From the NCBI RefSeq assembly GCF_053078305.1, contig NZ_CP166875.1: 64,000 nucleotides of DNA. The stretch is one strand, 5' to 3'. The DNA comes from a plasmid. Both the position numbers and the translations under genes were made by a program. This document shows positions 1 to 64,000 of this stretch, one piece after another. Within the stretch, counting starts at the first letter, position 1; the number at the start of each line of letters is the position of its first letter. The notes beneath the pieces were generated by a model. That model ran no database searches. It was not told where the DNA came from and saw nothing but the letters and a program-made list of their open reading frames with translations.

Positions 1-18602: not shown

Positions 18603-20561
18603 ATGTCAGTAACAAAGTCTGAACCAAAATCTACCCGTAAAGCAAGCCGTAAACTTGCAAAAACGCAGGAAACTGTCCTGTCTGCCCTGCTGGCGCAGAC
18701 GGAGGAAGTGAGCGTGCCGCTGGCCTCACTGATTAAATCACCGCTGAATGTGCGCACGGTGCCGTATTCTGCGGAGTCCGTCAGTGAACTGGCTGATTCC
18801 ATTAAGGGAGTCGGCCTGCTGCAGAATCTGGTCGTGCATACCCTGCCTGGTGACCGTTACGGTGTCGCCGCAGGTGGTCGCCGACTGGCAGCACTCAACA
18901 TGCTGGCAGAGCGTGGCATCATTCCGGCTGACTGGCCTGTCTGTGTGAAGGTCATTCCGCAGGAACTGGCGACTGCCGCATCAATGACTGAAAACGGTCA
19001 TCGTCGGGATATGCACCCTGCCGAACAGATTGCCGGATTCCGTGCAATGGCGCAGGAAGGCAAAACACCTGCACAAATCGGTGATTTGCTGGGCTATTCA
19101 CCCCGCCACGTTCAGCGAATGCTGAAACTGGCAGACCTTGCACCTGTCATCCTTGATGCGCTGGCAGAAGACCGCATCACCACAGAGCACTGTCAGGCGC
19201 TGGCGCTGGAGAACGACACCGCGCGTCAGGTGCAGGTGTTTGAAGCAGCCTGCCAGTCGGGATGGGGTGGTAAACCGGATGTGCGGGTTATCCGCAACCT
19301 GATTACGGAAAGTGAAGTGGCGGTGGCGGGGAACAGTAAATTCCGCTTCGTGGGGGCTGATGCCTTCTCGCCAGACGAACTGCGCACCGATTTGTTCAGC
19401 GATGACGGGGACGGTTATGTCGACCGCGTGGCGCTCGATGCCGCCCTGCTGGAAAAACTCCAGGCTGTCGCTGAACACCTTCGGGAAGCCGAAGGCTGGG
19501 AATGGTGCGCCGGACGTATGGAGCCTGTCGGTTCCTGCCGTGAGGATGCCGGAACATACCGCAGCCTGCCGGAGCCGGAAGCGGTGCTGACGGAAGCTGA
19601 AGAAGAACGCCTGAACGAACTGATGACGCGCTACGACGCGCTGGAAAACCAGTGTGAGGAATCTGATCTGCTGGAAGCAGAAATGAAGCTGATGCGCTGC
19701 ATGGCGAAGGTCAGGGCGTGGACGCCGGAGATGCGTGCCGGAAGCGGTGTGGTGGTGTCCTGGCGTTATGGCAACGTGTGTGTCCAGCGTGGTGTGCAGT
19801 TGCGCAGCGAGGATGACGCGGCTGCCGACGCTGACCGCACGGAACAGGTGCAGGAGAAAGCGTCAGTGGAGGAAATCAGTCTGCCACTGCTGACGAAAAT
19901 GTCTTCCGAACGCACGCTGGCAGTCCAGGCGGCACTCATGCAGCAACCGGACAAATCTCTGGCACTGCTGGCATGGACGCTCTGCCTGAATGTGTTTGGC
20001 AGCGGAGCGTACAGTAAACCAGCACAAATCAGCCTGGAATGTAAACATTATTCGCTGACCAGCGATGCGCCATCGGGGAAGGACGGTGCCGCATTCATGG
20101 CGATGATGGCAGAAAAAGCCCGTCTTGCTGCCCTGTTACCGGAGGGATGGGCACGGGACATGACGACGTTCCTGTCACTCAGCCAGGACGTGCTGTTATC
20201 ACTGCTCAGTTTCTGCACCGCGTGCAGCATCCACGGCGTTCAGACCCGCGAGTATGGTCACACGTCACGCAGTCCGCTGGACTCGCTGGAGAGCGCCATC
20301 GGCTTTCACATGCGTGACTGGTGGCAGCCGACAAAAGCAAACTTCTTCGGTCACCTGAAAAAGCCGCAGATTATCGATGCCCTGAATGATGCCGGACTGT
20401 CCGGTGCCGCACGGGACGCGGAGAAGATGAAGAAAGGCGATGCCGCTGAACATGCAGAGTTCCACATGAAAGACAACCGCTGGGTGCCTGGCTGGATGGG
20501 TTCACCACGTCCACAGACGGATGCCACTGAACGCGCCGATAACCTGGCTGATGCCGCCTGA
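18603..20561 (+). CDS. ParB-like nuclease-domain protein, 652 aa (leading-region protein)
   Basis: N-terminal region (SLIKSPLNVRTV...LLQNLVVH...GGRRLAAL) resembles the ParB/Srx N-terminal domain; position between ssb and psiB as in F-like plasmids. Confidence 0.8.
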   Translation: MSVTKSEPKSTRKASRKLAKTQETVLSALLAQTEEVSVPLASLIKSPLNVRTVPYSAESVSELADSIKGVGLLQNLVVHTLPGDRYGVAAGGRRLAALNMLAERGIIPADWPVCVKVIPQELATAASMTENGHRRDMHPAEQIAGFRAMAQEGKTPAQIGDLLGYSPRHVQRMLKLADLAPVILDALAEDRITTEHCQALALENDTARQVQVFEAACQSGWGGKPDVRVIRNLITESEVAVAGNSKFRFVGADAFSPDELRTDLFSDDGDGYVDRVALDAALLEKLQAVAEHLREAEGWEWCAGRMEPVGSCREDAGTYRSLPEPEAVLTEAEEERLNELMTRYDALENQCEESDLLEAEMKLMRCMAKVRAWTPEMRAGSGVVVSWRYGNVCVQRGVQLRSEDDAAADADRTEQVQEKASVEEISLPLLTKMSSERTLAVQAALMQQPDKSLALLAWTLCLNVFGSGAYSKPAQISLECKHYSLTSDAPSGKDGAAFMAMMAEKARLAALLPEGWARDMTTFLSLSQDVLLSLLSFCTACSIHGVQTREYGHTSRSPLDSLESAIGFHMRDWWQPTKANFFGHLKKPQIIDALNDAGLSGAARDAEKMKKGDAAEHAEFHMKDNRWVPGWMGSPRPQTDATERADNLADAA

Positions 20562-20615
20562 TGAACAACCACACCGCCCCGCCGGAGACGGGGCGGCAGC
20601 AAGGGAGATACCGTG

Positions 20616-21050
20616 ATGAAAACTGAACTGACCCTGAATGTATTACAGACCATGAGCGCACAGGAATATGAAGATATCCGGGCTGCCGGAAGTGATGAAC
20701 GCCGTGAGCTGACACACGCCGTGATGCGGGAACTGGATGCGCCGGACAACTGGACGATGAATGGCGAGTACGGCAGCGAGTTCGGCGGCTTTTTCCCCGT
20801 CCAGGTCCGTTTCACGCCTGCCCACGAACGTTTTCACCTGGCGTTATGTTCACCGGGCGATGTCTCTCAGGTCTGGGTGCTGGTTCTGGTGAATGCCGGT
20901 GGTGAGCCGTTTGCGGTGGTTCAGGTGCAGCGGCGGTTTGCACCGGAAGCTGTCAGCCATTCACTGGCACTGGCGGCATCACTGGATGAACAGGGATACA
21001 GCGTCAGTGACATCATCCATATCCTGATGGCGGAAGGAGGTCAGGCATGA
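20616..21050 (+). CDS. psiB: Plasmid SOS inhibition protein B
   Basis: Translation [46 protein letters not shown]... recognised as PsiB (144 aa). Confidence 0.93.
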
Positions 21051-21766
21051 GCGCACGTTCACAGGCACTGGTTCCTCTCAGCACAGAGCAACAGGCCGCA
21101 TGGCGGGCGGTGGCGGAGACAGAAAAACGCCGCCACCAGGGTAACACGCTGGCGGAATATCCGTATGCGGGGGCGTTTTTCCGCTGTCTGAACGGAAGCC
21201 GCAGGATTTCGCTGTCTGACCTGCGATTTTTCATGCCGTCCCTGACCGCAGAAGAACTGCGCGGCAACCGTTCTCAGTGGCTGTATGCCGTCGATGTGCT
21301 GATTGAAACACAGGGCGAGGTCTGCCTCCTTCCCCTTCCCGGTGATGCAGCAGAGCGGTTGTTCCCGTCGGTGCGGTTCCGTGTCAGGGAACGCAGTCGC
21401 CATAAATCCGTGCTGGTCATGCAGAAGTACAGCCGCCAGCAGGCACGGGAGGCAGAGCAGAAAGCCCGTGCGTACCAGACGCTGGTCGCTCAGGCTGAAA
21501 TCGAACTGGCGTTCCATTCACCGGAAACAGTCGGAAGCTGGTATGCACGCTGGAGTGACCGGGTGGCAGAGCATGACCTGGAAACCCTGTTCTGGCAGTG
21601 GGGTGAGCGTTTTCCGTCACTGGCCGGGATGGAACGCTGGCAGTGGCAGGATATGCCATTCTGGCAGGTCATCGCAGAGGCAGGTATGGCAGCAAGGGAG
21701 GCGGGTCACGCTGTCCGTGAGATGGAGCGGTGGATGGTGCCGAACAAACTCCGGGAGGCGGCGTGA
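21047..21766 (+). CDS. psiA: Plasmid SOS inhibition protein A
   Basis: 239-aa ORF overlapping the psiB stop, the canonical psiB-psiA arrangement. Confidence 0.88.
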
Positions 21767-22077
21767 AGTGGCGTTACTCATTGCGCTGGAAACTGCCTTC
21801 TCCCTGTCCTGGCGAGCATGAACTGGTTTCAGAAGTGGTGGAGGCGGGGCAGCCTGCACCGGCATCCGTTATGTCACGCTGGGTTGCCGGAGCAGGGTAT
21901 GCGGTCTGTCTGGATTTTATTTCTGACCGCCCGGTGCGCCGCTGGAGCGAAGAACGTAAGGCTGCGGTACGGCGGCGGAATCTGGAGAAACGTATCAACA
22001 GGCATGCACCACTGTTTGCGGATGAACTGATTGCCCGTGAACTGGCTGAACGACCGGATTATTTTCAGGGAAAGTGA
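21730..22077 (+). CDS. Hypothetical protein (up to 115 aa) overlapping the psiA 3' end
   Basis: ORF only; true start uncertain (possibly GTG near 21763). Confidence 0.4.
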   Translation: MDGAEQTPGGGVKWRYSLRWKLPSPCPGEHELVSEVVEAGQPAPASVMSRWVAGAGYAVCLDFISDRPVRRWSEERKAAVRRRNLEKRINRHAPLFADELIARELAERPDYFQGK

Positions 22078-22189
22078 GTGTGGTCAGTACGCAGGTATAT
22101 GGGCTATGATGTGCCCGGCGCTTGAGGCTTTCTGCCTCATGACGTGAAGGTGGTTTGTTATCCTGTCGTGTGGCAGAAGGACAAAAGCC

Positions 22190-22260
22190 CCGTAGTTAAT
22201 TTTTCATTAACCCACGAGGCCTCTGCATGTCTAGTCCACGTCAGTATGGCCTCTTACCGT
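22190..22260 (-). ncRNA. sok: Putative Sok-type antisense RNA of the hok/sok (flm) system
   Basis: Inferred from position: antisense to the mok/hok leader, as in F flmB/hok-sok; exact ends not determinable from sequence alone. Confidence 0.4.
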
Positions 22261-22442
22261 GCAAATTGCAAGGAGGAGTAAACCATGAAACTACCGGGAA
22301 ACGCCCTTATCTGGTGCGTATTAATCGTGTGCTGCACGTTGTTGATATTCACACTCCTGACCCGGAATCGCCTGTGCGAAGTCCGGCTGAAGGACGGATA
22401 CAGGGAAGTTACGGCAACAATGGCTTACGAATCCGGCGGTAA
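22227..22442 (+). CDS. mok: Mok-like overlapping reading frame (modulator of killing) of the hok/sok locus
   Basis: 71-codon ORF in a different frame overlapping hok. Confidence 0.5.
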
Positions 22443-22446
22443 GTAG
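22285..22446 (+). CDS. hok: Hok/FlmA-type small membrane toxin (53 aa)
   Basis: Translation [53 protein letters not shown], typical Hok family sequence. Confidence 0.9.
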
Positions 22447-22726
22447 CAACCTGGAGGCGGGCGCAGGCCCGCCTTTTCAGGGCTGATGCTGGTCTGACTG
22501 CACTGAAGCGCCTTTATAAAGGGGCTGCTGGTTCGCCGGTGGCCCCTTTCTCCTTGCTGGCATTGTAGCAGCATGAACAACCAGACTGTCAGGAAGGCCA
22601 CTTCCCTCCGGGAACGGGAATGAACGTGCGCCTGCGGCGCTCGTTCTTTTCCCCCGCCTTCTCTGTTTATGGCCAGTTGTCAGAAATGACATTACCTTTC
22701 CCGTGATTATTCTCTTTTTCTTCCTG

Positions 22727-23357
22727 CTCTGATTCTGACTACTGCAGTGTTGTCCTGTCTGCCGGGCGCACCTTCGGCTCCCGGCTGCCTGGCGGCATCC
22801 GGTCGTCAGGCCCGACTCCGACAGGCAGCTGCTGGCGCACCTGCCAGTCTCCGCCGAACCCGCTGGCGCGGTTTCGGGCTGCCGCTACGGTCCGATGCGT
22901 GAAAACCCCGGGCTTGCAGCGACCGTTCCGGTCGCGCCGCCTCTGTCGCGCCGTGGCCTGCGCTCCCGGCATCCCGGCAAAAAGACGCCGGGATGTAAGG
23001 CGCAACGCCGTTTCGCAAACCGCGCTTCACGTCGTTGCGGCGGGTCCCTGCCCGTTGTTCTGTCCGGTGCCATTCACCTGTTTAAGCCCCTGTCGCCGGG
23101 GGCTGATACAGCCACAACCTGCCGCACTGACTGTCCAGGGTAAATGAACAGCCCACAAAATTTTTTACCCAAAACCCGGTAAAAAATTTTGCGTTCTGCC
23201 CAGGACAGGTGCGTCAGGCCGTGGCAGTGATGCCCCATGCGGCGAAGGTTCTCAAACAGGTGATGGTGAATACCGGAGGGAACAAAAGGCAGGTCCCCGC
23301 AAAACGTCAAAACCGCGGCTCCCGAAACTCAACAGATGATGGGGGCTGAAAACATCA
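22727..23357 (+). repeat. Frpo/ssi-like repeat element, copy 3
   Basis: Near-identical to copy 2; ends in the same conserved leader immediately upstream of the RBS of the 23373 ORF. Confidence 0.85.
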
Positions 23358-23372
23358 GATACAGGAGGAAAC

Positions 23373-23675
23373 ATGAGCGCATTTTCTTTTAACACCGCTT
23401 ATCAGCCAACAGGCGATCAGCAGAAAGACGCAATCGCACAAATCGACATCATGCAGAATCGTGCTGTTCAGGCAAATCTTGCATACCAGAGCAGCCTGGA
23501 TGCGGAAACGCTATTGAAACAGTTATGGCAAATCAATGATGAACTGGGGGAACTGTTGGATAGCGTGGAAAATCACACGCCAGTTATCAGAAAAAAAGCC
23601 AGTGATTTGAGCGCACTGATGATGCTTTTCAGCCAACAGGCCGGTCAGCCTATGACTATGTTGTTGATTTGTTAA
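23373..23675 (+). CDS. Hypothetical protein, 100 aa, downstream of repeat copy 3
   Basis: ORF with RBS AGGAGGAAAC 5 nt upstream of the ATG. Confidence 0.6.
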   Translation: MSAFSFNTAYQPTGDQQKDAIAQIDIMQNRAVQANLAYQSSLDAETLLKQLWQINDELGELLDSVENHTPVIRKKASDLSALMMLFSQQAGQPMTMLLIC

Positions 23676-23715
23676 TGATAATCAGGGGCAGGAAATTAAG
23701 CGAAAGATGCTCTGC

Positions 23716-23810
23716 CCCGGGTTTGCAGCGACCGGAACGGTCACTCCACCCTTGTCGCGCTGTGGCCTGCGGCGGCTCCCGAAACTCAACCGATGATGGG
23801 GGCTGAAAAC
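23716..23810 (+). repeat. Truncated Frpo-like element (copy 4, internally deleted)
   Basis: About 95 bp joining an early segment of the repeat (cccgggtttgcagcgaccggaacggtc...cttgtcgcgc.gtggcctgcg) directly to the conserved 3' leader (gcggctcccgaaactcaaccgatgatgggggctgaaaac). Confidence 0.7.
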
Positions 23811-23830
23811 CAGAGAGAGGAGAAAGCAGG

Positions 23831-24118
23831 ATGAGTACCCGAAATATCCACGTTAACACCGCGTCGTACACGCTTCTTGTTGCCGGGAAGAAAAAAAACA
23901 CCGGGGAAGAGTGGGACGTCCTGGAATTCAGCAGCCTGACTGAGCTGAAAAAATATCGCAAAAGCCACCCGGAAAAGATGGCCTTCAGCTATAGCTACGC
24001 GCTCAGCCGGGGTGTGGATACGCAGTTCCGCCATATCAACATTGCGGAAGCCGATCACTTCAAACAGTTCCTGCGTCAGATTAAGCGTACCGGCCTCGAT
24101 ATCCGGGCGATCTGCTGA
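23831..24118 (+). CDS. Hypothetical protein, 95 aa
   Basis: ORF with RBS GAGAGGAGAAAG upstream, directly after truncated repeat copy 4. Confidence 0.6.
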   Translation: MSTRNIHVNTASYTLLVAGKKKNTGEEWDVLEFSSLTELKKYRKSHPEKMAFSYSYALSRGVDTQFRHINIAEADHFKQFLRQIKRTGLDIRAIC

Positions 24119-24236
24119 CCGGATGTGATGAATATCCCTCCTGATTGTTGCAATCTTGTTAATGGAGACCGGGAGGGATGATATTAAGCGGAAAAATTTT
24201 TTATTAAATTTATTCTTTCATAAAGGAGTAGCTGTT

Positions 24237-25058
24237 ATGCGATTAGCTTCCCGTTTTGGTCGGTATAATTCCATTCGCCGTGAGCGTCCTTTAACGGATG
24301 ATGAATTAATGCAGTTTGTGCCTTCGGTATTTTCCGGTGATAAACATGAATCCCGGAGTGAGCGTTATACATATATTCCAACAATCAATATCATCAATAA
24401 GTTACGTGAAGAAGGTTTCCAGCCGTTCTTTGCATGTCAGAGTCGGGTTCGGGATTTGGGACGCCGCGAATACAGTAAACATATGTTACGTCTTCGCAGG
24501 GAAGGGCATATTAACGGGCAGGAAGTTCCTGAAATTATCCTGCTTAATTCACATGATGGTTCATCCAGTTATCAGATGATCCCCGGAATTTTTCGTTTTG
24601 TCTGCACAAATGGTCTGGTGTGCGGAAATAATTTTGGCGAAATCCGCGTTCCACATAAAGGCGATATTGTCGGGCAGGTTATTGAGGGAGCGTATGAAGT
24701 GCTCGGTGTCTTTGATAAGGTCACTGAAAATATGGAGGCGATGAAAGAAATACATCTTAACAGTGACGAGCAACATTTATTTGGCAGAGCTGCACTGATG
24801 GTCAGGTATGAAGATGAAAATAAAACACCAGTGACGCCTGAACAAATAATTACTCCCCGTCGTTTGGAGGATAAACAGAACGATCTCTGGACAACCTGGC
24901 AGCGGGTTCAGGAGAATATGATAAAAGGTGGACTGTCGGGGCGAAGTGCCTCCGGTAAAAATACCAGGACAAGAGGCATTACGGGTATTGATGGTGATAT
25001 CCGAATCAACAAAGCATTATGGATGATTGCCGAACAGTTCAGGGAGTGGAAGTCATGA
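24237..25058 (+). CDS. Hypothetical leading-region protein, about 273 aa (possibly DUF932-like)
   Basis: ORF 24156..25058; likely start MRLASRFGRYNS at 24237 with RBS AAAGGAG upstream. Confidence 0.65.
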   Translation: MRLASRFGRYNSIRRERPLTDDELMQFVPSVFSGDKHESRSERYTYIPTINIINKLREEGFQPFFACQSRVRDLGRREYSKHMLRLRREGHINGQEVPEIILLNSHDGSSSYQMIPGIFRFVCTNGLVCGNNFGEIRVPHKGDIVGQVIEGAYEVLGVFDKVTENMEAMKEIHLNSDEQHLFGRAALMVRYEDENKTPVTPEQIITPRRLEDKQNDLWTTWQRVQENMIKGGLSGRSASGKNTRTRGITGIDGDIRINKALWMIAEQFREWKS

Positions 25059-25355
25059 TAATATAAGTAAAGCCCCGAAAATTTTTTCGGGGCTTTACTT
25101 ATATTATCATTATGCGGCATTGATATGTCGTCTGAGATGCCTCAATTTCATCAACTGGCTTTTCGGTAGTCTGTAAATATTGTGCCCGCGAAAAATGGTC
25201 TGGCAGGAGGCTGCGCAGTTACCGGATATATATAAGATGGGTTCCCGCTTTGCGGGGCTTCGGCCAGTCAGCATTATCACTCATATGATATTTTTGTGTG
25301 TGGCCTTCCATGCCGCGTTTGCGGCATAACCGGTTTTTTTAAAATGTATATCAAA

Positions 25356-25865
25356 TTAATTCTTCTGCGAGCTGTTCATTTTTGAAAGCGGTTTTTCAGA
25401 TGCACGAAGCTGGATCCCCTTGCTGTTTTTTATCCCGCTGTAAATCCGGTAAACATCTGATGCATAGGCAAGACGCCGCTGGTTCTGACGTTCGGTTTTC
25501 CTGAATCCTGCGTTGTATGCACCAACAGCCTCCCAGGAGACTCCCCATTTTTTAAAGGCTATAGCCAGATAATAAGCACCGGTATAAATGTTCAGACAGG
25601 GATCTGCTGTCAGATGTTCCGGTTTAATTCCGTAGCGGGCCAGTTCGTTAAAATGCTGGGAATCTACCTGCATAAGTCCACTGCCATATCCCGTAACCGG
25701 ATTAATACCGATGGCATTAACCCGGTTACGGGATTCTTTCCATGATATTGCTCTCAGCAAGTCAGGGTCAATTTTATAATCTCTGCCAGCCAGATCAAAG
25801 CAATCACCAGCCTTGCAGGTCACATTTATAAACATCAGGCAGATCGTCAGAAGCCATTTTCTCAT
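25356..25865 (-). CDS. Lytic transglycosylase (orf169 / gene X-like, SLT domain), 169 aa
   Basis: Translation from [11 protein letters not shown]...; contains [14 protein letters not shown] and GLMQV motifs of soluble lytic transglycosylases; adjacent to oriT as in F. Confidence 0.88.
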
Positions 25866-25919
25866 TTTCTCACCTCTGGTGACGTCATCAGGAAATAATT
25901 TAACCCACTCCACAAAAAG

Positions 25920-26275
25920 GCTCAACAGGTTGGTGGTTCTCACCACCAAAAGCACCACACACTACGCAAAAACAAGTTTTTGCTGATTTTCGTTTAATAT
26001 CATTGAGTTGTATTTGCGGATTTATATTGTTTAAATCTGATTTATTTAAAACAGCGTCGTTAACGCCGCTACAGCAACGCGCAGACACCGCTTTTTAGGG
26101 GTGGTACTGACTATTTTTATAAAAAACATTATTTTATATTAGGGGTGCTGCTAGCGGCGCGGTGTATTTTTTTATAGGATACCGCCAGGGGCGCTGCTAG
26201 CGGTGCGTCCCTGTTTGCATTATGAACTCTGGTGTTTCTAAATTAACTTTATTTTATGTTCAAAAAAGGTAATTT
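25920..26275. other. oriT: Origin of transfer (oriT) with nic region and TraM-binding repeats
   Basis: Minus-strand reads TTTGCGTAGTGTGTGGTGCTTTTGGTGGTGAGAACCACCAA, an F/R100-like nic sequence with adjacent inverted repeat (about 25930-25975); repeated GCTGCTAGCGG motifs at about 26141-26160 and 26196-26210 resemble TraM binding sites. Confidence 0.8.
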
Positions 26276-26278
26276 CTA

Positions 26279-26662
26279 ATGGCTAAGGTGAACCTGTATA
26301 TCAGCAATGATGCTTATGAAAAAATAAATGCGATTATTGAGAAGCGTCGACAGGAAGGGGCAAGAGAAAAAGATGTCAGTTTTTCAGCAACAGCTTCAAT
26401 GCTTCTTGAACTGGGGCTTCGTGTATATGAAGCTCAGATGGAGCGTAAAGAGTCCGCGTTTAATCAGATTGAGTTTAATAAATTACTTCTTGAATGCGTT
26501 GTAAAAACACAATCATCAGTAGCGAAAATTTTGGGTATTGAGTCTCTCAGTCCTCATGTTTCCGGGAATCCAAAGTTTGAATATGCCAATATGGTTGAAG
26601 ATATCCGGGAGAAGGTGTCATCTGAGATGGAACGATTTTTTCCAAAAAATGATGAGGAATAA
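26279..26662 (+). CDS. traM: Relaxosome accessory protein TraM
   Basis: 127-aa translation MAKVNLYISNDAYEKINAIIEKRRQEGAREKDVSFSATASMLLELGLRVYEAQ recognised as TraM. Confidence 0.93.
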   Translation: MAKVNLYISNDAYEKINAIIEKRRQEGAREKDVSFSATASMLLELGLRVYEAQMERKESAFNQIEFNKLLLECVVKTQSSVAKILGIESLSPHVSGNPKFEYANMVEDIREKVSSEMERFFPKNDEE

Positions 26663-26779
26663 AAAAGAATTAAAAGTTGATTTTATTCAAATAACAGAAT
26701 ATTGATCTAGTTCTATTTGATGACAATTAACCACATAACGAGTATATTAATTATGTGGTTAATGCCACGTTAAAATTTG

Positions 26780-26860
26780 AACTTGAAAATCGCCGATGCA
26801 GGGAGGGACTAGCTCCCTGCATCGACTGTCCATAGAATCCTTTGAGGAGGTTCCTATGTG
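26780..26860 (-). ncRNA. finP: Putative FinP antisense RNA (complementary to the traJ leader)
   Basis: Perfect stem GATGCAGGGAG...CTCCCTGCATC at 26795-26823 and a second hairpin spanning the traJ RBS; position matches FinP in F-like plasmids; exact ends inferred. Confidence 0.5.
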
Positions 26861-27056
26861 TGCGATGGATACTAGAGAAAGAGCACTCATACGTCAATCA
26901 GGCCTGCCGGAAATTATTTTATCCGCAAAATATCCAGTCTGTGTCCGCACAGAGTCAGGAAAATTCATAGACTCAAACTCTGTTTTTTTACACTCAATAA
27001 AGTGTCAGAATTGTGATTCTGAAATAGTAAGCGTCAACGGAGCACCGTATTGACGC

Positions 27057-28670
27057 TTATTTATTGGTGAGTACTACGTTCCATGGCAGGAGTTCATCAA
27101 CTCGGTTGGAAGGCCATTCTGGCAGTACGCTCAGGATATGGCGCAGATACGCTTCCGGATCGATACCGTTCAGACGGCAGGTGCCGATCAGCCCGTACAA
27201 CAGTGCTCCACGCTCGCCGCCGTGATCGCTGCCAAAGAACATAAAGTTTTTCTTTCCGAGACAGACTGCACGAAGCGCTCTTTCCGCAGCATTATTATCC
27301 GCCTCCGCCAGACCGTCATCACTGTAATAACAGAGGGCATCCCACTGATTCAGTACATAGCTGAACGCTTCGCCCAGTCTGGATTTTTTCGACAGCGTAC
27401 CATTCTTCTCCACCATCCATTCATGCAGTGACGTCAGTAACACTTTGCTTCGCTGCTGCCTGACGGCAAGACGCTCTGACTCCGGTAATCCCCGTATTTC
27501 ATCCTCGATGGCGTACAGTTCACTGATTCGCTTCAGGGCTTCTTCTGCCGTCGCACTTTTGCTGCTGATGTATACATCGTGGATTTTTCGCCGGGCATGG
27601 GCCCAGCACGCAACTTCTGTCAGTGCACCACCTTCACGTTCTGCACTGAACAGCCGATCGTAACCGCTGAACGCATCCGCCTGCAGGATACCCCGGAAGG
27701 GACGAAGGTGTTGTACCGGATGTTTTCCCTGCCTGTCTGGTGAGTAGGCGAACCAGACCGCCGGTGGCTCTGATGAGCCCGCATTCCGGTCATCCCGGAC
27801 ATACGTCCAGATGCGTCCTGTTTTTGCCTTTTTTCTGCCCGCTGCCAGCACTTTTACTGGTGTGTCGTCAGTGTGAACCTTGCGGGTGTTCATCACGTAA
27901 CGGTACAGGGTATCATTCAGCAGAGTCATTAACTGACAACATGCGTCAACCCAGTTGGAGAGTAATGCCCGGCTCAGTTCGATGCCCTGGCGGGCAAAGA
28001 TTTCACTCTGACGATACAGTGGCAGGTGTTCGCAGTATTTTCCCGTTAACACGCGGGCAAGTAATCCGGAGCCCGCGATGCCGCGCTCTATCGGGCGGGA
28101 CGGCGCTGGCGCTTCAACTATACAGTCACATTTTGTACAGGCTTTTTTTACCCGAACAGTGCGGATCACTTTCAGGGCGCTACTCACCAGTTCCAGCTGC
28201 TCAGCACTGACTTCCCCCAGATAATCCAGCTCACTGCCACACTCCGGGCAACAACTTTCTTCAGGCTCCAGACGGTGTATTTCACGGGGAAGATGTGCCG
28301 GTAACGGACGACGATGACGTGACTGTCGCAACTGGCGGGGAACCTGCGGGTCATCCTCACGCCCACTGTAACGATCGCTTTCCTGTTCGCGTTGTTTCAG
28401 TTGGGCCTCAGCCTGTTCAACCTCACGCTGCAGTTTTTCAGAACGGGTACCGAACAACATCCGGCGCAGTTTTTCTATCTGGGCCCTCAGATGTTCTATT
28501 TCCCGCTCCTCCTCTTCGATCTTTTCCTCGGCACGTGCCAGTGCAGAGCGCAGGAAGGCCTCCGTCTCTTCAACCAGACTCAGTTGCTGATCTTTCTGAC
28601 GGAGGGCTTCAGCCTGCTCAGAGAGCAGCCTTTCCAGCTCAGTGATACGAATGAGGTATTTCCGACTCAT
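27057..28670 (-). CDS. IS66-family transposase TnpC (orf3), 537 aa
   Basis: Large ORF with N-terminal coiled-coil/leucine zipper and a central cysteine-rich segment (CPECGSEL, CTKCDC) typical of IS66 transposases. Confidence 0.88.
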   Translation of the reverse strand: MSRKYLIRITELERLLSEQAEALRQKDQQLSLVEETEAFLRSALARAEEKIEEEEREIEHLRAQIEKLRRMLFGTRSEKLQREVEQAEAQLKQREQESDRYSGREDDPQVPRQLRQSRHRRPLPAHLPREIHRLEPEESCCPECGSELDYLGEVSAEQLELVSSALKVIRTVRVKKACTKCDCIVEAPAPSRPIERGIAGSGLLARVLTGKYCEHLPLYRQSEIFARQGIELSRALLSNWVDACCQLMTLLNDTLYRYVMNTRKVHTDDTPVKVLAAGRKKAKTGRIWTYVRDDRNAGSSEPPAVWFAYSPDRQGKHPVQHLRPFRGILQADAFSGYDRLFSAEREGGALTEVACWAHARRKIHDVYISSKSATAEEALKRISELYAIEDEIRGLPESERLAVRQQRSKVLLTSLHEWMVEKNGTLSKKSRLGEAFSYVLNQWDALCYYSDDGLAEADNNAAERALRAVCLGKKNFMFFGSDHGGERGALLYGLIGTCRLNGIDPEAYLRHILSVLPEWPSNRVDELLPWNVVLTNK

Positions 28671-28700
28671 GACCGTTTTTATAATCCGGCCATGACATTT

Positions 28701-29051
28701 TTACAACATTGTCAGTGCATTAAGGCGGGATGTTTTGGGCTGACGCCAGTCCAGTTTATCGAGGAGCATTGCCAGCTGCGAGCGGGTAATGGATACCTTA
28801 CCGTCACGCACCGCAGGCCAGATAAACTGGCCTTCCTCCAGACGTTTGGTGAACAGGCACAGACCATCAGCATCAGCCCACAGAATTTTAATCGTGTCAC
28901 CCCGTCGGCCGCGAAAGATAAACAGGTGACCGGAGAAGGGGTTCTCATCCAGCACATGTTGTACCTGTTCTCCCAGACCGTTGAAGGATTTACGCATATC
29001 AGTAACGCCGGCAACCAGCCAGATTCGAGTGCCTGATGGGAGCGAGATCAT
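28701..29051 (-). CDS. IS66-family accessory protein TnpB (orf2), 116 aa
   Basis: Middle ORF overlapping orf1 (ATGA), typical IS66 organisation. Confidence 0.8.
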   Translation of the reverse strand: MISLPSGTRIWLVAGVTDMRKSFNGLGEQVQHVLDENPFSGHLFIFRGRRGDTIKILWADADGLCLFTKRLEEGQFIWPAVRDGKVSITRSQLAMLLDKLDWRQPKTSRLNALTML

Positions 29052-29473
29052 CGTCCCCTCCCGGTCAGTTCACGGATCAACACCGTGAGCAGCTCTGGTG
29101 AAGGATTTTCCAGCGTCATGTTACCGTGGCGGAACTCAACTTTACAGGAACTGGCACTGACTGTGCTTTGTGAAGGAGTGGATAAAAGCGGAGTAAGAGC
29201 CGCCACAGGCTCTTTCTGCTCATCAGGCGTTATCTCAACAGGTAATAATTCAACGCCAGCGCCAGAAGAGGTTGTTACCGGAAGACGCCGCGATATACGC
29301 CCTTCGTTCTGCCAGAGCCTGAGCCATTTGAACAGGAGGTTATCATTGATATCGTGTTCCCGGGCAATACGGGCAACAGAGGCTCCTGGTTGTGAAGCCA
29401 GTTTAACCATTTGAAGTTTAAACTCATTTGAAAATGATCTGCGGGGTTCTGAGGATAATATTTTCTGTTCCAT
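29048..29473 (-). CDS. IS66-family accessory protein TnpA (orf1), 141 aa
   Basis: First of three IS-internal ORFs; HTH-like N-terminus. Confidence 0.8.
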   Translation of the reverse strand: MEQKILSSEPRRSFSNEFKLQMVKLASQPGASVARIAREHDINDNLLFKWLRLWQNEGRISRRLPVTTSSGAGVELLPVEITPDEQKEPVAALTPLLSTPSQSTVSASSCKVEFRHGNMTLENPSPELLTVLIRELTGRGR

Positions 29474-30162
29474 AACAGGTGTCCACTAGTTGAAAAGGTG
29501 GGCACCTACGTTACCAATACTGGCTTAATGGCTACATACGGCGGTCAGTTTACGCTTACCTGAAATATGGTTTTCTGGTATTGATATTGATACGCAAATT
29601 TTATTTCAGACTGCTGAAGTTGATGCTTTTTCGTCCTCAAATGGAGTGAGCATTATTAATGGTGTAATATTGAATGATGTATCATGGGATGTGGTGATTG
29701 AAAGTACCGAAGTGAATGACTTGAATTTGTTTGTCTGGAGATTTTTCGAAAGATACGTAGTTAGTAGCTTTTTTATAAAGGGCAAGGAGTTTTGTTGTGA
29801 ATCTGACAAATATCGCTTTAATAAGATAATACCGTATCTTTTGGGTTATAGTCATGAGTATTCTGCTCAGAGAATGGATGTCTCTATTGACCAGTCTAAA
29901 AAAATATTTATGAATTTTAAAAAACACTATGGTTTCTCAGACAGGGATGAGTGGTTGCGATATGCTATAATTTCTGATGTGTTATTTTATCTATATCAAT
30001 ACTTCGCTAGTAATATTAACAACCTTCACCGCAAAGAAATGTAAGTATTCCCGGCACTAAAAGTGCCGGTTTTTGTTAACGTAATTTACTCTTTTGTTGT
30101 TTGTTTTGTGTGCGTCTTATGTAAATATTTTGACTAAATCTCTTTTATGTACGGGAGGTGTG

Positions 30163-30390
30163 GTGATCAAAGGTGCTTTAAGAGCTGCTCCAAGTAGAAA
30201 GGTTTTACTGACCCTTGATGAGGCAACCAATAAATTATTACTTGGAGCCAGAGAGCGCAGTGGAAGAACGAAAACAAATGAAGCATTGGTGAGGTTGCAG
30301 GATCATTTGCAACGTTATCCAGATTTTTATAACGAAGAGATATTCAGGGAGGTGACAGAAGAGAGAGAATCAACTTTTAAAGAACTTTAG
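30163..30390 (+). CDS. traY: Relaxosome accessory protein TraY (R100-like short form, about 75 aa; GTG start inferred)
   Basis: Ribbon-helix-helix-like sequence (RSGRTKTNEALVRLQDHLQRYPDFYNEEIFRE); GGGAGG RBS at 30153-30158; start codon uncertain. Confidence 0.7.
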   Translation: MIKGALRAAPSRKVLLTLDEATNKLLLGARERSGRTKTNEALVRLQDHLQRYPDFYNEEIFREVTEERESTFKEL

Positions 30391-30421
30391 TTTTAATCTT
30401 TTTACATACAATCCGAGGTAA

Positions 30422-30778
30422 TTGATGAATACTTCTGTTAGTGTTCCGGGGGCTTTTACGCCTGTTAAAAAGAAATCATCTTTTTTCTCTAAACTGAACC
30501 TGCTTCGCCTGGTTCGTGCTGTGATCCCGGCAGCTGTGCTGATGATGTTCTTCCCTCAGATGGCCCTGGCTGCTGGCGGTCAGGACCTCATGCAGTCCGG
30601 GAATGACACAGTCAAAGCCACCTTTGGTAAGGACTCCAGTATTGTTAAATGGGTCGTTCTGGCTGAAGTGCTGGTCGGGGCGGTCATGTACATGATGACC
30701 AAAAACGTCAAGTTCCTGGCCGGTTTTGCCATCATCTCTGTATTTATTGCTGTAGGTATGACCGTCGTTGGCCTCTGA
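30422..30778 (+). CDS. traA: Propilin (F-pilin precursor)
   Basis: Translation ends ...[68 protein letters not shown], recognised as F-type pilin. Confidence 0.93.
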
Positions 30779-30792
30779 CAGGAAATAAAACG

Positions 30793-31104
30793 ATGTCGGG
30801 AGACGAGAATAAACTTAAGAAATATCGTTTCCCGGAAACACTGACCAACCAGAGCCGCTGGTTTGGCCTGCCACTGGATGAACTGATCCCCGCAGCGATC
30901 TGTATTGGCTGGGGTATCACAACATCGAAATATCTGTTCGGTATTGGTGCGGCGGTTCTGGTTTATTTCGGGATAAAAAAGCTGAAAAAAGGGCGGGGCA
31001 GCTTCTGGTTACGGGATCTTATTTACTGGTATATGCCAACAGTCCTGCTGCGCGGTATTTTTCATAATGTTCCTGATTCGTGTTTCCGGCAGTGGATTAA
31101 ATAG
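30793..31104 (+). CDS. traL: Pilus assembly protein TraL
   Basis: Sequence [30 protein letters not shown]... recognised as TraL; gene order. Confidence 0.9.
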
Positions 31105-31125
31105 AACTGATACCTGGATTGTTAT

Positions 31126-31692
31126 ATGGAACACGGTGCCCGCTTAAGTACCAGTCGTGTACTGGCCATTGCTTTTATATTTATGTCCCTGCTCATTGTT
31201 CTCAGCCTGACTGTTAACGTGATTCAGGGGGTGAATAATTACCGCCTTCAGAATGAACAGCGTACTGCCGTGACACCGATGGGATTTAATATGCCCTTTG
31301 CGGTATCACAGAACAGTGCTGATGCCTCTTTTTTGCAGCAGATGGCGCTGGCGTTTATTGCCCTGCGCCTGAATGTCTCACCGGAAATCGTCGATGCTTC
31401 TCACCAGGCACTTCTGCAGTATATCCGTCCGGGCGCGCAGAATAAGATGAAAGTGATTCTGGCCGAAGAAGCAAAGCTCATCAAAAAAGATAATGTGAAT
31501 TCTGCTTTTTTCCAGACCAGTGTTCGTGTCTGGCCACAATATGGTCGTGTGGAAATCCGTGGGATTCGGAAAACATGGATTGGTAACTCCGAACCTTTCA
31601 CTGATATCAAACATTACATTCTTATTCTGAAACGGGAAAACGGGGTGACCTGGCTGGATAATTTCGGGGAAACAGACGATGAGAAAAAATAA
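31126..31692 (+). CDS. traE: Pilus assembly protein TraE
   Basis: 188-aa ORF, gene order and N-terminal TM segment. Confidence 0.9.
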
Positions 31693-32407
31693 GACAGTAA
31701 TAATATCCGCCTGCCTGCTTTTTTCCGGCAGCGTGCTGGCAGGAAACGGCACACTGGCACCTACAGTGGTTCCGATGGTCAATGGCGGTCAGGCAAGTAT
31801 TGCCATCAGTAATACCAGCCCGAATCTGTTTACCGTCCCCGGTGACCGGATTATCGCCGTGAACAGTCTGGATGGTGCCCTGACCAATAATGAGCAGACT
31901 GCGTCCGGTGGTGTGGTGGTGGCCACCGTCAACAAAAAGCCTTTTACGTTCATTCTGGAAACAGAACGTGGTCTTAATCTTTCCATTCAGGCCGTTCCCC
32001 GTGAAGGCGCCGGGCGTACCATTCAGCTGGTCAGCGATTTGCGCGGAACAGGAGAAACTGCCGGTGCATGGGAAACATCCACGCCTTACGAATCCCTGCT
32101 GGTTTCCATCAGTCAGGCGGTTCGTGCCGGACAACTGCCAGAAGGCTGGTATCAGATCCCCGTGACAAAGGAAACCCTGCAGGCCCCTGCCGGAATGTCC
32201 GCAAAAGCTGAAGCCGTATGGACGGGGAATCACCTGAAGATGGTGCGCTTTACCGTGGAAAATAAAACGCTGTCTGCGCTGAATATCCGGGAAAGTGACT
32301 TCTGGCAGCCGGGAACCCGGGCGGTGATGTTCAGCCAGCCTGTCAGCCAGTTACTGGTCGCTGCCCGTATGGATGTGTACGTCATTCGTGACGGGGAGGG
32401 CAACTGA
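31679..32407 (+). CDS. traK: T4SS secretin-like protein TraK
   Basis: 242-aa ORF, gene order; overlapping start/stop with traE and traB. Confidence 0.9.
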
Positions 32408-33837
32408 TGGCCAGTATCAACACCATTGTGAAACGCAAGCAGTTCCTGTGGCTGGGGATTGTGATTGTCGGATCGGTATCAGCAATTGGTGGTGCGCTTT
32501 ATCTGTCTGATATGGATATGTCCGGGAACACTGATGCCGTTGCAGGGCAGGAGCCTGTGCCGGATATGACCGGTGTTGTGGATACGACCTTTGATGACAA
32601 GGTGCGTCAGCATGCCACCACAGAGATGCAGGTGACGGCGGCACAGATGCAGAAGCAGTATGAGGAAATCCGTCGTGAGATGGATGTTCTGAACAAACAG
32701 CGTGGTGATGACCAGCGTCGCATTGAAAAGCTGGGGCAGGAGAATGCTGCGCTGGCAGAGCAGGTGAAAGCCCTGGGCGCGAATCCCGTTACAGTGACCG
32801 GAGAGCCTGTGCCACAGATGCCGGCATCCCCTCCCGGTCCGGAGGGGGAGCCTCAGCCCGGTAATGCGCCCGTTGCTTTTCCACCGCAGGGGGCAGGTGC
32901 AGTGCCACCGCCCACCGCGTTCTATCCGGGCAACGGAGCCACGCCGCCGCCACAGGTGACGTACCAGTCTGTGCCGGTGCCGAACCGGATACAGCGTAAA
33001 ACGTTCAGCTATGATGCTGGCACAAAGCAAACTCCGTCCCTGCCGTACATTCCGTCAGGCAGTTTTGCGAAAGCCATTCTGATTGAAGGGGCGGATGCCA
33101 ATGCTTCTGTCACCGGTAATGAATCCACGGTGCCGATGCAGCTGCGTATCACCGGTCTGGTGGAAATGCCGAACAGCAAAACCTATGACGCAACGGGATG
33201 CTTTGTTGGGCTGGAAGCCTGGGGGGATGTGTCCAGTGAGCGTGCCATCGTGCGTACCCGCAATATCAGCTGCCTGAAGGAGGGTAAAACCATCGATATG
33301 CCGGTTAAAGGGCATGTCAGCTTCCGGGGTAAAAACGGTATCAAGGGTGAAGTGGTGATGCGTAACGGCAAAATCCTCGGCTGGGCATGGGGCGCGGGAT
33401 TTGTTGACGGTATCGGTCAGGGAATGGAGCGCGCTTCCCAGCCGGCTGTCGGGCTGGGTGCCACTGCCGCTTACGGGGCCGGCGATGTCCTGAAAATGGG
33501 TATCGGTGGCGGTGCATCGAAAGCGGCACAGACACTCAGTGACTACTACATCAAACGCGCTGAGCAGTATCACCCGGTGATACCCATCGGGGCGGGTAAT
33601 GAAGTGACGGTGGTGTTCCAGGACGGTTTCCAGCTGAAAACCGTGGAAGAGATGGCGCTGGAGCAGGCTCAGGGGCAGGTGGAAGAGAGTAACCCGGGAA
33701 GTCCCGTGCCGAATCCGCCATCCGCAGAGAGTCACCTGAATGGTCTGAATACCGACCAGATGCTGAAGCAGCTGGGCGACCTGAATCCGCAGCAGTTTAT
33801 GGCCGGTGGTCAGGAAGGGGGCAACGATGGCAAATAA
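32407..33837 (+). CDS. traB: T4SS inner-membrane/periplasmic protein TraB (VirB10-like)
   Basis: 476-aa ORF with proline-rich region, gene order. Confidence 0.9.
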   Translation: MASINTIVKRKQFLWLGIVIVGSVSAIGGALYLSDMDMSGNTDAVAGQEPVPDMTGVVDTTFDDKVRQHATTEMQVTAAQMQKQYEEIRREMDVLNKQRGDDQRRIEKLGQENAALAEQVKALGANPVTVTGEPVPQMPASPPGPEGEPQPGNAPVAFPPQGAGAVPPPTAFYPGNGATPPPQVTYQSVPVPNRIQRKTFSYDAGTKQTPSLPYIPSGSFAKAILIEGADANASVTGNESTVPMQLRITGLVEMPNSKTYDATGCFVGLEAWGDVSSERAIVRTRNISCLKEGKTIDMPVKGHVSFRGKNGIKGEVVMRNGKILGWAWGAGFVDGIGQGMERASQPAVGLGATAAYGAGDVLKMGIGGGASKAAQTLSDYYIKRAEQYHPVIPIGAGNEVTVVFQDGFQLKTVEEMALEQAQGQVEESNPGSPVPNPPSAESHLNGLNTDQMLKQLGDLNPQQFMAGGQEGGNDGK

Positions 33838-34411
33838 TACGTCGTCCAGTCAGGCGTGCCATACCGCCCGGTATGTTGTCGCCCGGGTTCTGCGTGGACT
33901 GTTCTGGTGTCTGAAATACACCGTCATTCTGCCACTGGCCACAATGGCCCTGATGGCGTTATTTGTTTTATGGAAGGACAACACCACACCAGGGAAATTA
34001 CTGGTTCAGGAAATTGACTTCATAAGACAAACAGCCCCTGCCGGGCAGTTTCCTGTAAGAGAATGTTTGCCTTCTCTGCCAGATCTTCCAGGAGCAGAAG
34101 AGAAAATCTGCCGTTACCGTGCTGCTGATGCTGCAGATTATGTCAGGGAGACTGACCGGTCACTGATGCAACTGGTCACCGCATTATGGGCAACACTGGC
34201 ACTGATGTATGTCTCGCTGGCAGCAATCACCGGGAAATATCTGGTGCGACCCGGAAAAATGAAATGTATCCGGGTGGTAACCGCAGATGAACATCTGAAG
34301 GAAGTTTATACGGAAGATGCTTCCCTGCCGGGAAAAATCAGGAAATGCCATGCTTATTTCCCTGATAACAGAACAAACAGAAACAACGGAGATAAAAATG
34401 AACATGCGTAA
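33806..34411 (+). CDS. traP: TraP
   Basis: Membrane protein ORF in expected position; start may be 33827. Confidence 0.8.
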   Translation: MVRKGATMANNTSSSQACHTARYVVARVLRGLFWCLKYTVILPLATMALMALFVLWKDNTTPGKLLVQEIDFIRQTAPAGQFPVRECLPSLPDLPGAEEKICRYRAADAADYVRETDRSLMQLVTALWATLALMYVSLAAITGKYLVRPGKMKCIRVVTADEHLKEVYTEDASLPGKIRKCHAYFPDNRTNRNNGDKNEHA

Positions 34412-34592
34412 TATTCATGTTATTACGGCCCTCTCTGTACCGGATAAACGCATATCAGATGATTTTATGCATGCTGTTCTCAGTAACTGCACCACAGGAG
34501 TACTTCCTGCACCGGAGAAATTCGGTTCTGAGTCATTGCCGGACAATTTTACTATGACTGCTGTCGGTGTGATGAAGAATTCAGAAATATAA
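34398..34592 (+). CDS. trbD: TrbD (small protein, 64 aa)
   Basis: Small ORF between traP and trbG; start inferred at MNMRNIHVI. Confidence 0.65.
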   Translation: MNMRNIHVITALSVPDKRISDDFMHAVLSNCTTGVLPAPEKFGSESLPDNFTMTAVGVMKNSEI

Positions 34593-34603
34593 GGAACCCT
34601 TCG

Positions 34604-34855
34604 ATGAATAAGCTGGTTTCTGATGGCAGCGTCAAAAAAATAAATTATCCGGTGCTGTATGAGTCCGGAATAACACCTCCGTTATGTGAAGTCAGTGCAC
34701 CAGAACCTGATGCGGGTGGGAAACGCATTGTGGCATATGTTTATAAATCATCACGGAATACGGTTTTTGAAAATCCTGACATTGTAAAAACCTGTACGGT
34801 CAGGGATTTGAAGAATGATTTTGTGAACTGCGATGAGAAAGGTGAGGGACAATGA
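34604..34855 (+). CDS. trbG: TrbG
   Basis: 83-aa ORF in expected position. Confidence 0.75.
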   Translation: MNKLVSDGSVKKINYPVLYESGITPPLCEVSAPEPDAGGKRIVAYVYKSSRNTVFENPDIVKTCTVRDLKNDFVNCDEKGEGQ

Positions 34856-35367
34856 AACAGATTTCTTTATTTATTCCGCTGCTGGGGACGTTATTACTTT
34901 CCGGCTGTGCCGGAACAAACTCCGACTTTGAGTGTGATGCCACCACATCCGATACCTGTATGACGATGGAGCAGGCCAATGAGAAGGCCAAAAAACTGGA
35001 GCAGTCCTCAGAAGCAAAGCCGGTTGCGGCATCACTGCAGCGCCTGGCTGAAGGGAACTTCCGGACAATGCCGGTGCAGACCGTCACCGCGACCTCTCCG
35101 TCCGGCAGCAGACCTGCGGTGACGGCACTTCCGGAGCAGAAACTGCTGGCACCACGTCCGCTGTTTACCGCTGCCCGGGAAGTGAAAACGGTTGTTCCGG
35201 TCAGTTCAGTTGCACCGGTAATACCTCCCCGTCCGCTAAGAACGGGTGAGCAGACGGCAGCATTATGGATAGCGCCTTATATTGATAATCAGGATGTTTA
35301 TCATCAGCCATCCAGTGTGTTTTTTGTTATTAAACCGTCTGCGTGGGGAAAACCACGTATTAATTAA
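34852..35367 (+). CDS. traV: Outer-membrane lipoprotein TraV
   Basis: 171 aa, lipobox LLLSGCAG, gene order. Confidence 0.9.
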   Translation: MKQISLFIPLLGTLLLSGCAGTNSDFECDATTSDTCMTMEQANEKAKKLEQSSEAKPVAASLQRLAEGNFRTMPVQTVTATSPSGSRPAVTALPEQKLLAPRPLFTAAREVKTVVPVSSVAPVIPPRPLRTGEQTAALWIAPYIDNQDVYHQPSSVFFVIKPSAWGKPRIN

Positions 35368-35501
35368 CAGGCCCTGAAGTTGTATATCAGCCGGCAATGC
35401 CGGCGGGCTTTCTGTATTCAAAATCTGCCTGTAAAACGAGTGCCCTGTGCGTGAAAAGGGATGGGCGGTAGCGTGTCAGAACATGTCGGGAGGAATATTC
35501 C

Positions 35502-35723
35502 GTGAGTGATGAAGCCGATGAAGCATATTCAGTAACAGAACAACTGACCATGACAGGAATAAACCGGATACGCCAGAAAATAAATGTTCATGGTATTCCT
35601 GTTTATCTCTGTGAAGCATGCGGAAATCCTATTCCGGAAGCCCGGCGGAAAATATTTCCCGGTGTGACGTTGTGCGTTGAATGTCAGGCGTATCAGGAAA
35701 GGCAGAGGAAACACTATGCATAA
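35502..35723 (+). CDS. traR: TraR (DksA/TraR-family zinc-finger protein)
   Basis: 73 aa with CEACGNPIPEARRKIFPGVTLCVECQ zinc-finger motif. Confidence 0.9.
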   Translation: MSDEADEAYSVTEQLTMTGINRIRQKINVHGIPVYLCEACGNPIPEARRKIFPGVTLCVECQAYQERQRKHYA

Positions 35724-36189
35724 ATCAGAAAATGAAAAAATAGATTCTATTCTGGATGAACATCAACAGATATATCGCAGACATAACCGAATAGATAACA
35801 TCCTGGCGTTTTTTGCGTGTATTGCATGGATTCCCTGTATTATTGCTGCGTTCGGCGTTGATGGTATATATCTGAAAATCCTGTTTGCGGTCCTTGCCTG
35901 CTGTGGTGCGGTATGCTTTTTTATTTTCTTCTTCACTCTCCTGCCGGAATCACTCATGGTCCTCAGCCGTCAGAGCCTGCTTCAGCTTATGCGTCTGACT
36001 GAAGACGTACCGGATGCGAGACAGGAACTGCTTAACCGTCTGCTGTCCGGTAAAAAACTGACTGGTCGGGATGAAAAGGATATCCGGCGTCTCTGGCAGG
36101 AGAAAGTGGATGCAATGCAGGAGTCTGCCACCCGTCAGCGTGAACAGGATACCATCCGGAAGTTTACTGAAGGGAATAAATCCGAATGA
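35716..36189 (+). CDS. Hypothetical membrane protein (about 157 aa), non-canonical ORF between traR and traC
   Basis: ORF with two predicted TM helices (ILAFFACIAWIPCIIAAFGV, LFAVLACCGAVCFFIFFFTLL); low GC. Confidence 0.6.
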   Translation: MHKSENEKIDSILDEHQQIYRRHNRIDNILAFFACIAWIPCIIAAFGVDGIYLKILFAVLACCGAVCFFIFFFTLLPESLMVLSRQSLLQLMRLTEDVPDARQELLNRLLSGKKLTGRDEKDIRRLWQEKVDAMQESATRQREQDTIRKFTEGNKSE

Positions 36190-36268
36190 AAATCTGCTGT
36201 GTTTTATAACCTCATAAGTTAACTGAAGGAGTATTCAGTGATTAATATTTCACTGGAGGTAATAAAGA

Positions 36269-36487
36269 ATGCATACCTTTATTTTTCTTGTGCTGATGAA
36301 AAATGTTGGCGGTGGCGGAAGCTGGAATGTTACCCCCATGCCAAATACGGACGTATGCGTGCAGGTTCTTCGGACAATCGAAGCACATGGAGGCAGGGGA
36401 TTTGGAAATACAGGGGAGTGTATTGAAGTTAAAACTAATGAACCTTTGAATAACGTGATGGAAACACTGAATGGTGGTGGGCTATGA
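36269..36487 (+). CDS. Hypothetical small secreted glycine-rich protein (72 aa)
   Basis: N-terminal hydrophobic signal-like segment MHTFIFLVLM, RBS GGAGG upstream; low confidence. Confidence 0.4.
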   Translation: MHTFIFLVLMKNVGGGGSWNVTPMPNTDVCVQVLRTIEAHGGRGFGNTGECIEVKTNEPLNNVMETLNGGGL

Positions 36488-36514
36488 GTGCTTACTGCTT
36501 CGAAGGAAAATGAA

Positions 36515-36862
36515 ATGAAGTCGATATATTTAAAATATTTTCTGTCTTTTGTATTTGTTGGTGTTATGGCTATGATTGTATGTATTCCTTTTTACATCAT
36601 TTACCTTGCGCAACAACCTGCAACACCAGAACAACTGACAGAGATTTTACAGGAAACTCCCTGTGCAGCAGAAGCATTTCAGGAGACACTTAATTATCAG
36701 TCTGAACCTTTAACATTTGGTAAGGCAAATAAAATCGCATCAGAATGCAGAAAAAGAAATGAAATGGAAGAGGCGCGACGGGTAAGAGAAAACGAGCTCA
36801 ATAAGATACGCGAAAAACAACTTCAGGCATTAAGTGATGCTGATTCAGCAAAGGAACGTTAA
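36515..36862 (+). CDS. Hypothetical membrane-anchored protein (about 115 aa)
   Basis: ORF 36488..36862; start MKSIYLKYFLSFVFVGVMAMIVCIPFYIIYL; one TM helix then a charged coiled-coil-like tail. Confidence 0.55.
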   Translation: MKSIYLKYFLSFVFVGVMAMIVCIPFYIIYLAQQPATPEQLTEILQETPCAAEAFQETLNYQSEPLTFGKANKIASECRKRNEMEEARRVRENELNKIREKQLQALSDADSAKER

Positions 36863-36992
36863 TTGTAATCCTGGTTTCCTGTTAAAAGCCTCCATCTCTT
36901 ATTTGTGCTGTGGTTTCAGAAATGGCACTGCGTGATATATCCACGCCACAGACTGATATTTTCCTTTTTTAAACGTACTAAGGAATACTCAT

Positions 36993-39623
36993 ATGAGTAA
37001 TAACCCACTTGAGGTCGTCACTCAGGCGGTCAATTCACTGCTGACCGCACTTAAATTACCGGATGAATCTGCTCAGGCTAATCAGATCCTCGGTGAGATG
37101 AACTTCCCGCAGTTCAGCCGTCTGCTGCCATACCGTGATTACAACCAGGAATCCGGTCTGTTCATGAATGACTCCACAATGGGCTTTATGCTGGAAGCCA
37201 TTCCCATCAATGGTGCGAATGAGACCATTGTGGAGGCTCTCGACCATATGCTGCGCACCAAACTGCCGCGCGGTATTCCGCTGTGTATCCATCTGATGTC
37301 CAGCCAGCTGGTTGGCGAGCGGATTGAGTACGGGCTGCGTGAGTTCTCCTGGTCAGGTGAACAGGCAGAACGGTTTAACGCCATTACCCGGGCCTATTAC
37401 ATGAAAGCCGCAGAAACACTGTTTCCGCTGCCGGAAGGGTTGAACCTGCCTCTGACCCTGCGCCATTACCGGGTGTTTATCTCGTACTGTTCTCCCTCGA
37501 AGAAAAAAAGCCGGGCCGACATTCTGGAAATGGAAAACCTGGTGAAAATCATCCGGGCGTCTCTGCAGGGAGCATATATCACCACGCAGACGGTGGATGC
37601 ACAGGCTTTCATCGATATTGTCGGGGAGATGATTAACCATAACCCGGACTCCCTGTACCCGAAAAGACGTCAGCTGGACCCGTATTCTGATTTGAATTAT
37701 CAGTGCGTGGAGGACAGTTTTGACCTGAAGGTCCGGGCAGATTACCTGACGCTGGGACTGCGTGAGAACGGCAGGAACAGCACTGCCCGCATCCTGAATT
37801 TCCATCTGGCCCGTAACCCGGAAATCGCCTTCCTGTGGAACATGGCCGACAACTACAGCAACCTGCTGAACCCGGAACTGTCCATCTCCTGCCCGTTCAT
37901 TCTGACGCTGACCCTGGTGGTGGAAGACCAGGTGAAAACCCACAGCGAAGCCAACCTGAAGTACATGGACCTGGAGAAAAAGTCGAAGACCTCCTATGCC
38001 AAATGGTTTCCGTCCGTGGAGAAAGAAGCGAAGGAGTGGGGGGAACTGCGTCAGCGGCTGGGCTCCGGTCAGTCTTCTGTCGTGTCCTACTTCCTCAACA
38101 TCACAGCATTCTGCAAGGACAATAATGAAACGGCACTGGAAGTGGAGCAGGATATCCTGAACAGCTTCCGTAAAAACGGTTTTGAACTGATTTCACCGCG
38201 CTTTAACCACATGCGCAATTTCCTGACCTGCCTGCCCTTTATGGCCGGGAAAGGGTTGTTTAAACAACTGAAAGAGGCCGGAGTGGTTCAGCGCGCAGAG
38301 AGCTTTAATGTGGCCAACCTGATGCCGTTAGTGGCGGATAACCCCCTGACGCCGGCAGGTCTGCTGGCACCCACCTACCGTAACCAGCTGGCGTTTATCG
38401 ATATTTTCTTCCGGGGGATGAATAACACCAACTACAACATGGCGGTCTGTGGCACTTCCGGGGCCGGTAAAACCGGGCTGATACAGCCACTTATCCGCAG
38501 TGTGCTGGACTCCGGGGGTTTTGCTGTGGTGTTCGACATGGGGGATGGCTACAAGTCCCTGTGTGAAAACATGGGGGGCGTATATCTGGACGGTGAAACC
38601 CTGCGCTTTAACCCGTTTGCGAACATCACCGATATTGACCAGTCAGCGGAGCGTGTCCGTGACCAGCTGTCGGTGATGGCCAGCCCCAACGGTAACCTGG
38701 ATGAAGTGCATGAAGGTCTGCTGCTGCAGGCGGTCAGGGCCTCCTGGCTTACCAGACAGAACCGGGCGCGTATTGATGACGTGGTGGATTTCCTGAAAAA
38801 CGCCCGGGATAACGACCAGTATGCCGAGTCCCCGACCATCCGCAGCCGTCTGGATGAAATGATAGTGCTGCTGGACCAGTACACAGCCAACGGTACTTAC
38901 GGCCAGTATTTTAACTCTGATGAACCGTCCCTGCGGGATGACGCAAAAATGGTGGTGCTGGAGCTGGGTGGACTGGAAGACCGTCCGTCCCTGCTGGTTG
39001 CGGTGATGTTCAGCCTTATCATTTACATCGAGAACCGGATGTACCGCACGCCGCGTAACCTCAAGAAACTGAACGTCATTGATGAGGGGTGGCGTCTGCT
39101 GGACTTCAAAAATCACAAGGTCGGTGAGTTTATTGAGAAAGGTTACCGTACCGCCCGCCGTCATACTGGTGCCTATATCACCATCACACAGAACATCGTC
39201 GACTTTGACTCTGACAAGGCCTCCAGTGCGGCCCGTGCGGCATGGGGTAACTCCTCCTACAAAATTATCCTCAAACAGAGTGCGAAGGAGTTCGCGAAAT
39301 ATAACCAGCTGTATCCGGACCAGTTCCTGCCACTGCAGCGCGACATGATTGGTAAGTTTGGTGCGGCCAAAGACCAGTGGTTCAGTTCCTTCCTGCTGCA
39401 GGTGGAAAACCACTCCTCCTGGCACCGTCTGTTTGTGGACCCGCTAAGCCGTGCCATGTACAGCTCTGACGGCCCGGATTTTGAGTTTGTGCAGCAGAAA
39501 CGTAAAGAGGGGCTGAGTATTCATGAGGCGGTGTGGCAGCTGGCGTGGAAGAAGTCAGGGCCGGAGATGGCTTCGCTGGAAGCATGGCTGGAAGAACATG
39601 AGAAATACAGGAGTGTTGCATGA
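36993..39623 (+). CDS. traC: T4SS ATPase TraC (VirB4 family)
   Basis: 876-aa ORF with Walker A (CGTSGAGKT) and gene order. Confidence 0.95.
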   Translation: MSNNPLEVVTQAVNSLLTALKLPDESAQANQILGEMNFPQFSRLLPYRDYNQESGLFMNDSTMGFMLEAIPINGANETIVEALDHMLRTKLPRGIPLCIHLMSSQLVGERIEYGLREFSWSGEQAERFNAITRAYYMKAAETLFPLPEGLNLPLTLRHYRVFISYCSPSKKKSRADILEMENLVKIIRASLQGAYITTQTVDAQAFIDIVGEMINHNPDSLYPKRRQLDPYSDLNYQCVEDSFDLKVRADYLTLGLRENGRNSTARILNFHLARNPEIAFLWNMADNYSNLLNPELSISCPFILTLTLVVEDQVKTHSEANLKYMDLEKKSKTSYAKWFPSVEKEAKEWGELRQRLGSGQSSVVSYFLNITAFCKDNNETALEVEQDILNSFRKNGFELISPRFNHMRNFLTCLPFMAGKGLFKQLKEAGVVQRAESFNVANLMPLVADNPLTPAGLLAPTYRNQLAFIDIFFRGMNNTNYNMAVCGTSGAGKTGLIQPLIRSVLDSGGFAVVFDMGDGYKSLCENMGGVYLDGETLRFNPFANITDIDQSAERVRDQLSVMASPNGNLDEVHEGLLLQAVRASWLTRQNRARIDDVVDFLKNARDNDQYAESPTIRSRLDEMIVLLDQYTANGTYGQYFNSDEPSLRDDAKMVVLELGGLEDRPSLLVAVMFSLIIYIENRMYRTPRNLKKLNVIDEGWRLLDFKNHKVGEFIEKGYRTARRHTGAYITITQNIVDFDSDKASSAARAAWGNSSYKIILKQSAKEFAKYNQLYPDQFLPLQRDMIGKFGAAKDQWFSSFLLQVENHSSWHRLFVDPLSRAMYSSDGPDFEFVQQKRKEGLSIHEAVWQLAWKKSGPEMASLEAWLEEHEKYRSVA

Positions 39624-40006
39624 CCACAACGCAAAAAACGACTGATGTGACAGCCCGTCGACGCAGCCACTGGTGGTGGACGGTGCCGGGATGCCTGGCA
39701 ATGGTGTTACTGAACGCAGCCGTCAGTTACGGCATTGTCAGACTGAACACGCCGGTAACCGTCGCCTTCAACATGAAACAGACAGTGGATGCGTTTTTTG
39801 ACAGCGCCAGCCAGAAAAAACTGTCAGAAGCGCAGTCGAAGGCGCTGGCTGACCGTTTTAACGCGGCACTGGAGGCCAGTCTGCAGACGTGGCAGCAGAA
39901 GCACCACGCTGTCATTCTGGTGTCGCCTGCCGTGGTACAGGGGGCACCGGATATCACCCGTGAAATCCAGCAGGATATTGCCCGGCGAATGAGGGCAGAA
40001 CCATGA
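39620..40006 (+). CDS. trbI: TrbI
   Basis: 128-aa ORF overlapping traC stop, gene order. Confidence 0.85.
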   Translation: MTTTQKTTDVTARRRSHWWWTVPGCLAMVLLNAAVSYGIVRLNTPVTVAFNMKQTVDAFFDSASQKKLSEAQSKALADRFNAALEASLQTWQQKHHAVILVSPAVVQGAPDITREIQQDIARRMRAEP

Positions 40007-40635
40007 GATGCCGGGGGCTGATTGCCCTGCTGGTATGGGGGCAGAGTGTGGCTGCAGCTGATCTTGGCACCTGGGGGGATTTGTGGCCGGTAAAGGAGGC
40101 GGACATGCTGACGGTGATTATGCAGCGTCTGACAGCTCTGGAGCAGTCCGGAGAGATGGGCCGGAAAATGGATGCGTTTAAGGAGCGGGTGATCCGCAAC
40201 AGCCTGCGGCCCCCTGCCGTGCCCGGTATCGGTCGGACGGAGAAATACAGCAGCCGCCTGTTTGACCCGTCTGTCAGACTGGCTGCGGATATCCGGGATA
40301 ACGAAGGTCGTATCTTCGCCCGCCAGGGGGAGGTGATGAACCCGCTGCAGTATGTGCCTTTTAACCAGACACTGTATTTCATCAACGGTGATGATCCTGA
40401 GCAGATTGAATGGATGAAGCGCCAGACGCCTCCCACACTGGAGAGCAAAATTATCCTGGTGCAGGGCAGTATCCCGGAGATGCAGAAGGCTCTGGACAGT
40501 CGTGTTTACTTTGATCAGAACGGCGTGATCTGCCAGCGTCTCGGCATTGATCAGGTGCCGGCACGGGTGAGTGCTGTCAGTGGCGATCGTTTCCTGAAGG
40601 TGGAGTTTATTCCGGTCGGGGAGGGAGGGAAATGA
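40003..40635 (+). CDS. traW: TraW
   Basis: 210-aa ORF, gene order. Confidence 0.88.
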   Translation: MRCRGLIALLVWGQSVAAADLGTWGDLWPVKEADMLTVIMQRLTALEQSGEMGRKMDAFKERVIRNSLRPPAVPGIGRTEKYSSRLFDPSVRLAADIRDNEGRIFARQGEVMNPLQYVPFNQTLYFINGDDPEQIEWMKRQTPPTLESKIILVQGSIPEMQKALDSRVYFDQNGVICQRLGIDQVPARVSAVSGDRFLKVEFIPVGEGGK

Positions 40636-41624
40636 AACGGTGTATGTGGTTGTGTGTGGTTTTGCTGCTGACTGGCCATGTTCCCGCAGCCTCAGCGGAC
40701 GCTGCCTGTGAAGGGCGGTTTGTTAACCCGATCACGGATATCTGCTGGAACTGCATTTTTCCACTGTCGCTGGGCAGCACAAAAGTGAGTCAGGGGAAGG
40801 TGCCGGATACAATAAACCCGTCAATGCCGATCCAGTTCTGTCCTGCGCCACCGCCTGTATTTAAACGTATCGGGCTGGCTATTGGTTACTGGGAGCCGAT
40901 GGCACTGACGGATGTGACCCGCAGTCCGGGATGTATGGTAAATCTTGGAATAACAATCCCGGAGCTGGGGAAAACCGGGCAGGGAACGGCCAAAAAAGAC
41001 GACAAGCAGGTGAACGGGGCATTTTACCATGTTCACTGGTACAAATACCCGCTGACATACTGGCTGAGTATTATCACCTCAGCAGGATGTCTGATGGGCG
41101 GCGATATGGATATCGGGTACATCTCAGAAATTGACCCTACCTGGACAGACAGCAGTCTGACCACCATTCTCAACCCGGAAGCGGTCATCTTTGCAAATCC
41201 GATAGCACAGGGAGCCTGTGCGGTGGATGCCATTGCCAGTGCCTTTAACAAGCCGCTGGATATCCTGTTCTGGTGTGCCGGTTCGCAGGGCAGTATGTAT
41301 CCGTTTAATGGCTGGGTGAGCAATGAATCCAGTCCGTTGCAGTCATCCCTGCTGGTCAGTGAACGGATGGCGTTTAAGCTCCACCGTCAGGGAATGATAA
41401 TGAACAGCATCGGCGTGGATGTGGCTGTCTGTTATGAATATCCGTCGCCCATACTTCCCAAAGAGCGCTGGCGTTATCAGATGGTGAATATGTACCCGGA
41501 CAGCGGACAGTGCCATCCGTTCGGACGCAGTGTGATGCGCTGGGAGACGGGAAAAAATCCGCCCAACACAAAGAAAAACTTCGGTTACCTGATGTGGCGT
41601 AAACGTAACTGTGTGTTCCTGTAA
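40632..41624 (+). CDS. traU: TraU
   Basis: 330-aa ORF, signal peptide, gene order. Confidence 0.92.
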   Translation: MKRCMWLCVVLLLTGHVPAASADAACEGRFVNPITDICWNCIFPLSLGSTKVSQGKVPDTINPSMPIQFCPAPPPVFKRIGLAIGYWEPMALTDVTRSPGCMVNLGITIPELGKTGQGTAKKDDKQVNGAFYHVHWYKYPLTYWLSIITSAGCLMGGDMDIGYISEIDPTWTDSSLTTILNPEAVIFANPIAQGACAVDAIASAFNKPLDILFWCAGSQGSMYPFNGWVSNESSPLQSSLLVSERMAFKLHRQGMIMNSIGVDVAVCYEYPSPILPKERWRYQMVNMYPDSGQCHPFGRSVMRWETGKNPPNTKKNFGYLMWRKRNCVFL

Positions 41625-41637
41625 TCGGGAAAATGTG

Positions 41638-42180
41638 ATGCGCAACAGTAAAGTGCAACTTGTATCAATCCTCAGACAGGTCAGTCTTTCACTGAACACG
41701 GAGCCATTACGACAGTTTATCTCTCTGAGGGAGATTGCAGAAGAGACGGATCACGTCGCTGCTCGTTTGTCCGGAGGAAAACGGGTAACACCTGCACAAA
41801 TTTATGAATTGTGTGCACAGTTATGGATGGCCAGGATGAAGGCAGTTGAAGTTTATGGGCGACATTCTGATGTGGTGATGTCTCTGGAAAGACAGACTGA
41901 TTTACTTGAGGCTGCAGGCAACGTATTAAAACAACGCTGGTTTTACCGTCCGTGGGGATCATCAAAAGCATCTGTGATGCTGACAGGTATACTGGTGATC
42001 CCCGTATTTCTGGTTTTATCCGGATTGTTGAGTGCAGGGTATCCCGGGTTATTATGTATTACCGTATCCGGCTGTTATTTTTCCGGGATTGCCGCTTTTT
42101 CTTTGCGGGCTAAAGATCCAGTCGGGCTTTGCTGGTCTGTGTTCTGTTTTATTCTGCTATATCTGCTCCTGAAAAAATGA
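41638..42180 (+). CDS. Hypothetical membrane protein (about 180 aa), non-canonical ORF after traU
   Basis: ORF 41611..42180; C-terminal TM helices; low GC. Confidence 0.55.
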   Translation: MRNSKVQLVSILRQVSLSLNTEPLRQFISLREIAEETDHVAARLSGGKRVTPAQIYELCAQLWMARMKAVEVYGRHSDVVMSLERQTDLLEAAGNVLKQRWFYRPWGSSKASVMLTGILVIPVFLVLSGLLSAGYPGLLCITVSGCYFSGIAAFSLRAKDPVGLCWSVFCFILLYLLLKK

Positions 42181-42182
42181 GA

Positions 42183-42974
42183 TTAATTATTCTGCGTCTG
42201 AATAATGAATGCTCCGCCATTGCGATGTACTCTGAATCCATTGGGATGCCTCCTGCAGGAGAACAGTCTGTAGCGGGTTTTTCCCCCATACCTCAGATTC
42301 AGGACAATAGTTTCACAGAGTGGCGTCTTCCTTGCCTTTTCTTTATATAGTATACCTTTTTTTTTCAGGTTATTAGCTATTCTGTTTCGGATTCCGTGGC
42401 GCAGGATGTGAGACTGTAATGTGATCGTGTTATAAGACGGATAGCATAATATGAAATGTTCAATATTTCCGACAAGCTTGTCTGCGTTGATTCTTGAGGA
42501 TACTTTGACAGATGGTCTGGTAATATATTGTGGATGTATATCGATTCTCAGGCTGGATATAAAGGGGGTAAGATAAAGACCCGTAACAGGCGTTCTGAGC
42601 ATGGACGATGAGAAAAAGAACAGAAAAAACCATAGTGTAATTACAGATATCCCTGACCTGATAATTACAGAGTATATGTTTCCGCTGAAAGGTGAATAAT
42701 CTTTTTGTATCATCAGATGTATGATGGATGACAGTAAAAACAAAATAAAGCCAGCCGGGAATGGTCTTCTCAGAACTCTGAAAAAGAGACTGTTATTTAT
42801 GAAGCGAAAACGAAGCAGGACCGTTAACAACAGCGATAAGAATATCAGTATTATGACCATTTGCACTCCGAAACTGATACATGAACAGATGTTTAAGGGT
42901 GATATTAAATGAGTGAAGGGACAAGAGTAAATGATTTTGCTTATGTCAAACAGGCCCTTTTGGCGGTGTTTCAT
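42183..42974 (-). CDS. Possible antisense-oriented polytopic membrane protein (263-aa ORF)
   Basis: 790-bp open frame in AT-rich DNA with no long plus-strand ORF across the same interval; very hydrophobic translation. Confidence 0.3.
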   Translation of the reverse strand: MKHRQKGLFDISKIIYSCPFTHLISPLNICSCISFGVQMVIILIFLSLLLTVLLRFRFINNSLFFRVLRRPFPAGFILFLLSSIIHLMIQKDYSPFSGNIYSVIIRSGISVITLWFFLFFFSSSMLRTPVTGLYLTPFISSLRIDIHPQYITRPSVKVSSRINADKLVGNIEHFILCYPSYNTITLQSHILRHGIRNRIANNLKKKGILYKEKARKTPLCETIVLNLRYGGKTRYRLFSCRRHPNGFRVHRNGGAFIIQTQNN

Positions 42975-43355
42975 CGGATGAATACCCGGCCGCTCACCAG
43001 GCTATGTGAAAAAGATGATATTCAGCGTGGAATTGCAGATATTCAATGGATGTTACATCATCACTATTATCCATCACCCGGACAGGTTTGTTTTATAATA
43101 TTTTTATTGCGGGATGAGAAGTTCCGGGTAGTGCGGGAAGATGGGCGTCAGTCATTCCTTGCAGTTGAAATTCAGTCGTTAATTGATGTTCTGAAAGATA
43201 TACGGAAATACCTGCAGTTTGTGACACGGTATGACTGTGATGGTTGTATTATCAGGCTGCATGCCAGTGCTGAACGTAAATACCTGTGGATTTTCCTTGA
43301 GTGTGTAATTGTGTTTATTTTGTGTGCTGTGCTGTTTTTTCTGATTATCTGTTAA
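42909..43355 (+). CDS. Hypothetical protein, 148 aa, C-terminal TM anchor
   Basis: ORF in low-GC insert. Confidence 0.5.
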   Translation: MSEGTRVNDFAYVKQALLAVFHRMNTRPLTRLCEKDDIQRGIADIQWMLHHHYYPSPGQVCFIIFLLRDEKFRVVREDGRQSFLAVEIQSLIDVLKDIRKYLQFVTRYDCDGCIIRLHASAERKYLWIFLECVIVFILCAVLFFLIIC

Positions 43356-43367
43356 AAACACCTGGTG

Positions 43368-43543
43368 GTGAACATGTACCCGGACAGCGGACAGCGGACA
43401 GCGGACAGCGGACAGCGGACAGCGGACAGTGCCATCCGTTCGGGCGCAGTGTGATGCGCCGGGAGACGGAAAAAAATCCGCCTGACACAAAGAAAAACTT
43501 CGGTTACCTGATGTGGCGTAAACGTAACTGTGTATTTCTGTAA
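43368..43543 (+). repeat. Duplicated 3' end of traU (remnant) with expanded GGACAGC heptamer array
   Basis: About 175 bp highly similar to 41490-41624 (traU 3' end), except that the heptamer GGACAGC is present in about 6 tandem units (43378-43422) versus about 2 in intact traU. Confidence 0.9.
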
Positions 43544-43569
43544 CTTAAACAAAAAGAGGAATATTTTAA

Positions 43570-43902
43570 ATGGAAAAGAAATTAAGCAGTAAATACATTC
43601 ATATTTATATGAGTATATCCTGTGTGTTCATTCGTTTGACAGGCAAAGCATTAAAATTGTTTCCTTTTGCACTGGTGATGCTATTCACGGTGTTGTTTTA
43701 TTTTATGCCTGAAAATGTTATCTGTGACATTATCAGTGAATGGCAGAGAAGTGATGTGTCAGACAGGATCAGAGTTATCAGACTATATCTGGGAACAACT
43801 TTTTTATGCACCTGGGCGGCTGTTTTTTTGGAGTTTCTCTGCTCTGATGAGTTTCTGCCGGGAAAGAGATTAAACAAAAATGAAGAAGAGAATAACGGGT
43901 AA
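43570..43902 (+). CDS. Hypothetical membrane protein, 110 aa
   Basis: ORF with hydrophobic segments, between the traU remnant and trbC. Confidence 0.5.
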   Translation: MEKKLSSKYIHIYMSISCVFIRLTGKALKLFPFALVMLFTVLFYFMPENVICDIISEWQRSDVSDRIRVIRLYLGTTFLCTWAAVFLEFLCSDEFLPGKRLNKNEEENNG

Positions 43903-44130
43903 TATCTGACTCATTTTATGTGCATCGGTCAGAAATGAATTAATGATTTAACAGAGTGAATATCCGGTATCGTTTATCTAATTGCTGCCAGTCTCAGAAA
44001 AAAGATAAATGGAGAAAGAAGTTAATCAACGATCTTCGTTGTGTTTAACATGGCGTCAGTTATCTCCAGGCTTGCTCTATTGAGCACCTCATTATGACGA
44101 TTAATTACTGTCTGTTTGCAGGAGAATTAT

Positions 44131-44769
44131 ATGAACAAAAAAATATACATTTTATTCGCCCTGACAGCAGGATTGTTTCTTTCTGCCCATGCTTCGGAAA
44201 ATGTGAATACGCCCGAAAATCGCCAGTTCCTGAAGCAGCAGGAAACACTGAGTCAGCAGTTGCGTGAAAAGCCGGACACACAACTGCAGGCATGGGCAGA
44301 ACAGCAGGTCAGGGCGAATCCCCTTCAGCATGCCGATAACCAGTTTCTCGATGAACTGGTCCGTAAACAGCAGGCTGCTCAGAAAGACAAACCACAGCAG
44401 GGGGCCGTGTATTTTGTGTCGTTCTCCATTCCCGAAGAGGGACTGAAACGGATGCTGGGAGAAACCAGGCACTACGGCATTCCGGCCACACTGCGGGGTA
44501 TGGTGAACAATGACCTGAAGACTACCGCTGAAGCCGTGTTGTCCCTGGTAAAAGATGGCGCGACCGATGGTGTTCAGATTGACCCGACGTTGTTTTCACA
44601 GTACGGCATCCGCAGCGTGCCGGCCCTGGTGGTGTTCTGCAGCCAGGGGCACGACATCATCCGGGGAAATCTGCGCGTCAGGCAGGCGCTGGAAAAAGTG
44701 GCCGCCACGGGAGACTGCCGGCAGGTGGCTCAGGGACTGCTGGACGGCACCGGGGATAAGCTGCAATGA
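44131..44769 (+). CDS. trbC: TrbC
   Basis: Translation MNKKIYILFALTAGLFLSAHASENVNTPENRQFLKQQE... recognised as TrbC. Confidence 0.9.
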   Translation: MNKKIYILFALTAGLFLSAHASENVNTPENRQFLKQQETLSQQLREKPDTQLQAWAEQQVRANPLQHADNQFLDELVRKQQAAQKDKPQQGAVYFVSFSIPEEGLKRMLGETRHYGIPATLRGMVNNDLKTTAEAVLSLVKDGATDGVQIDPTLFSQYGIRSVPALVVFCSQGHDIIRGNLRVRQALEKVAATGDCRQVAQGLLDGTGDKLQ

Positions 44770-45146
44770 GTTTACCTGCCGGGTATTACCGGATTGAACC
44801 GGACATCCGTGCACTGGTGGCCGCGATGAACGTTCACGGATTCCGTACATATGCCTCCTGTCAGGGACATGGTTTCCCGGTCACAAAGCTGCTGCCTTAT
44901 ATTGCCTTTGCCTGTCCGGTAAAAATGACTGCCCTTCTTGAGCAGCGACTGCGGCAGGATGCTGAATCAGCAATACCACGTCTGACATGGGGATGGTCGG
45001 TGAAGGGGGCTTTTAACAGTGACCTTCAGCTCTGTTTCCGGCTTCAGCCGGAAGGTCCTCATTGCTGGTATCACCGGTACTGTCGTCGTTCACTGCGTGC
45101 AGACTTCAGGACGCTGATATTGTTACTGAAGTCGTTATCTGAGTAG
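44766..45146 (+). CDS. Hypothetical Cys/His-rich protein, 126 aa, translationally coupled to trbC
   Basis: ORF overlapping the trbC stop (ATGA); normal GC. Confidence 0.5.
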   Translation: MSLPAGYYRIEPDIRALVAAMNVHGFRTYASCQGHGFPVTKLLPYIAFACPVKMTALLEQRLRQDAESAIPRLTWGWSVKGAFNSDLQLCFRLQPEGPHCWYHRYCRRSLRADFRTLILLLKSLSE

Positions 45147-45227
45147 TAATCCCGGTACGCCAGGAAGCTCCATACACCAAAATCAACACCGTTCTGAAGT
45201 TGAGATGACATCACTTCATTCTCCAGT

Positions 45228-47144
45228 ATGGATCAGGTTATGAAAGAAAAGATAAATACCTTTTTCAGGTCTCTGAATGTTAATGACTCCGGAAGACCGC
45301 GCAATATTTGTGCAATTGTTTTTTTCCTGAGCTTTTCTGTATTTGCCGACAGCAACAGTGATTACCGGGCAGGTTCCGATTTTGCCCGTCAGATCCAGGG
45401 GCAGGGTATTGGCAGTATTCAGAGTTTTAATCCGCAGGAGAGTATCCCCGGGTATAACGCGAACCCGGATGAGACGCAGTATTACGGTGGGGTGACTGCC
45501 GGCGGGGATGGCGGTCTGAAAAATAACGGCACCACACAATGGGCAACCAGTGAAACCGGCAAAACCATCACAGAGTCATTCATGAACAAGCCGAAAGACA
45601 TTCTGTCACCGGATGCGCCGTTTATTCAGACCGGCAGGGATGTGGTGAACCGGGCTGACAGTATCGTGGGAAATACCGGACAGCAGTGCAGTGCGCAGCA
45701 GATAAACCGCAGTGAATTCACAAACTATACCTGTGAACGTGACACGATGGTGGAGGAATATTGTTCCAGGACAGCCAGGATCACAGGAGACTGGAAATAC
45801 ACGGATGAATATCGTGAGGTGACGATACCGCACTCACAGTTCCGGTTCAGTATGAACGGTCTGAAACTGGTGTTCAGCGTTACCGTACCTGTTGCCGGGA
45901 CAGTGGAAAGTGCCTCGCTGTCGGCTCATGCAGGGCTATATTTCCTTAACTCCCGTTACGACTTTATGAACACAGCCTTTAATGTGCAACTGGTTACAGG
46001 ACAGAGCGGGACTTTCACCATACCTGTGCCCTCCGGGTTTTCTGTCACACAGGGGCAGGTTCTGACCGGTAGTGGCTGTACTGCAAACGGTAATTGCCTC
46101 CCGCACGGGAATGGTGACAGGATGGTCTATGAATCGCTTGTCAGTGGTGCTTCCACCTTTACGCTGAAACTCAGGATGAAGGTCCGTGATAAGGAATGGG
46201 TTCCACGGGTGGAGTGGGTGGAGAGTTGTCCGTTTAATAAAGCGGATGGCGTGCTGAAAGGCACTGAGTGTTCAGAGCCGGGTGGTACGAAAACGGGTGT
46301 GATGGAAGGTAAAACCTGGAGCATCACACAGGCGTGCTGGGCATACCGGGATAAATATGTCACACAGTCCGCAGATAACGGCACCTGTCAGAAATATGTC
46401 GATAATCCGGCCTGTACGCTGGCCTCACGTCAGTGCGCGTTTTATTCCGATGAGGGAGCTTGTCTGCATGAGTATGCCACGTACTCCTGCGAGTCCAGAA
46501 CGTCCGGAAAAGTGATGGTCTGTGGTGGTGATGTCTTCTGCCTTGACGGTGAATGCGACAAGGCGCAGAGCGGAAAAAGCAGTGATTTTGGTGAGGCAGT
46601 ATCACAGCTGGCTGCGCTTGCCGCCGCAGGTAAGGATGTTGCCGCCCTGAATGGTGTGGATGTCAGGGCTTTCACGGGCGAGGCGAAATTCTGCCGTAAG
46701 GCCGCAGCCGGCTTCAGTAACTGCTGTAAGGATGGTGGCTGGGGTCAGGATGTGGGTTTGGCGAAGTGCAACAGCGAAGAAAAGGCGCTGGGAAAGGCAA
46801 AGGACAACAAACTGACGGTGAGTGTGGGCGAGTTCTGCTCCCGGAAAGTGCTGGGTGTCTGTCTGCAGAAAAAGCGCAGTTACTGCCAGTTTGATTCGAA
46901 GCTGGCGCAGATAGTCCAGCAGCAGGGGCGTAACGGGCAGTTGCGTATCGGGTTTGGCAGCGCAAAAAGTCCTGACTGCCGGGGAATAACCGTGGATGAA
47001 CTGCAGCGTATTAAGTTCGACCAGCTGGACTTCACTAACTTCTACGAAGACCTGATGAATAACCAGAAAATCCCGGATAATGGTGCGCTGACCGAAAAAG
47101 TGAAAGAGCAGATTGCCGGTCAGCTGAAACAGGTGGGGCAGTAA
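45228..47144 (+). CDS. traN: Mating-pair stabilization outer-membrane protein TraN
   Basis: Cysteine-rich C-terminal half (CWAYRDKYVTQSADNGTCQKYVDNPACTL..., GKVMVCGGDVFCLDGECD) recognised as TraN; start codon uncertain (45228 or 45240). Confidence 0.92.
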   Translation: MDQVMKEKINTFFRSLNVNDSGRPRNICAIVFFLSFSVFADSNSDYRAGSDFARQIQGQGIGSIQSFNPQESIPGYNANPDETQYYGGVTAGGDGGLKNNGTTQWATSETGKTITESFMNKPKDILSPDAPFIQTGRDVVNRADSIVGNTGQQCSAQQINRSEFTNYTCERDTMVEEYCSRTARITGDWKYTDEYREVTIPHSQFRFSMNGLKLVFSVTVPVAGTVESASLSAHAGLYFLNSRYDFMNTAFNVQLVTGQSGTFTIPVPSGFSVTQGQVLTGSGCTANGNCLPHGNGDRMVYESLVSGASTFTLKLRMKVRDKEWVPRVEWVESCPFNKADGVLKGTECSEPGGTKTGVMEGKTWSITQACWAYRDKYVTQSADNGTCQKYVDNPACTLASRQCAFYSDEGACLHEYATYSCESRTSGKVMVCGGDVFCLDGECDKAQSGKSSDFGEAVSQLAALAAAGKDVAALNGVDVRAFTGEAKFCRKAAAGFSNCCKDGGWGQDVGLAKCNSEEKALGKAKDNKLTVSVGEFCSRKVLGVCLQKKRSYCQFDSKLAQIVQQQGRNGQLRIGFGSAKSPDCRGITVDELQRIKFDQLDFTNFYEDLMNNQKIPDNGALTEKVKEQIAGQLKQVGQ

Positions 47145-47157
47145 GGTCGGGAAAATA

Positions 47158-47415
47158 ATGAAAGTCATATTCACGTCGAATCGTCTTGTTGATTTTCTTA
47201 TCCGGCTTGTTATTACAGCAATTGTCATTTCCCCGGTAATTATCTGGTCGTGGGATACGGTAAAAGAAACCACGGCAGGCGGGGTGCTTGCTGCTGCTTT
47301 CATTATCCTTTACTCCGGTGTGCTCCTGTTTATTCTGTATGGTTGTTTTTCTGCACTGGCTGACCTGCAGAAACCTGATGAAAGAAAAAGTGATGAAAGG
47401 AATGAAGATGAATAA
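47158..47415 (+). CDS. trbE: TrbE
   Basis: 85-aa membrane ORF in expected position. Confidence 0.8.
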   Translation: MKVIFTSNRLVDFLIRLVITAIVISPVIIWSWDTVKETTAGGVLAAAFIILYSGVLLFILYGCFSALADLQKPDERKSDERNEDE

Positions 47416-48151
47416 AGCATTACTGCCGCTGTTACTCTGCTGCTTTATTTTTCCGGCGTCAGGGAAAGATGCAGGCTGGCAGTGGTATAACGAGAAAATA
47501 AATCCGAAGGAAAAAGAAAATAAACCAGTACCAGCAGCTCCCCGTCAGGAGCCGGATATTATGCAGAAACTGACCGCGCTGCAGACGGCAACAAAGCGGG
47601 CGCTGTACGAAGCCATTCTGTATCCCGGCGTGGATAATTTTGTGAAATATTTCCGGCTGCAGAATTACTGGACTCAGCAGGCCGGGCTTTTCACCATGAG
47701 CGCCAAAAAGGCCATGCTGGCACATCCTGAACTGGACTATAACCTGCAGTACAGCCATTACAACGGCACGGTACGGAACCAGCTGGCAGCAGACCAGGCG
47801 CAGCAGCGACAGGCGATTGCCAGACTGGCAGAGCATTACGGCATTATGTTTTTTTACCGGGGGCAGGACCCCATCGACGGGCAGCTGGCGCAGGTCATTA
47901 ATGGCTTCCGGGATACGTATGGTCTGAGTGTTATTCCCGTTTCCGTGGATGGCGTGATTAATCCACTATTGCCGGATTCCCGGACTGACCAGGGGCAGGC
48001 GCAGCGCCTCGGCGTGAAATATTTCCCGGCCATGATGCTGGTAGACCCGAAACAGGGCAGTGTTCGTCCATTATCATACGGCTTTATTTCGCAGGATGAC
48101 CTGGCAAAACAGTTCCTGAACGTATCTGAAGATTTTAAACCGAATTTTTAA
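47408..48151 (+). CDS. traF: Pilus assembly protein TraF (thioredoxin-like)
   Basis: Translation from MNKALLPLLLCCFIFPASGKDAGWQWYNEKINP recognised as TraF. Confidence 0.92.
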   Translation: MNKALLPLLLCCFIFPASGKDAGWQWYNEKINPKEKENKPVPAAPRQEPDIMQKLTALQTATKRALYEAILYPGVDNFVKYFRLQNYWTQQAGLFTMSAKKAMLAHPELDYNLQYSHYNGTVRNQLAADQAQQRQAIARLAEHYGIMFFYRGQDPIDGQLAQVINGFRDTYGLSVIPVSVDGVINPLLPDSRTDQGQAQRLGVKYFPAMMLVDPKQGSVRPLSYGFISQDDLAKQFLNVSEDFKPNF

Positions 48152-48164
48152 CCAAAGGATATAT

Positions 48165-48506
48165 ATGCATACAGGGGATTTGTGTTTTTTTACAGGTGCC
48201 AGCCTGTTTATCGTGGGGGGTGTTGGTTATTTCTTTACAGGACCAAATAATAAAGGAGTTTATCTGCTGAGCTCGTTTGTCTTCTTTGTAGTAAATGTCA
48301 TAAGTGTATGTGTGCTGCCAGATAATTTCTTGTTTCTTTGTGGTGCGGTTATGAATCAGTGTGCCGTACCCGTTGTTTCAATGGCAGTCGGTACCATTCC
48401 GGTTATCACGAAGTTCGAGAGGTTCAGAAGAATATTTGTCTGTATTATGTTGTCATCAGCATGGTCAGGAGTAATGTGGTTTTTTATTATTTCATTAGTG
48501 AAATGA
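48165..48506 (+). CDS. trbA: TrbA
   Basis: 113-aa membrane ORF between traF and traQ. Confidence 0.7.
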   Translation: MHTGDLCFFTGASLFIVGGVGYFFTGPNNKGVYLLSSFVFFVVNVISVCVLPDNFLFLCGAVMNQCAVPVVSMAVGTIPVITKFERFRRIFVCIMLSSAWSGVMWFFIISLVK

Positions 48507-48831
48507 CTGGTGCTAATTTGTCATAAATGACAAATCCAATAGTGAGGTTGATTACCACAGACCAGAGGATAAACCAGACTGCTATCCAGTGACTTCTGAA
48601 TAATTCACAAAAATAAACATAGATGATTAGAAATAGCCATATCACAACAGCGATGATTGCTATAAATAACAGTATCGTCACAAATAAATCAGCAAAGGTT
48701 TTAATGGGGAAGGAATGCAATAATGAATACACCAGTAAAGCAAAAGCCGCATTACCTGATAATGACTCTCTTATGATGTTTCTCACTATTTCCAGTTTTT
48801 CTTTGAAAGATAACTTTTTCATATAACACAC
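48487..48831 (-). CDS. artA: ArtA (antisense-oriented ORF within the tra operon)
   Basis: 114-aa hydrophobic ORF on the opposite strand at the position of artA in F. Confidence 0.6.
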   Translation of the reverse strand: MCYMKKLSFKEKLEIVRNIIRESLSGNAAFALLVYSLLHSFPIKTFADLFVTILLFIAIIAVVIWLFLIIYVYFCELFRSHWIAVWFILWSVVINLTIGFVIYDKLAPVISLMK

Positions 48832-48903
48832 TGATTAATTTCACGAAAGTTAAGCAGGTTATATACGTGAATAAATTCATGTAAACCACAACAGGATATT
48901 CAA

Positions 48904-49194
48904 ATGATAAGTAAACACAGATTCTCTTTACCCCGACTGGATATTACGGGGATGTGGGTATTTTCCCTGGGTGTCTGGTTCCATATTGTTGCCCGTCTGG
49001 TTTACAGAAAACCCTGGATGGCTTTCTTTCTGGCAGAGCTTATTGCAGCCATTCTCGTTCTGTTTGGCGCATACCAGATACTGGATACATGGATAGCCCG
49101 CGTCAGTCAGGAAGAGCGTGAGGCACTGGAAGTCAGACAGCAGTTGTTACTGAGAGAACGGAAGGATAATGATGATGAACATGTTTCCCGTTAA
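48904..49194 (+). CDS. traQ: Pilin chaperone TraQ
   Basis: 96-aa ORF recognised as TraQ. Confidence 0.88.
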   Translation: MISKHRFSLPRLDITGMWVFSLGVWFHIVARLVYRKPWMAFFLAELIAAILVLFGAYQILDTWIARVSQEEREALEVRQQLLLRERKDNDDEHVSR

Positions 49195-49726
49195 ATCGCT
49201 GTCCGTTGTCCTGCTTTTTCTGGCCAGCTGTACACAGGCATCCACACGTGCGGAAATCGAGCGACTCTGGCATCCGGAGGGAATGGCAGCACGGACAACT
49301 CAGCCGGCAGCAGACGCACAGGTGCGACAGGAGAAAGCAGCAACCCGCTGGTTCCGCCTCAGCAACGGAACTCAGGTCAATCTTGCTGACTGGAAAGTGG
49401 TGCTGTTCATGCAAGGGCGATGTCCGTACTGTCACCAGTTTGACCCGGTACTGAAACAACTGGCGCTGCAGTACGGATTTTCCGTATTTCCCTATACCCT
49501 GGATGGTCAGGGTGATACGGCCTTTCCGCAGGCGTTACCTGCACCACCGGATGTACTGAAAACATTCTTCCCGAATATCCCGGTGGCCACACCGACCACC
49601 TTCCTGGTCAACGTCAACACGCTTGAGGCATTACCGCTTTTACAGGGGGCAACGGATGCCGCCGGTTTTATGGCGCGGATGGATACCGTTCTGCAGATGT
49701 ACGGAGGGAAAAAAGGTGCGAAATAA
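49169..49726 (+). CDS. trbB: Periplasmic thiol:disulfide isomerase TrbB
   Basis: Signal peptide plus thioredoxin motif CPYC. Confidence 0.9.
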   Translation: MMMNMFPVKSLSVVLLFLASCTQASTRAEIERLWHPEGMAARTTQPAADAQVRQEKAATRWFRLSNGTQVNLADWKVVLFMQGRCPYCHQFDPVLKQLALQYGFSVFPYTLDGQGDTAFPQALPAPPDVLKTFFPNIPVATPTTFLVNVNTLEALPLLQGATDAAGFMARMDTVLQMYGGKKGAK

Positions 49727-49940
49727 GCAGGTGGTGTTACTCATTGCCGGAATATCCGGCGTCGCGACGGGAATAATCGTCAGCCTGAATATCCCCTTTA
49801 TCCGTCAGGGACTTTTTTATCCCGCCAGCCCTGCAGAAATTGTCGTTTCGCTGTGTCTTACCTTTTCTGTTTCTGTTGTGTTTTTGTGGGGGCAATTGTG
49901 GGATGGATTTCAGTATCTGAAATATATTACAGCCGCATGA
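49623..49940 (+). CDS. trbJ: TrbJ (start uncertain, possibly GTG near 49713)
   Basis: Membrane ORF in expected position. Confidence 0.6.
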   Translation: MRHYRFYRGQRMPPVLWRGWIPFCRCTEGKKVRNKQVVLLIAGISGVATGIIVSLNIPFIRQGLFYPASPAEIVVSLCLTFSVSVVFLWGQLWDGFQYLKYITAA

Positions 49941-49949
49941 ACGGTCTGA

Positions 49950-50375
49950 ATGAATCATCAGAAATATCAGAGGAAACTTATAATGAAAGAAAAAAGAAAT
50001 GATGCGGAACAAAAAAACAGAAAAACTAAACGGGATTATGATTATGAACGCAGGGTTTCTGATATATATTTTGATCTGTTTTTTGTGTTCGTTGCTGCCG
50101 GAACTTTTTTATGGGTGATTATGCACAGTATTTTTGATGCCTGTATTGATTCGTGGAAAGCGGACCCGAAATTACTTAATTTCCACTATATGTGGAACAT
50201 CCTGATGTATGTCATTCCGTATACGTTATGGGCGTTTGCAGGTGGATTTCTTATCGTATACGTCAGGAACCCTTTAAATGAATTAATAAACGGGGGGATC
50301 AGGATATTCCGGCTGAAACGCCGTATGCGCCGGGATAACAAATTAAGGGAGGGTGGCAATAATGCTTCGCATTAA
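49950..50375 (+). CDS. trbF: TrbF
   Basis: Membrane ORF in expected position. Confidence 0.7.
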   Translation: MNHQKYQRKLIMKEKRNDAEQKNRKTKRDYDYERRVSDIYFDLFFVFVAAGTFLWVIMHSIFDACIDSWKADPKLLNFHYMWNILMYVIPYTLWAFAGGFLIVYVRNPLNELINGGIRIFRLKRRMRRDNKLREGGNNASH

Positions 50376-51735
50376 ACCTCTTCTGGTTCTTTGTGCCGCT
50401 TTACTGACGGTCACACCTGCAGCGTCAGCGGATGTGAACAGCGACATGAACCAGTTCTTCAACAAGCTGGGCTTTGCCACCAATACCACCCAGGCCGGAG
50501 TCTGGCAGGGGCAGGCTGCCGGGTATGCCTATGGCGGTTCTCTGTATGCCCGTAATCAGGTCAGAAATATCCAGCTTATCTCCATGACACTGCCCGACAT
50601 CAATGCAGGGTGTGGTGGCATCGATGCCTATCTCGGCTCATTCAGTTTTATTAATGGCGAGCAGCTGCAGCGTTTTGTTAAGCAGATTATGAGTAACGCG
50701 ATGGGGTACTTTTTTGACCTTGCCCTGCAGACAACGGTGCCCGAAATCAAAACCGCGAAAGACTTCCTGCAGAAGATGGCGAATGACATTAACAGTATGA
50801 ACCTCAGCTCCTGTCAGGTGGCACAGGGGATTGTCGGAGGATTATTTCCTCAGACTCAGGTGTCACAGCAGAAGGTCTGTCAGGATATTGCAGGTGAGAG
50901 CAATATTTTCGCCGACTGGGCCGCGTCCCGTCAGGGCTGCACGGTTGGGGGGCAGTCATCGTCTGTTCGTGACAAGGCCAGTGACAAAGATAAGGAACGG
51001 GTGCTGAAGAACATAAATATCATCTGGGACTCGCTGTCCAAAAACAGGATGCTTGATGGTAACAAAGAGCTGAAAGAGTTCATTATGACGCTCACAGGTA
51101 CGCTGATTTTTGGTGAAGACAGCGAGATTACCCCCCTGCCGGCGCGTACCACTGACCGCGATATCCTCCGGGCGATTATGGAGGGGGGAACGGCAAAAAT
51201 TTACCACTGCAACGATTCGGACAAGTGTCTGAAGGTGGTGGCGGATGCAAATGTGACCATCGCCCGGGATAAAGCCCTGAAATCACAGATTACAAAACTG
51301 CTCACCAGTATTCAGAATAAAGCCGTGAGTGACACTCCGCTGGATGACAGGGAAAAAGGCTTCATTTCCAGCACCACCGTCCCCGTCTTTAAATATCTTA
51401 TTGACCCGCAGATGCTCGGTGTGTCCAGCAGCGTGGTTTACCAGCTGACGGACTATATCGGCTACGACATCATGCTCCAGTACATTCAGGAACTGCTTCA
51501 GCAGGCCCGGGCCATGATTGCCACCGGGAACTATCCACAGACCGTGCTGGACAGTGTGCTGGAGAATCTGAATCAGGCACAGCAACAGATTGCGGTTTTC
51601 CAGGGGCAGGTAAAGGTCCAGCAGGATGCACTGCTGGTTGTTGACCGTCAGATGAGCTACATGCGCCAGCAGCTGTCCGCCCGTATGCTCAGCCGTTACC
51701 AGAACAACTATCACTTCGGAGGGAGCACGCTGTGA
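50353..51735 (+). CDS. traH: Pilus assembly protein TraH
   Basis: 460-aa ORF with signal peptide, gene order. Confidence 0.92.
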   Translation: MAIMLRIKPLLVLCAALLTVTPAASADVNSDMNQFFNKLGFATNTTQAGVWQGQAAGYAYGGSLYARNQVRNIQLISMTLPDINAGCGGIDAYLGSFSFINGEQLQRFVKQIMSNAMGYFFDLALQTTVPEIKTAKDFLQKMANDINSMNLSSCQVAQGIVGGLFPQTQVSQQKVCQDIAGESNIFADWAASRQGCTVGGQSSSVRDKASDKDKERVLKNINIIWDSLSKNRMLDGNKELKEFIMTLTGTLIFGEDSEITPLPARTTDRDILRAIMEGGTAKIYHCNDSDKCLKVVADANVTIARDKALKSQITKLLTSIQNKAVSDTPLDDREKGFISSTTVPVFKYLIDPQMLGVSSSVVYQLTDYIGYDIMLQYIQELLQQARAMIATGNYPQTVLDSVLENLNQAQQQIAVFQGQVKVQQDALLVVDRQMSYMRQQLSARMLSRYQNNYHFGGSTL

Positions 51736-54575
51736 ATGAAGTCTATGTGATTGCCGGTGGTGAGTGGTTGCGCAATAACCTGAACGCCATTGCCGCTTTT
51801 ATGGGGACCCGGACGTGGGATTCCATTGAAAAAATTGCGCTCACATTATCTGTTCTCGCAGTGGCTGTGATGTGGGTACAACGGCACAACGTGATGGATT
51901 TGCTGGGCTGGGTGGCCGTGTTTGTGCTTATCAGCCTGCTGGTTAATGTCCGCACATCGGTGCAGATTATTGATAACAGTGACCTGGTTAAGGTTCACCG
52001 GGTGGACAATGTGCCGGTCGGTCTGGCGATGCCACTTTCACTGACGACCCGTATCGGGCATGCGATGGTGGCCGGCTATGAGATGGTGTTCGCTCAGCCG
52101 GACAGCGCCACCTACAGCAAGACAGGCATGCTGTTCGGGGCGAACCTGATTGTGAAAAGCACCGATTTCCTGTCCCGGAATCCGGAAATCATCAATCTGT
52201 TTCAGGACTACGTCCAGAACTGCGTGCTGGGTGATATTTACCTGAACCATAAATACACGCTGGAAGACCTGATGGCCTCCTCTGACCCGTACACCATAAT
52301 CTTTTCTCAGCCCAGCCCTTTACGTCAGGTGCCGAATAATAATTACAGTTTTCTGCAAAGCTCAGAGCCGTTTGTGTCCTGTAAGGACGCATCCGTCGGA
52401 CTGAAGGATAAGCTGAATTTTGATACGAATACCGGAGGCAAGACCTGGAATTATTATGTGCAGCAGATATTTGGCGGCAGGCCGGACCCTGACCTGTTAT
52501 TCAGACAACTGGTGAGTGACAGTTACAGTTATTTCTACGGCTCCAGCCAGTCTGCCAGCCAGATTATGCGCCAGAACGTCACCATGAATGCCCTGAAAGA
52601 GGGTATCACCAGTAATGCGGCCCGTAACGGTGATACCGCCAGCCTGGTGAATCTGGCCACCACCTCATCGATGGAGAAACAGCGTCTGGCACATGTCTCC
52701 ATTGGTCATGTGCTGATGCGAAACCTGCCGATGGTACAGACCATTCTGGTGGGCATTACTATTGGTATCTTCCCGCTCCTGGTGCTGGCTGCGGTCTTCA
52801 ACAAACTGACGCTGTCCGTCCTGAAAGGCTATGTGTTTGCCCTGATGTGGTTCCAGACTTGGCCGTTGCTGTATGCCATCCTGAACAGTGCCATGACATT
52901 CTATGCGAAGCAGAACGGGGCTCCGGTCGTGCTCTCTGAACTCTCTCAGATACAGCTGAAATACTCCGACCTGGCATCAACCGCAGGTTATCTTTCAGCA
53001 ATGATCCCCCCTCTGTCATGGATGATGGTACGAGGCCTTGGTGCCGGATTTTCCAGCGTATACAGCCACTTTGCGTCTTCTTCCATCACGCCAACCGCCA
53101 GTGCGGCAGGCAGTGTGGTTGACGGTAATTACTCCTACGGCAACATGCAGACGAATAACGTGAACGGCTTCAGCTGGAGCACCAACAGCACCACGTCATT
53201 TGGTCAGATGACGCACCAGACCGGTAGTGGTGCAACCGCCACGCAGACCCGTGACGGCAGTATGGTGATGGACGCCAGTGGGGCAATGTCCCGTTTGCCG
53301 GTTGGTATTAATGCAACGCGTCAGATTGCAGCAGCGCAACAGGAAATGGCCCGGGAGTCGATGAATAAGGCGGAAAGTGCCCTGCATGGTTTCAGCAGCA
53401 GTATTGCCAGTGCCTGGAACACACTCAGCCAGTTTGGCTCTAACCGGGGAAGCAGTGATTCAGTCACCAGTGGCGCTGACAGCACGATGAGCGCGCAGGA
53501 CTCCATGATGGCCAGCCGTATGCGCAGTGCGGTGGAAAGCTATGCGAAGGCGCATAATATCAGCGATGAGCAGGCGACAAGAGAACTGGCATCCAGAAGT
53601 ACGAGAGGTTCTGCGGGGATGTATGGTGATGCTCATGCTGAATGGGGGGTTAAACCTAAAATTCTTGGTGTTGGTGGTGGCGCAGGTGTCAGAGGTGGTG
53701 GTAGGACAAGTATTGACTGGAATGATGAGGATGCGCATCAGGCCAGCAGTGGTTCACGGGCCAGCCATGATGCCCGTCATGATATTGATGCCAGAGCTAC
53801 ACAAGACTTTAAAGAAGCAAGCGATTACTTTACCAGTCGCAAGGTCAGTGAATCCGGCAGCCATACTGACAATAATGCCGATTCCAGGGTGGACCAGCTT
53901 TCTGCAGCCCTGAACTCAGCGAAACAGAGTTACGACCAGTACACGACGAATATGACCCGCAGCCATGAATATGCTGAAATGGCCTCCCGTACTGAAAGCA
54001 TGAGTGGGCAGATGAGTGAAGACCTGTCACAACAGTTTGCACAGTATGTGATGAAACACGCGCCGCAGGATGCAGAAGCTATTCTGACAAACACCAGTTC
54101 ACCGGAGATTGCAGAACGTCGTCGGGCAATGGCCTGGTCTTTTGTTCAGGAACAGGTACAGCCTGGTGTTGATAACGCCTGGCGTGAATCCCGTGGCGAT
54201 ATCGGTAAAGGAATGGAGAGCGTACCTTCGGGCGGTGGCAGCCAGGATATTATTGCAGACCATCAGGGGCATCAGGGTATTATTGAGCAAAGAACGCAGG
54301 ACAGTAATATCCGTAACGATGTGAAGCAGCAGGTTGATAATATGGTCACAGAATATCGGGGCAATATCGGGGATACTCAGAACAGCATCCACGGCGAGGA
54401 AAATATTGTAAGAGGGCAGTATTCTGAACTGCAAAATCACCATAAAACAGAGGCATTATCTCAGAATAATAAATATAATGAAGAAAAATCAGCTCAGGAA
54501 GGAATGCCCGGTGCTGACAGCCCACAGGAACTTATGAACAGGGCAAAAGAGTATCAGGATAAGTATAAGCAATAA
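51732..54575 (+). CDS. traG: Mating-pair stabilization / entry-exclusion determinant TraG
   Basis: 947-aa ORF with N-terminal polytopic membrane domain, gene order. Confidence 0.93.
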   Translation: MNEVYVIAGGEWLRNNLNAIAAFMGTRTWDSIEKIALTLSVLAVAVMWVQRHNVMDLLGWVAVFVLISLLVNVRTSVQIIDNSDLVKVHRVDNVPVGLAMPLSLTTRIGHAMVAGYEMVFAQPDSATYSKTGMLFGANLIVKSTDFLSRNPEIINLFQDYVQNCVLGDIYLNHKYTLEDLMASSDPYTIIFSQPSPLRQVPNNNYSFLQSSEPFVSCKDASVGLKDKLNFDTNTGGKTWNYYVQQIFGGRPDPDLLFRQLVSDSYSYFYGSSQSASQIMRQNVTMNALKEGITSNAARNGDTASLVNLATTSSMEKQRLAHVSIGHVLMRNLPMVQTILVGITIGIFPLLVLAAVFNKLTLSVLKGYVFALMWFQTWPLLYAILNSAMTFYAKQNGAPVVLSELSQIQLKYSDLASTAGYLSAMIPPLSWMMVRGLGAGFSSVYSHFASSSITPTASAAGSVVDGNYSYGNMQTNNVNGFSWSTNSTTSFGQMTHQTGSGATATQTRDGSMVMDASGAMSRLPVGINATRQIAAAQQEMARESMNKAESALHGFSSSIASAWNTLSQFGSNRGSSDSVTSGADSTMSAQDSMMASRMRSAVESYAKAHNISDEQATRELASRSTRGSAGMYGDAHAEWGVKPKILGVGGGAGVRGGGRTSIDWNDEDAHQASSGSRASHDARHDIDARATQDFKEASDYFTSRKVSESGSHTDNNADSRVDQLSAALNSAKQSYDQYTTNMTRSHEYAEMASRTESMSGQMSEDLSQQFAQYVMKHAPQDAEAILTNTSSPEIAERRRAMAWSFVQEQVQPGVDNAWRESRGDIGKGMESVPSGGGSQDIIADHQGHQGIIEQRTQDSNIRNDVKQQVDNMVTEYRGNIGDTQNSIHGEENIVRGQYSELQNHHKTEALSQNNKYNEEKSAQEGMPGADSPQELMNRAKEYQDKYKQ

Positions 54576-54590
54576 TGCTGGGTTTGGGAG

Positions 54591-55094
54591 ATGATAATGA
54601 AAAATTTAGCTCATGTTGCTCTGATAACTGTGATACAGCTCATTGCCTGTAATCTGGCTGATTGGGGGGGCGCTGAGACAGTTTTTATCCTGTGCTTTAT
54701 TGTACTATGGCAGGGATTGTTTATATGGTTGTTTTCTCAAATACGAAAAAAACGGCATGTGTCGGATGAGTTTAAATTCAGTAAAGGCGTTTGGTATATA
54801 CTGATGCCAGTATCTTCTTTATTCTCTCCGTTATTAAGCCTGATGACTTTTATCATTGGTACACTATACGAATTAAGGCGAGTTTGTGGTTGTGTAAGTG
54901 TAAGAGAATGGATGCAATCTCAGGTAAATGAAAACACCAATGAAGAATTGCATCTGGATTTTGATGATGTGAATTTTGATTATGTGGATTTTTATCGTAC
55001 TAATCCGGCAACAGGATTAGCTATGCATGGAGGATTTGATTCAGCAGGAAATACTTTTGGGACTTGTTGGCAGGACTATGATGATAGGCGATAA
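54591..55094 (+). CDS. traS: Entry exclusion inner-membrane protein TraS
   Basis: Hydrophobic low-GC ORF between traG and traT. Confidence 0.75.
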
Positions 55095-55122
55095 GAAAAC
55101 TGTAGCTTGTAATAAAGGTAAT

Positions 55123-55857
55123 TTGATGAAAACAAAAAAATTGATGATGGTTACCCTGGTCAGTTCCACTCTGGTCCTTTCAGGGTGTGGTGCGATGAGC
55201 ACAGCAATCAAGAAGCGTAATCTTGAAGTCAAAACTCAGATGAGTGAAACCATCTGGCTGGAGCCTTCCAGTGAACGCACCGTTTTCCTGCAAATCAAAA
55301 ACACATCTGACAAGGATATGAGTGGATTGCAGGCAAAAATCAGTGATGCCGTTAAAGCCAAAGGCTACCAGGTTGTGACCTCACCTGACAAGGCATACTA
55401 CTGGATCCAGGCCAATGTCCTGAAGGCAGACAAAATGGATTTGCGGGAGTCCCAGACCTGGCTGAACAGCGGTTATGAAGGTGCCATTGCCGGTGCAGCA
55501 TTGGGCACCGGCATCACAGGATATAACTCCAGCTCTGCCGGTGCGGCGCTGGGTGTAGGGATTGCCACAGGGTTGATTGGTATGGCTGCCGATGCAATGG
55601 TGGAGGATATCAACTACACCATGATCACGGATGTGCAGATTGCAGAGCGGACAACATCTAAAGTCAGAACTGATAATGTTGCTGCTCTCCGCCAGGGAAC
55701 CTCCGGTGCAAAAGTGCAGACCAGCACATCAACCGGAAATCAACATAAATACCAGACCCGTGTGGTATCTAATGCCAACAAGGTTAACCTGAAATTTGAA
55801 GAAGCGAAGCCTGTACTGGAAGACCAGCTGGCTAAATCCATCGCGAACATCCTGTAA
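55123..55857 (+). CDS. traT: Surface exclusion / serum resistance lipoprotein TraT
   Basis: Translation [47 protein letters not shown] recognised as TraT. Confidence 0.95.
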
Positions 55858-55880
55858 ATTACCCATCCGGCCCGGACAGA

Positions 55881-56177
55881 TTGTACCGGGCCGATATTCC
55901 TGCCCCGGATGAATACATGAACCGTGCAGAATCTCGTCTCTCGCAGGTACTCTTTCTGCTGGGCTATGACAGTGAAAAGTATCCTGAGCATGTATGTCGG
56001 GAGTTATTAAAAGAACTTTACCGGTTTGCTGATGCAACCGGAGATTCTGAACTGGCCATAGCCTGCCAGAGATACCTGACAGCACTGGAACCGTTCTCTG
56101 CATATGAGATCGGCGTAAGCGCAACAGAATATCTTCCTGTGAGTGAATATCCGACCGGACGTCGCAGAAGAAAATAG
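55881..56177 (+). CDS. Hypothetical protein, 98 aa (between traT and traD)
   Basis: ORF only. Confidence 0.45.
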   Translation: MYRADIPAPDEYMNRAESRLSQVLFLLGYDSEKYPEHVCRELLKELYRFADATGDSELAIACQRYLTALEPFSAYEIGVSATEYLPVSEYPTGRRRRK

Positions 56178-56344
56178 CTGACGCCTCGCGTTGCTCGTTG
56201 TCCAACCCCGGGAAGTAACAAAATAAATTTTGTCACTTCCCGGCGTTTCCGAAATAAATATGAGAACACTGAACGGTTGTGCAAATTCTTTGTGCGACCG
56301 TGAAGTGTTGCCGGCGAAGCCGGAAGCTTCCGGAGAAAGTCATT

Positions 56345-57076
56345 ATGACATCAGACAATATCGCTGAATATGTTGGTGAGAATAATCAATTTACTGAGAA
56401 GCCTGTAACTGAATACTCCCCGGTGATACAGGATAATACAGCGACCACAAAAGATTATCTGTACAGCAATAATATTGATACTGACCTTTTAGTGGTTATC
56501 GGAGGGCTTATTGTTATATTGTTTCTCATGATGCTTGTCATGTACTTTATTAATTCTCTCAGGCATAAGGAATTAACTGAAATACTGACAAAAATATCTT
56601 TTCCTGAGAAATCCGGGAGCAATCCGCTTAAGCCGGAAGAGGGCCGCTGTAATTTGTTGTCCCTGTGTGTGCTGGCCCCGGTATTCTGTACCCCCAAAAA
56701 ACTGGCAGAAGTCTCCAGACAGATCATCGTGACCAGTGCGAAGGAAATTGCCTGGACGCCCGGGAGTAGCCGTATTGATGGTGAGCAGGAAGAAAATATT
56801 ACCTGGTCTCTGTCGTCACAGACTCATGCCGATAAATACGATCTCATCAATAAAACATCCCGTGTTTCTCCTGACAGTGGCCACTTTTATGAACCGGGCA
56901 CGGCTCTGGATTATCGTGAGCGGGTACGCCTTTTTGTTCAGATCCAGTATTCACACGAGAGTGACTGGTCTGAAATATTGCGCCTGACTGATATCGTGCT
57001 GGAAAAAGTTTCTTCCGGCAGACCAGCAGGCGGCTATCACCACCGGTATACAGGGTATACATGGTTTGTTCTGTGA
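56345..57076 (+). CDS. Hypothetical single-pass membrane protein, about 243 aa (between traT and traD)
   Basis: ORF 56279..57076; start MTSDNIAEYVGEN at 56345; TM helix LLVVIGGLIVILFLMMLVMYFI. Confidence 0.55.
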   Translation: MTSDNIAEYVGENNQFTEKPVTEYSPVIQDNTATTKDYLYSNNIDTDLLVVIGGLIVILFLMMLVMYFINSLRHKELTEILTKISFPEKSGSNPLKPEEGRCNLLSLCVLAPVFCTPKKLAEVSRQIIVTSAKEIAWTPGSSRIDGEQEENITWSLSSQTHADKYDLINKTSRVSPDSGHFYEPGTALDYRERVRLFVQIQYSHESDWSEILRLTDIVLEKVSSGRPAGGYHHRYTGYTWFVL

Positions 57077-57131
57077 ATGTATTCCACACCGCTCTTTTCT
57101 GCTCTGTACCTGACTTTACCGGAGTTTCATC

Positions 57132-64000: not shown

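Follow-up and report, generated by a model that had tools for sequence, protein, structure and literature searches.

During conjugation of the F plasmid, the leading region enters the recipient 5' end first. Part of this region is the Frpo1-ygeA-ygeB operon, which was reportedly described by Masai and Arai in 1997. [quoted passage not shown] As an example, Frpo1 drives early, transient production of a YgeA-sfGFP fusion from single-stranded DNA. [quoted passage not shown] RNA-seq shows the Frpo1 and Frpo2 genes to be enriched in transconjugants (PMC12672017). Transconjugant frequencies are 92.6% for wild-type F, 25% without Frpo1 and 3.9% without ygeA, and the Frpo1 genes weigh more on transconjugant yield than ssb or Frpo2 (PMC9849209). 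In IncI1 plasmids (ColIb-P9/pESBL), the elements ssi1-3, called "class 1" by Wen et al. 2025, each head a zygotically induced operon of the leading region (PMC12672017). The genes of this region decide the establishment of a resistance plasmid in a new host.

The DNA analysed here, called the window, is a stretch of 64,000 nucleotides from a plasmid (contig NZ_CP166875.1, assembly GCF_053078305.1). By synteny it is an IncF leading region, with ssb (17730-18251), a ParB-like gene (18603-20561), psiB and psiA (20613-21766), hok/sok, and further on orf169 and traM. The sok RNA lies at 22116-22287 (95 bits, the sole Rfam match in a scan of 13000-26500) and the Hok ORF at 22285-22446; orf169, an SLT gene, is found on the minus strand at 25356-25958, and traM starts at 26279. 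Between hok/sok and orf169 there are three ORFs on the plus strand, all with good ribosome-binding sites, as had been read from the sequence alone: ORF100 (23373-23675, 100 aa, ATG start, Shine-Dalgarno AGGAGG 6 nt upstream), ORF95 (23831-24118, 95 aa, ATG start, Shine-Dalgarno GAGGAG) and ORF273 (24237-25058, 273 aa, ATG 8 nt after AAGGAG). For the last of these, a TTG start at 24156 (300 aa) was a mechanical choice and was rejected; the ATG at 24237 has the AAGGAG and matches the RefSeq annotation of plasmid NZ_CP045714. In this 99%-identical plasmid (IncFIA/FIC, MOBF) all three ORFs are annotated as CDS, and all three are kept in related plasmids, one of the points on which the sequence-only reading had made its proposal depend. 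We consider it likely that this is the "Frpo1" operon, the one next to oriT in the leading region of an F-like plasmid, working by the mechanism set out below.

A repeat of about 640 bp occurs in three full copies in the window (13737-14379, 17070-17713 and 22713-23356), which are 95-98% identical to each other, and in a fourth, partial copy. Its 3' leader, GCGGCTCCCGAAACTCAAC.GATGATGGGGGCTGAAAAC, is common to ssb, ORF100 and ORF95 and runs up to the start codons, so that the conserved leader previously noted in front of both small ORFs is indeed there. Copy 3, which as a promoter belongs to the minus strand, is 90.3% identical to F Frpo1 over 474 nt and 95.2% identical to F Frpo2 over 455 nt, with a GC content of 0.615. 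As single-stranded DNA, its transferred strand folds with -145.2 kcal/mol, compared to -88.3 +/- 5.3 kcal/mol for shuffled sequences (z -10.8), and forms a long imperfect hairpin that spans about 22963-23321, with a core of about 360 nt. The transferred strand is taken to be the minus strand of the window, since oriT lies between orf169 and traM and the leading region goes in 5' end first. The opposite orientation of ygfA/orf169 (Couturier et al. 2023, PMC9849209) points to the same strand. Gene order and strands put copy 3 inside the leading region, ahead of genes that have the transferred strand as their template. Judged by homology, fold and repeat family, copy 3 is a full homologue of Frpo1 and Frpo2 and is assigned to this class of single-stranded-DNA promoters (Frpo/ssi class 1). 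That RNA polymerase would transcribe from single-stranded copy 3 is taken from the literature on F (PMC9849209). By the same analogy, the early and transfer-coupled expression that had been proposed from the shared leader gains support: copy 3 has the homology and the expected hairpin, and the data on F are in line with it (PMC9849209, PMC12672017). For the -35 and -10 boxes, T-strand consensus scans, of the strand by itself and of six aligned copies including a diverged one from Klebsiella, gave only weak matches, and no box match in these six copies was both near-consensus and conserved. At the base of the stem, the Frpo copies share a conserved TTGAC(G/T), for which there is no conserved -10 partner. 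The diverged Frpo of the Klebsiella plasmid, directly upstream of a DUF932 gene, has a strong fold too (z -11).

Two of the three genes already have names in F. ORF95 is identical to F YgeA in 94 of 95 residues and has the same position upstream of ygeB, and the DNA is collinear with F 13974-15582 at 95% identity; going by these alignments, it is the F gene ygeA. Pfam, NCBIfam, PHROGs and PADLOC give no family match for it. The alignment of the YgeA family contains the invariant motifs EEWDV.EF and ADHFKQF, and the AF2 model is of low confidence (pLDDT 61) and too poor for a structure search. ORF273 shares 266 of 273 residues with F YgeB and matches Pfam PF06067 over the complete model (1-227 of 227, residues 36-262, E 5.1e-52) as well as phrog_12094 (E 1.9e-138), which identifies it by homology as the F gene ygeB, encoding a full-length DUF932 protein. 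DUF932 is a family of 5,564 cluster representatives, and its alignment shows invariant P29, H82, C123, N125, H140, E226 and G231 along with many conserved arginines. The AF2 model of ORF273 has a pLDDT of 94.5; a search of AFDB50 with it returned only family members such as "CP4-57 prophage protein" and "F plasmid protein 32-like", and sequence and profile searches of the PDB gave no match, leaving DUF932 without a solved structural relative there. The literature searched on DUF932, yfjQ/yafZ/yubP and orf95/orf273 yielded no functional data. The earlier description of all three as unknown genes is thus only partly right: two are named F genes, and the expression and conjugation phenotype of ygeA are published. 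It stands for biochemical function and for ORF100, which does not appear as a gene family in the literature searched.

By alignment, ORF100 has no counterpart in the leading region of F. Positions 22902-23501 are 96% identical to a plasmid with the layout Frpo-ORF98/100-DUF932, and positions 23772-25381 are 95% identical to F. Where ORF100 ends, ~50 nt from the start of the DUF932 leader occur a second time, before the sequence passes abruptly into the partial Frpo copy. This incomplete duplicate of the leader, which otherwise stands before the DUF932 gene, was located on the plus strand at 23657-23706 by aligning the end of ORF100 to the intergenic regions of ORF98-DUF932 and ygeA-ygeB, and is a recombination scar. 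A duplicated leader that runs into an Frpo remnant indicates that the hybrid arose by recombination between lineages, and on this alignment evidence it combines, by recombination, two commoner layouts, Frpo-ygeA-DUF932 and Frpo-ORF98/100-DUF932. The whole hybrid junction (23600-23900) is present in 71 of 72,556 plasmid records.

Including this hybrid, four layouts of the slot are found in F-like plasmids. The ygeA layout of F (Frpo-ygeA-DUF932) occurs in about 2,800 records; the others are Frpo-ORF98/100-DUF932 and, in plasmid pGE3, a deleted Frpo followed by ygeA and DUF932. A tblastn search places ORF100 in 1,783 plasmid records, and in most of the plasmids that carry it, it replaces ygeA. 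Its commonest form is a 69%-identical allele of 98 aa, located between Frpo and DUF932 without ygeA. DUF932 itself stays 97-98% identical across all layouts, regardless of the small ORF before it. In the Klebsiella plasmid, Frpo stands directly before a 73%-identical DUF932 gene, with no small ORF between them. Cronobacter plasmids have a 666-nt repeat (96.5% identical) that extends over the upstream region and into the first ~18 codons. One copy stands before a ygeA homologue and another before a different 97-aa ORF that adjoins DUF932; the ygeA homologue is 3 kb from DUF932, behind its own repeat. Pantoea has a ygeA homologue without DUF932 nearby. Taken together, these layouts and contexts point to DUF932 as the constant gene and to the small ORFs as exchangeable cassettes on repeated promoter-leader modules. 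A tentative extension, which we regard as rather unlikely, is that the promoter repeat, the leader and the first codons serve as portable homology blocks for swapping small early-gene cassettes before a constant DUF932 effector, similar to an integron but via homologous recombination; the small proteins might then set the target or activity of DUF932, and hairpin-deleted Frpo remnants such as the one at 23715-23813 would be scars of exchange. The cassettes concerned are ygeA, ORF100, the 97-aa Cronobacter ORF, or none. If this were true, shuffling would tune which genes the plasmid expresses in the first minutes after arrival.

In Pfam, NCBIfam, PHROGs and PADLOC, no family of known function matched any of the three proteins. 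With respect to defence and anti-defence, there is no PADLOC match for any of the three and no informative PHROG or NCBIfam match. Our best guess is that all three would be early establishment or host-modulating factors. Given its invariant His, Cys, Asn, His and Glu and its many conserved arginines, DUF932 would probably act early, as an enzyme or as an establishment factor that binds nucleic acids. YgeA and ORF100 may, at a guess, each act on their own early after entry, as small modulators of the host or its defences. Remote homology between the two, as alternative occupants of one slot, was considered and rejected by profile comparison. A different explanation is that YgeA and ORF100 are cognate partners of DUF932, for example an antagonist, an adaptor or an antitoxin-like subunit, in a two-component module that restrains YgeB. 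This is suggested by the genetics of F, where deletion of ygeA alone (3.9%) is worse than deletion of Frpo1 and ygeA (14.5%) or of Frpo1, ygeA and ygeB (32.7%, or ~33%), and where ygeB could not be deleted alone (PMC9849209). Rough counts also agree with it, as about 2,800 ygeA and about 1,700 ORF100-family records compared to about 4,130 DUF932 genes (at least 90% identity) fit nearly every F-like DUF932 gene having one of these genes before it. However, the near-identity of DUF932 next to either small ORF leaves no partner-specific co-variation, and the genes are found apart: DUF932 without a small ORF in Klebsiella, ygeA homologues at a distance from DUF932 in Cronobacter and without it in Pantoea, and an ORF100 homologue without a DUF932 neighbour on an IncX-like plasmid. 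YgeA and ORF100 being unrelated speaks against it as well. Obligate adjacency together with co-variation, as expected of toxin-antitoxin or effector pairs, is seen with DUF932 neither for YgeA nor for ORF100. Lack of co-variation and separate occurrence thus weaken the partner or antitoxin idea that comes from F genetics, and we consider it unlikely.

The fourth copy of the repeat (23715-23813) consists of 57 nt (equal to 22906-22962) joined directly to 42 nt (equal to 23315-23356), that is, of the 5' flank and the 3' leader. Both pieces match the Frpo of another plasmid, with E-values (8e-20 and 3e-14) far beyond chance. What is missing is the central hairpin of ~352 nt, equivalent to 22963-23314 in copy 3 and to 13623-13973 (~351 nt) in F, and the lost segment includes one side of almost every base pair in the stem. 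Repeat search, alignment to F and fold all characterise it as a hairpin-deleted Frpo remnant. The 155-nt intergenic stretch that contains it folds as single-stranded DNA with -23 kcal/mol (z -0.69), and 46 of 200 shuffles fold as well. Unlike members of the Frpo/ssi class-1 promoters, it has no long stable stem-loop on the transferred strand, and a consensus scan found no sigma-70-like site in the remnant. The sequence-only reading had made this truncated repeat the driver of ORF95 and ORF273. That part is not supported: the central hairpin is gone, the fold equals that of shuffles, and only the flank and the leader with its ribosome-binding site are kept. Given the loss of the hairpin and the z-score, the fourth repeat is probably inactive as a promoter and would supply only the leader and Shine-Dalgarno region of ygeA. 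If it did work, perhaps more weakly, as a single-stranded-DNA or conventional promoter, ORF95 and ORF273 would be a transcription unit of their own. The basal flank and the leader common to all copies are retained, and the scans do not fix the -35/-10 positions, so a promoter in the retained base is conceivable. The same remnant, with an identical deletion junction (TGGCCTGCG joined to GCGGCTCCCG), is also the sole element between hok and ygeA in pGE3. In this plasmid, however, the DUF932 gene is frameshifted, which fits a loss of expression and is suggestive, as a single case from the sole plasmid of this kind examined. With the stem strand missing, a fold no better than shuffles and no site in the consensus scan, a working promoter in the remnant is quite unlikely.

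Between the three ORFs, consensus and hairpin scans found no sigma-70-like promoter and no intrinsic terminator. A stem directly 3' of ORF100 (GGGGCAG...CTGCCCC, 23685-23718) is without a U-tract and could attenuate read-through into ygeA. At the other end, a perfect palindromic hairpin with a 26-bp stem (25056-25110), seen as an inverted self-match, overlaps the stop codon of ORF273. It folds as RNA with -41.9 kcal/mol (z -9.0) and probably serves as a two-way terminator that separates the operon from the convergent orf169. Most likely, ORF100, ygeA and ygeB form one operon that is driven by copy 3 and ended by this hairpin; as the fourth copy gives only the leader and Shine-Dalgarno region, ygeA and ygeB would depend on read-through from copy 3. 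In a mating, transfer would begin at oriT, between orf169 and traM, and bring the minus strand of the window into the recipient with its 5' end leading; after entry of about 3.3 kb, copy 3 would fold on the single strand into its long imperfect hairpin. The host RNA polymerase would take this hairpin as a promoter and transcribe toward oriT, through ORF100, ygeA and then ygeB, and would stop at 25056-25110. Complementary-strand synthesis would destroy the hairpin and switch the operon off, so that the three proteins would be made only transiently in new transconjugants. It is worth noting that traJ in the window is interrupted by a 2,533-bp IS66-family element. This copy of the plasmid may be unable to transfer without help, and induction of the operon would then never take place.

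ORF100 has no match in Pfam, NCBIfam or PADLOC, and a profile search for distant relatives returned only enterobacterial plasmid proteins. A weak PHROG match to a transcriptional regulator (E 0.0019) was not trusted. By eye, the sequence is probably that of a small helical protein. The first 43 codons are near-identical in DNA to the 69% allele (dS 0.06) and continuous with the promoter, and together with it look like a recombination tract. The remaining 55 codons (44-98) have diverged, with a dS of about 1.5 and a dN/dS of 0.24. On an IncX-like plasmid there is a 52%-identical homologue in which the motifs PTGDQQKDAI and ENHTP are retained; a conventional promoter of its own (TTGCAA-N17-TATTAT) precedes it. 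That ORF100 is no gene but a reading frame that arose by chance where recombination left a scar behind the repeat, as the missing family matches, the many truncated or frameshifted versions in databases and the 43 codons that travel with the repeat might suggest, is highly improbable against a frame and length kept between alleles whose 3' halves differ so much at constrained dN/dS, a strong Shine-Dalgarno sequence, the large number of plasmid records, and an IncX-like homologue with conserved motifs behind another promoter. On this comparative evidence, ORF100 is a real gene and an extra cassette relative to F.

The closest known system is the Frpo1-ygeA-ygeB operon of F. Both have the same position between hok/flm and orf169/ygfA, a promoter of the same family at 90% identity, and the same two genes, whose proteins are 99% and 97% identical and which run in the same direction on the transferred strand. 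They differ in that the window has the extra ORF100 after the full promoter, and that its ygeA is preceded only by the hairpin-deleted remnant. A further difference is the additional full Frpo copy of the window at 13737-14379, which heads a DUF3560/methyltransferase cassette missing from F. A second close match is found in plasmids NZ_CP043945 (IncFIA) and NZ_CP095611 (IncFIA/IncFIC), where a full Frpo is followed by an ORF100-family gene and the same DUF932 gene. In such Frpo-ORF98-DUF932 plasmids, Frpo and the first 129 nt of the small ORF are 96% identical to the window, whereas ygeA and the Frpo remnant are absent. The 3' part of their small ORF is mostly of the other allele (69% protein identity), and the window-type allele also occurs. 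More distant relatives of the constant gene include the E. coli K-12 prophage proteins YfjQ and YafZ, members of DUF932 (PF06067)/UPF0380. Such relatives likewise have the domain over their full length of about 273 aa and are located on mobile elements; a 48%-identical one lies beside the parA/parB/topoisomerase genes of a likely integrative element. As none of them comes with a known function or solved structure, the comparison yields no mechanism. The IncI1 elements ssi1-3 are likewise dispersed hairpin-promoter repeats, but in another plasmid group and with other downstream genes, and are likened here by description (PMC12672017).

Earlier literature covers the promoter, the place of the operon, two of its three genes and their early expression. 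The pattern of one, the other or both small ORFs before DUF932, and a natural hairpin-deleted Frpo, were not found in the literature searched. A constant DUF932, interchangeable small ORFs and a natural hairpin deletion of Frpo provide ready-made variants for testing the role of each part. Compared with these known systems, the locus is no new kind of system and is ordinary beyond its hybrid arrangement, which is a modest addition to them.

The leader of the gene for the DUF932 protein (24133-24190) is partly present twice in this region, as its first ∼50 nt are found again at 23657-23706, directly after ORF100 (23373-23675, plus strand). This duplication alters the last codons of ORF100, which read …PMTMLLIC in place of …PMISPV. 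In the databases, many versions of ORF100 are shortened to 55–80 amino acids (protein clusters P0054, P0034 and P0046), and 311 contigs carry one such version. Possibly the gene is frequently broken, or else miscalled. A homologue of ORF100 (52% identical in alignment, 54% by tblastn) is found at 3400-3773 in the IncX-like MOBP plasmid NZ_LR025103, in the neighbourhood of hicAB and the taxC relaxase gene. Here the gene has an ordinary promoter, TTGCAA-N17-TATTAT, to drive it, and is followed by a terminator-like hairpin.

At its other end, the DUF932 gene (24237-25058) runs into a perfect palindrome of 56 nt (25055-25110), which overlaps the stop codon and lies between this gene and the convergent orf169. 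Further downstream, traJ is split into two pieces (26856-27026 and 29562-30044) by an IS66-family element of 2,533 bp (27027-29559), which contains ORFs of 141, 116 and 537 amino acids, all on the minus strand, and is accompanied by an 8-bp target duplication. On either side of the insertion, the sequence matches that of an intact plasmid at 99.9–100% identity. Self-transmission is unlikely for the plasmid studied here.

Just upstream of the second full copy of the ssDNA promoter repeat Frpo there is a perfect hexanucleotide tandem repeat, CTGCTA × 6.8 (17027-17067); the poly-Leu and Ala-Thr ORFs on the plus strand are artefacts of this repeat.

Other plasmids carry related layouts. In a Cronobacter plasmid contig (WUGH01000015), two different genes, a ygeA homologue and a 97-amino-acid ORF adjoining DUF932, each begin within a copy of a direct repeat of 666 nt (3394-4056 and 6479-7140; 96.5% identical), which takes in their upstream hairpin region and their first ∼18 codons; window positions 22771-22897 show 83% similarity to part of this repeat. 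In pKP57-mcr8 (NZ_CP088130), the stretch 2186-4184 holds a DUF932 gene of 73% identity that is immediately preceded by a diverged Frpo (ssDNA fold z −11); no small ORF separates the two, and DUF932 is followed by a DUF5983 gene instead. pGE3 (NZ_CP012377) has an F-type layout and the same hairpin-deleted Frpo junction (2498-2611) as the window, and its DUF932 gene (3024-3845) has a frameshift around codon 167. The remaining one of the window's three full Frpo copies (13737-14379) stands at the head of a cassette (13737-16847) with ORFs of 76, 453 and 187 amino acids. The F plasmid is without this cassette; in a related plasmid, the annotation of the counterpart genes reads DUF3560 protein and class I SAM methyltransferase.

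Follow-up and report, generated by a model that had tools for sequence, protein, structure and literature searches.

IS682 is inserted within traJ between two copies of an 8-bp target sequence

The locus described here lies in a 64-kb stretch of plasmid DNA (called the window below) and raises the question of what becomes of conjugation when traJ is interrupted by an insertion sequence. An earlier note on this DNA had claimed that a 2533-bp IS66-type element sits in traJ between perfect 8-bp duplications. The octamer CTGAAATA was found at 27019 to 27026 and again at 29560 to 29567, and the segment between these copies (27027 to 29559) is 2533 bp long, in exact agreement with the claim. The octamer occurs only nine times on the plus strand of the window, and the chance of finding it at one given pair of positions is about 1.5e-5; the copies that lie flush with both ends of the element are therefore not due to chance. 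The ends themselves are 24-nt inverted repeats located at the tnpC end (27027 to 27050, GTAAGCGTCAACGGAGCACCGTAT) and at the tnpA end, which faces traY (29536 to 29559). These repeats are imperfect, with 20 of 24 positions complementary (83%), and both begin with GTAAGCG; no longer inverted repeat was present in the region.

Three intact genes were identified on the minus strand of the element, each scoring above its NCBIfam cutoff, as expected of an IS66-type element: tnpC (27057 to 28670), which encodes a 537-amino-acid IS66-family transposase (NF033517; 442.7 bits, cutoff 180), and the accessory genes tnpB (28701 to 29051, 116 amino acids; NF033819; 121 bits, cutoff 50) and tnpA (29048 to 29473, 141 amino acids; NF047595; 85.5 bits, cutoff 74). 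They are consecutive in the order tnpA-tnpB-tnpC, with the tnpA stop and the tnpB start overlapping by 4 nt, which is the layout of the IS66 family, and they run opposite in direction to traJ and traY. By nucleotide matching, the complete element on the minus strand is 99.7 to 99.8% identical to RefSeq-annotated copies of IS682, a name that rests on the RefSeq label of a near-identical copy, "IS66-like element IS682 family transposase." Its intact open reading frames and perfect duplication suggest that the copy in traJ is probably still active.

A close match is the IS682 copy in the chromosome of the O157:H7 strain TR01 (NZ_CP033605.1, 1345548 to 1348080), which is identical at 2529 of 2533 nt (99.84%). 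That copy likewise measures 2533 bp, has GTAAGCG termini and the tnpA-tnpB-tnpC layout, and carries its own 8-bp duplication. The 4 differing nucleotides, which in the window read 27364A, 27842C, 29206C, and 29302C, lead to 4 amino acid differences, 2 in TnpA and 2 in TnpC, and TnpB is identical. The O157:H7 copy lies elsewhere: it interrupts a second IS66-family tnpC and is flanked by copies of GAGAAAGA. Matches to chromosomal IS682 run 6 nt past each end of the element, which hinted at a shared target or at mis-set boundaries; this was ruled out, since GAGAAAGA and CTGAAATA are similar but different and the 2533-bp boundaries are the same.

traJ is split after codon 57 and is uninterrupted in closely related plasmids

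The 5' fragment of traJ (26856 to 27026, plus strand) begins with the ATG at 26856, comprises codons 1 to 57, and is 100% identical to residues 1 to 57 of TraJ from pFHI_NMBU_11_02. Codon 57 (ATA) ends at 27026, directly at the left end of IS682, which places the break where the earlier note had put it. The interrupted reading frame continues into the element for eight codons (VSVNGAPY) and stops at 27051 to 27053, 27 nt beyond the left end. Reading resumes in phase at 29568, also as claimed, and the 3' fragment (29568 to 30044, plus strand) holds codons 58 to 215 and the stop at 30042 to 30044. It differs from the pFHI_NMBU_11_02 protein by one amino acid, which results from a single nucleotide change at 29661. 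When IS682 and one octamer are removed, a 215-codon frame is restored; its product reaches 480.2 bits with the NCBIfam TraJ equivalog NF010276 (cutoff 444) and matches over residues 1 to 215 of 215. The two fragments thus come from a single traJ gene. The gene is also positioned as traJ should be, with traM on one side, traY on the other, and the FinP antisense gene overlapping its leader; it does not contain an intact traJ coding sequence, owing to the 2533-bp element after codon 57. The replicon is an F-like (MOBF12A) colicin B/M plasmid, and IS682 jumped into codons 55 to 57 of its traJ with duplication of CTGAAATA.

The earlier note had proposed alignment to an uninterrupted allele, and such an empty site is present in public plasmids. 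Both pFHI_NMBU_11_02 (NZ_CP045714.1, TraJ WP_044783688.1) and CP027641.1 share the traJ allele group NF010276 and the traM-traJ-traY context with the window, and both have an uninterrupted traJ with a single CTGAAATA. The rejoined traM-traJ-traY DNA differs from these plasmids by 1 mismatch in 1660 nt (99.9%), and the two window blocks aligned to pFHI_NMBU_11_02 overlap by exactly 8 bp, which is the duplication. Among the PLSDB plasmids with this traJ allele group, traJ is in one piece in 247 of 249.

These data also bear on whether the insertion could be an artefact, in which the assembler placed an IS copy in traJ by mistake. IS682 is present in multiple copies in many E. coli genomes (median of 4 matching places per genome), and such repeats are open to mis-joining. 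A mis-join, however, would not yield a perfect 8-bp duplication at both termini together with flanks that are collinear and in phase, and the four differences from the reference copy are private to the element in traJ. We consider an artefact exceedingly improbable.

Sequence comparisons support a recent insertion

Apart from IS682, the DNA from 25488 to 29661 is identical to that of the traJ-intact reference plasmid. Over the roughly 30 kb from 29560, in the right-hand octamer, to the traI start at 59330, the two plasmids are separated by 10 substitutions and 2 small indels. None of the tra genes shows decay, the open reading frames of the element are intact, and the element is 4 of 2533 nt away from another IS682 copy. 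The claim of the earlier note that the event was recent is borne out by these observations, which support an insertion that is recent on the scale over which this plasmid lineage has diverged. The same insertion was sought in public collections. In PLSDB, the sole record covering the region is 90% identical and has a different architecture; among the complete E. coli genomes of RefSeq, matches extended no farther than the IS plus 12 nt. The 34-nt left junction had 0 exact matches in GTDB species representatives, and exact look-ups of the 65- and 85-amino-acid junction peptides returned no record.

traJ is the sole damaged tra gene in the window

Upstream of the insertion, traM is intact (26279 to 26662, plus strand; 127 amino acids; NCBIfam TraM equivalog NF010267, 231 bits, cutoff 104) and its product is 100% identical to TraM of pFHI_NMBU_11_02. 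A consensus scan identified a promoter-like site on the plus strand at 26720 to 26748 (ATGACA, a 17-nt spacer, and TATATT; 10 of 12 matches), which, from its position upstream of the traJ leader, we infer to be PJ. The traJ 5' untranslated region, the target of FinP, is intact at 26753 to 26861 (plus strand; Rfam RF00243 traJ_5, 124.7 bits, gathering threshold 50, full model), as is the FinP antisense RNA gene at 26786 to 26862 (minus strand; RF00107, 95.9 bits, gathering threshold 45, full model). The scan also placed a promoter-like site for the FinP strand at 26897 to 26869 on the minus strand. The FinP/traJ-leader module is thus unchanged. The position of finO falls outside the 64-kb window.

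Downstream of traJ, the traJ-traY intergenic region (30045 to 30162, plus strand; 35.6% G+C) is unaltered, with zero nucleotide differences from pFHI_NMBU_11_02. By analogy with R1 and F, PY is expected within this region (PMC7303359). Directly 3' of the traJ stop, at 30051 to 30079 on the plus strand, is a putative terminator, a hairpin with an 8-bp stem containing 6 G-C pairs that is followed by the T run TTTTTGTTAA. The first gene of the tra operon, traY, is intact (30163 to 30390, plus strand; TraY equivalog NF010300, 144.6 bits, cutoff 114) and its product is 100% identical to that of the reference plasmid. traM and the genes from traY to traD are full length, with 99.6 to 100% amino acid identity, and traI is intact up to the limit of the window. 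Seven unnamed open reading frames of the tra region matched no NCBIfam family.

Loss of TraJ is expected to leave the tra operon silenced

As interrupted, the gene encodes a TraJ cut to 57 native and 8 IS-encoded residues, and the remaining 158 traJ codons are cut off from the promoter, leader, and start codon. The locus can therefore yield no functional TraJ. In F-like plasmids, H-NS silences PY, the sole promoter known for the traY-traI operon, and TraJ and host ArcA are "absolutely required" to relieve this silencing (PMC7303359). Since TraJ and ArcA are needed against H-NS at PY in F and R1, silence of the operon is to be expected here as well: without TraJ, H-NS would keep the tra operon silent even though its genes are intact, and transfer would be very low unless a matching TraJ were supplied in trans or the silencing were lifted. 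Transfer deficiency of this plasmid fits the evidence, by extension from the published work on F and R1. We therefore regard it as very likely that a recent IS682 insertion caused loss of function of traJ, leaving the tra operon silenced and transfer very low.

A supply of TraJ from elsewhere would restore normal transfer. The earlier note had raised the possibility of an intact traJ elsewhere on the replicon; within the 64-kb window, tblastn with the reference TraJ matched just two abutting fragments and no second traJ. The visible part of the replicon is 64 kb only, and a second copy might lie beyond it. Several F-like plasmids often occur together in E. coli strains, so the protein might also come from a co-resident plasmid of the same specificity. 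Among the listed records with this allele, however, each has a single place for traJ. Moreover, activation by TraJ is allele specific and acts through a binding site in PY, so that only a matching allele would complement (PMC7303359). Taken together, normal transfer through a second TraJ source appears very unlikely.

The earlier note had also suggested that an outward promoter derived from the IS might drive traY-traI. In this scenario, the tnpA-proximal end of IS682 would provide an outward or hybrid promoter, the operon would be independent of TraJ, and conjugation would be constitutive or differently regulated. Outward or hybrid promoters are known from IS elements of several families (PMC3281130; PMC8764528), and the orientation seen here is shared by all IS66-family insertions observed in or near other tra operons (L003, L004, L005, and L008), although these number only four. 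The only plus-strand promoter-like sites found were the PJ-like site at 26720 to 26748 and a site at 29803 to 29830; none was found from 27027 to 29802 or across the right junction, in a simple consensus search that can miss weak or non-sigma-70 promoters. Manual reading of 29380 to 29600 revealed no pair of -35 and -10 elements with acceptable spacing. To reach traY, a transcript arising in the IS would need to run through roughly 490 bp of traJ 3' sequence and past the terminator-like hairpin, which itself spans 30051 to 30069. In addition, a trap-plasmid survey detected outward promoters for the IS3, IS5, and IS21 families and not for IS66 (PMC3281130). With no plus-strand site near the traY-facing end and a terminator-like hairpin in between, this alternative was not upheld, and we judge it very unlikely.

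The site at 29803 to 29830 lies within the traJ 3' fragment and matches the consensus at 10 of 12 positions. It is native to traJ and could give some TraJ-independent transcription toward traY. The same site would be present in intact traJ alleles.

Other forms of rewired control, as opposed to a simple knockout, can be envisaged. A weak promoter inside IS682 might read toward traY, or the inserted block, with a G+C content of 53% versus 34% for the displaced traJ DNA, might weaken H-NS silencing from its position about 0.6 kb upstream of PY. If silencing were weakened, the tra operon would be on without TraJ and outside FinOP control. IS66-family elements might also insert repeatedly, and always in this orientation, in the AT-rich traJ-traY region, having been selected as a switch that turns conjugation on and off. 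That the insertion rewires tra control in either of these two ways, or acts as a selected switch, seems to us hardly probable, and simple loss of traJ function remains the preferred reading.

Implications for annotation

From its gene content, with a full tra operon as well as a relaxase and a coupling protein, this colicin B/M IncF plasmid would be scored as "conjugative," yet it is probably unable to activate its tra operon. This is of consequence for annotation and epidemiology. The locus would represent a natural case of conjugation turned off by a single IS hop, and such a hop into traJ could cut the cost of plasmid carriage and the sensitivity to pilus-specific phages. The IS and the gene are both well known, and a traJ knockout by IS682 is an event of a kind that is already known; a specialist would expect this outcome, and no open mechanistic question is touched.

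Comparison with other IS insertions in F-like transfer regions

Among the open-access papers searched, there was no direct precedent for an IS-disrupted traJ in F-like plasmids. Four plasmids were found with an IS66-family element near traJ and were considered as signs of a shared insertion hotspot, which was rejected, since none has the element at the CTGAAATA site. In L004, the element lies between traL and traK, and traE is not annotated there; in L005, it is located downstream of traL and is followed in turn by an IS3-family element; in L008, it follows traK. The closest parallel is L003, the IncF plasmid pRHB12-C01_2 (CP057877.1), in which ISEc23, an IS66-family element about 93% identical to the IS682 in traJ, is inserted in the same orientation between traJ and traY, with the perfect 8-bp duplication ATTAGTCG. 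An 8-bp duplication is therefore common to three IS66-family copies, namely, those flanked by CTGAAATA, by GAGAAAGA in O157, and by ATTAGTCG. ISEc23 is inserted some 27 bp before the start codon of traY, in a different plasmid with a different traJ allele. That plasmid retains an intact traJ, but the element parts PY or the traY leader from traY. The classical F plasmid carries IS3 in finO, a natural inactivation of a fertility-control gene by an IS. The two events are opposite in effect: transfer is derepressed when FinO is lost but is expected no longer to be activated when TraJ is lost.

Results

The octamer CTGAAATA was read directly, and then checked by script, at 27019-27026 and 29560-29567, and the intervening segment is exactly 2,533 bp, as the earlier note had claimed. 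Since the whole window has just 9 copies of CTGAAATA on its + strand and two of these exactly abut the two ends of the IS, the pair is a target-site duplication and not a chance occurrence. The termini of the IS are imperfect inverted repeats (GTAAGCGTCAACGGAGCACCGTAT versus the complement of GTAAGCGTAAACTGACCGCCGTAT, matching at 20 of 24 positions), which an independent repeat search returned as the longest inverted repeat of the region. On its minus strand, the IS has intact ORFs for proteins of 141, 116, and 537 amino acids, the first two overlapping by 4 nt, and all three score above the NCBIfam curated thresholds for IS66 TnpA, IS66 TnpB, and IS66 transposase.

By megablast against plasmids and complete E. 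coli genomes, the IS is 99.7 to 99.8% identical to copies carrying the RefSeq annotation "IS66-like element IS682 family transposase," identifying it as IS682, a member of the IS66 family. Compared base by base, the IS and the chromosomal copy of E. coli O157:H7 TR01 (NZ_CP033605.1) differ at 4 of 2,533 nt, which amounts to two substitutions each in TnpA and TnpC and leaves TnpB unchanged. The TR01 copy is of equal length and has its own 8-bp duplication, GAGAAAGA, which confirms the boundaries used here; BLAST alignments run 6 nt into each flank of the IS because the window and TR01 target sites are similar by chance. No second copy of the IS was found in the 64-kb window. A perfect 10-bp hairpin (TAAGCGTCAA/TTGACGCTTA, 12-nt loop) at 27028-27059 overlaps both the inverted repeat at the tnpC end and the tnpC stop codon. 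A minus-strand promoter-like site at 27037-27010 (TTGACG, 16-nt spacer, CACAAT) crosses the left IS junction and is directed antisense into the traJ 5' fragment.

Upstream of traJ are traM (26279-26662) and a promoter-like site (26720-26748) at the position expected for the traJ promoter, PJ. The traJ 5' untranslated region (Rfam traJ_5, 26753-26861) and the FinP antisense gene (26862-26786) are both full-length Rfam matches well over the gathering score. traJ starts at 26856, and its codon 57 ends at 27026, after which the frame runs 8 codons into the IS to a stop. The frame picks up at 29568, past the second octamer, with 158 codons left before the stop at 30042-30044, so the split after codon 57 and the in-phase resumption are as first described. 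The rejoined TraJ of 215 amino acids matches the NCBIfam equivalog model NF010276 end to end (480.2 bits; cutoff, 444), demonstrating that both parts are from one gene. An intact traJ elsewhere would have told against the earlier reading; within the window, tblastn detected no TraJ other than the two abutting fragments.

The empty site was found in other plasmids. The rejoined 1,660-nt traM-traJ-traY segment is covered to at least 80% in a single uninterrupted place by 245 plasmids, the best two (99.9% identity) being CP027641.1 and the IncFIA/FIC plasmid pFHI_NMBU_11_02 (NZ_CP045714.1), whose annotation gives the gene as a TraJ family regulator. The sole difference between the rejoined segment and pFHI_NMBU_11_02 is a G/A at 29661, and the traJ-traY intergenic region is identical in the two. 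Aligned whole to pFHI_NMBU_11_02, the window forms two collinear blocks, 22609-27026 and 29560-64000, the ends of which share exactly 8 bp of that plasmid, the hallmark of a simple insertion. traJ is in one piece in 247 of the 249 PLSDB plasmids of this allele group, and one of the two exceptions is split merely by the record start; an interrupted traJ is therefore unusual for this allele. In two PLSDB plasmids, CP061257.1 (H108) and CP057604.1 (H140), the length of the traJ match deviates by 1 nt from 648 (647 and 649 nt, respectively), and neither match has a CDS entry, in tables that leave out pseudogenes. These may be frameshifted alleles, which would mean that traJ has been lost by a second route among plasmids of this allele group.

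The earlier note had also raised the possibility that an outward promoter in the IS drives traY. On the + strand, a promoter scan identified no promoter-like site within the IS or spanning its right junction, and no -35/-10 pair with usable spacing was seen by eye in 29380-29600. Moreover, the stretch separating traY from the IS contains a terminator-like hairpin followed by a run of T residues (30051-30079), and a trap-plasmid study reported outward promoters for members of the IS3, IS5, and IS21 families but not IS66 (PMC3281130). Because the promoter scan is crude, this explanation keeps a small probability.

All annotated pFHI_NMBU_11_02 proteins from the SLT transglycosylase gene through traI were searched against the window (tblastn) and found at full length with 99.6 to 100% identity; traI, at 98.7% identity, is intact as far as the window end. 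From 25488 to 29661, the IS apart, there are zero nucleotide differences from pFHI_NMBU_11_02. Across the roughly 30 kb that begin with the right-hand duplication (29560), immediately 5' of the traJ 3' fragment, and end where traI starts (59330), there are 10 substitutions and 2 indels, one a 7-bp intergenic indel and the other an in-frame 9-bp deletion in traD (58990) relative to pFHI_NMBU_11_02. The tra genes show no secondary decay, and with so few differences around the insertion and across these genes, the comparison indicates, as first proposed, that the insertion is recent on the time scale over which these plasmids diverged.

The remaining differences are mostly clustered in traI (region 60000-64000), which holds 66 of the 92 differing columns (substitutions plus gap positions) of the 34-kb tra alignment, which suggests that traI is a recombinant mosaic. 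Antisense RNAs over the Rfam gathering score lie on the minus strand inside traG (AS-traG, 52472-52557, 103 bits) and traI (AS-traI, 62179-62255, 106 bits). Between traU and trbC, a segment shared with pFHI_NMBU_11_02 (41638-43540) contains unnamed ORFs, including a 263-amino-acid minus-strand ORF (42183-42974), with no NCBIfam family match. It ends in a partial second traU 3' end (43356-43540; residues 281 to 330, the last 41 at 93% amino acid identity) and resembles a scar left by an old insertion.

Positions 394-9600 match, at up to 99.5%, the cba/cbi/cma/cmi module, site-specific integrase gene, and parM of colicin B/M E. coli plasmids, and on this basis the window is assigned to a ColBM-type IncF plasmid. 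In contrast, pFHI_NMBU_11_02, its closest tra-region relative, encodes colicins M and V and matches only 3607-4652 of this stretch. The leading region (9600-26000) contains ssb, psiB/psiA, and hok/sok, together with an approximately 630-bp repeat present three times (13736-14364, 17069-17725, and 22713-23357), the copies cross-matching those in pFHI_NMBU_11_02 at 93 to 99% identity. The third copy is a short way downstream of sok/hok (Rfam sok, 22116-22287).

Discussion

The IS insertion is real, and its first interpretation was correct. In F-like plasmids, PY, the only known promoter of the tra operon, is silenced by H-NS, and TraJ and host ArcA are "absolutely required" to overcome this silencing; the specificity of TraJ resides in a short site within PY (PMC7303359). 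Although the traJ-traY intergenic region is unchanged, the activator cannot be made from the interrupted gene: the stub of 57 plus 8 residues lacks most of the protein, and the 3' fragment is cut off from promoter, leader, and start codon. With no TraJ made, the operon is expected to stay silent, with a strong drop in transfer that a matching traJ supplied in trans should reverse.

Searches of PLSDB, RefSeq complete E. coli genomes, and GTDB representatives did not find the exact traJ::IS junction, and the exact junction peptides have no match in the protein collection, so that none of these sources yielded the traJ::IS682 allele of the window. The event is nevertheless of a known kind, an ordinary and recent gene knockout in which both the regulator and the IS responsible are well known. 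IS66-family elements occupy other sites in the IncF tra regions of four further plasmids, in the same orientation as the IS studied here, four cases being too few for a conclusion. The element lies between traL and traK in L004, where traE is not annotated, downstream of traL in L005, with an IS3-family element beyond, and after traK in L008. The fourth plasmid, pRHB12-C01_2 (CP057877.1), is typed "conjugative" by PLSDB on gene content. It carries the IS66-family element ISEc23 at 2850-5381 with a perfect 8-bp duplication, ATTAGTCG, about 27 bp 5' of the traY start codon, where it parts traY from the traJ-traY intergenic region.

Follow-up and report, generated by a model that had tools for sequence, protein, structure and literature searches.

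A traU relic as the probable joint between two membrane-gene layers in the traU-trbC gap of an F-type transfer operon

The 64,000-nt stretch of plasmid NZ_CP166875.1 analysed here (hereafter the window) carries an F-type transfer (tra) operon in which traU and trbC are separated by a gap containing four open reading frames and a second, incomplete copy of traU. Related loci are referred to by number (L002, L004 and so on). The features of the gap and its borders are as follows.

41625-44130: the traU-trbC gap, bordered by the traU stop and the trbC ATG at 44131
40632-41624, plus strand: live traU, 330 aa (ORF list; PGAP annotation in the 99.4%-identical plasmid NZ_CP045714)
41638-42180, plus strand: orfA, 180 aa, which opens the triad orfA-orfM-orfB (PGAP CDS in relatives)
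42183-42860, minus strand: orfM, 225 aa, antisense to the tra operon (homology, dN/dS, conserved Shine-Dalgarno)
42357-42365: T9 run, AAA AAA AAA in orfM (Lys166-168) (sequence)
42909-43355, plus strand: orfB', 148 aa, truncated (alignment to full-length homologues)
43366-43543, plus strand: traU relic, a pseudogene corresponding to nt 851-993 of traU, stop codon included
43381-43429: heptamer array, (CGGACAG)x7 (Tandem Repeats Finder)
43570-43902, plus strand: orfC, 110 aa, two transmembrane helices (family alignment, position)
43979-44108: remnant of an ORF pair (90% identity; blastn blocks and annotations)
44131-44769, plus strand: trbC, 212 aa, which is conserved and borders the variable gap on its right

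With a GC content of 41%, compared with 52-55% for traC-traU, trbC, and traN, the gap is the low-GC block of 2.5 kb that had been noticed originally. Low GC recurs family by family across lineages (35% in R100 orfC, 34% in Hafnia orfM), and because it is common to these gene families in every lineage, it is no sign of recent arrival. The products of orfA, orfM, orfB', and orfC are all predicted membrane proteins, which bears out both the membrane-protein content and the count of three or four hydrophobic ORFs in the original prediction; the fourth is orfM, which had been missed on the minus strand. The dN/dS values of 0.2-0.4 for orfA, orfM, orfB, and orfC show, at the level of sequence, that all four are under purifying selection. 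A scan for promoters and terminators returned no more sites than shuffled sequence.

The last 143 nt of traU (41482-41624) recur as a direct repeat at 43366-43543, two nucleotides further to the left than the start first proposed (43368-43543). The two copies match over a 29-nt stretch (97%) and a 128-nt stretch (95%), with the heptamer array in between, and differ at 7 of 115 positions. The NCBIfam TraU model aligns with the relic over profile residues 288-330 only, and in relatives RefSeq lists it as a pseudogene ('TraU family protein; frameshifted; incomplete; missing N-terminus'). The relic stop codon lies 26 nt before the start of orfC, which is the spacing between intact traU and orfC in L004. 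An independent relic with another left end is present in L005, where it comprises traU nt 675-993 rather than 851-993. The exact allele of the window relic was not found in any live traU, the best match reaching 91%.

Live traU contains two CGGACAG units (41497-41510), whereas in the relic Tandem Repeats Finder reports 7.0 copies with 100% matches. Read in the GGACAGC register, the relic array consists of six GGACAGC and one GGACAGT, so the predicted expansion from about two to about six units was a fair description. Among the window and its relatives, the relic has 2, 5, 6, 7, or 8 units (8 in Salmonella), while every live traU counted has two, although in L003, L007, and L008 these are one exact and one degenerate unit (CGGACAGCGGGCAG). 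The number of heptamers therefore varies in the relic only. A change in this number would shift the reading frame of live traU, and the tract is thus held at two copies there; in the dead copy the heptamers are free to slip, which explains the expansion. The copy-number variation in the relic fits such unconstrained slippage.

Upstream of the relic lies the triad, in the order plus, minus, plus. The same order, orientation, and position between traU and trbC are kept in six diverged lineages, namely the window, Salmonella L007, L018, Klebsiella L021/L023, Klebsiella L022, and Hafnia L024, and in the F-type operons of E. coli, Salmonella, Klebsiella, and Hafnia the triad is always found in this gap. 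Its divergence roughly tracks that of the backbone, with 78-93% identity for TraU compared with 27-58% for orfA and 32-63% for orfM. In an AlphaFold2 model (pLDDT 78.6), the orfA product comprises an N-terminal four-helix bundle followed by three C-terminal transmembrane helices; its homologues (27-58% identity) occupy the same position in L018 and L021-L024, and its dN/dS is 0.21-0.38. The third gene, orfB, is a distant paralogue of orfA (hhalign of the two profiles, probability 96.7%, E 4e-10; orfA HMM against orfB, E 5e-9). Full-length forms, as aligned from L018, L021, and L022, have 193-200 aa and three transmembrane helices, whereas orfB' of the window has 148 aa and a single hydrophobic segment, having lost its last two helices at a cut that coincides with the relic junction. 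In particular, homology with L018 extends only to about 43343, 23 nt short of the relic, and L018 itself has a full-length orfB of 193 aa followed directly by orfC, with no relic in between. Despite the truncation, orfB' compared with Salmonella still has a dN/dS of 0.21.

The product of the antisense gene orfM has 3-4 transmembrane helices at its N-terminus, and its C-terminal domain (VLNLRYGGKTRYRLF..HPNGF.V.RNGGAF) is conserved. RefSeq leaves the gene unannotated here and in close E. coli relatives; however, it shares 62% amino-acid identity (E 3e-85) with a called gene of 224 aa in L018, at a DNA identity of about 70%. A tblastn search matched 85 plasmid records, 57 of them from Klebsiella and many annotated as hypothetical protein, and gave no match in a phage collection; among species-representative genomes, the orfM profile hit two loci only, in Klebsiella and Hafnia. 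Its dN/dS is 0.23, with third-position changes in excess, and a GGAG located 5-8 nt upstream of the ATG is invariant in six lineages, as expected of a conserved Shine-Dalgarno sequence. The upstream alignment revealed no identifiable promoter, the ribosome-binding site alone being conserved. The gene is frameshifted or deleted in several carriers; in L002, L003, and L009 the frameshift (stop-to-stop frames, multi-piece tblastn matches) falls at the T9 run, where long-read homopolymer error is possible.

The closest known counterparts of the triad are those of Klebsiella F-type plasmids (pKP91 WP_012539960 / WP_012539946 / WP_012539939; pKPN-6a23), which belong to the same families and have the same order, orientation, and gap, at 26-48% identity. 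Unlike the window, they lack both orfC and a traU relic, and their orfB is full-length, with 198-200 aa and three transmembrane helices. As regards its orientation, orfM resembles artA of F, which also lies inside the tra operon on the strand opposite the long tra transcript and is non-essential. However, HMM searches of the ORFs of F and R100 revealed no sequence relationship between the two, and artA is a gene of 104 aa at trbA-traQ, whereas orfM has 225 aa and is found at traU-trbC.

Downstream of the relic, orfC belongs to a much more widespread family. By tblastn it is present in 2,026 plasmid records, compared with about 3,650 that have this traU tail (approx. 55% of F-like plasmids), and every locus examined has it on the tra strand, in the interval from traU to trbC. 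Its profile recovers 85 protein clusters, none with a Pfam domain. The family alignment contains 25 invariant columns and describes a two-helix protein of about 95-115 aa with the motifs VFIRL/LKLFPF and W(Q/K)xxD; identity within the family ranges from 35% to 96%. The 101-aa ORF of R100 (NR1), WP_000224416, is a member (48% identity, two transmembrane helices, HMM 1e-39) that shares VF/LxRL...LKLFPF and W-x2-D with orfC and starts 26-29 nt after the traU stop. In R100 this gene stands directly behind live traU, whereas in the window orfC follows the dead relic, at native traU spacing.

Plasmid F, by comparison, has no gap genes, and its traU stop is 8 nt from the trbC start, in agreement with the original statement that trbC directly follows traU in F. 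Likewise, traU adjoins trbC with no gap genes in the pKpQIL-type plasmid pBIC1a (PMC6286996). Since an orfC-family gene is present in approx. 55% of F-like plasmids, including R100, part of the block is the common state; judged from these records, F is the exception and a poor reference for this junction. Thus, the label 'non-canonical' holds relative to F only and does not apply generally. Had the same ORFs been present here in most F-like plasmids with an assigned function, the original reading was to be given up; orfC does occupy this position but has no assigned function, and the triad is not so distributed. Most F-like plasmids, clinically important IncFII types included, therefore carry an uncharacterised small membrane gene in the traU-trbC gap, and a subset carries a conserved three-gene membrane module with one antisense gene, which is often unannotated.

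The relic is a direct repeat of the live traU end, so the triad is flanked by traU homology and can be deleted or moved. On either side of the deletion, plasmid NZ_CP027458 (L004) matches the window at 99-100% identity, and the missing segment corresponds precisely to the DNA between the repeats. The traU tail of this plasmid is chimeric, with the first five diagnostic sites as in traU and the last two as in the relic, and the crossover lies inside a long identical stretch. Five further records share this match profile, giving six triad-deleted plasmids with a 99-100% identical backbone, which software still types as conjugative. Movement between backbones is indicated by L002, L006, and L009, in which the triad and relic are 98-99% identical to those of the window but the DNA beyond the relic differs, and the last diagnostic bases of the relic change along with the downstream DNA. 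Moreover, when the window is compared with Salmonella L007, the dS of orfA (0.13) and that of orfB (0.34) are well below that of traU (0.98).

These observations make it probable that F-type transfer operons have a recombination hot spot here, of which the block is the occupied state, and that the block consists of two layers joined by a single crossover. The first layer would be the orfA/orfM/orfB membrane module, an old, lineage-specific accessory of F-type tra operons, and the second would be orfC, the two-helix membrane gene that fills the gap in most R100-like plasmids. One illegitimate crossover that joined the 3' part of orfB on a triad plasmid to traU (about nt 851) on an orfC plasmid would have attached truncated orfB to the other plasmid's "traU tail-orfC-trbC", so that orfB lost its last two transmembrane helices and a promoterless 143-nt 3' piece of a second traU stayed behind. 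Subsequent homologous recombination between the repeats would delete the triad or shift it to other F-like backbones, swapping the downstream DNA, while slippage in the dead copy would expand the heptamer tract. For some events the direction of exchange (deletion or insertion) is assigned by parsimony, because the exact parental traU allele was not found. The proposal of a recombination scar in the traU-like segment is thus borne out by the anatomy and by the deletion derivatives, whereas insertion of foreign cargo is not, as the triad is conserved in the same gap elsewhere and the event is a crossover between two versions of that gap.

Understood in this way, the block is a product of ordinary plasmid evolution. 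Gene-end fragments without a promoter at recombination joints, and deletion between direct repeats, are both features of general plasmid and genome mosaicism, and the window repeats of 128-143 nt support precise deletion in the same manner. Unlike in general mosaicism, the relic has been kept across the divergence between the E. coli and Salmonella modules (about 10-14% nucleotide difference) and has been reused repeatedly as a crossover point. The relic is thus a natural example of a gene fragment that turns a module into a homology-flanked cassette, losable or movable between backbones, which is of use in reading mosaic tra regions and in plasmid typing. Our understanding of conjugation is unchanged unless the module has a transfer-linked function.

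As to such a function, orfA, orfB', and orfC would be read with the tra operon and yield inner-membrane proteins, and orfM would be transcribed against it. The gap genes appear dispensable, since none is present in F or pBIC1a and the triad-deleted plasmids are still typed conjugative by software; we infer that none of the four is a toxin or defence gene and that they are instead non-essential accessories of the transfer apparatus. Nevertheless, the antisense arrangement and the purifying selection acting even on truncated orfB suggest, as far as sequence can tell, a real function beyond the recombination account.

It had been proposed that the ORFs are functional cargo with an entry-exclusion, immunity, or toxin-like role; the proteins would then act in the donor inner membrane when tra is on. 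The prediction of all four products as membrane proteins and purifying selection on the four ORFs are consistent with this, as is the wide diversity of orfC within a conserved operon, given that specificity determinants such as TraS are similarly diverse. However, searches of orfA, orfB, orfC, orfM, and a 126-aa ORF against NCBIfam, PHROGs, PADLOC, and Pfam returned no match, the sole hit among the block ORFs being the TraU C-terminus in the relic; a sequence-profile search against the PDB gave none either, and fold searches returned nothing beyond generic four-helix bundles and uncharacterised relatives of the proteins themselves. None of the products resembles a known exclusion, immunity, toxin, toxin-antitoxin, or defence family in sequence or fold, and a literature search found no paper on these ORFs or their accession numbers. 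Moreover, dN/dS values below 0.4 give no sign of positive selection, and several carriers have lost an intact orfM. Such a role is therefore considered unlikely. Less probable still is that the triad forms a conjugation-coupled unit, which would add a new type of accessory system to F-type type IV secretion systems. In such a switch, expression of orfM would be confined to cells with repressed transfer genes, and firing of the operon would silence it through transcriptional interference, while orfA and orfB, paralogous membrane proteins with a four-helix bundle, would be produced solely by transfer-competent cells; if so, the cell would alternate between two opposite membrane states, for example in an exclusion/immunity or addiction-like device tied to the mating state.

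It is very unlikely that the heptamer tract acts as a phase-variation switch of a relic-encoded TraU C-terminal peptide or of orfC translation. Unit numbers of 2, 5, 6, 7, and 8 do occur among plasmids that are otherwise 98-99% identical, and 2, 5, or 8 units keep an ATG in frame with a 43-residue TraU tail ending 26 nt before orfC. Five of the seven observed counts (2, 2, 5, 5, 8) are of this kind, which would be marginally above chance if they were independent; however, L002 and L006 are near-identical and two units is the ancestral state, and counts of six and seven are also seen, the latter in the window itself. Furthermore, orfC has its own ribosome-binding site (AAGAGGA), no promoter-like site lies on the coding strand near the relic (the only match, 43372-43344, is on the opposite strand), and RefSeq regards the relic as a pseudogene. 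Heptanucleotide contingency loci likewise consist of perfect 7-nt tandem repeats whose number varies between close relatives, but their repeats belong to a live gene, being placed in its promoter or 5' coding region, whereas the relic array lies in a pseudogene and has no consistent effect on frame.

A site-specific cassette that uses the traU 3' end as its attachment site and brings a replacement gene end is more doubtful again. Such replacements are indeed carried by islands that target tRNA genes or the 3' ends of genes, and in the window direct repeats of the target gene's 3' end bound the inserted DNA, with empty sites known in other plasmids. Yet no integrase or recombinase is encoded within or beside the block, and no ORF contains a recombinase domain. 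The left ends of the relics differ (nt 851 here, nt 675 in L005), the left junction interrupts orfB and so truncates the gene, and the deleted plasmids have their crossover within a long run of identical sequence, as homologous recombination predicts. With its recombinase missing and variable breakpoints in place of a fixed attachment core, an integrative cassette was rejected. A diversity-generating retroelement was also rejected, as no reverse transcriptase is present and the mismatches are not confined to adenines, the seven differences between traU and the relic being transitions of all four kinds (A/G, T/C, G/A, C/T). Finally, the suspicion that the duplication is an assembly artefact, which draws on the general risk of misassembled repeats, is refuted to near certainty by independent occurrences: the same structure is found, always on plasmids, in complete E. 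coli genomes from different laboratories (37 of 5,426), in 25 PLSDB records, and in the Salmonella plasmid at 86-90% identity with eight heptamer units, and the two copies differ from each other.

At the right-hand end of the gap, 43979-44108 is the remnant of a pair of ORFs of 59 aa (plus strand) and 79 aa (minus strand), which is intact at that position in L002, L006, and L009.

The gap between traU and trbC spans 2.5 kb at 41% GC, compared with 52-55% in the flanking tra genes, and its borders agree with the annotation of plasmid NZ_CP045714 (99.4% identical). It comprises a triad (orfA, orfM and orfB), a dead second copy of the traU 3' end (the relic) and orfC:

40632-41624, plus strand: traU, left border of the gap
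41638-42180, plus strand: orfA, 180 aa
42183-42974, minus strand: 263-aa ORF containing orfM (225 aa; ATG at 42860)
42357-42365: T9/A9 run; read on the minus strand, it encodes Lys166-168 of orfM
42909-43355, plus strand: orfB, 148 aa
43366-43543: the relic
43570-43902, plus strand: orfC, 110 aa, two hydrophobic helices, 3' of the relic
44131, plus strand: start ATG of trbC, right border of the gap

The relic repeats the final 143 nt of traU (41482-41624) with 95-97% identity, and the sole interruption is an expansion of CGGACAG from two to seven perfect copies. Of 5,426 complete E. coli genomes, 37 carry this duplication structure, in every case on a plasmid, and it is also present on a Salmonella Pomona plasmid (approx. 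86% identity, 8 heptamer units); an assembly error is thereby ruled out, and the block described in the original prediction is confirmed. The contrast drawn there with plasmid F was also correct, since the traU stop and trbC start of F lie 8 nt apart. However, the view of the block as a non-canonical cargo insertion is correct only in part: the block is non-canonical relative to F, but an occupied gap is common and the triad is conserved at the same site. Accessory hot spots, gene-end relics and microsatellite drift are all known kinds of feature; the gene families here are uncharacterised.

By tblastn, the orfC family is present in 2,026 plasmid records, compared with approx. 3,650 that carry a traU tail of the window type, and R100 encodes a 101-aa member directly 3' of traU; therefore, an occupied gap is the common state and F the exception. 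The family is diverse (members 35-96% identical, 85 protein clusters, a Pfam domain in 0/85), and every member whose neighbourhood was read lies in the traU-trbC gap. Other plasmids carry alternative cargo there: a P-loop protein and its 150-aa partner, a protein of 173 aa, or a pair of 59- and 79-aa ORFs. The first is 152/153 aa long and has a Walker-A-like motif, GEEGTGKS (L005:2475-3418 and L014:3529-4760); its partner is 34% identical to the 173-aa protein of locus L011, and in L014 an orfC-family gene separates the two. The 59-aa (plus) and 79-aa (minus) ORFs are convergent, forming a second sense/antisense pair within the gap. They are intact between relic and trbC in three relatives (L002, L006 and L009), and a 130-nt remnant at 43979-44108 in the window is 90% identical to their 3' ends.

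Close relatives of orfA and orfB were the only ones found in a large protein database, in E. coli and Salmonella. A longer orfB homologue (193 aa, 60% identical) led to locus L018, where the order is traU, orfA, a 224-aa minus-strand gene, orfB (193 aa), orfC (96 aa) and trbC. The 224-aa product is 62% identical to that of the 263-aa ORF (E 3e-85), whereas the DNA is only approx. 70% identical. Several lines of evidence support orfM as a genuine gene whose start is the homologous ATG, 42860: its dN/dS of 0.23 and a clear excess of changes at third positions, the intact reading frame in Salmonella, a GGAG before the start codon that is invariant across six lineages, and homologues in 85 plasmid records (57 from Klebsiella), frequently annotated as hypothetical proteins. 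The arrangement traU, orfA (+), orfM (-), orfB (+), trbC is common to Klebsiella plasmids pKP91 and pKPN-6a23, in which triad order and orientation match the window, and to K. pneumoniae ATCC 13883 and Hafnia paralvei. In pKP91 (NC_011281; Klebsiella variicola), traU is unannotated and appears to be 5'-truncated, because only nt 347-993 match; the plasmid is typed as non-mobilizable, and the triad is nonetheless intact and annotated.

orfA and orfB are distant paralogues: their profiles align with a probability of 96.7% (hhalign, E 4e-10), and the orfA HMM matches orfB (E 5e-9). AlphaFold2 predicts for orfA (pLDDT 78.6) a four-helix bundle and, after it, three transmembrane helices, and for orfM (pLDDT 65) three to four transmembrane helices and a poorly modelled alpha/beta C-terminal domain. 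Triad divergence roughly parallels that of the backbone: across triad lineages, identity is 78-93% for TraU, 27-58% for orfA and 32-63% for orfM. This is consistent with a module that has long resided in one sub-lineage of F-type operons and was not imported recently. Low GC is common to the triad genes and orfC in all lineages.

The recombination scar proposed in the original prediction is supported by the break in orfB and by the spacing of the relic. Homology between the window and L018, in which full-length orfB is followed directly by orfC, stops at approx. 43343; orfB ends three codons further on, and the relic begins at 43366. Its stop codon and orfC are 26 nt apart, exactly the spacing found after live traU in traU-orfC-trbC plasmids. 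In the simplest reading, a single illegitimate crossover would have joined the 3' part of orfB to nt 851 of traU from an orfC-type plasmid. The event is old: the Salmonella copy has the same orfB-relic junction at approx. 10% difference, and the dN/dS of truncated orfB (0.21) points to purifying selection kept up since then. An independent relic in L005 begins at traU nt 675; relic formation is therefore recurrent and not site-specific, and family searches found no recombinase in the block.

Together, relic and live traU would make the triad a homology-flanked cassette. In L004 (NZ_CP027458), both flanks are 99-100% identical to the window, and exactly the DNA between the repeats is missing. 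Of the diagnostic positions in its traU tail, the first five have the base of traU and the last two that of the relic, which is the signature of a crossover inside the repeat; five more records show this match profile. In L002, L006 and L009, triad and relic are 98-99% identical to those of the window and the sequence 3' of the relic differs: the 59/79-aa ORF pair replaces orfC, and the final diagnostic bases of the relic switch in step. Moreover, the module has moved between diverged backbones, because dS between the window and the Salmonella plasmid is far lower for orfA (0.13) and orfB (0.34) than for traU (0.98). Along 39620-44800, identity to the Salmonella plasmid L007 is approx. 0.90-0.95 in trbI and traW, 0.70-0.88 in traU, 0.88-0.98 in the triad, 0.62-0.70 in orfC and approx. 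0.94 in mid-trbC; such a strong mosaic indicates several recombination breakpoints inside 5 kb.

Live traU has two heptamer units in every copy counted, as two exact CGGACAG; L003, L007 and L008 instead have one exact and one degenerate unit (CGGACAGCGGGCAG). In live traU, any change in count would put the final 40 codons out of frame. Among otherwise near-identical plasmids, the relic has 2, 5, 6, 7 or 8 units, as expected of an unconstrained tract. An expression switch would agree with 5/7 observations, those with counts of 2, 5 or 8, at which the TraU tail can be read from an in-frame ATG; however, these are not independent, the window count (7) is out of frame, and RefSeq labels the relic in relatives as a frameshifted, N-terminally incomplete pseudogene, so a switch is unlikely.

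Searches of NCBIfam, PHROGs, PADLOC, Pfam and PDB sequences matched orfA, orfB, orfC and orfM to no described family, and Foldseek returned only uncharacterised Enterobacterales relatives. No phage homologues (tblastn with orfM) and no literature on the gap ORFs were found, and HMM searches of the tra ORFs of F and R100 returned no paralogues. The genes are dispensable in so far as they are absent from F, from pKpQIL-type plasmids (PMC6286996) and from the triad-deletion derivatives. orfM is deleted in one relative and frameshifted exactly at the 42357-42365 run in L002, L003 and L009, which could be real slippage and inactivation or a long-read homopolymer error. Our working view is that the gap proteins would be accessory to the transfer apparatus, located in the inner membrane and not essential; because its antisense placement is conserved, orfM may be coupled to the regulation of tra transcription.

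Uncharacterised ORFs fill other tra gaps too. Between trbC and traN is a 126-aa ORF (44766-45146, plus strand), with no family match beyond a weak PHROG one (E 0.005); F, in contrast, has no ORF there, since its trbC overlaps traN. Other F-like plasmids carry a 123-aa version (88-90% identity), followed by a gene for a 140-aa HNH endonuclease. The tra operon has several cargo hot spots: the traC-trbI gap of L011 (361-1890), L012 and L013 holds a 138-159-aa ORF and an opposite-strand 220-368-aa ORF, and in R100 four hypothetical ORFs lie between traR and traC (L017:7699-9251).

Follow-up and report, generated by a model that had tools for sequence, protein, structure and literature searches.

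The traT–traD gap of F-like plasmids is a variable slot, filled here by a rare small ORF and a homologue of R100 OrfE

Between the exclusion gene traT and the coupling-protein gene traD, the F-like plasmid contig NZ_CP166875.1 (assembly GCF_053078305.1) carries 1274 bp that hold two open reading frames, which raises the question of whether these ORFs are genes and, if so, whether they have anything to do with conjugation. The window analyzed here is a stretch of 64,000 nucleotides from this plasmid, and all features described below lie on its plus strand. From the ORF list of the window, traG (51,732–54,575) is followed by an ORF in the TraS position (54,591–55,094), which comparison of TraS families identifies as an R100-type TraS, and then by a divergent allele of traT (55,126–55,857; 520 bits to the NCBIfam TraT equivalog), with which the first ORF proves to be linked. 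Beyond the gap lie traD (57,132–59,330 in the ORF list) and traI, whose start at 59,330 overlaps the traD stop codon. A sequence-only reading of the window had described the gap, which the ORF list and the sequence show to contain both ORFs in full, as an extra 1.3-kb segment with a 98-aa ORF and a single-pass membrane protein of about 243 aa. That description is borne out, because the RefSeq coding sequences of NZ_CP045714, an IncFIA/FIC plasmid from human faeces that is 99.9% identical over the segment, match the 86-aa form of the first ORF and the 243-aa form of the second, both labelled ‘hypothetical protein’.

The segment begins with a stem-loop directly after the traT stop codon (55,868–55,893; predicted fold −19.9 kcal/mol, z −3.35), which is terminator-like and has no clear T run. 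ORF1 follows at 55,917–56,177, with 86 aa counted from its ATG and 98 aa if a TTG at 55,881 is taken as the start. Next comes a 148-bp spacer (56,178–56,325) that is kept in nearly all F-like plasmids, F and R100 included, with a match of about 93% in 3821 PLSDB plasmids, and that encloses a strong stem-loop (56,204–56,247; predicted fold −22.2 kcal/mol, z −5.4). A further stem-loop (56,298–56,333; predicted fold −19.1 kcal/mol, z −2.0) runs across the left edge of the ORF2 cassette, and its end coincides with a Shine-Dalgarno-like GGAG (56,331–56,334) placed before ORF2, which encodes 243 aa from the ATG at 56,345 to 57,076 within a 265-aa frame that is open from a GTG at 56,279. The 55 bp between ORF2 and traD (57,077–57,131) include the ribosome-binding region of traD. 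A scan for promoters and terminators found no more sites than in shuffled sequence and no promoter-like signal beyond that expectation, and an Rfam search of 55,000–57,600 gave no relevant match. The predicted stem-loops between traT and the two ORFs could limit their expression.

ORF2 has a counterpart in a classic plasmid of the group. In R100, the traT–traD gap contains a 245-aa ORF (NC_002134, 75,462–76,199; WP_000199905.1), named OrfE in UniRef (Q99389), that is identical to ORF2 at 210 of 242 residues (87%, E 9e-163), and protein searches place the two in one set of matches. The similarity extends over the full length, and the two agree in position, strand and the order of N-terminal tail, transmembrane helix and C-terminal domain. 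Their N-terminal 95 codons are nearly identical, whereas their C-terminal modules are distinct alleles (dS ~0.5, with 31–34 non-synonymous changes) and their C-terminal ends differ. In pEntH10407, a truncated ORF that immediately precedes traD was labelled YhfA, described as highly homologous to YhfA of R100, with no similar ORF in F (PMC2762410), and judging from the position of the ORF this YhfA is apparently the R100 traT–traD ORF. ORF2 belongs to this OrfE/YhfA family by its full-length similarity, by its place in the traT–traD gap on the tra strand, and by its layout of an acidic N-terminal tail, a single transmembrane helix and a C-terminal domain with W.PG.SRIDG and GYTW motifs. Our search of the literature on the traT–traD ORF, yhfA and orfE found the pEntH10407 paper only and no experimental work on either gene. 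The R100 gene has no assigned function, and the match therefore supplies a name for ORF2 and not a mechanism.

ORF2 is also widespread. Its body is present in 1885 PLSDB plasmids, in 1815 of them at a coverage of at least 80%, which is about 49% of the 3821 plasmids with this junction, counted as those that match any part of the 1274-bp segment, mostly through the 148-bp spacer. Among complete E. coli genomes, 1200 of 5426 (22%) contain ORF2 sequence, and 1372 of its 1376 places are on plasmids. In an evenly spaced sample of full-length PLSDB matches, a coding sequence was annotated for ORF2 in 27 of 27. The complete segment including ORF1, by contrast, occurs in only 11 PLSDB plasmids, and the part specific to ORF1 in 20 of the 5426 E. 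coli genomes. On these counts ORF2 is the common and long-catalogued element and ORF1 the rare one, and both genes are already known as sequences, ORF2 being named in R100 and both being annotated as hypothetical in hundreds of records. The expectation that nothing more than a short spacer is the normal state of F-like plasmids at this position thus holds for F, where the gap is an empty 252 bp, and fails for R100 and for the half of PLSDB plasmids that carry ORF2; what is unusual about the segment is ORF1.

Outside the near-identical copies, relatives of ORF2 keep the same address. Homologues with about 60% identity over the full length (L008) and with 47% identity (L010) directly follow traT in the same orientation. 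When 1.84 billion representative proteins were searched exhaustively with a profile, 55 matches were returned, all from the ORF2 family, which therefore appears to be confined to F-like transfer regions of Enterobacteriaceae. The same search produced one remote relative, which led to pYLMB49a (NZ_CP073954, L018), where an intact gene for a 230-aa protein (WP_000235172.1) lies directly after traT and matches ORF2 with 35% identity over residues 103–240 (E 2e-25). This protein shares the layout of N-terminal tail, transmembrane helix and C-terminal domain but lacks three cysteines that all close members of the ORF2 family have, and DUF2726 and vapCB genes stand between its gene and traD. So far, then, the family is found only in F-like tra regions, in constant position and orientation. 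Departures from the intact arrangement comprise a frameshift in L012, where 14 bp are deleted, an N-terminus that is cut short in L023, and an ORF2 with neither traS nor traT beside it in L014. We left L009 out, its assembly being riddled with frameshifts, and we dropped the notion that large clusters of truncated ORF2 proteins reflect frequent decay, because the one example checked (P0028) was a contig-end artefact.

The pattern of substitution identifies ORF2 as a real gene, far past chance. Against the R100 and Klebsiella alleles, dN/dS is about 0.20 (Nei-Gojobori; 35.5 non-synonymous and 43.5 synonymous changes), compared with 0.04–0.16 across traT, traD and traG; in the R100 and Klebsiella comparisons specifically, the values are 0.04 for traT and 0.05–0.07 for traD, with 0.10 for traG against R100. 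The 83 differences between ORF2 and R100 fall on the three codon positions in the proportion 21/15/47, and non-synonymous changes are depleted (binomial P ~1e-9). Searches with the ORF2 protein and its family profile against Pfam, NCBIfam, PADLOC, PHROGs and PDB sequences returned no match, and neither a lipobox nor an N-terminal signal sequence is visible. By hydropathy, the protein has a single hydrophobic segment at residues 48–69 (56,486–56,551), preceded by an acidic tail (residues 1–46, net charge −6) and followed by a basic juxtamembrane linker and a C-terminal region of some 140–170 residues. Read by the positive-inside rule, this distribution of charge, taken by itself, suggests an N-out, C-in topology, and the same charge pattern is repeated in other allele types. 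An AlphaFold2 (AF2) model built from an 11-sequence alignment reached a pLDDT of 39.5, with the transmembrane helix alone confident.

Comparison of alleles divides ORF2 into two modules that recombine separately. The N-module (56,345–56,644), delimited by hydropathy, charge and allele comparison, is the variable part and occurs in at least four allele types that share one architecture. The sharpest case is that of L008 and R100, whose flanking DNA and C-modules are 92–100% identical (97–100% for the flanks) while ORF2 codons ~5–100 between them have 35–48% nucleotide identity and are effectively unalignable. The window and R100 show the reverse pattern, with a dS of 0.055 in the N-terminal half and ~0.5 in the C-terminal half. 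The junction between the modules coincides with CNLLSLCVLAPVFC, a stretch that hardly varies among close family members. The C-module (56,645–57,076; dN/dS 0.18–0.26) is the conserved part, a domain of about 140 aa that would be cytoplasmic under the topology suggested above, and the residues of W.PG.SRIDG.Q, RL..IQ and AGG...GYTW stay unchanged even in the pYLMB49a homologue with its 35% identity.

For ORF1, the question of whether it is a gene at all is harder. Its length alone is marginal, since an ORF of at least 86 codons arose in 220 of 5000 shuffles (4.4%) of the 343-bp segment; its Shine-Dalgarno sequence is weak at best; and first-round protein searches found near-identical copies only, which show almost no diversity among themselves. 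In about 43 pO113-like STEC plasmids, the first 120 bp past traT also stand behind an orphan copy of the window traT allele, and there the ORF1 ATG opens a 123-aa ORF, annotated as ‘colicin-like pore-forming protein’, that has only its first 13 residues in common with ORF1. The 3′ end of ORF1 aligns loosely to the traT-proximal hairpin of F. The 13-residue overlap, the hairpin-like end and the restriction to near-identical copies suggested a chance mosaic ORF, a reading that we rejected because diverged homologues with protein-level constraint occupy the same position. These homologues, recovered by tblastn and profile search, lie immediately after traT in L019–L022. The homologue is intact in L020–L022, with 85 aa against 86 in the window, and truncated to 51 aa in mouse E. 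coli plasmids (L019).

The divergence of these homologues is what gives ORF1 its evidence of constraint at the level of the protein. ORF1 and the L020 homologue are 40% identical, with synonymous sites saturated (pS 0.75) and pN at 0.45, and the 45.7 synonymous against 88.3 non-synonymous changes depart from neutrality with P = 0.0036. Over the first 23 codons, comparison with L019 gives 11.2 synonymous and 7.8 non-synonymous changes (omega ~0.08, P = 0.001). Conservation is concentrated in an N-terminal MNRAE.RLSQ.L.LLGYD..KYP, a central LL....A.A.G..EL..AC and a basic tail, and the L020 homologue, like ORF1, offers little by way of a ribosome-binding site, no Shine-Dalgarno sequence being visible before it. 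The ORF1 protein is predicted to be helical, with no transmembrane segment and with a basic C-terminal tail, so that its product is modelled as small and soluble; a single-sequence AF2 model (pLDDT 65.6) places helices at residues 3–16, 24–41 and 44–57. Foldseek searches of this model against PDB and AFDB50 returned self-matches or generic helical bundles only, searches of the sequence against Pfam, NCBIfam, PADLOC, PHROGs and PDB gave no match, and neither a lipobox nor an N-terminal signal sequence can be seen. An apparent ORF1 variant with 82% identity (P0104) was uninformative, its only differences being compensating frameshifts in an assembly at read level. The sequence-only reading had allowed that homologues in relatives might turn out to be degenerate remnants; that is the case in minor lineages only (L012 for ORF2; for ORF1, L019 with its truncated copy and L006 with an interrupted one), and most copies are intact.

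The two genes differ in what they travel with. The traT of the window is separated by a dS of about 1.3 from the F-type (pMAR7), R100 and Klebsiella alleles, and TraT is 98.8–100% identical in the other ORF1 plasmids examined (L012, L013) and 99.2% identical in the orphan copy of the pO113-like plasmids. ORF1 therefore tracks the traT allele and not the TraS family, which is R100-type in the window and F/pMAR7-type in L013. ORF2, for its part, co-occurs with TraS proteins of three unrelated families. Wherever a lineage has traT, both genes lie immediately 3′ of it. Neither needs the other: R100 and about 1870 plasmids have ORF2 without ORF1, and L020–L022 have the ORF1 homologue without ORF2, and because they occur independently the two are not an obligate pair. 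A two-gene toxin–antitoxin or defence module, for which obligate co-occurrence of ORF1 and ORF2 was the expectation, is not what we find, and the PADLOC anti-phage defence models contain no family for either ORF at E values up to 1.

Placed side by side, these arrangements show that the traT–traD gap is a variable, recombination-prone slot of F-like plasmids with at least eight states. The slot is empty, at 252 bp, in F (L017) and pMAR7 (L003); it holds OrfE only in R100 (L007) and ORF1 plus ORF2 in the window. In L020–L022 it contains the ORF1 homologue and an ORF for a 37-aa membrane peptide with a strong Shine-Dalgarno sequence, and in L019 the same peptide ORF accompanies the truncated ORF1 homologue. 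L018 combines the remote ORF2 homologue with DUF2726 and vapCB, L023 has an ORF with a lipobox followed by the N-terminally shortened ORF2, and L014 has a YbjQ-like gene and a 262-aa ORF before its ORF2. Common to all states is the 148-bp spacer, which aligns with F, pMAR7, R100 and a Klebsiella plasmid; its stem-loop is present in most states and missing from L019, and a hairpin related to the one right after traT recurs at this place in L019 and L020. On the left of the ORF2 cassette, homology to F and pMAR7 stops at 56,325, inside the second stem-loop, and on the right homology to F returns about 13 nt before the traD ATG. We also observed that the unique part of the F spacer resembles an internally deleted copy of the cassette with the 37-aa-peptide ORF. 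The segment is ordinary content of a variable slot and no new kind of system.

We therefore read the segment, with moderate confidence, as one state of a variable accessory slot that carries two independent and real genes, of which ORF2 would act near the transfer machinery. Since F has neither of them, both are dispensable and, within the transfer operon, probably accessory and non-essential. The F tra operon encodes other products of this kind, such as the small Trb proteins, which are non-essential for transfer in the laboratory, often small membrane proteins and variably present. In general terms ORF1 and ORF2 resemble these in being encoded within the tra operon, dispensable and variably present, but neither is homologous to them, and ORF2 differs in its larger size and in its conserved, putatively cytoplasmic domain.

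The comparisons above establish what the genes are, how they are distributed and placed, the selective constraint on them and their modular structure, and for topology, co-transcription and functional role we infer the following picture. ORF2 is an allele of the R100 OrfE gene, and its product would be a bitopic inner-membrane protein, with the short acidic tail directed to the periplasm, one helix in the membrane and the conserved domain of about 140 aa in the cytoplasm. ORF1 belongs to the downstream flank of the divergent traT lineage and entered the plasmid together with that traT allele. Both ORFs lie on the tra strand and would be co-transcribed with the tra operon, also through read-through past the end of traT. 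ORF2 may then hold its cytoplasmic domain at the membrane beside TraD or the type IV secretion system, where it could modulate transfer or exclusion while being required for neither.

The main alternative is that both genes are passenger cargo unrelated to conjugation, serving stress, phage-related or other fitness functions from a permissive insertion slot, and it takes this place because clearly unrelated genes do use the slot. These include the DUF2726 and vapCB genes of L018, the lipobox ORF of L023, the colicin-like fragment of L004 and the 37-aa membrane peptide of L019 and L020, so that a location inside the tra operon is no proof of a role in transfer. TraD, moreover, is 97–99% identical to that of plasmids with or without ORF2, and presence or absence of ORF2 is uncorrelated with TraD sequence. 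Typical cargo would, however, be expected in other contexts too, whereas the ORF2 family is seen only in F-like tra regions at a fixed position and orientation, every one of the 55 profile matches belonging to it, and neither gene matches PADLOC or PHROGs. On balance we consider the cargo explanation rather unlikely.

A second alternative follows from the neighborhood. The placement of the segment had suggested that ORF2, with or without ORF1, might be a further exclusion or mating-specificity factor beside TraS and TraT, and in this form its variable, extracytoplasmic N-module would set allele specificity. ORF1 and ORF2 share strand and operon region with their neighbors traS and traT; like TraS, ORF2 is located in the membrane; and it lies immediately 3′ of traT wherever traT exists. 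ORF1, for its part, is inherited along with one particular traT allele. The most suggestive point is the sharply bounded, unalignable N-module types set in nearly identical flanks, a cassette-like pattern of allelic variation that resembles the specificity regions of TraS, TraG, TraT and TraN. Yet neither ORF is similar to TraS, TraT or another known exclusion protein: TraS is a multi-pass hydrophobic protein and TraT an outer-membrane lipoprotein, while ORF2 apparently spans the membrane once and has a large soluble domain, and a soluble protein is predicted for ORF1. Neither ORF matches the TraS profiles of NCBIfam and Pfam, and neither shows a match to the TraT profile or the signal peptide and lipobox of a TraT-like protein. 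F obtains full exclusion from traS and traT alone, in the absence of both ORFs, and one N-type of ORF2 is found with three unrelated TraS families. The pO113-type plasmids retain the window traT allele with ORF1 destroyed. The variable tail comprises only some 46 residues, and its variability could simply come from recombination together with a membrane anchor being under weak constraint. Taken together, we judge an exclusion role improbable. A bolder version, in which OrfE/YhfA would be a third determinant of self and non-self, with specificity for exclusion or for the choice of mating pairs in a cassette-like periplasmic N-module, a conserved cytoplasmic domain that signals to TraD or the secretion system, and ORF1 as a co-evolving partner of the TraT lineage, strikes us as distinctly improbable.

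That either ORF, or both, is a non-functional relic or an artefact of annotation is highly improbable: the marginal length, poor ribosome-binding site and near-invariant close copies of ORF1, its truncation, interruption or replacement in some relatives, and the disruption of ORF2 in the pCFSAN0041xx plasmids and its absence from F would fit such a view, but they are outweighed by the constraint on ORF2 (dN/dS ~0.2, P ~1e-9), its intactness in nearly all sampled plasmids and in a 35%-identical homologue at the same position, and by an intact ORF1 homologue (85 vs 86 aa, 40% identity) in which synonymous sites are saturated and non-synonymous change is depleted.

The reading that we prefer, two independent accessory genes in a variable slot, leads back to a hypothetical gene that has long been in the catalogues, together with a rare small neighbor, and it shows the gap between traT and traD to be a recombination-prone slot for cargo. 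The transfer operon of F and R100 is the reference system for conjugation, and yet it holds a conserved membrane-protein gene of unassigned function. Assigning a function to ORF2 would supply a missing entry in the inventory of plasmids that spread much of the antibiotic resistance in Enterobacteriaceae.

The slot, the variable traT-traD gap of F-like plasmids, holds an 86-aa ORF (ORF1, 55917-56177) and a 243-aa single-TM ORF (ORF2, 56345-57076) in the window, both on the plus strand. An antisense ORF of 158 aa (55729-56205, minus strand) spans the whole of ORF1 as well as the 3′ end of traT, but it is probably spurious, because the gene that it overlies is well supported and its own composition is unusual, with many R, H, C and P residues. 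L006 (CP027674, 98306-102119) carries an insertion of ~2.5 kb that breaks ORF1 at its codon 72, a point equivalent to about 56124-56131 in the window; query bases 267-274 match either side of this insertion, and the 8-base match is as would be expected of a transposable-element target duplication. The slot is also changed in two large pCFSAN0041xx plasmids. In one (NZ_CP012500, L023:1822-2433), traT is followed by an ORF with a lipobox (MLIRKCIVLLICFLIQGC...), and ORF2 is a 217-aa form missing its first 26 codons; in the other (NZ_CP012501, L012:2922-3705), a 14-bp deletion splits ORF2 where the tail meets the TM helix.

Upstream of the slot, the window traT allele is deeply divergent from both F-type and R100 traT (dS ~1.3), and it recurs as an orphan traT in ~43 pO113-like STEC plasmids of IncFIB/IncI type. 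The shared segment, traT with its retained flank, covers 55126-55977 in the window, with counterparts in L004:1769-2931, a pO113-type locus, and in L005. The pO113-like plasmids retain the 120 bp directly 3′ of the orphan traT, and in them the ORF1 start codon opens a 123-aa ORF annotated as a ‘colicin-like pore-forming protein’.

The C-terminal motif of the R100-type TraS of the window (55002-55091; compare L015:2-355) is present twice in the 297-aa TraS-position protein of pYLMB49a (L018:3962-4855), and neither protein gave a family match. The F-like plasmid NZ_CP024291 (L014) has ORF2 and traD without traS and traT, and between its traG and ORF2 (L014:1731-2998) lie two ORFs: one, on the minus strand, encodes a YbjQ-like protein with a heavy-metal-binding domain, and the other is hypothetical and 262 aa long. 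A similar minus-strand ORF of 102 aa takes the place of traS in L008, a locus with an ORF2 homologue.

Downstream, the C-terminal region of TraD contains a (QQP)n repeat tract of 20 residues (58992-59051), and traI begins at the traD stop codon (59330). A minus-strand vapBC pair separates these two genes in F (L017:5967-6592) and pMAR7 (L003:5380-6005), whereas in pYLMB49a vapCB lies upstream of traD.

Where an ORF1 homologue is present and ORF2 absent, the ORF2 position is occupied by an ORF for a 37-aa single-TM peptide, MS(I/V)F(K/E)ILDQMFPGNP...LLRKRK, as seen beside a truncated ORF1 homologue (L019:4365-4478) and an intact 85-aa one (L020, around 5440-5560), with AAGAAGGA standing upstream. 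In PLSDB, 35 plasmids have this ORF; 30 come from Salmonella, and the carriers include Salmonella virulence plasmids (~74% identity). The unique part of the F spacer resembles a copy of this same peptide ORF that has suffered an internal deletion.
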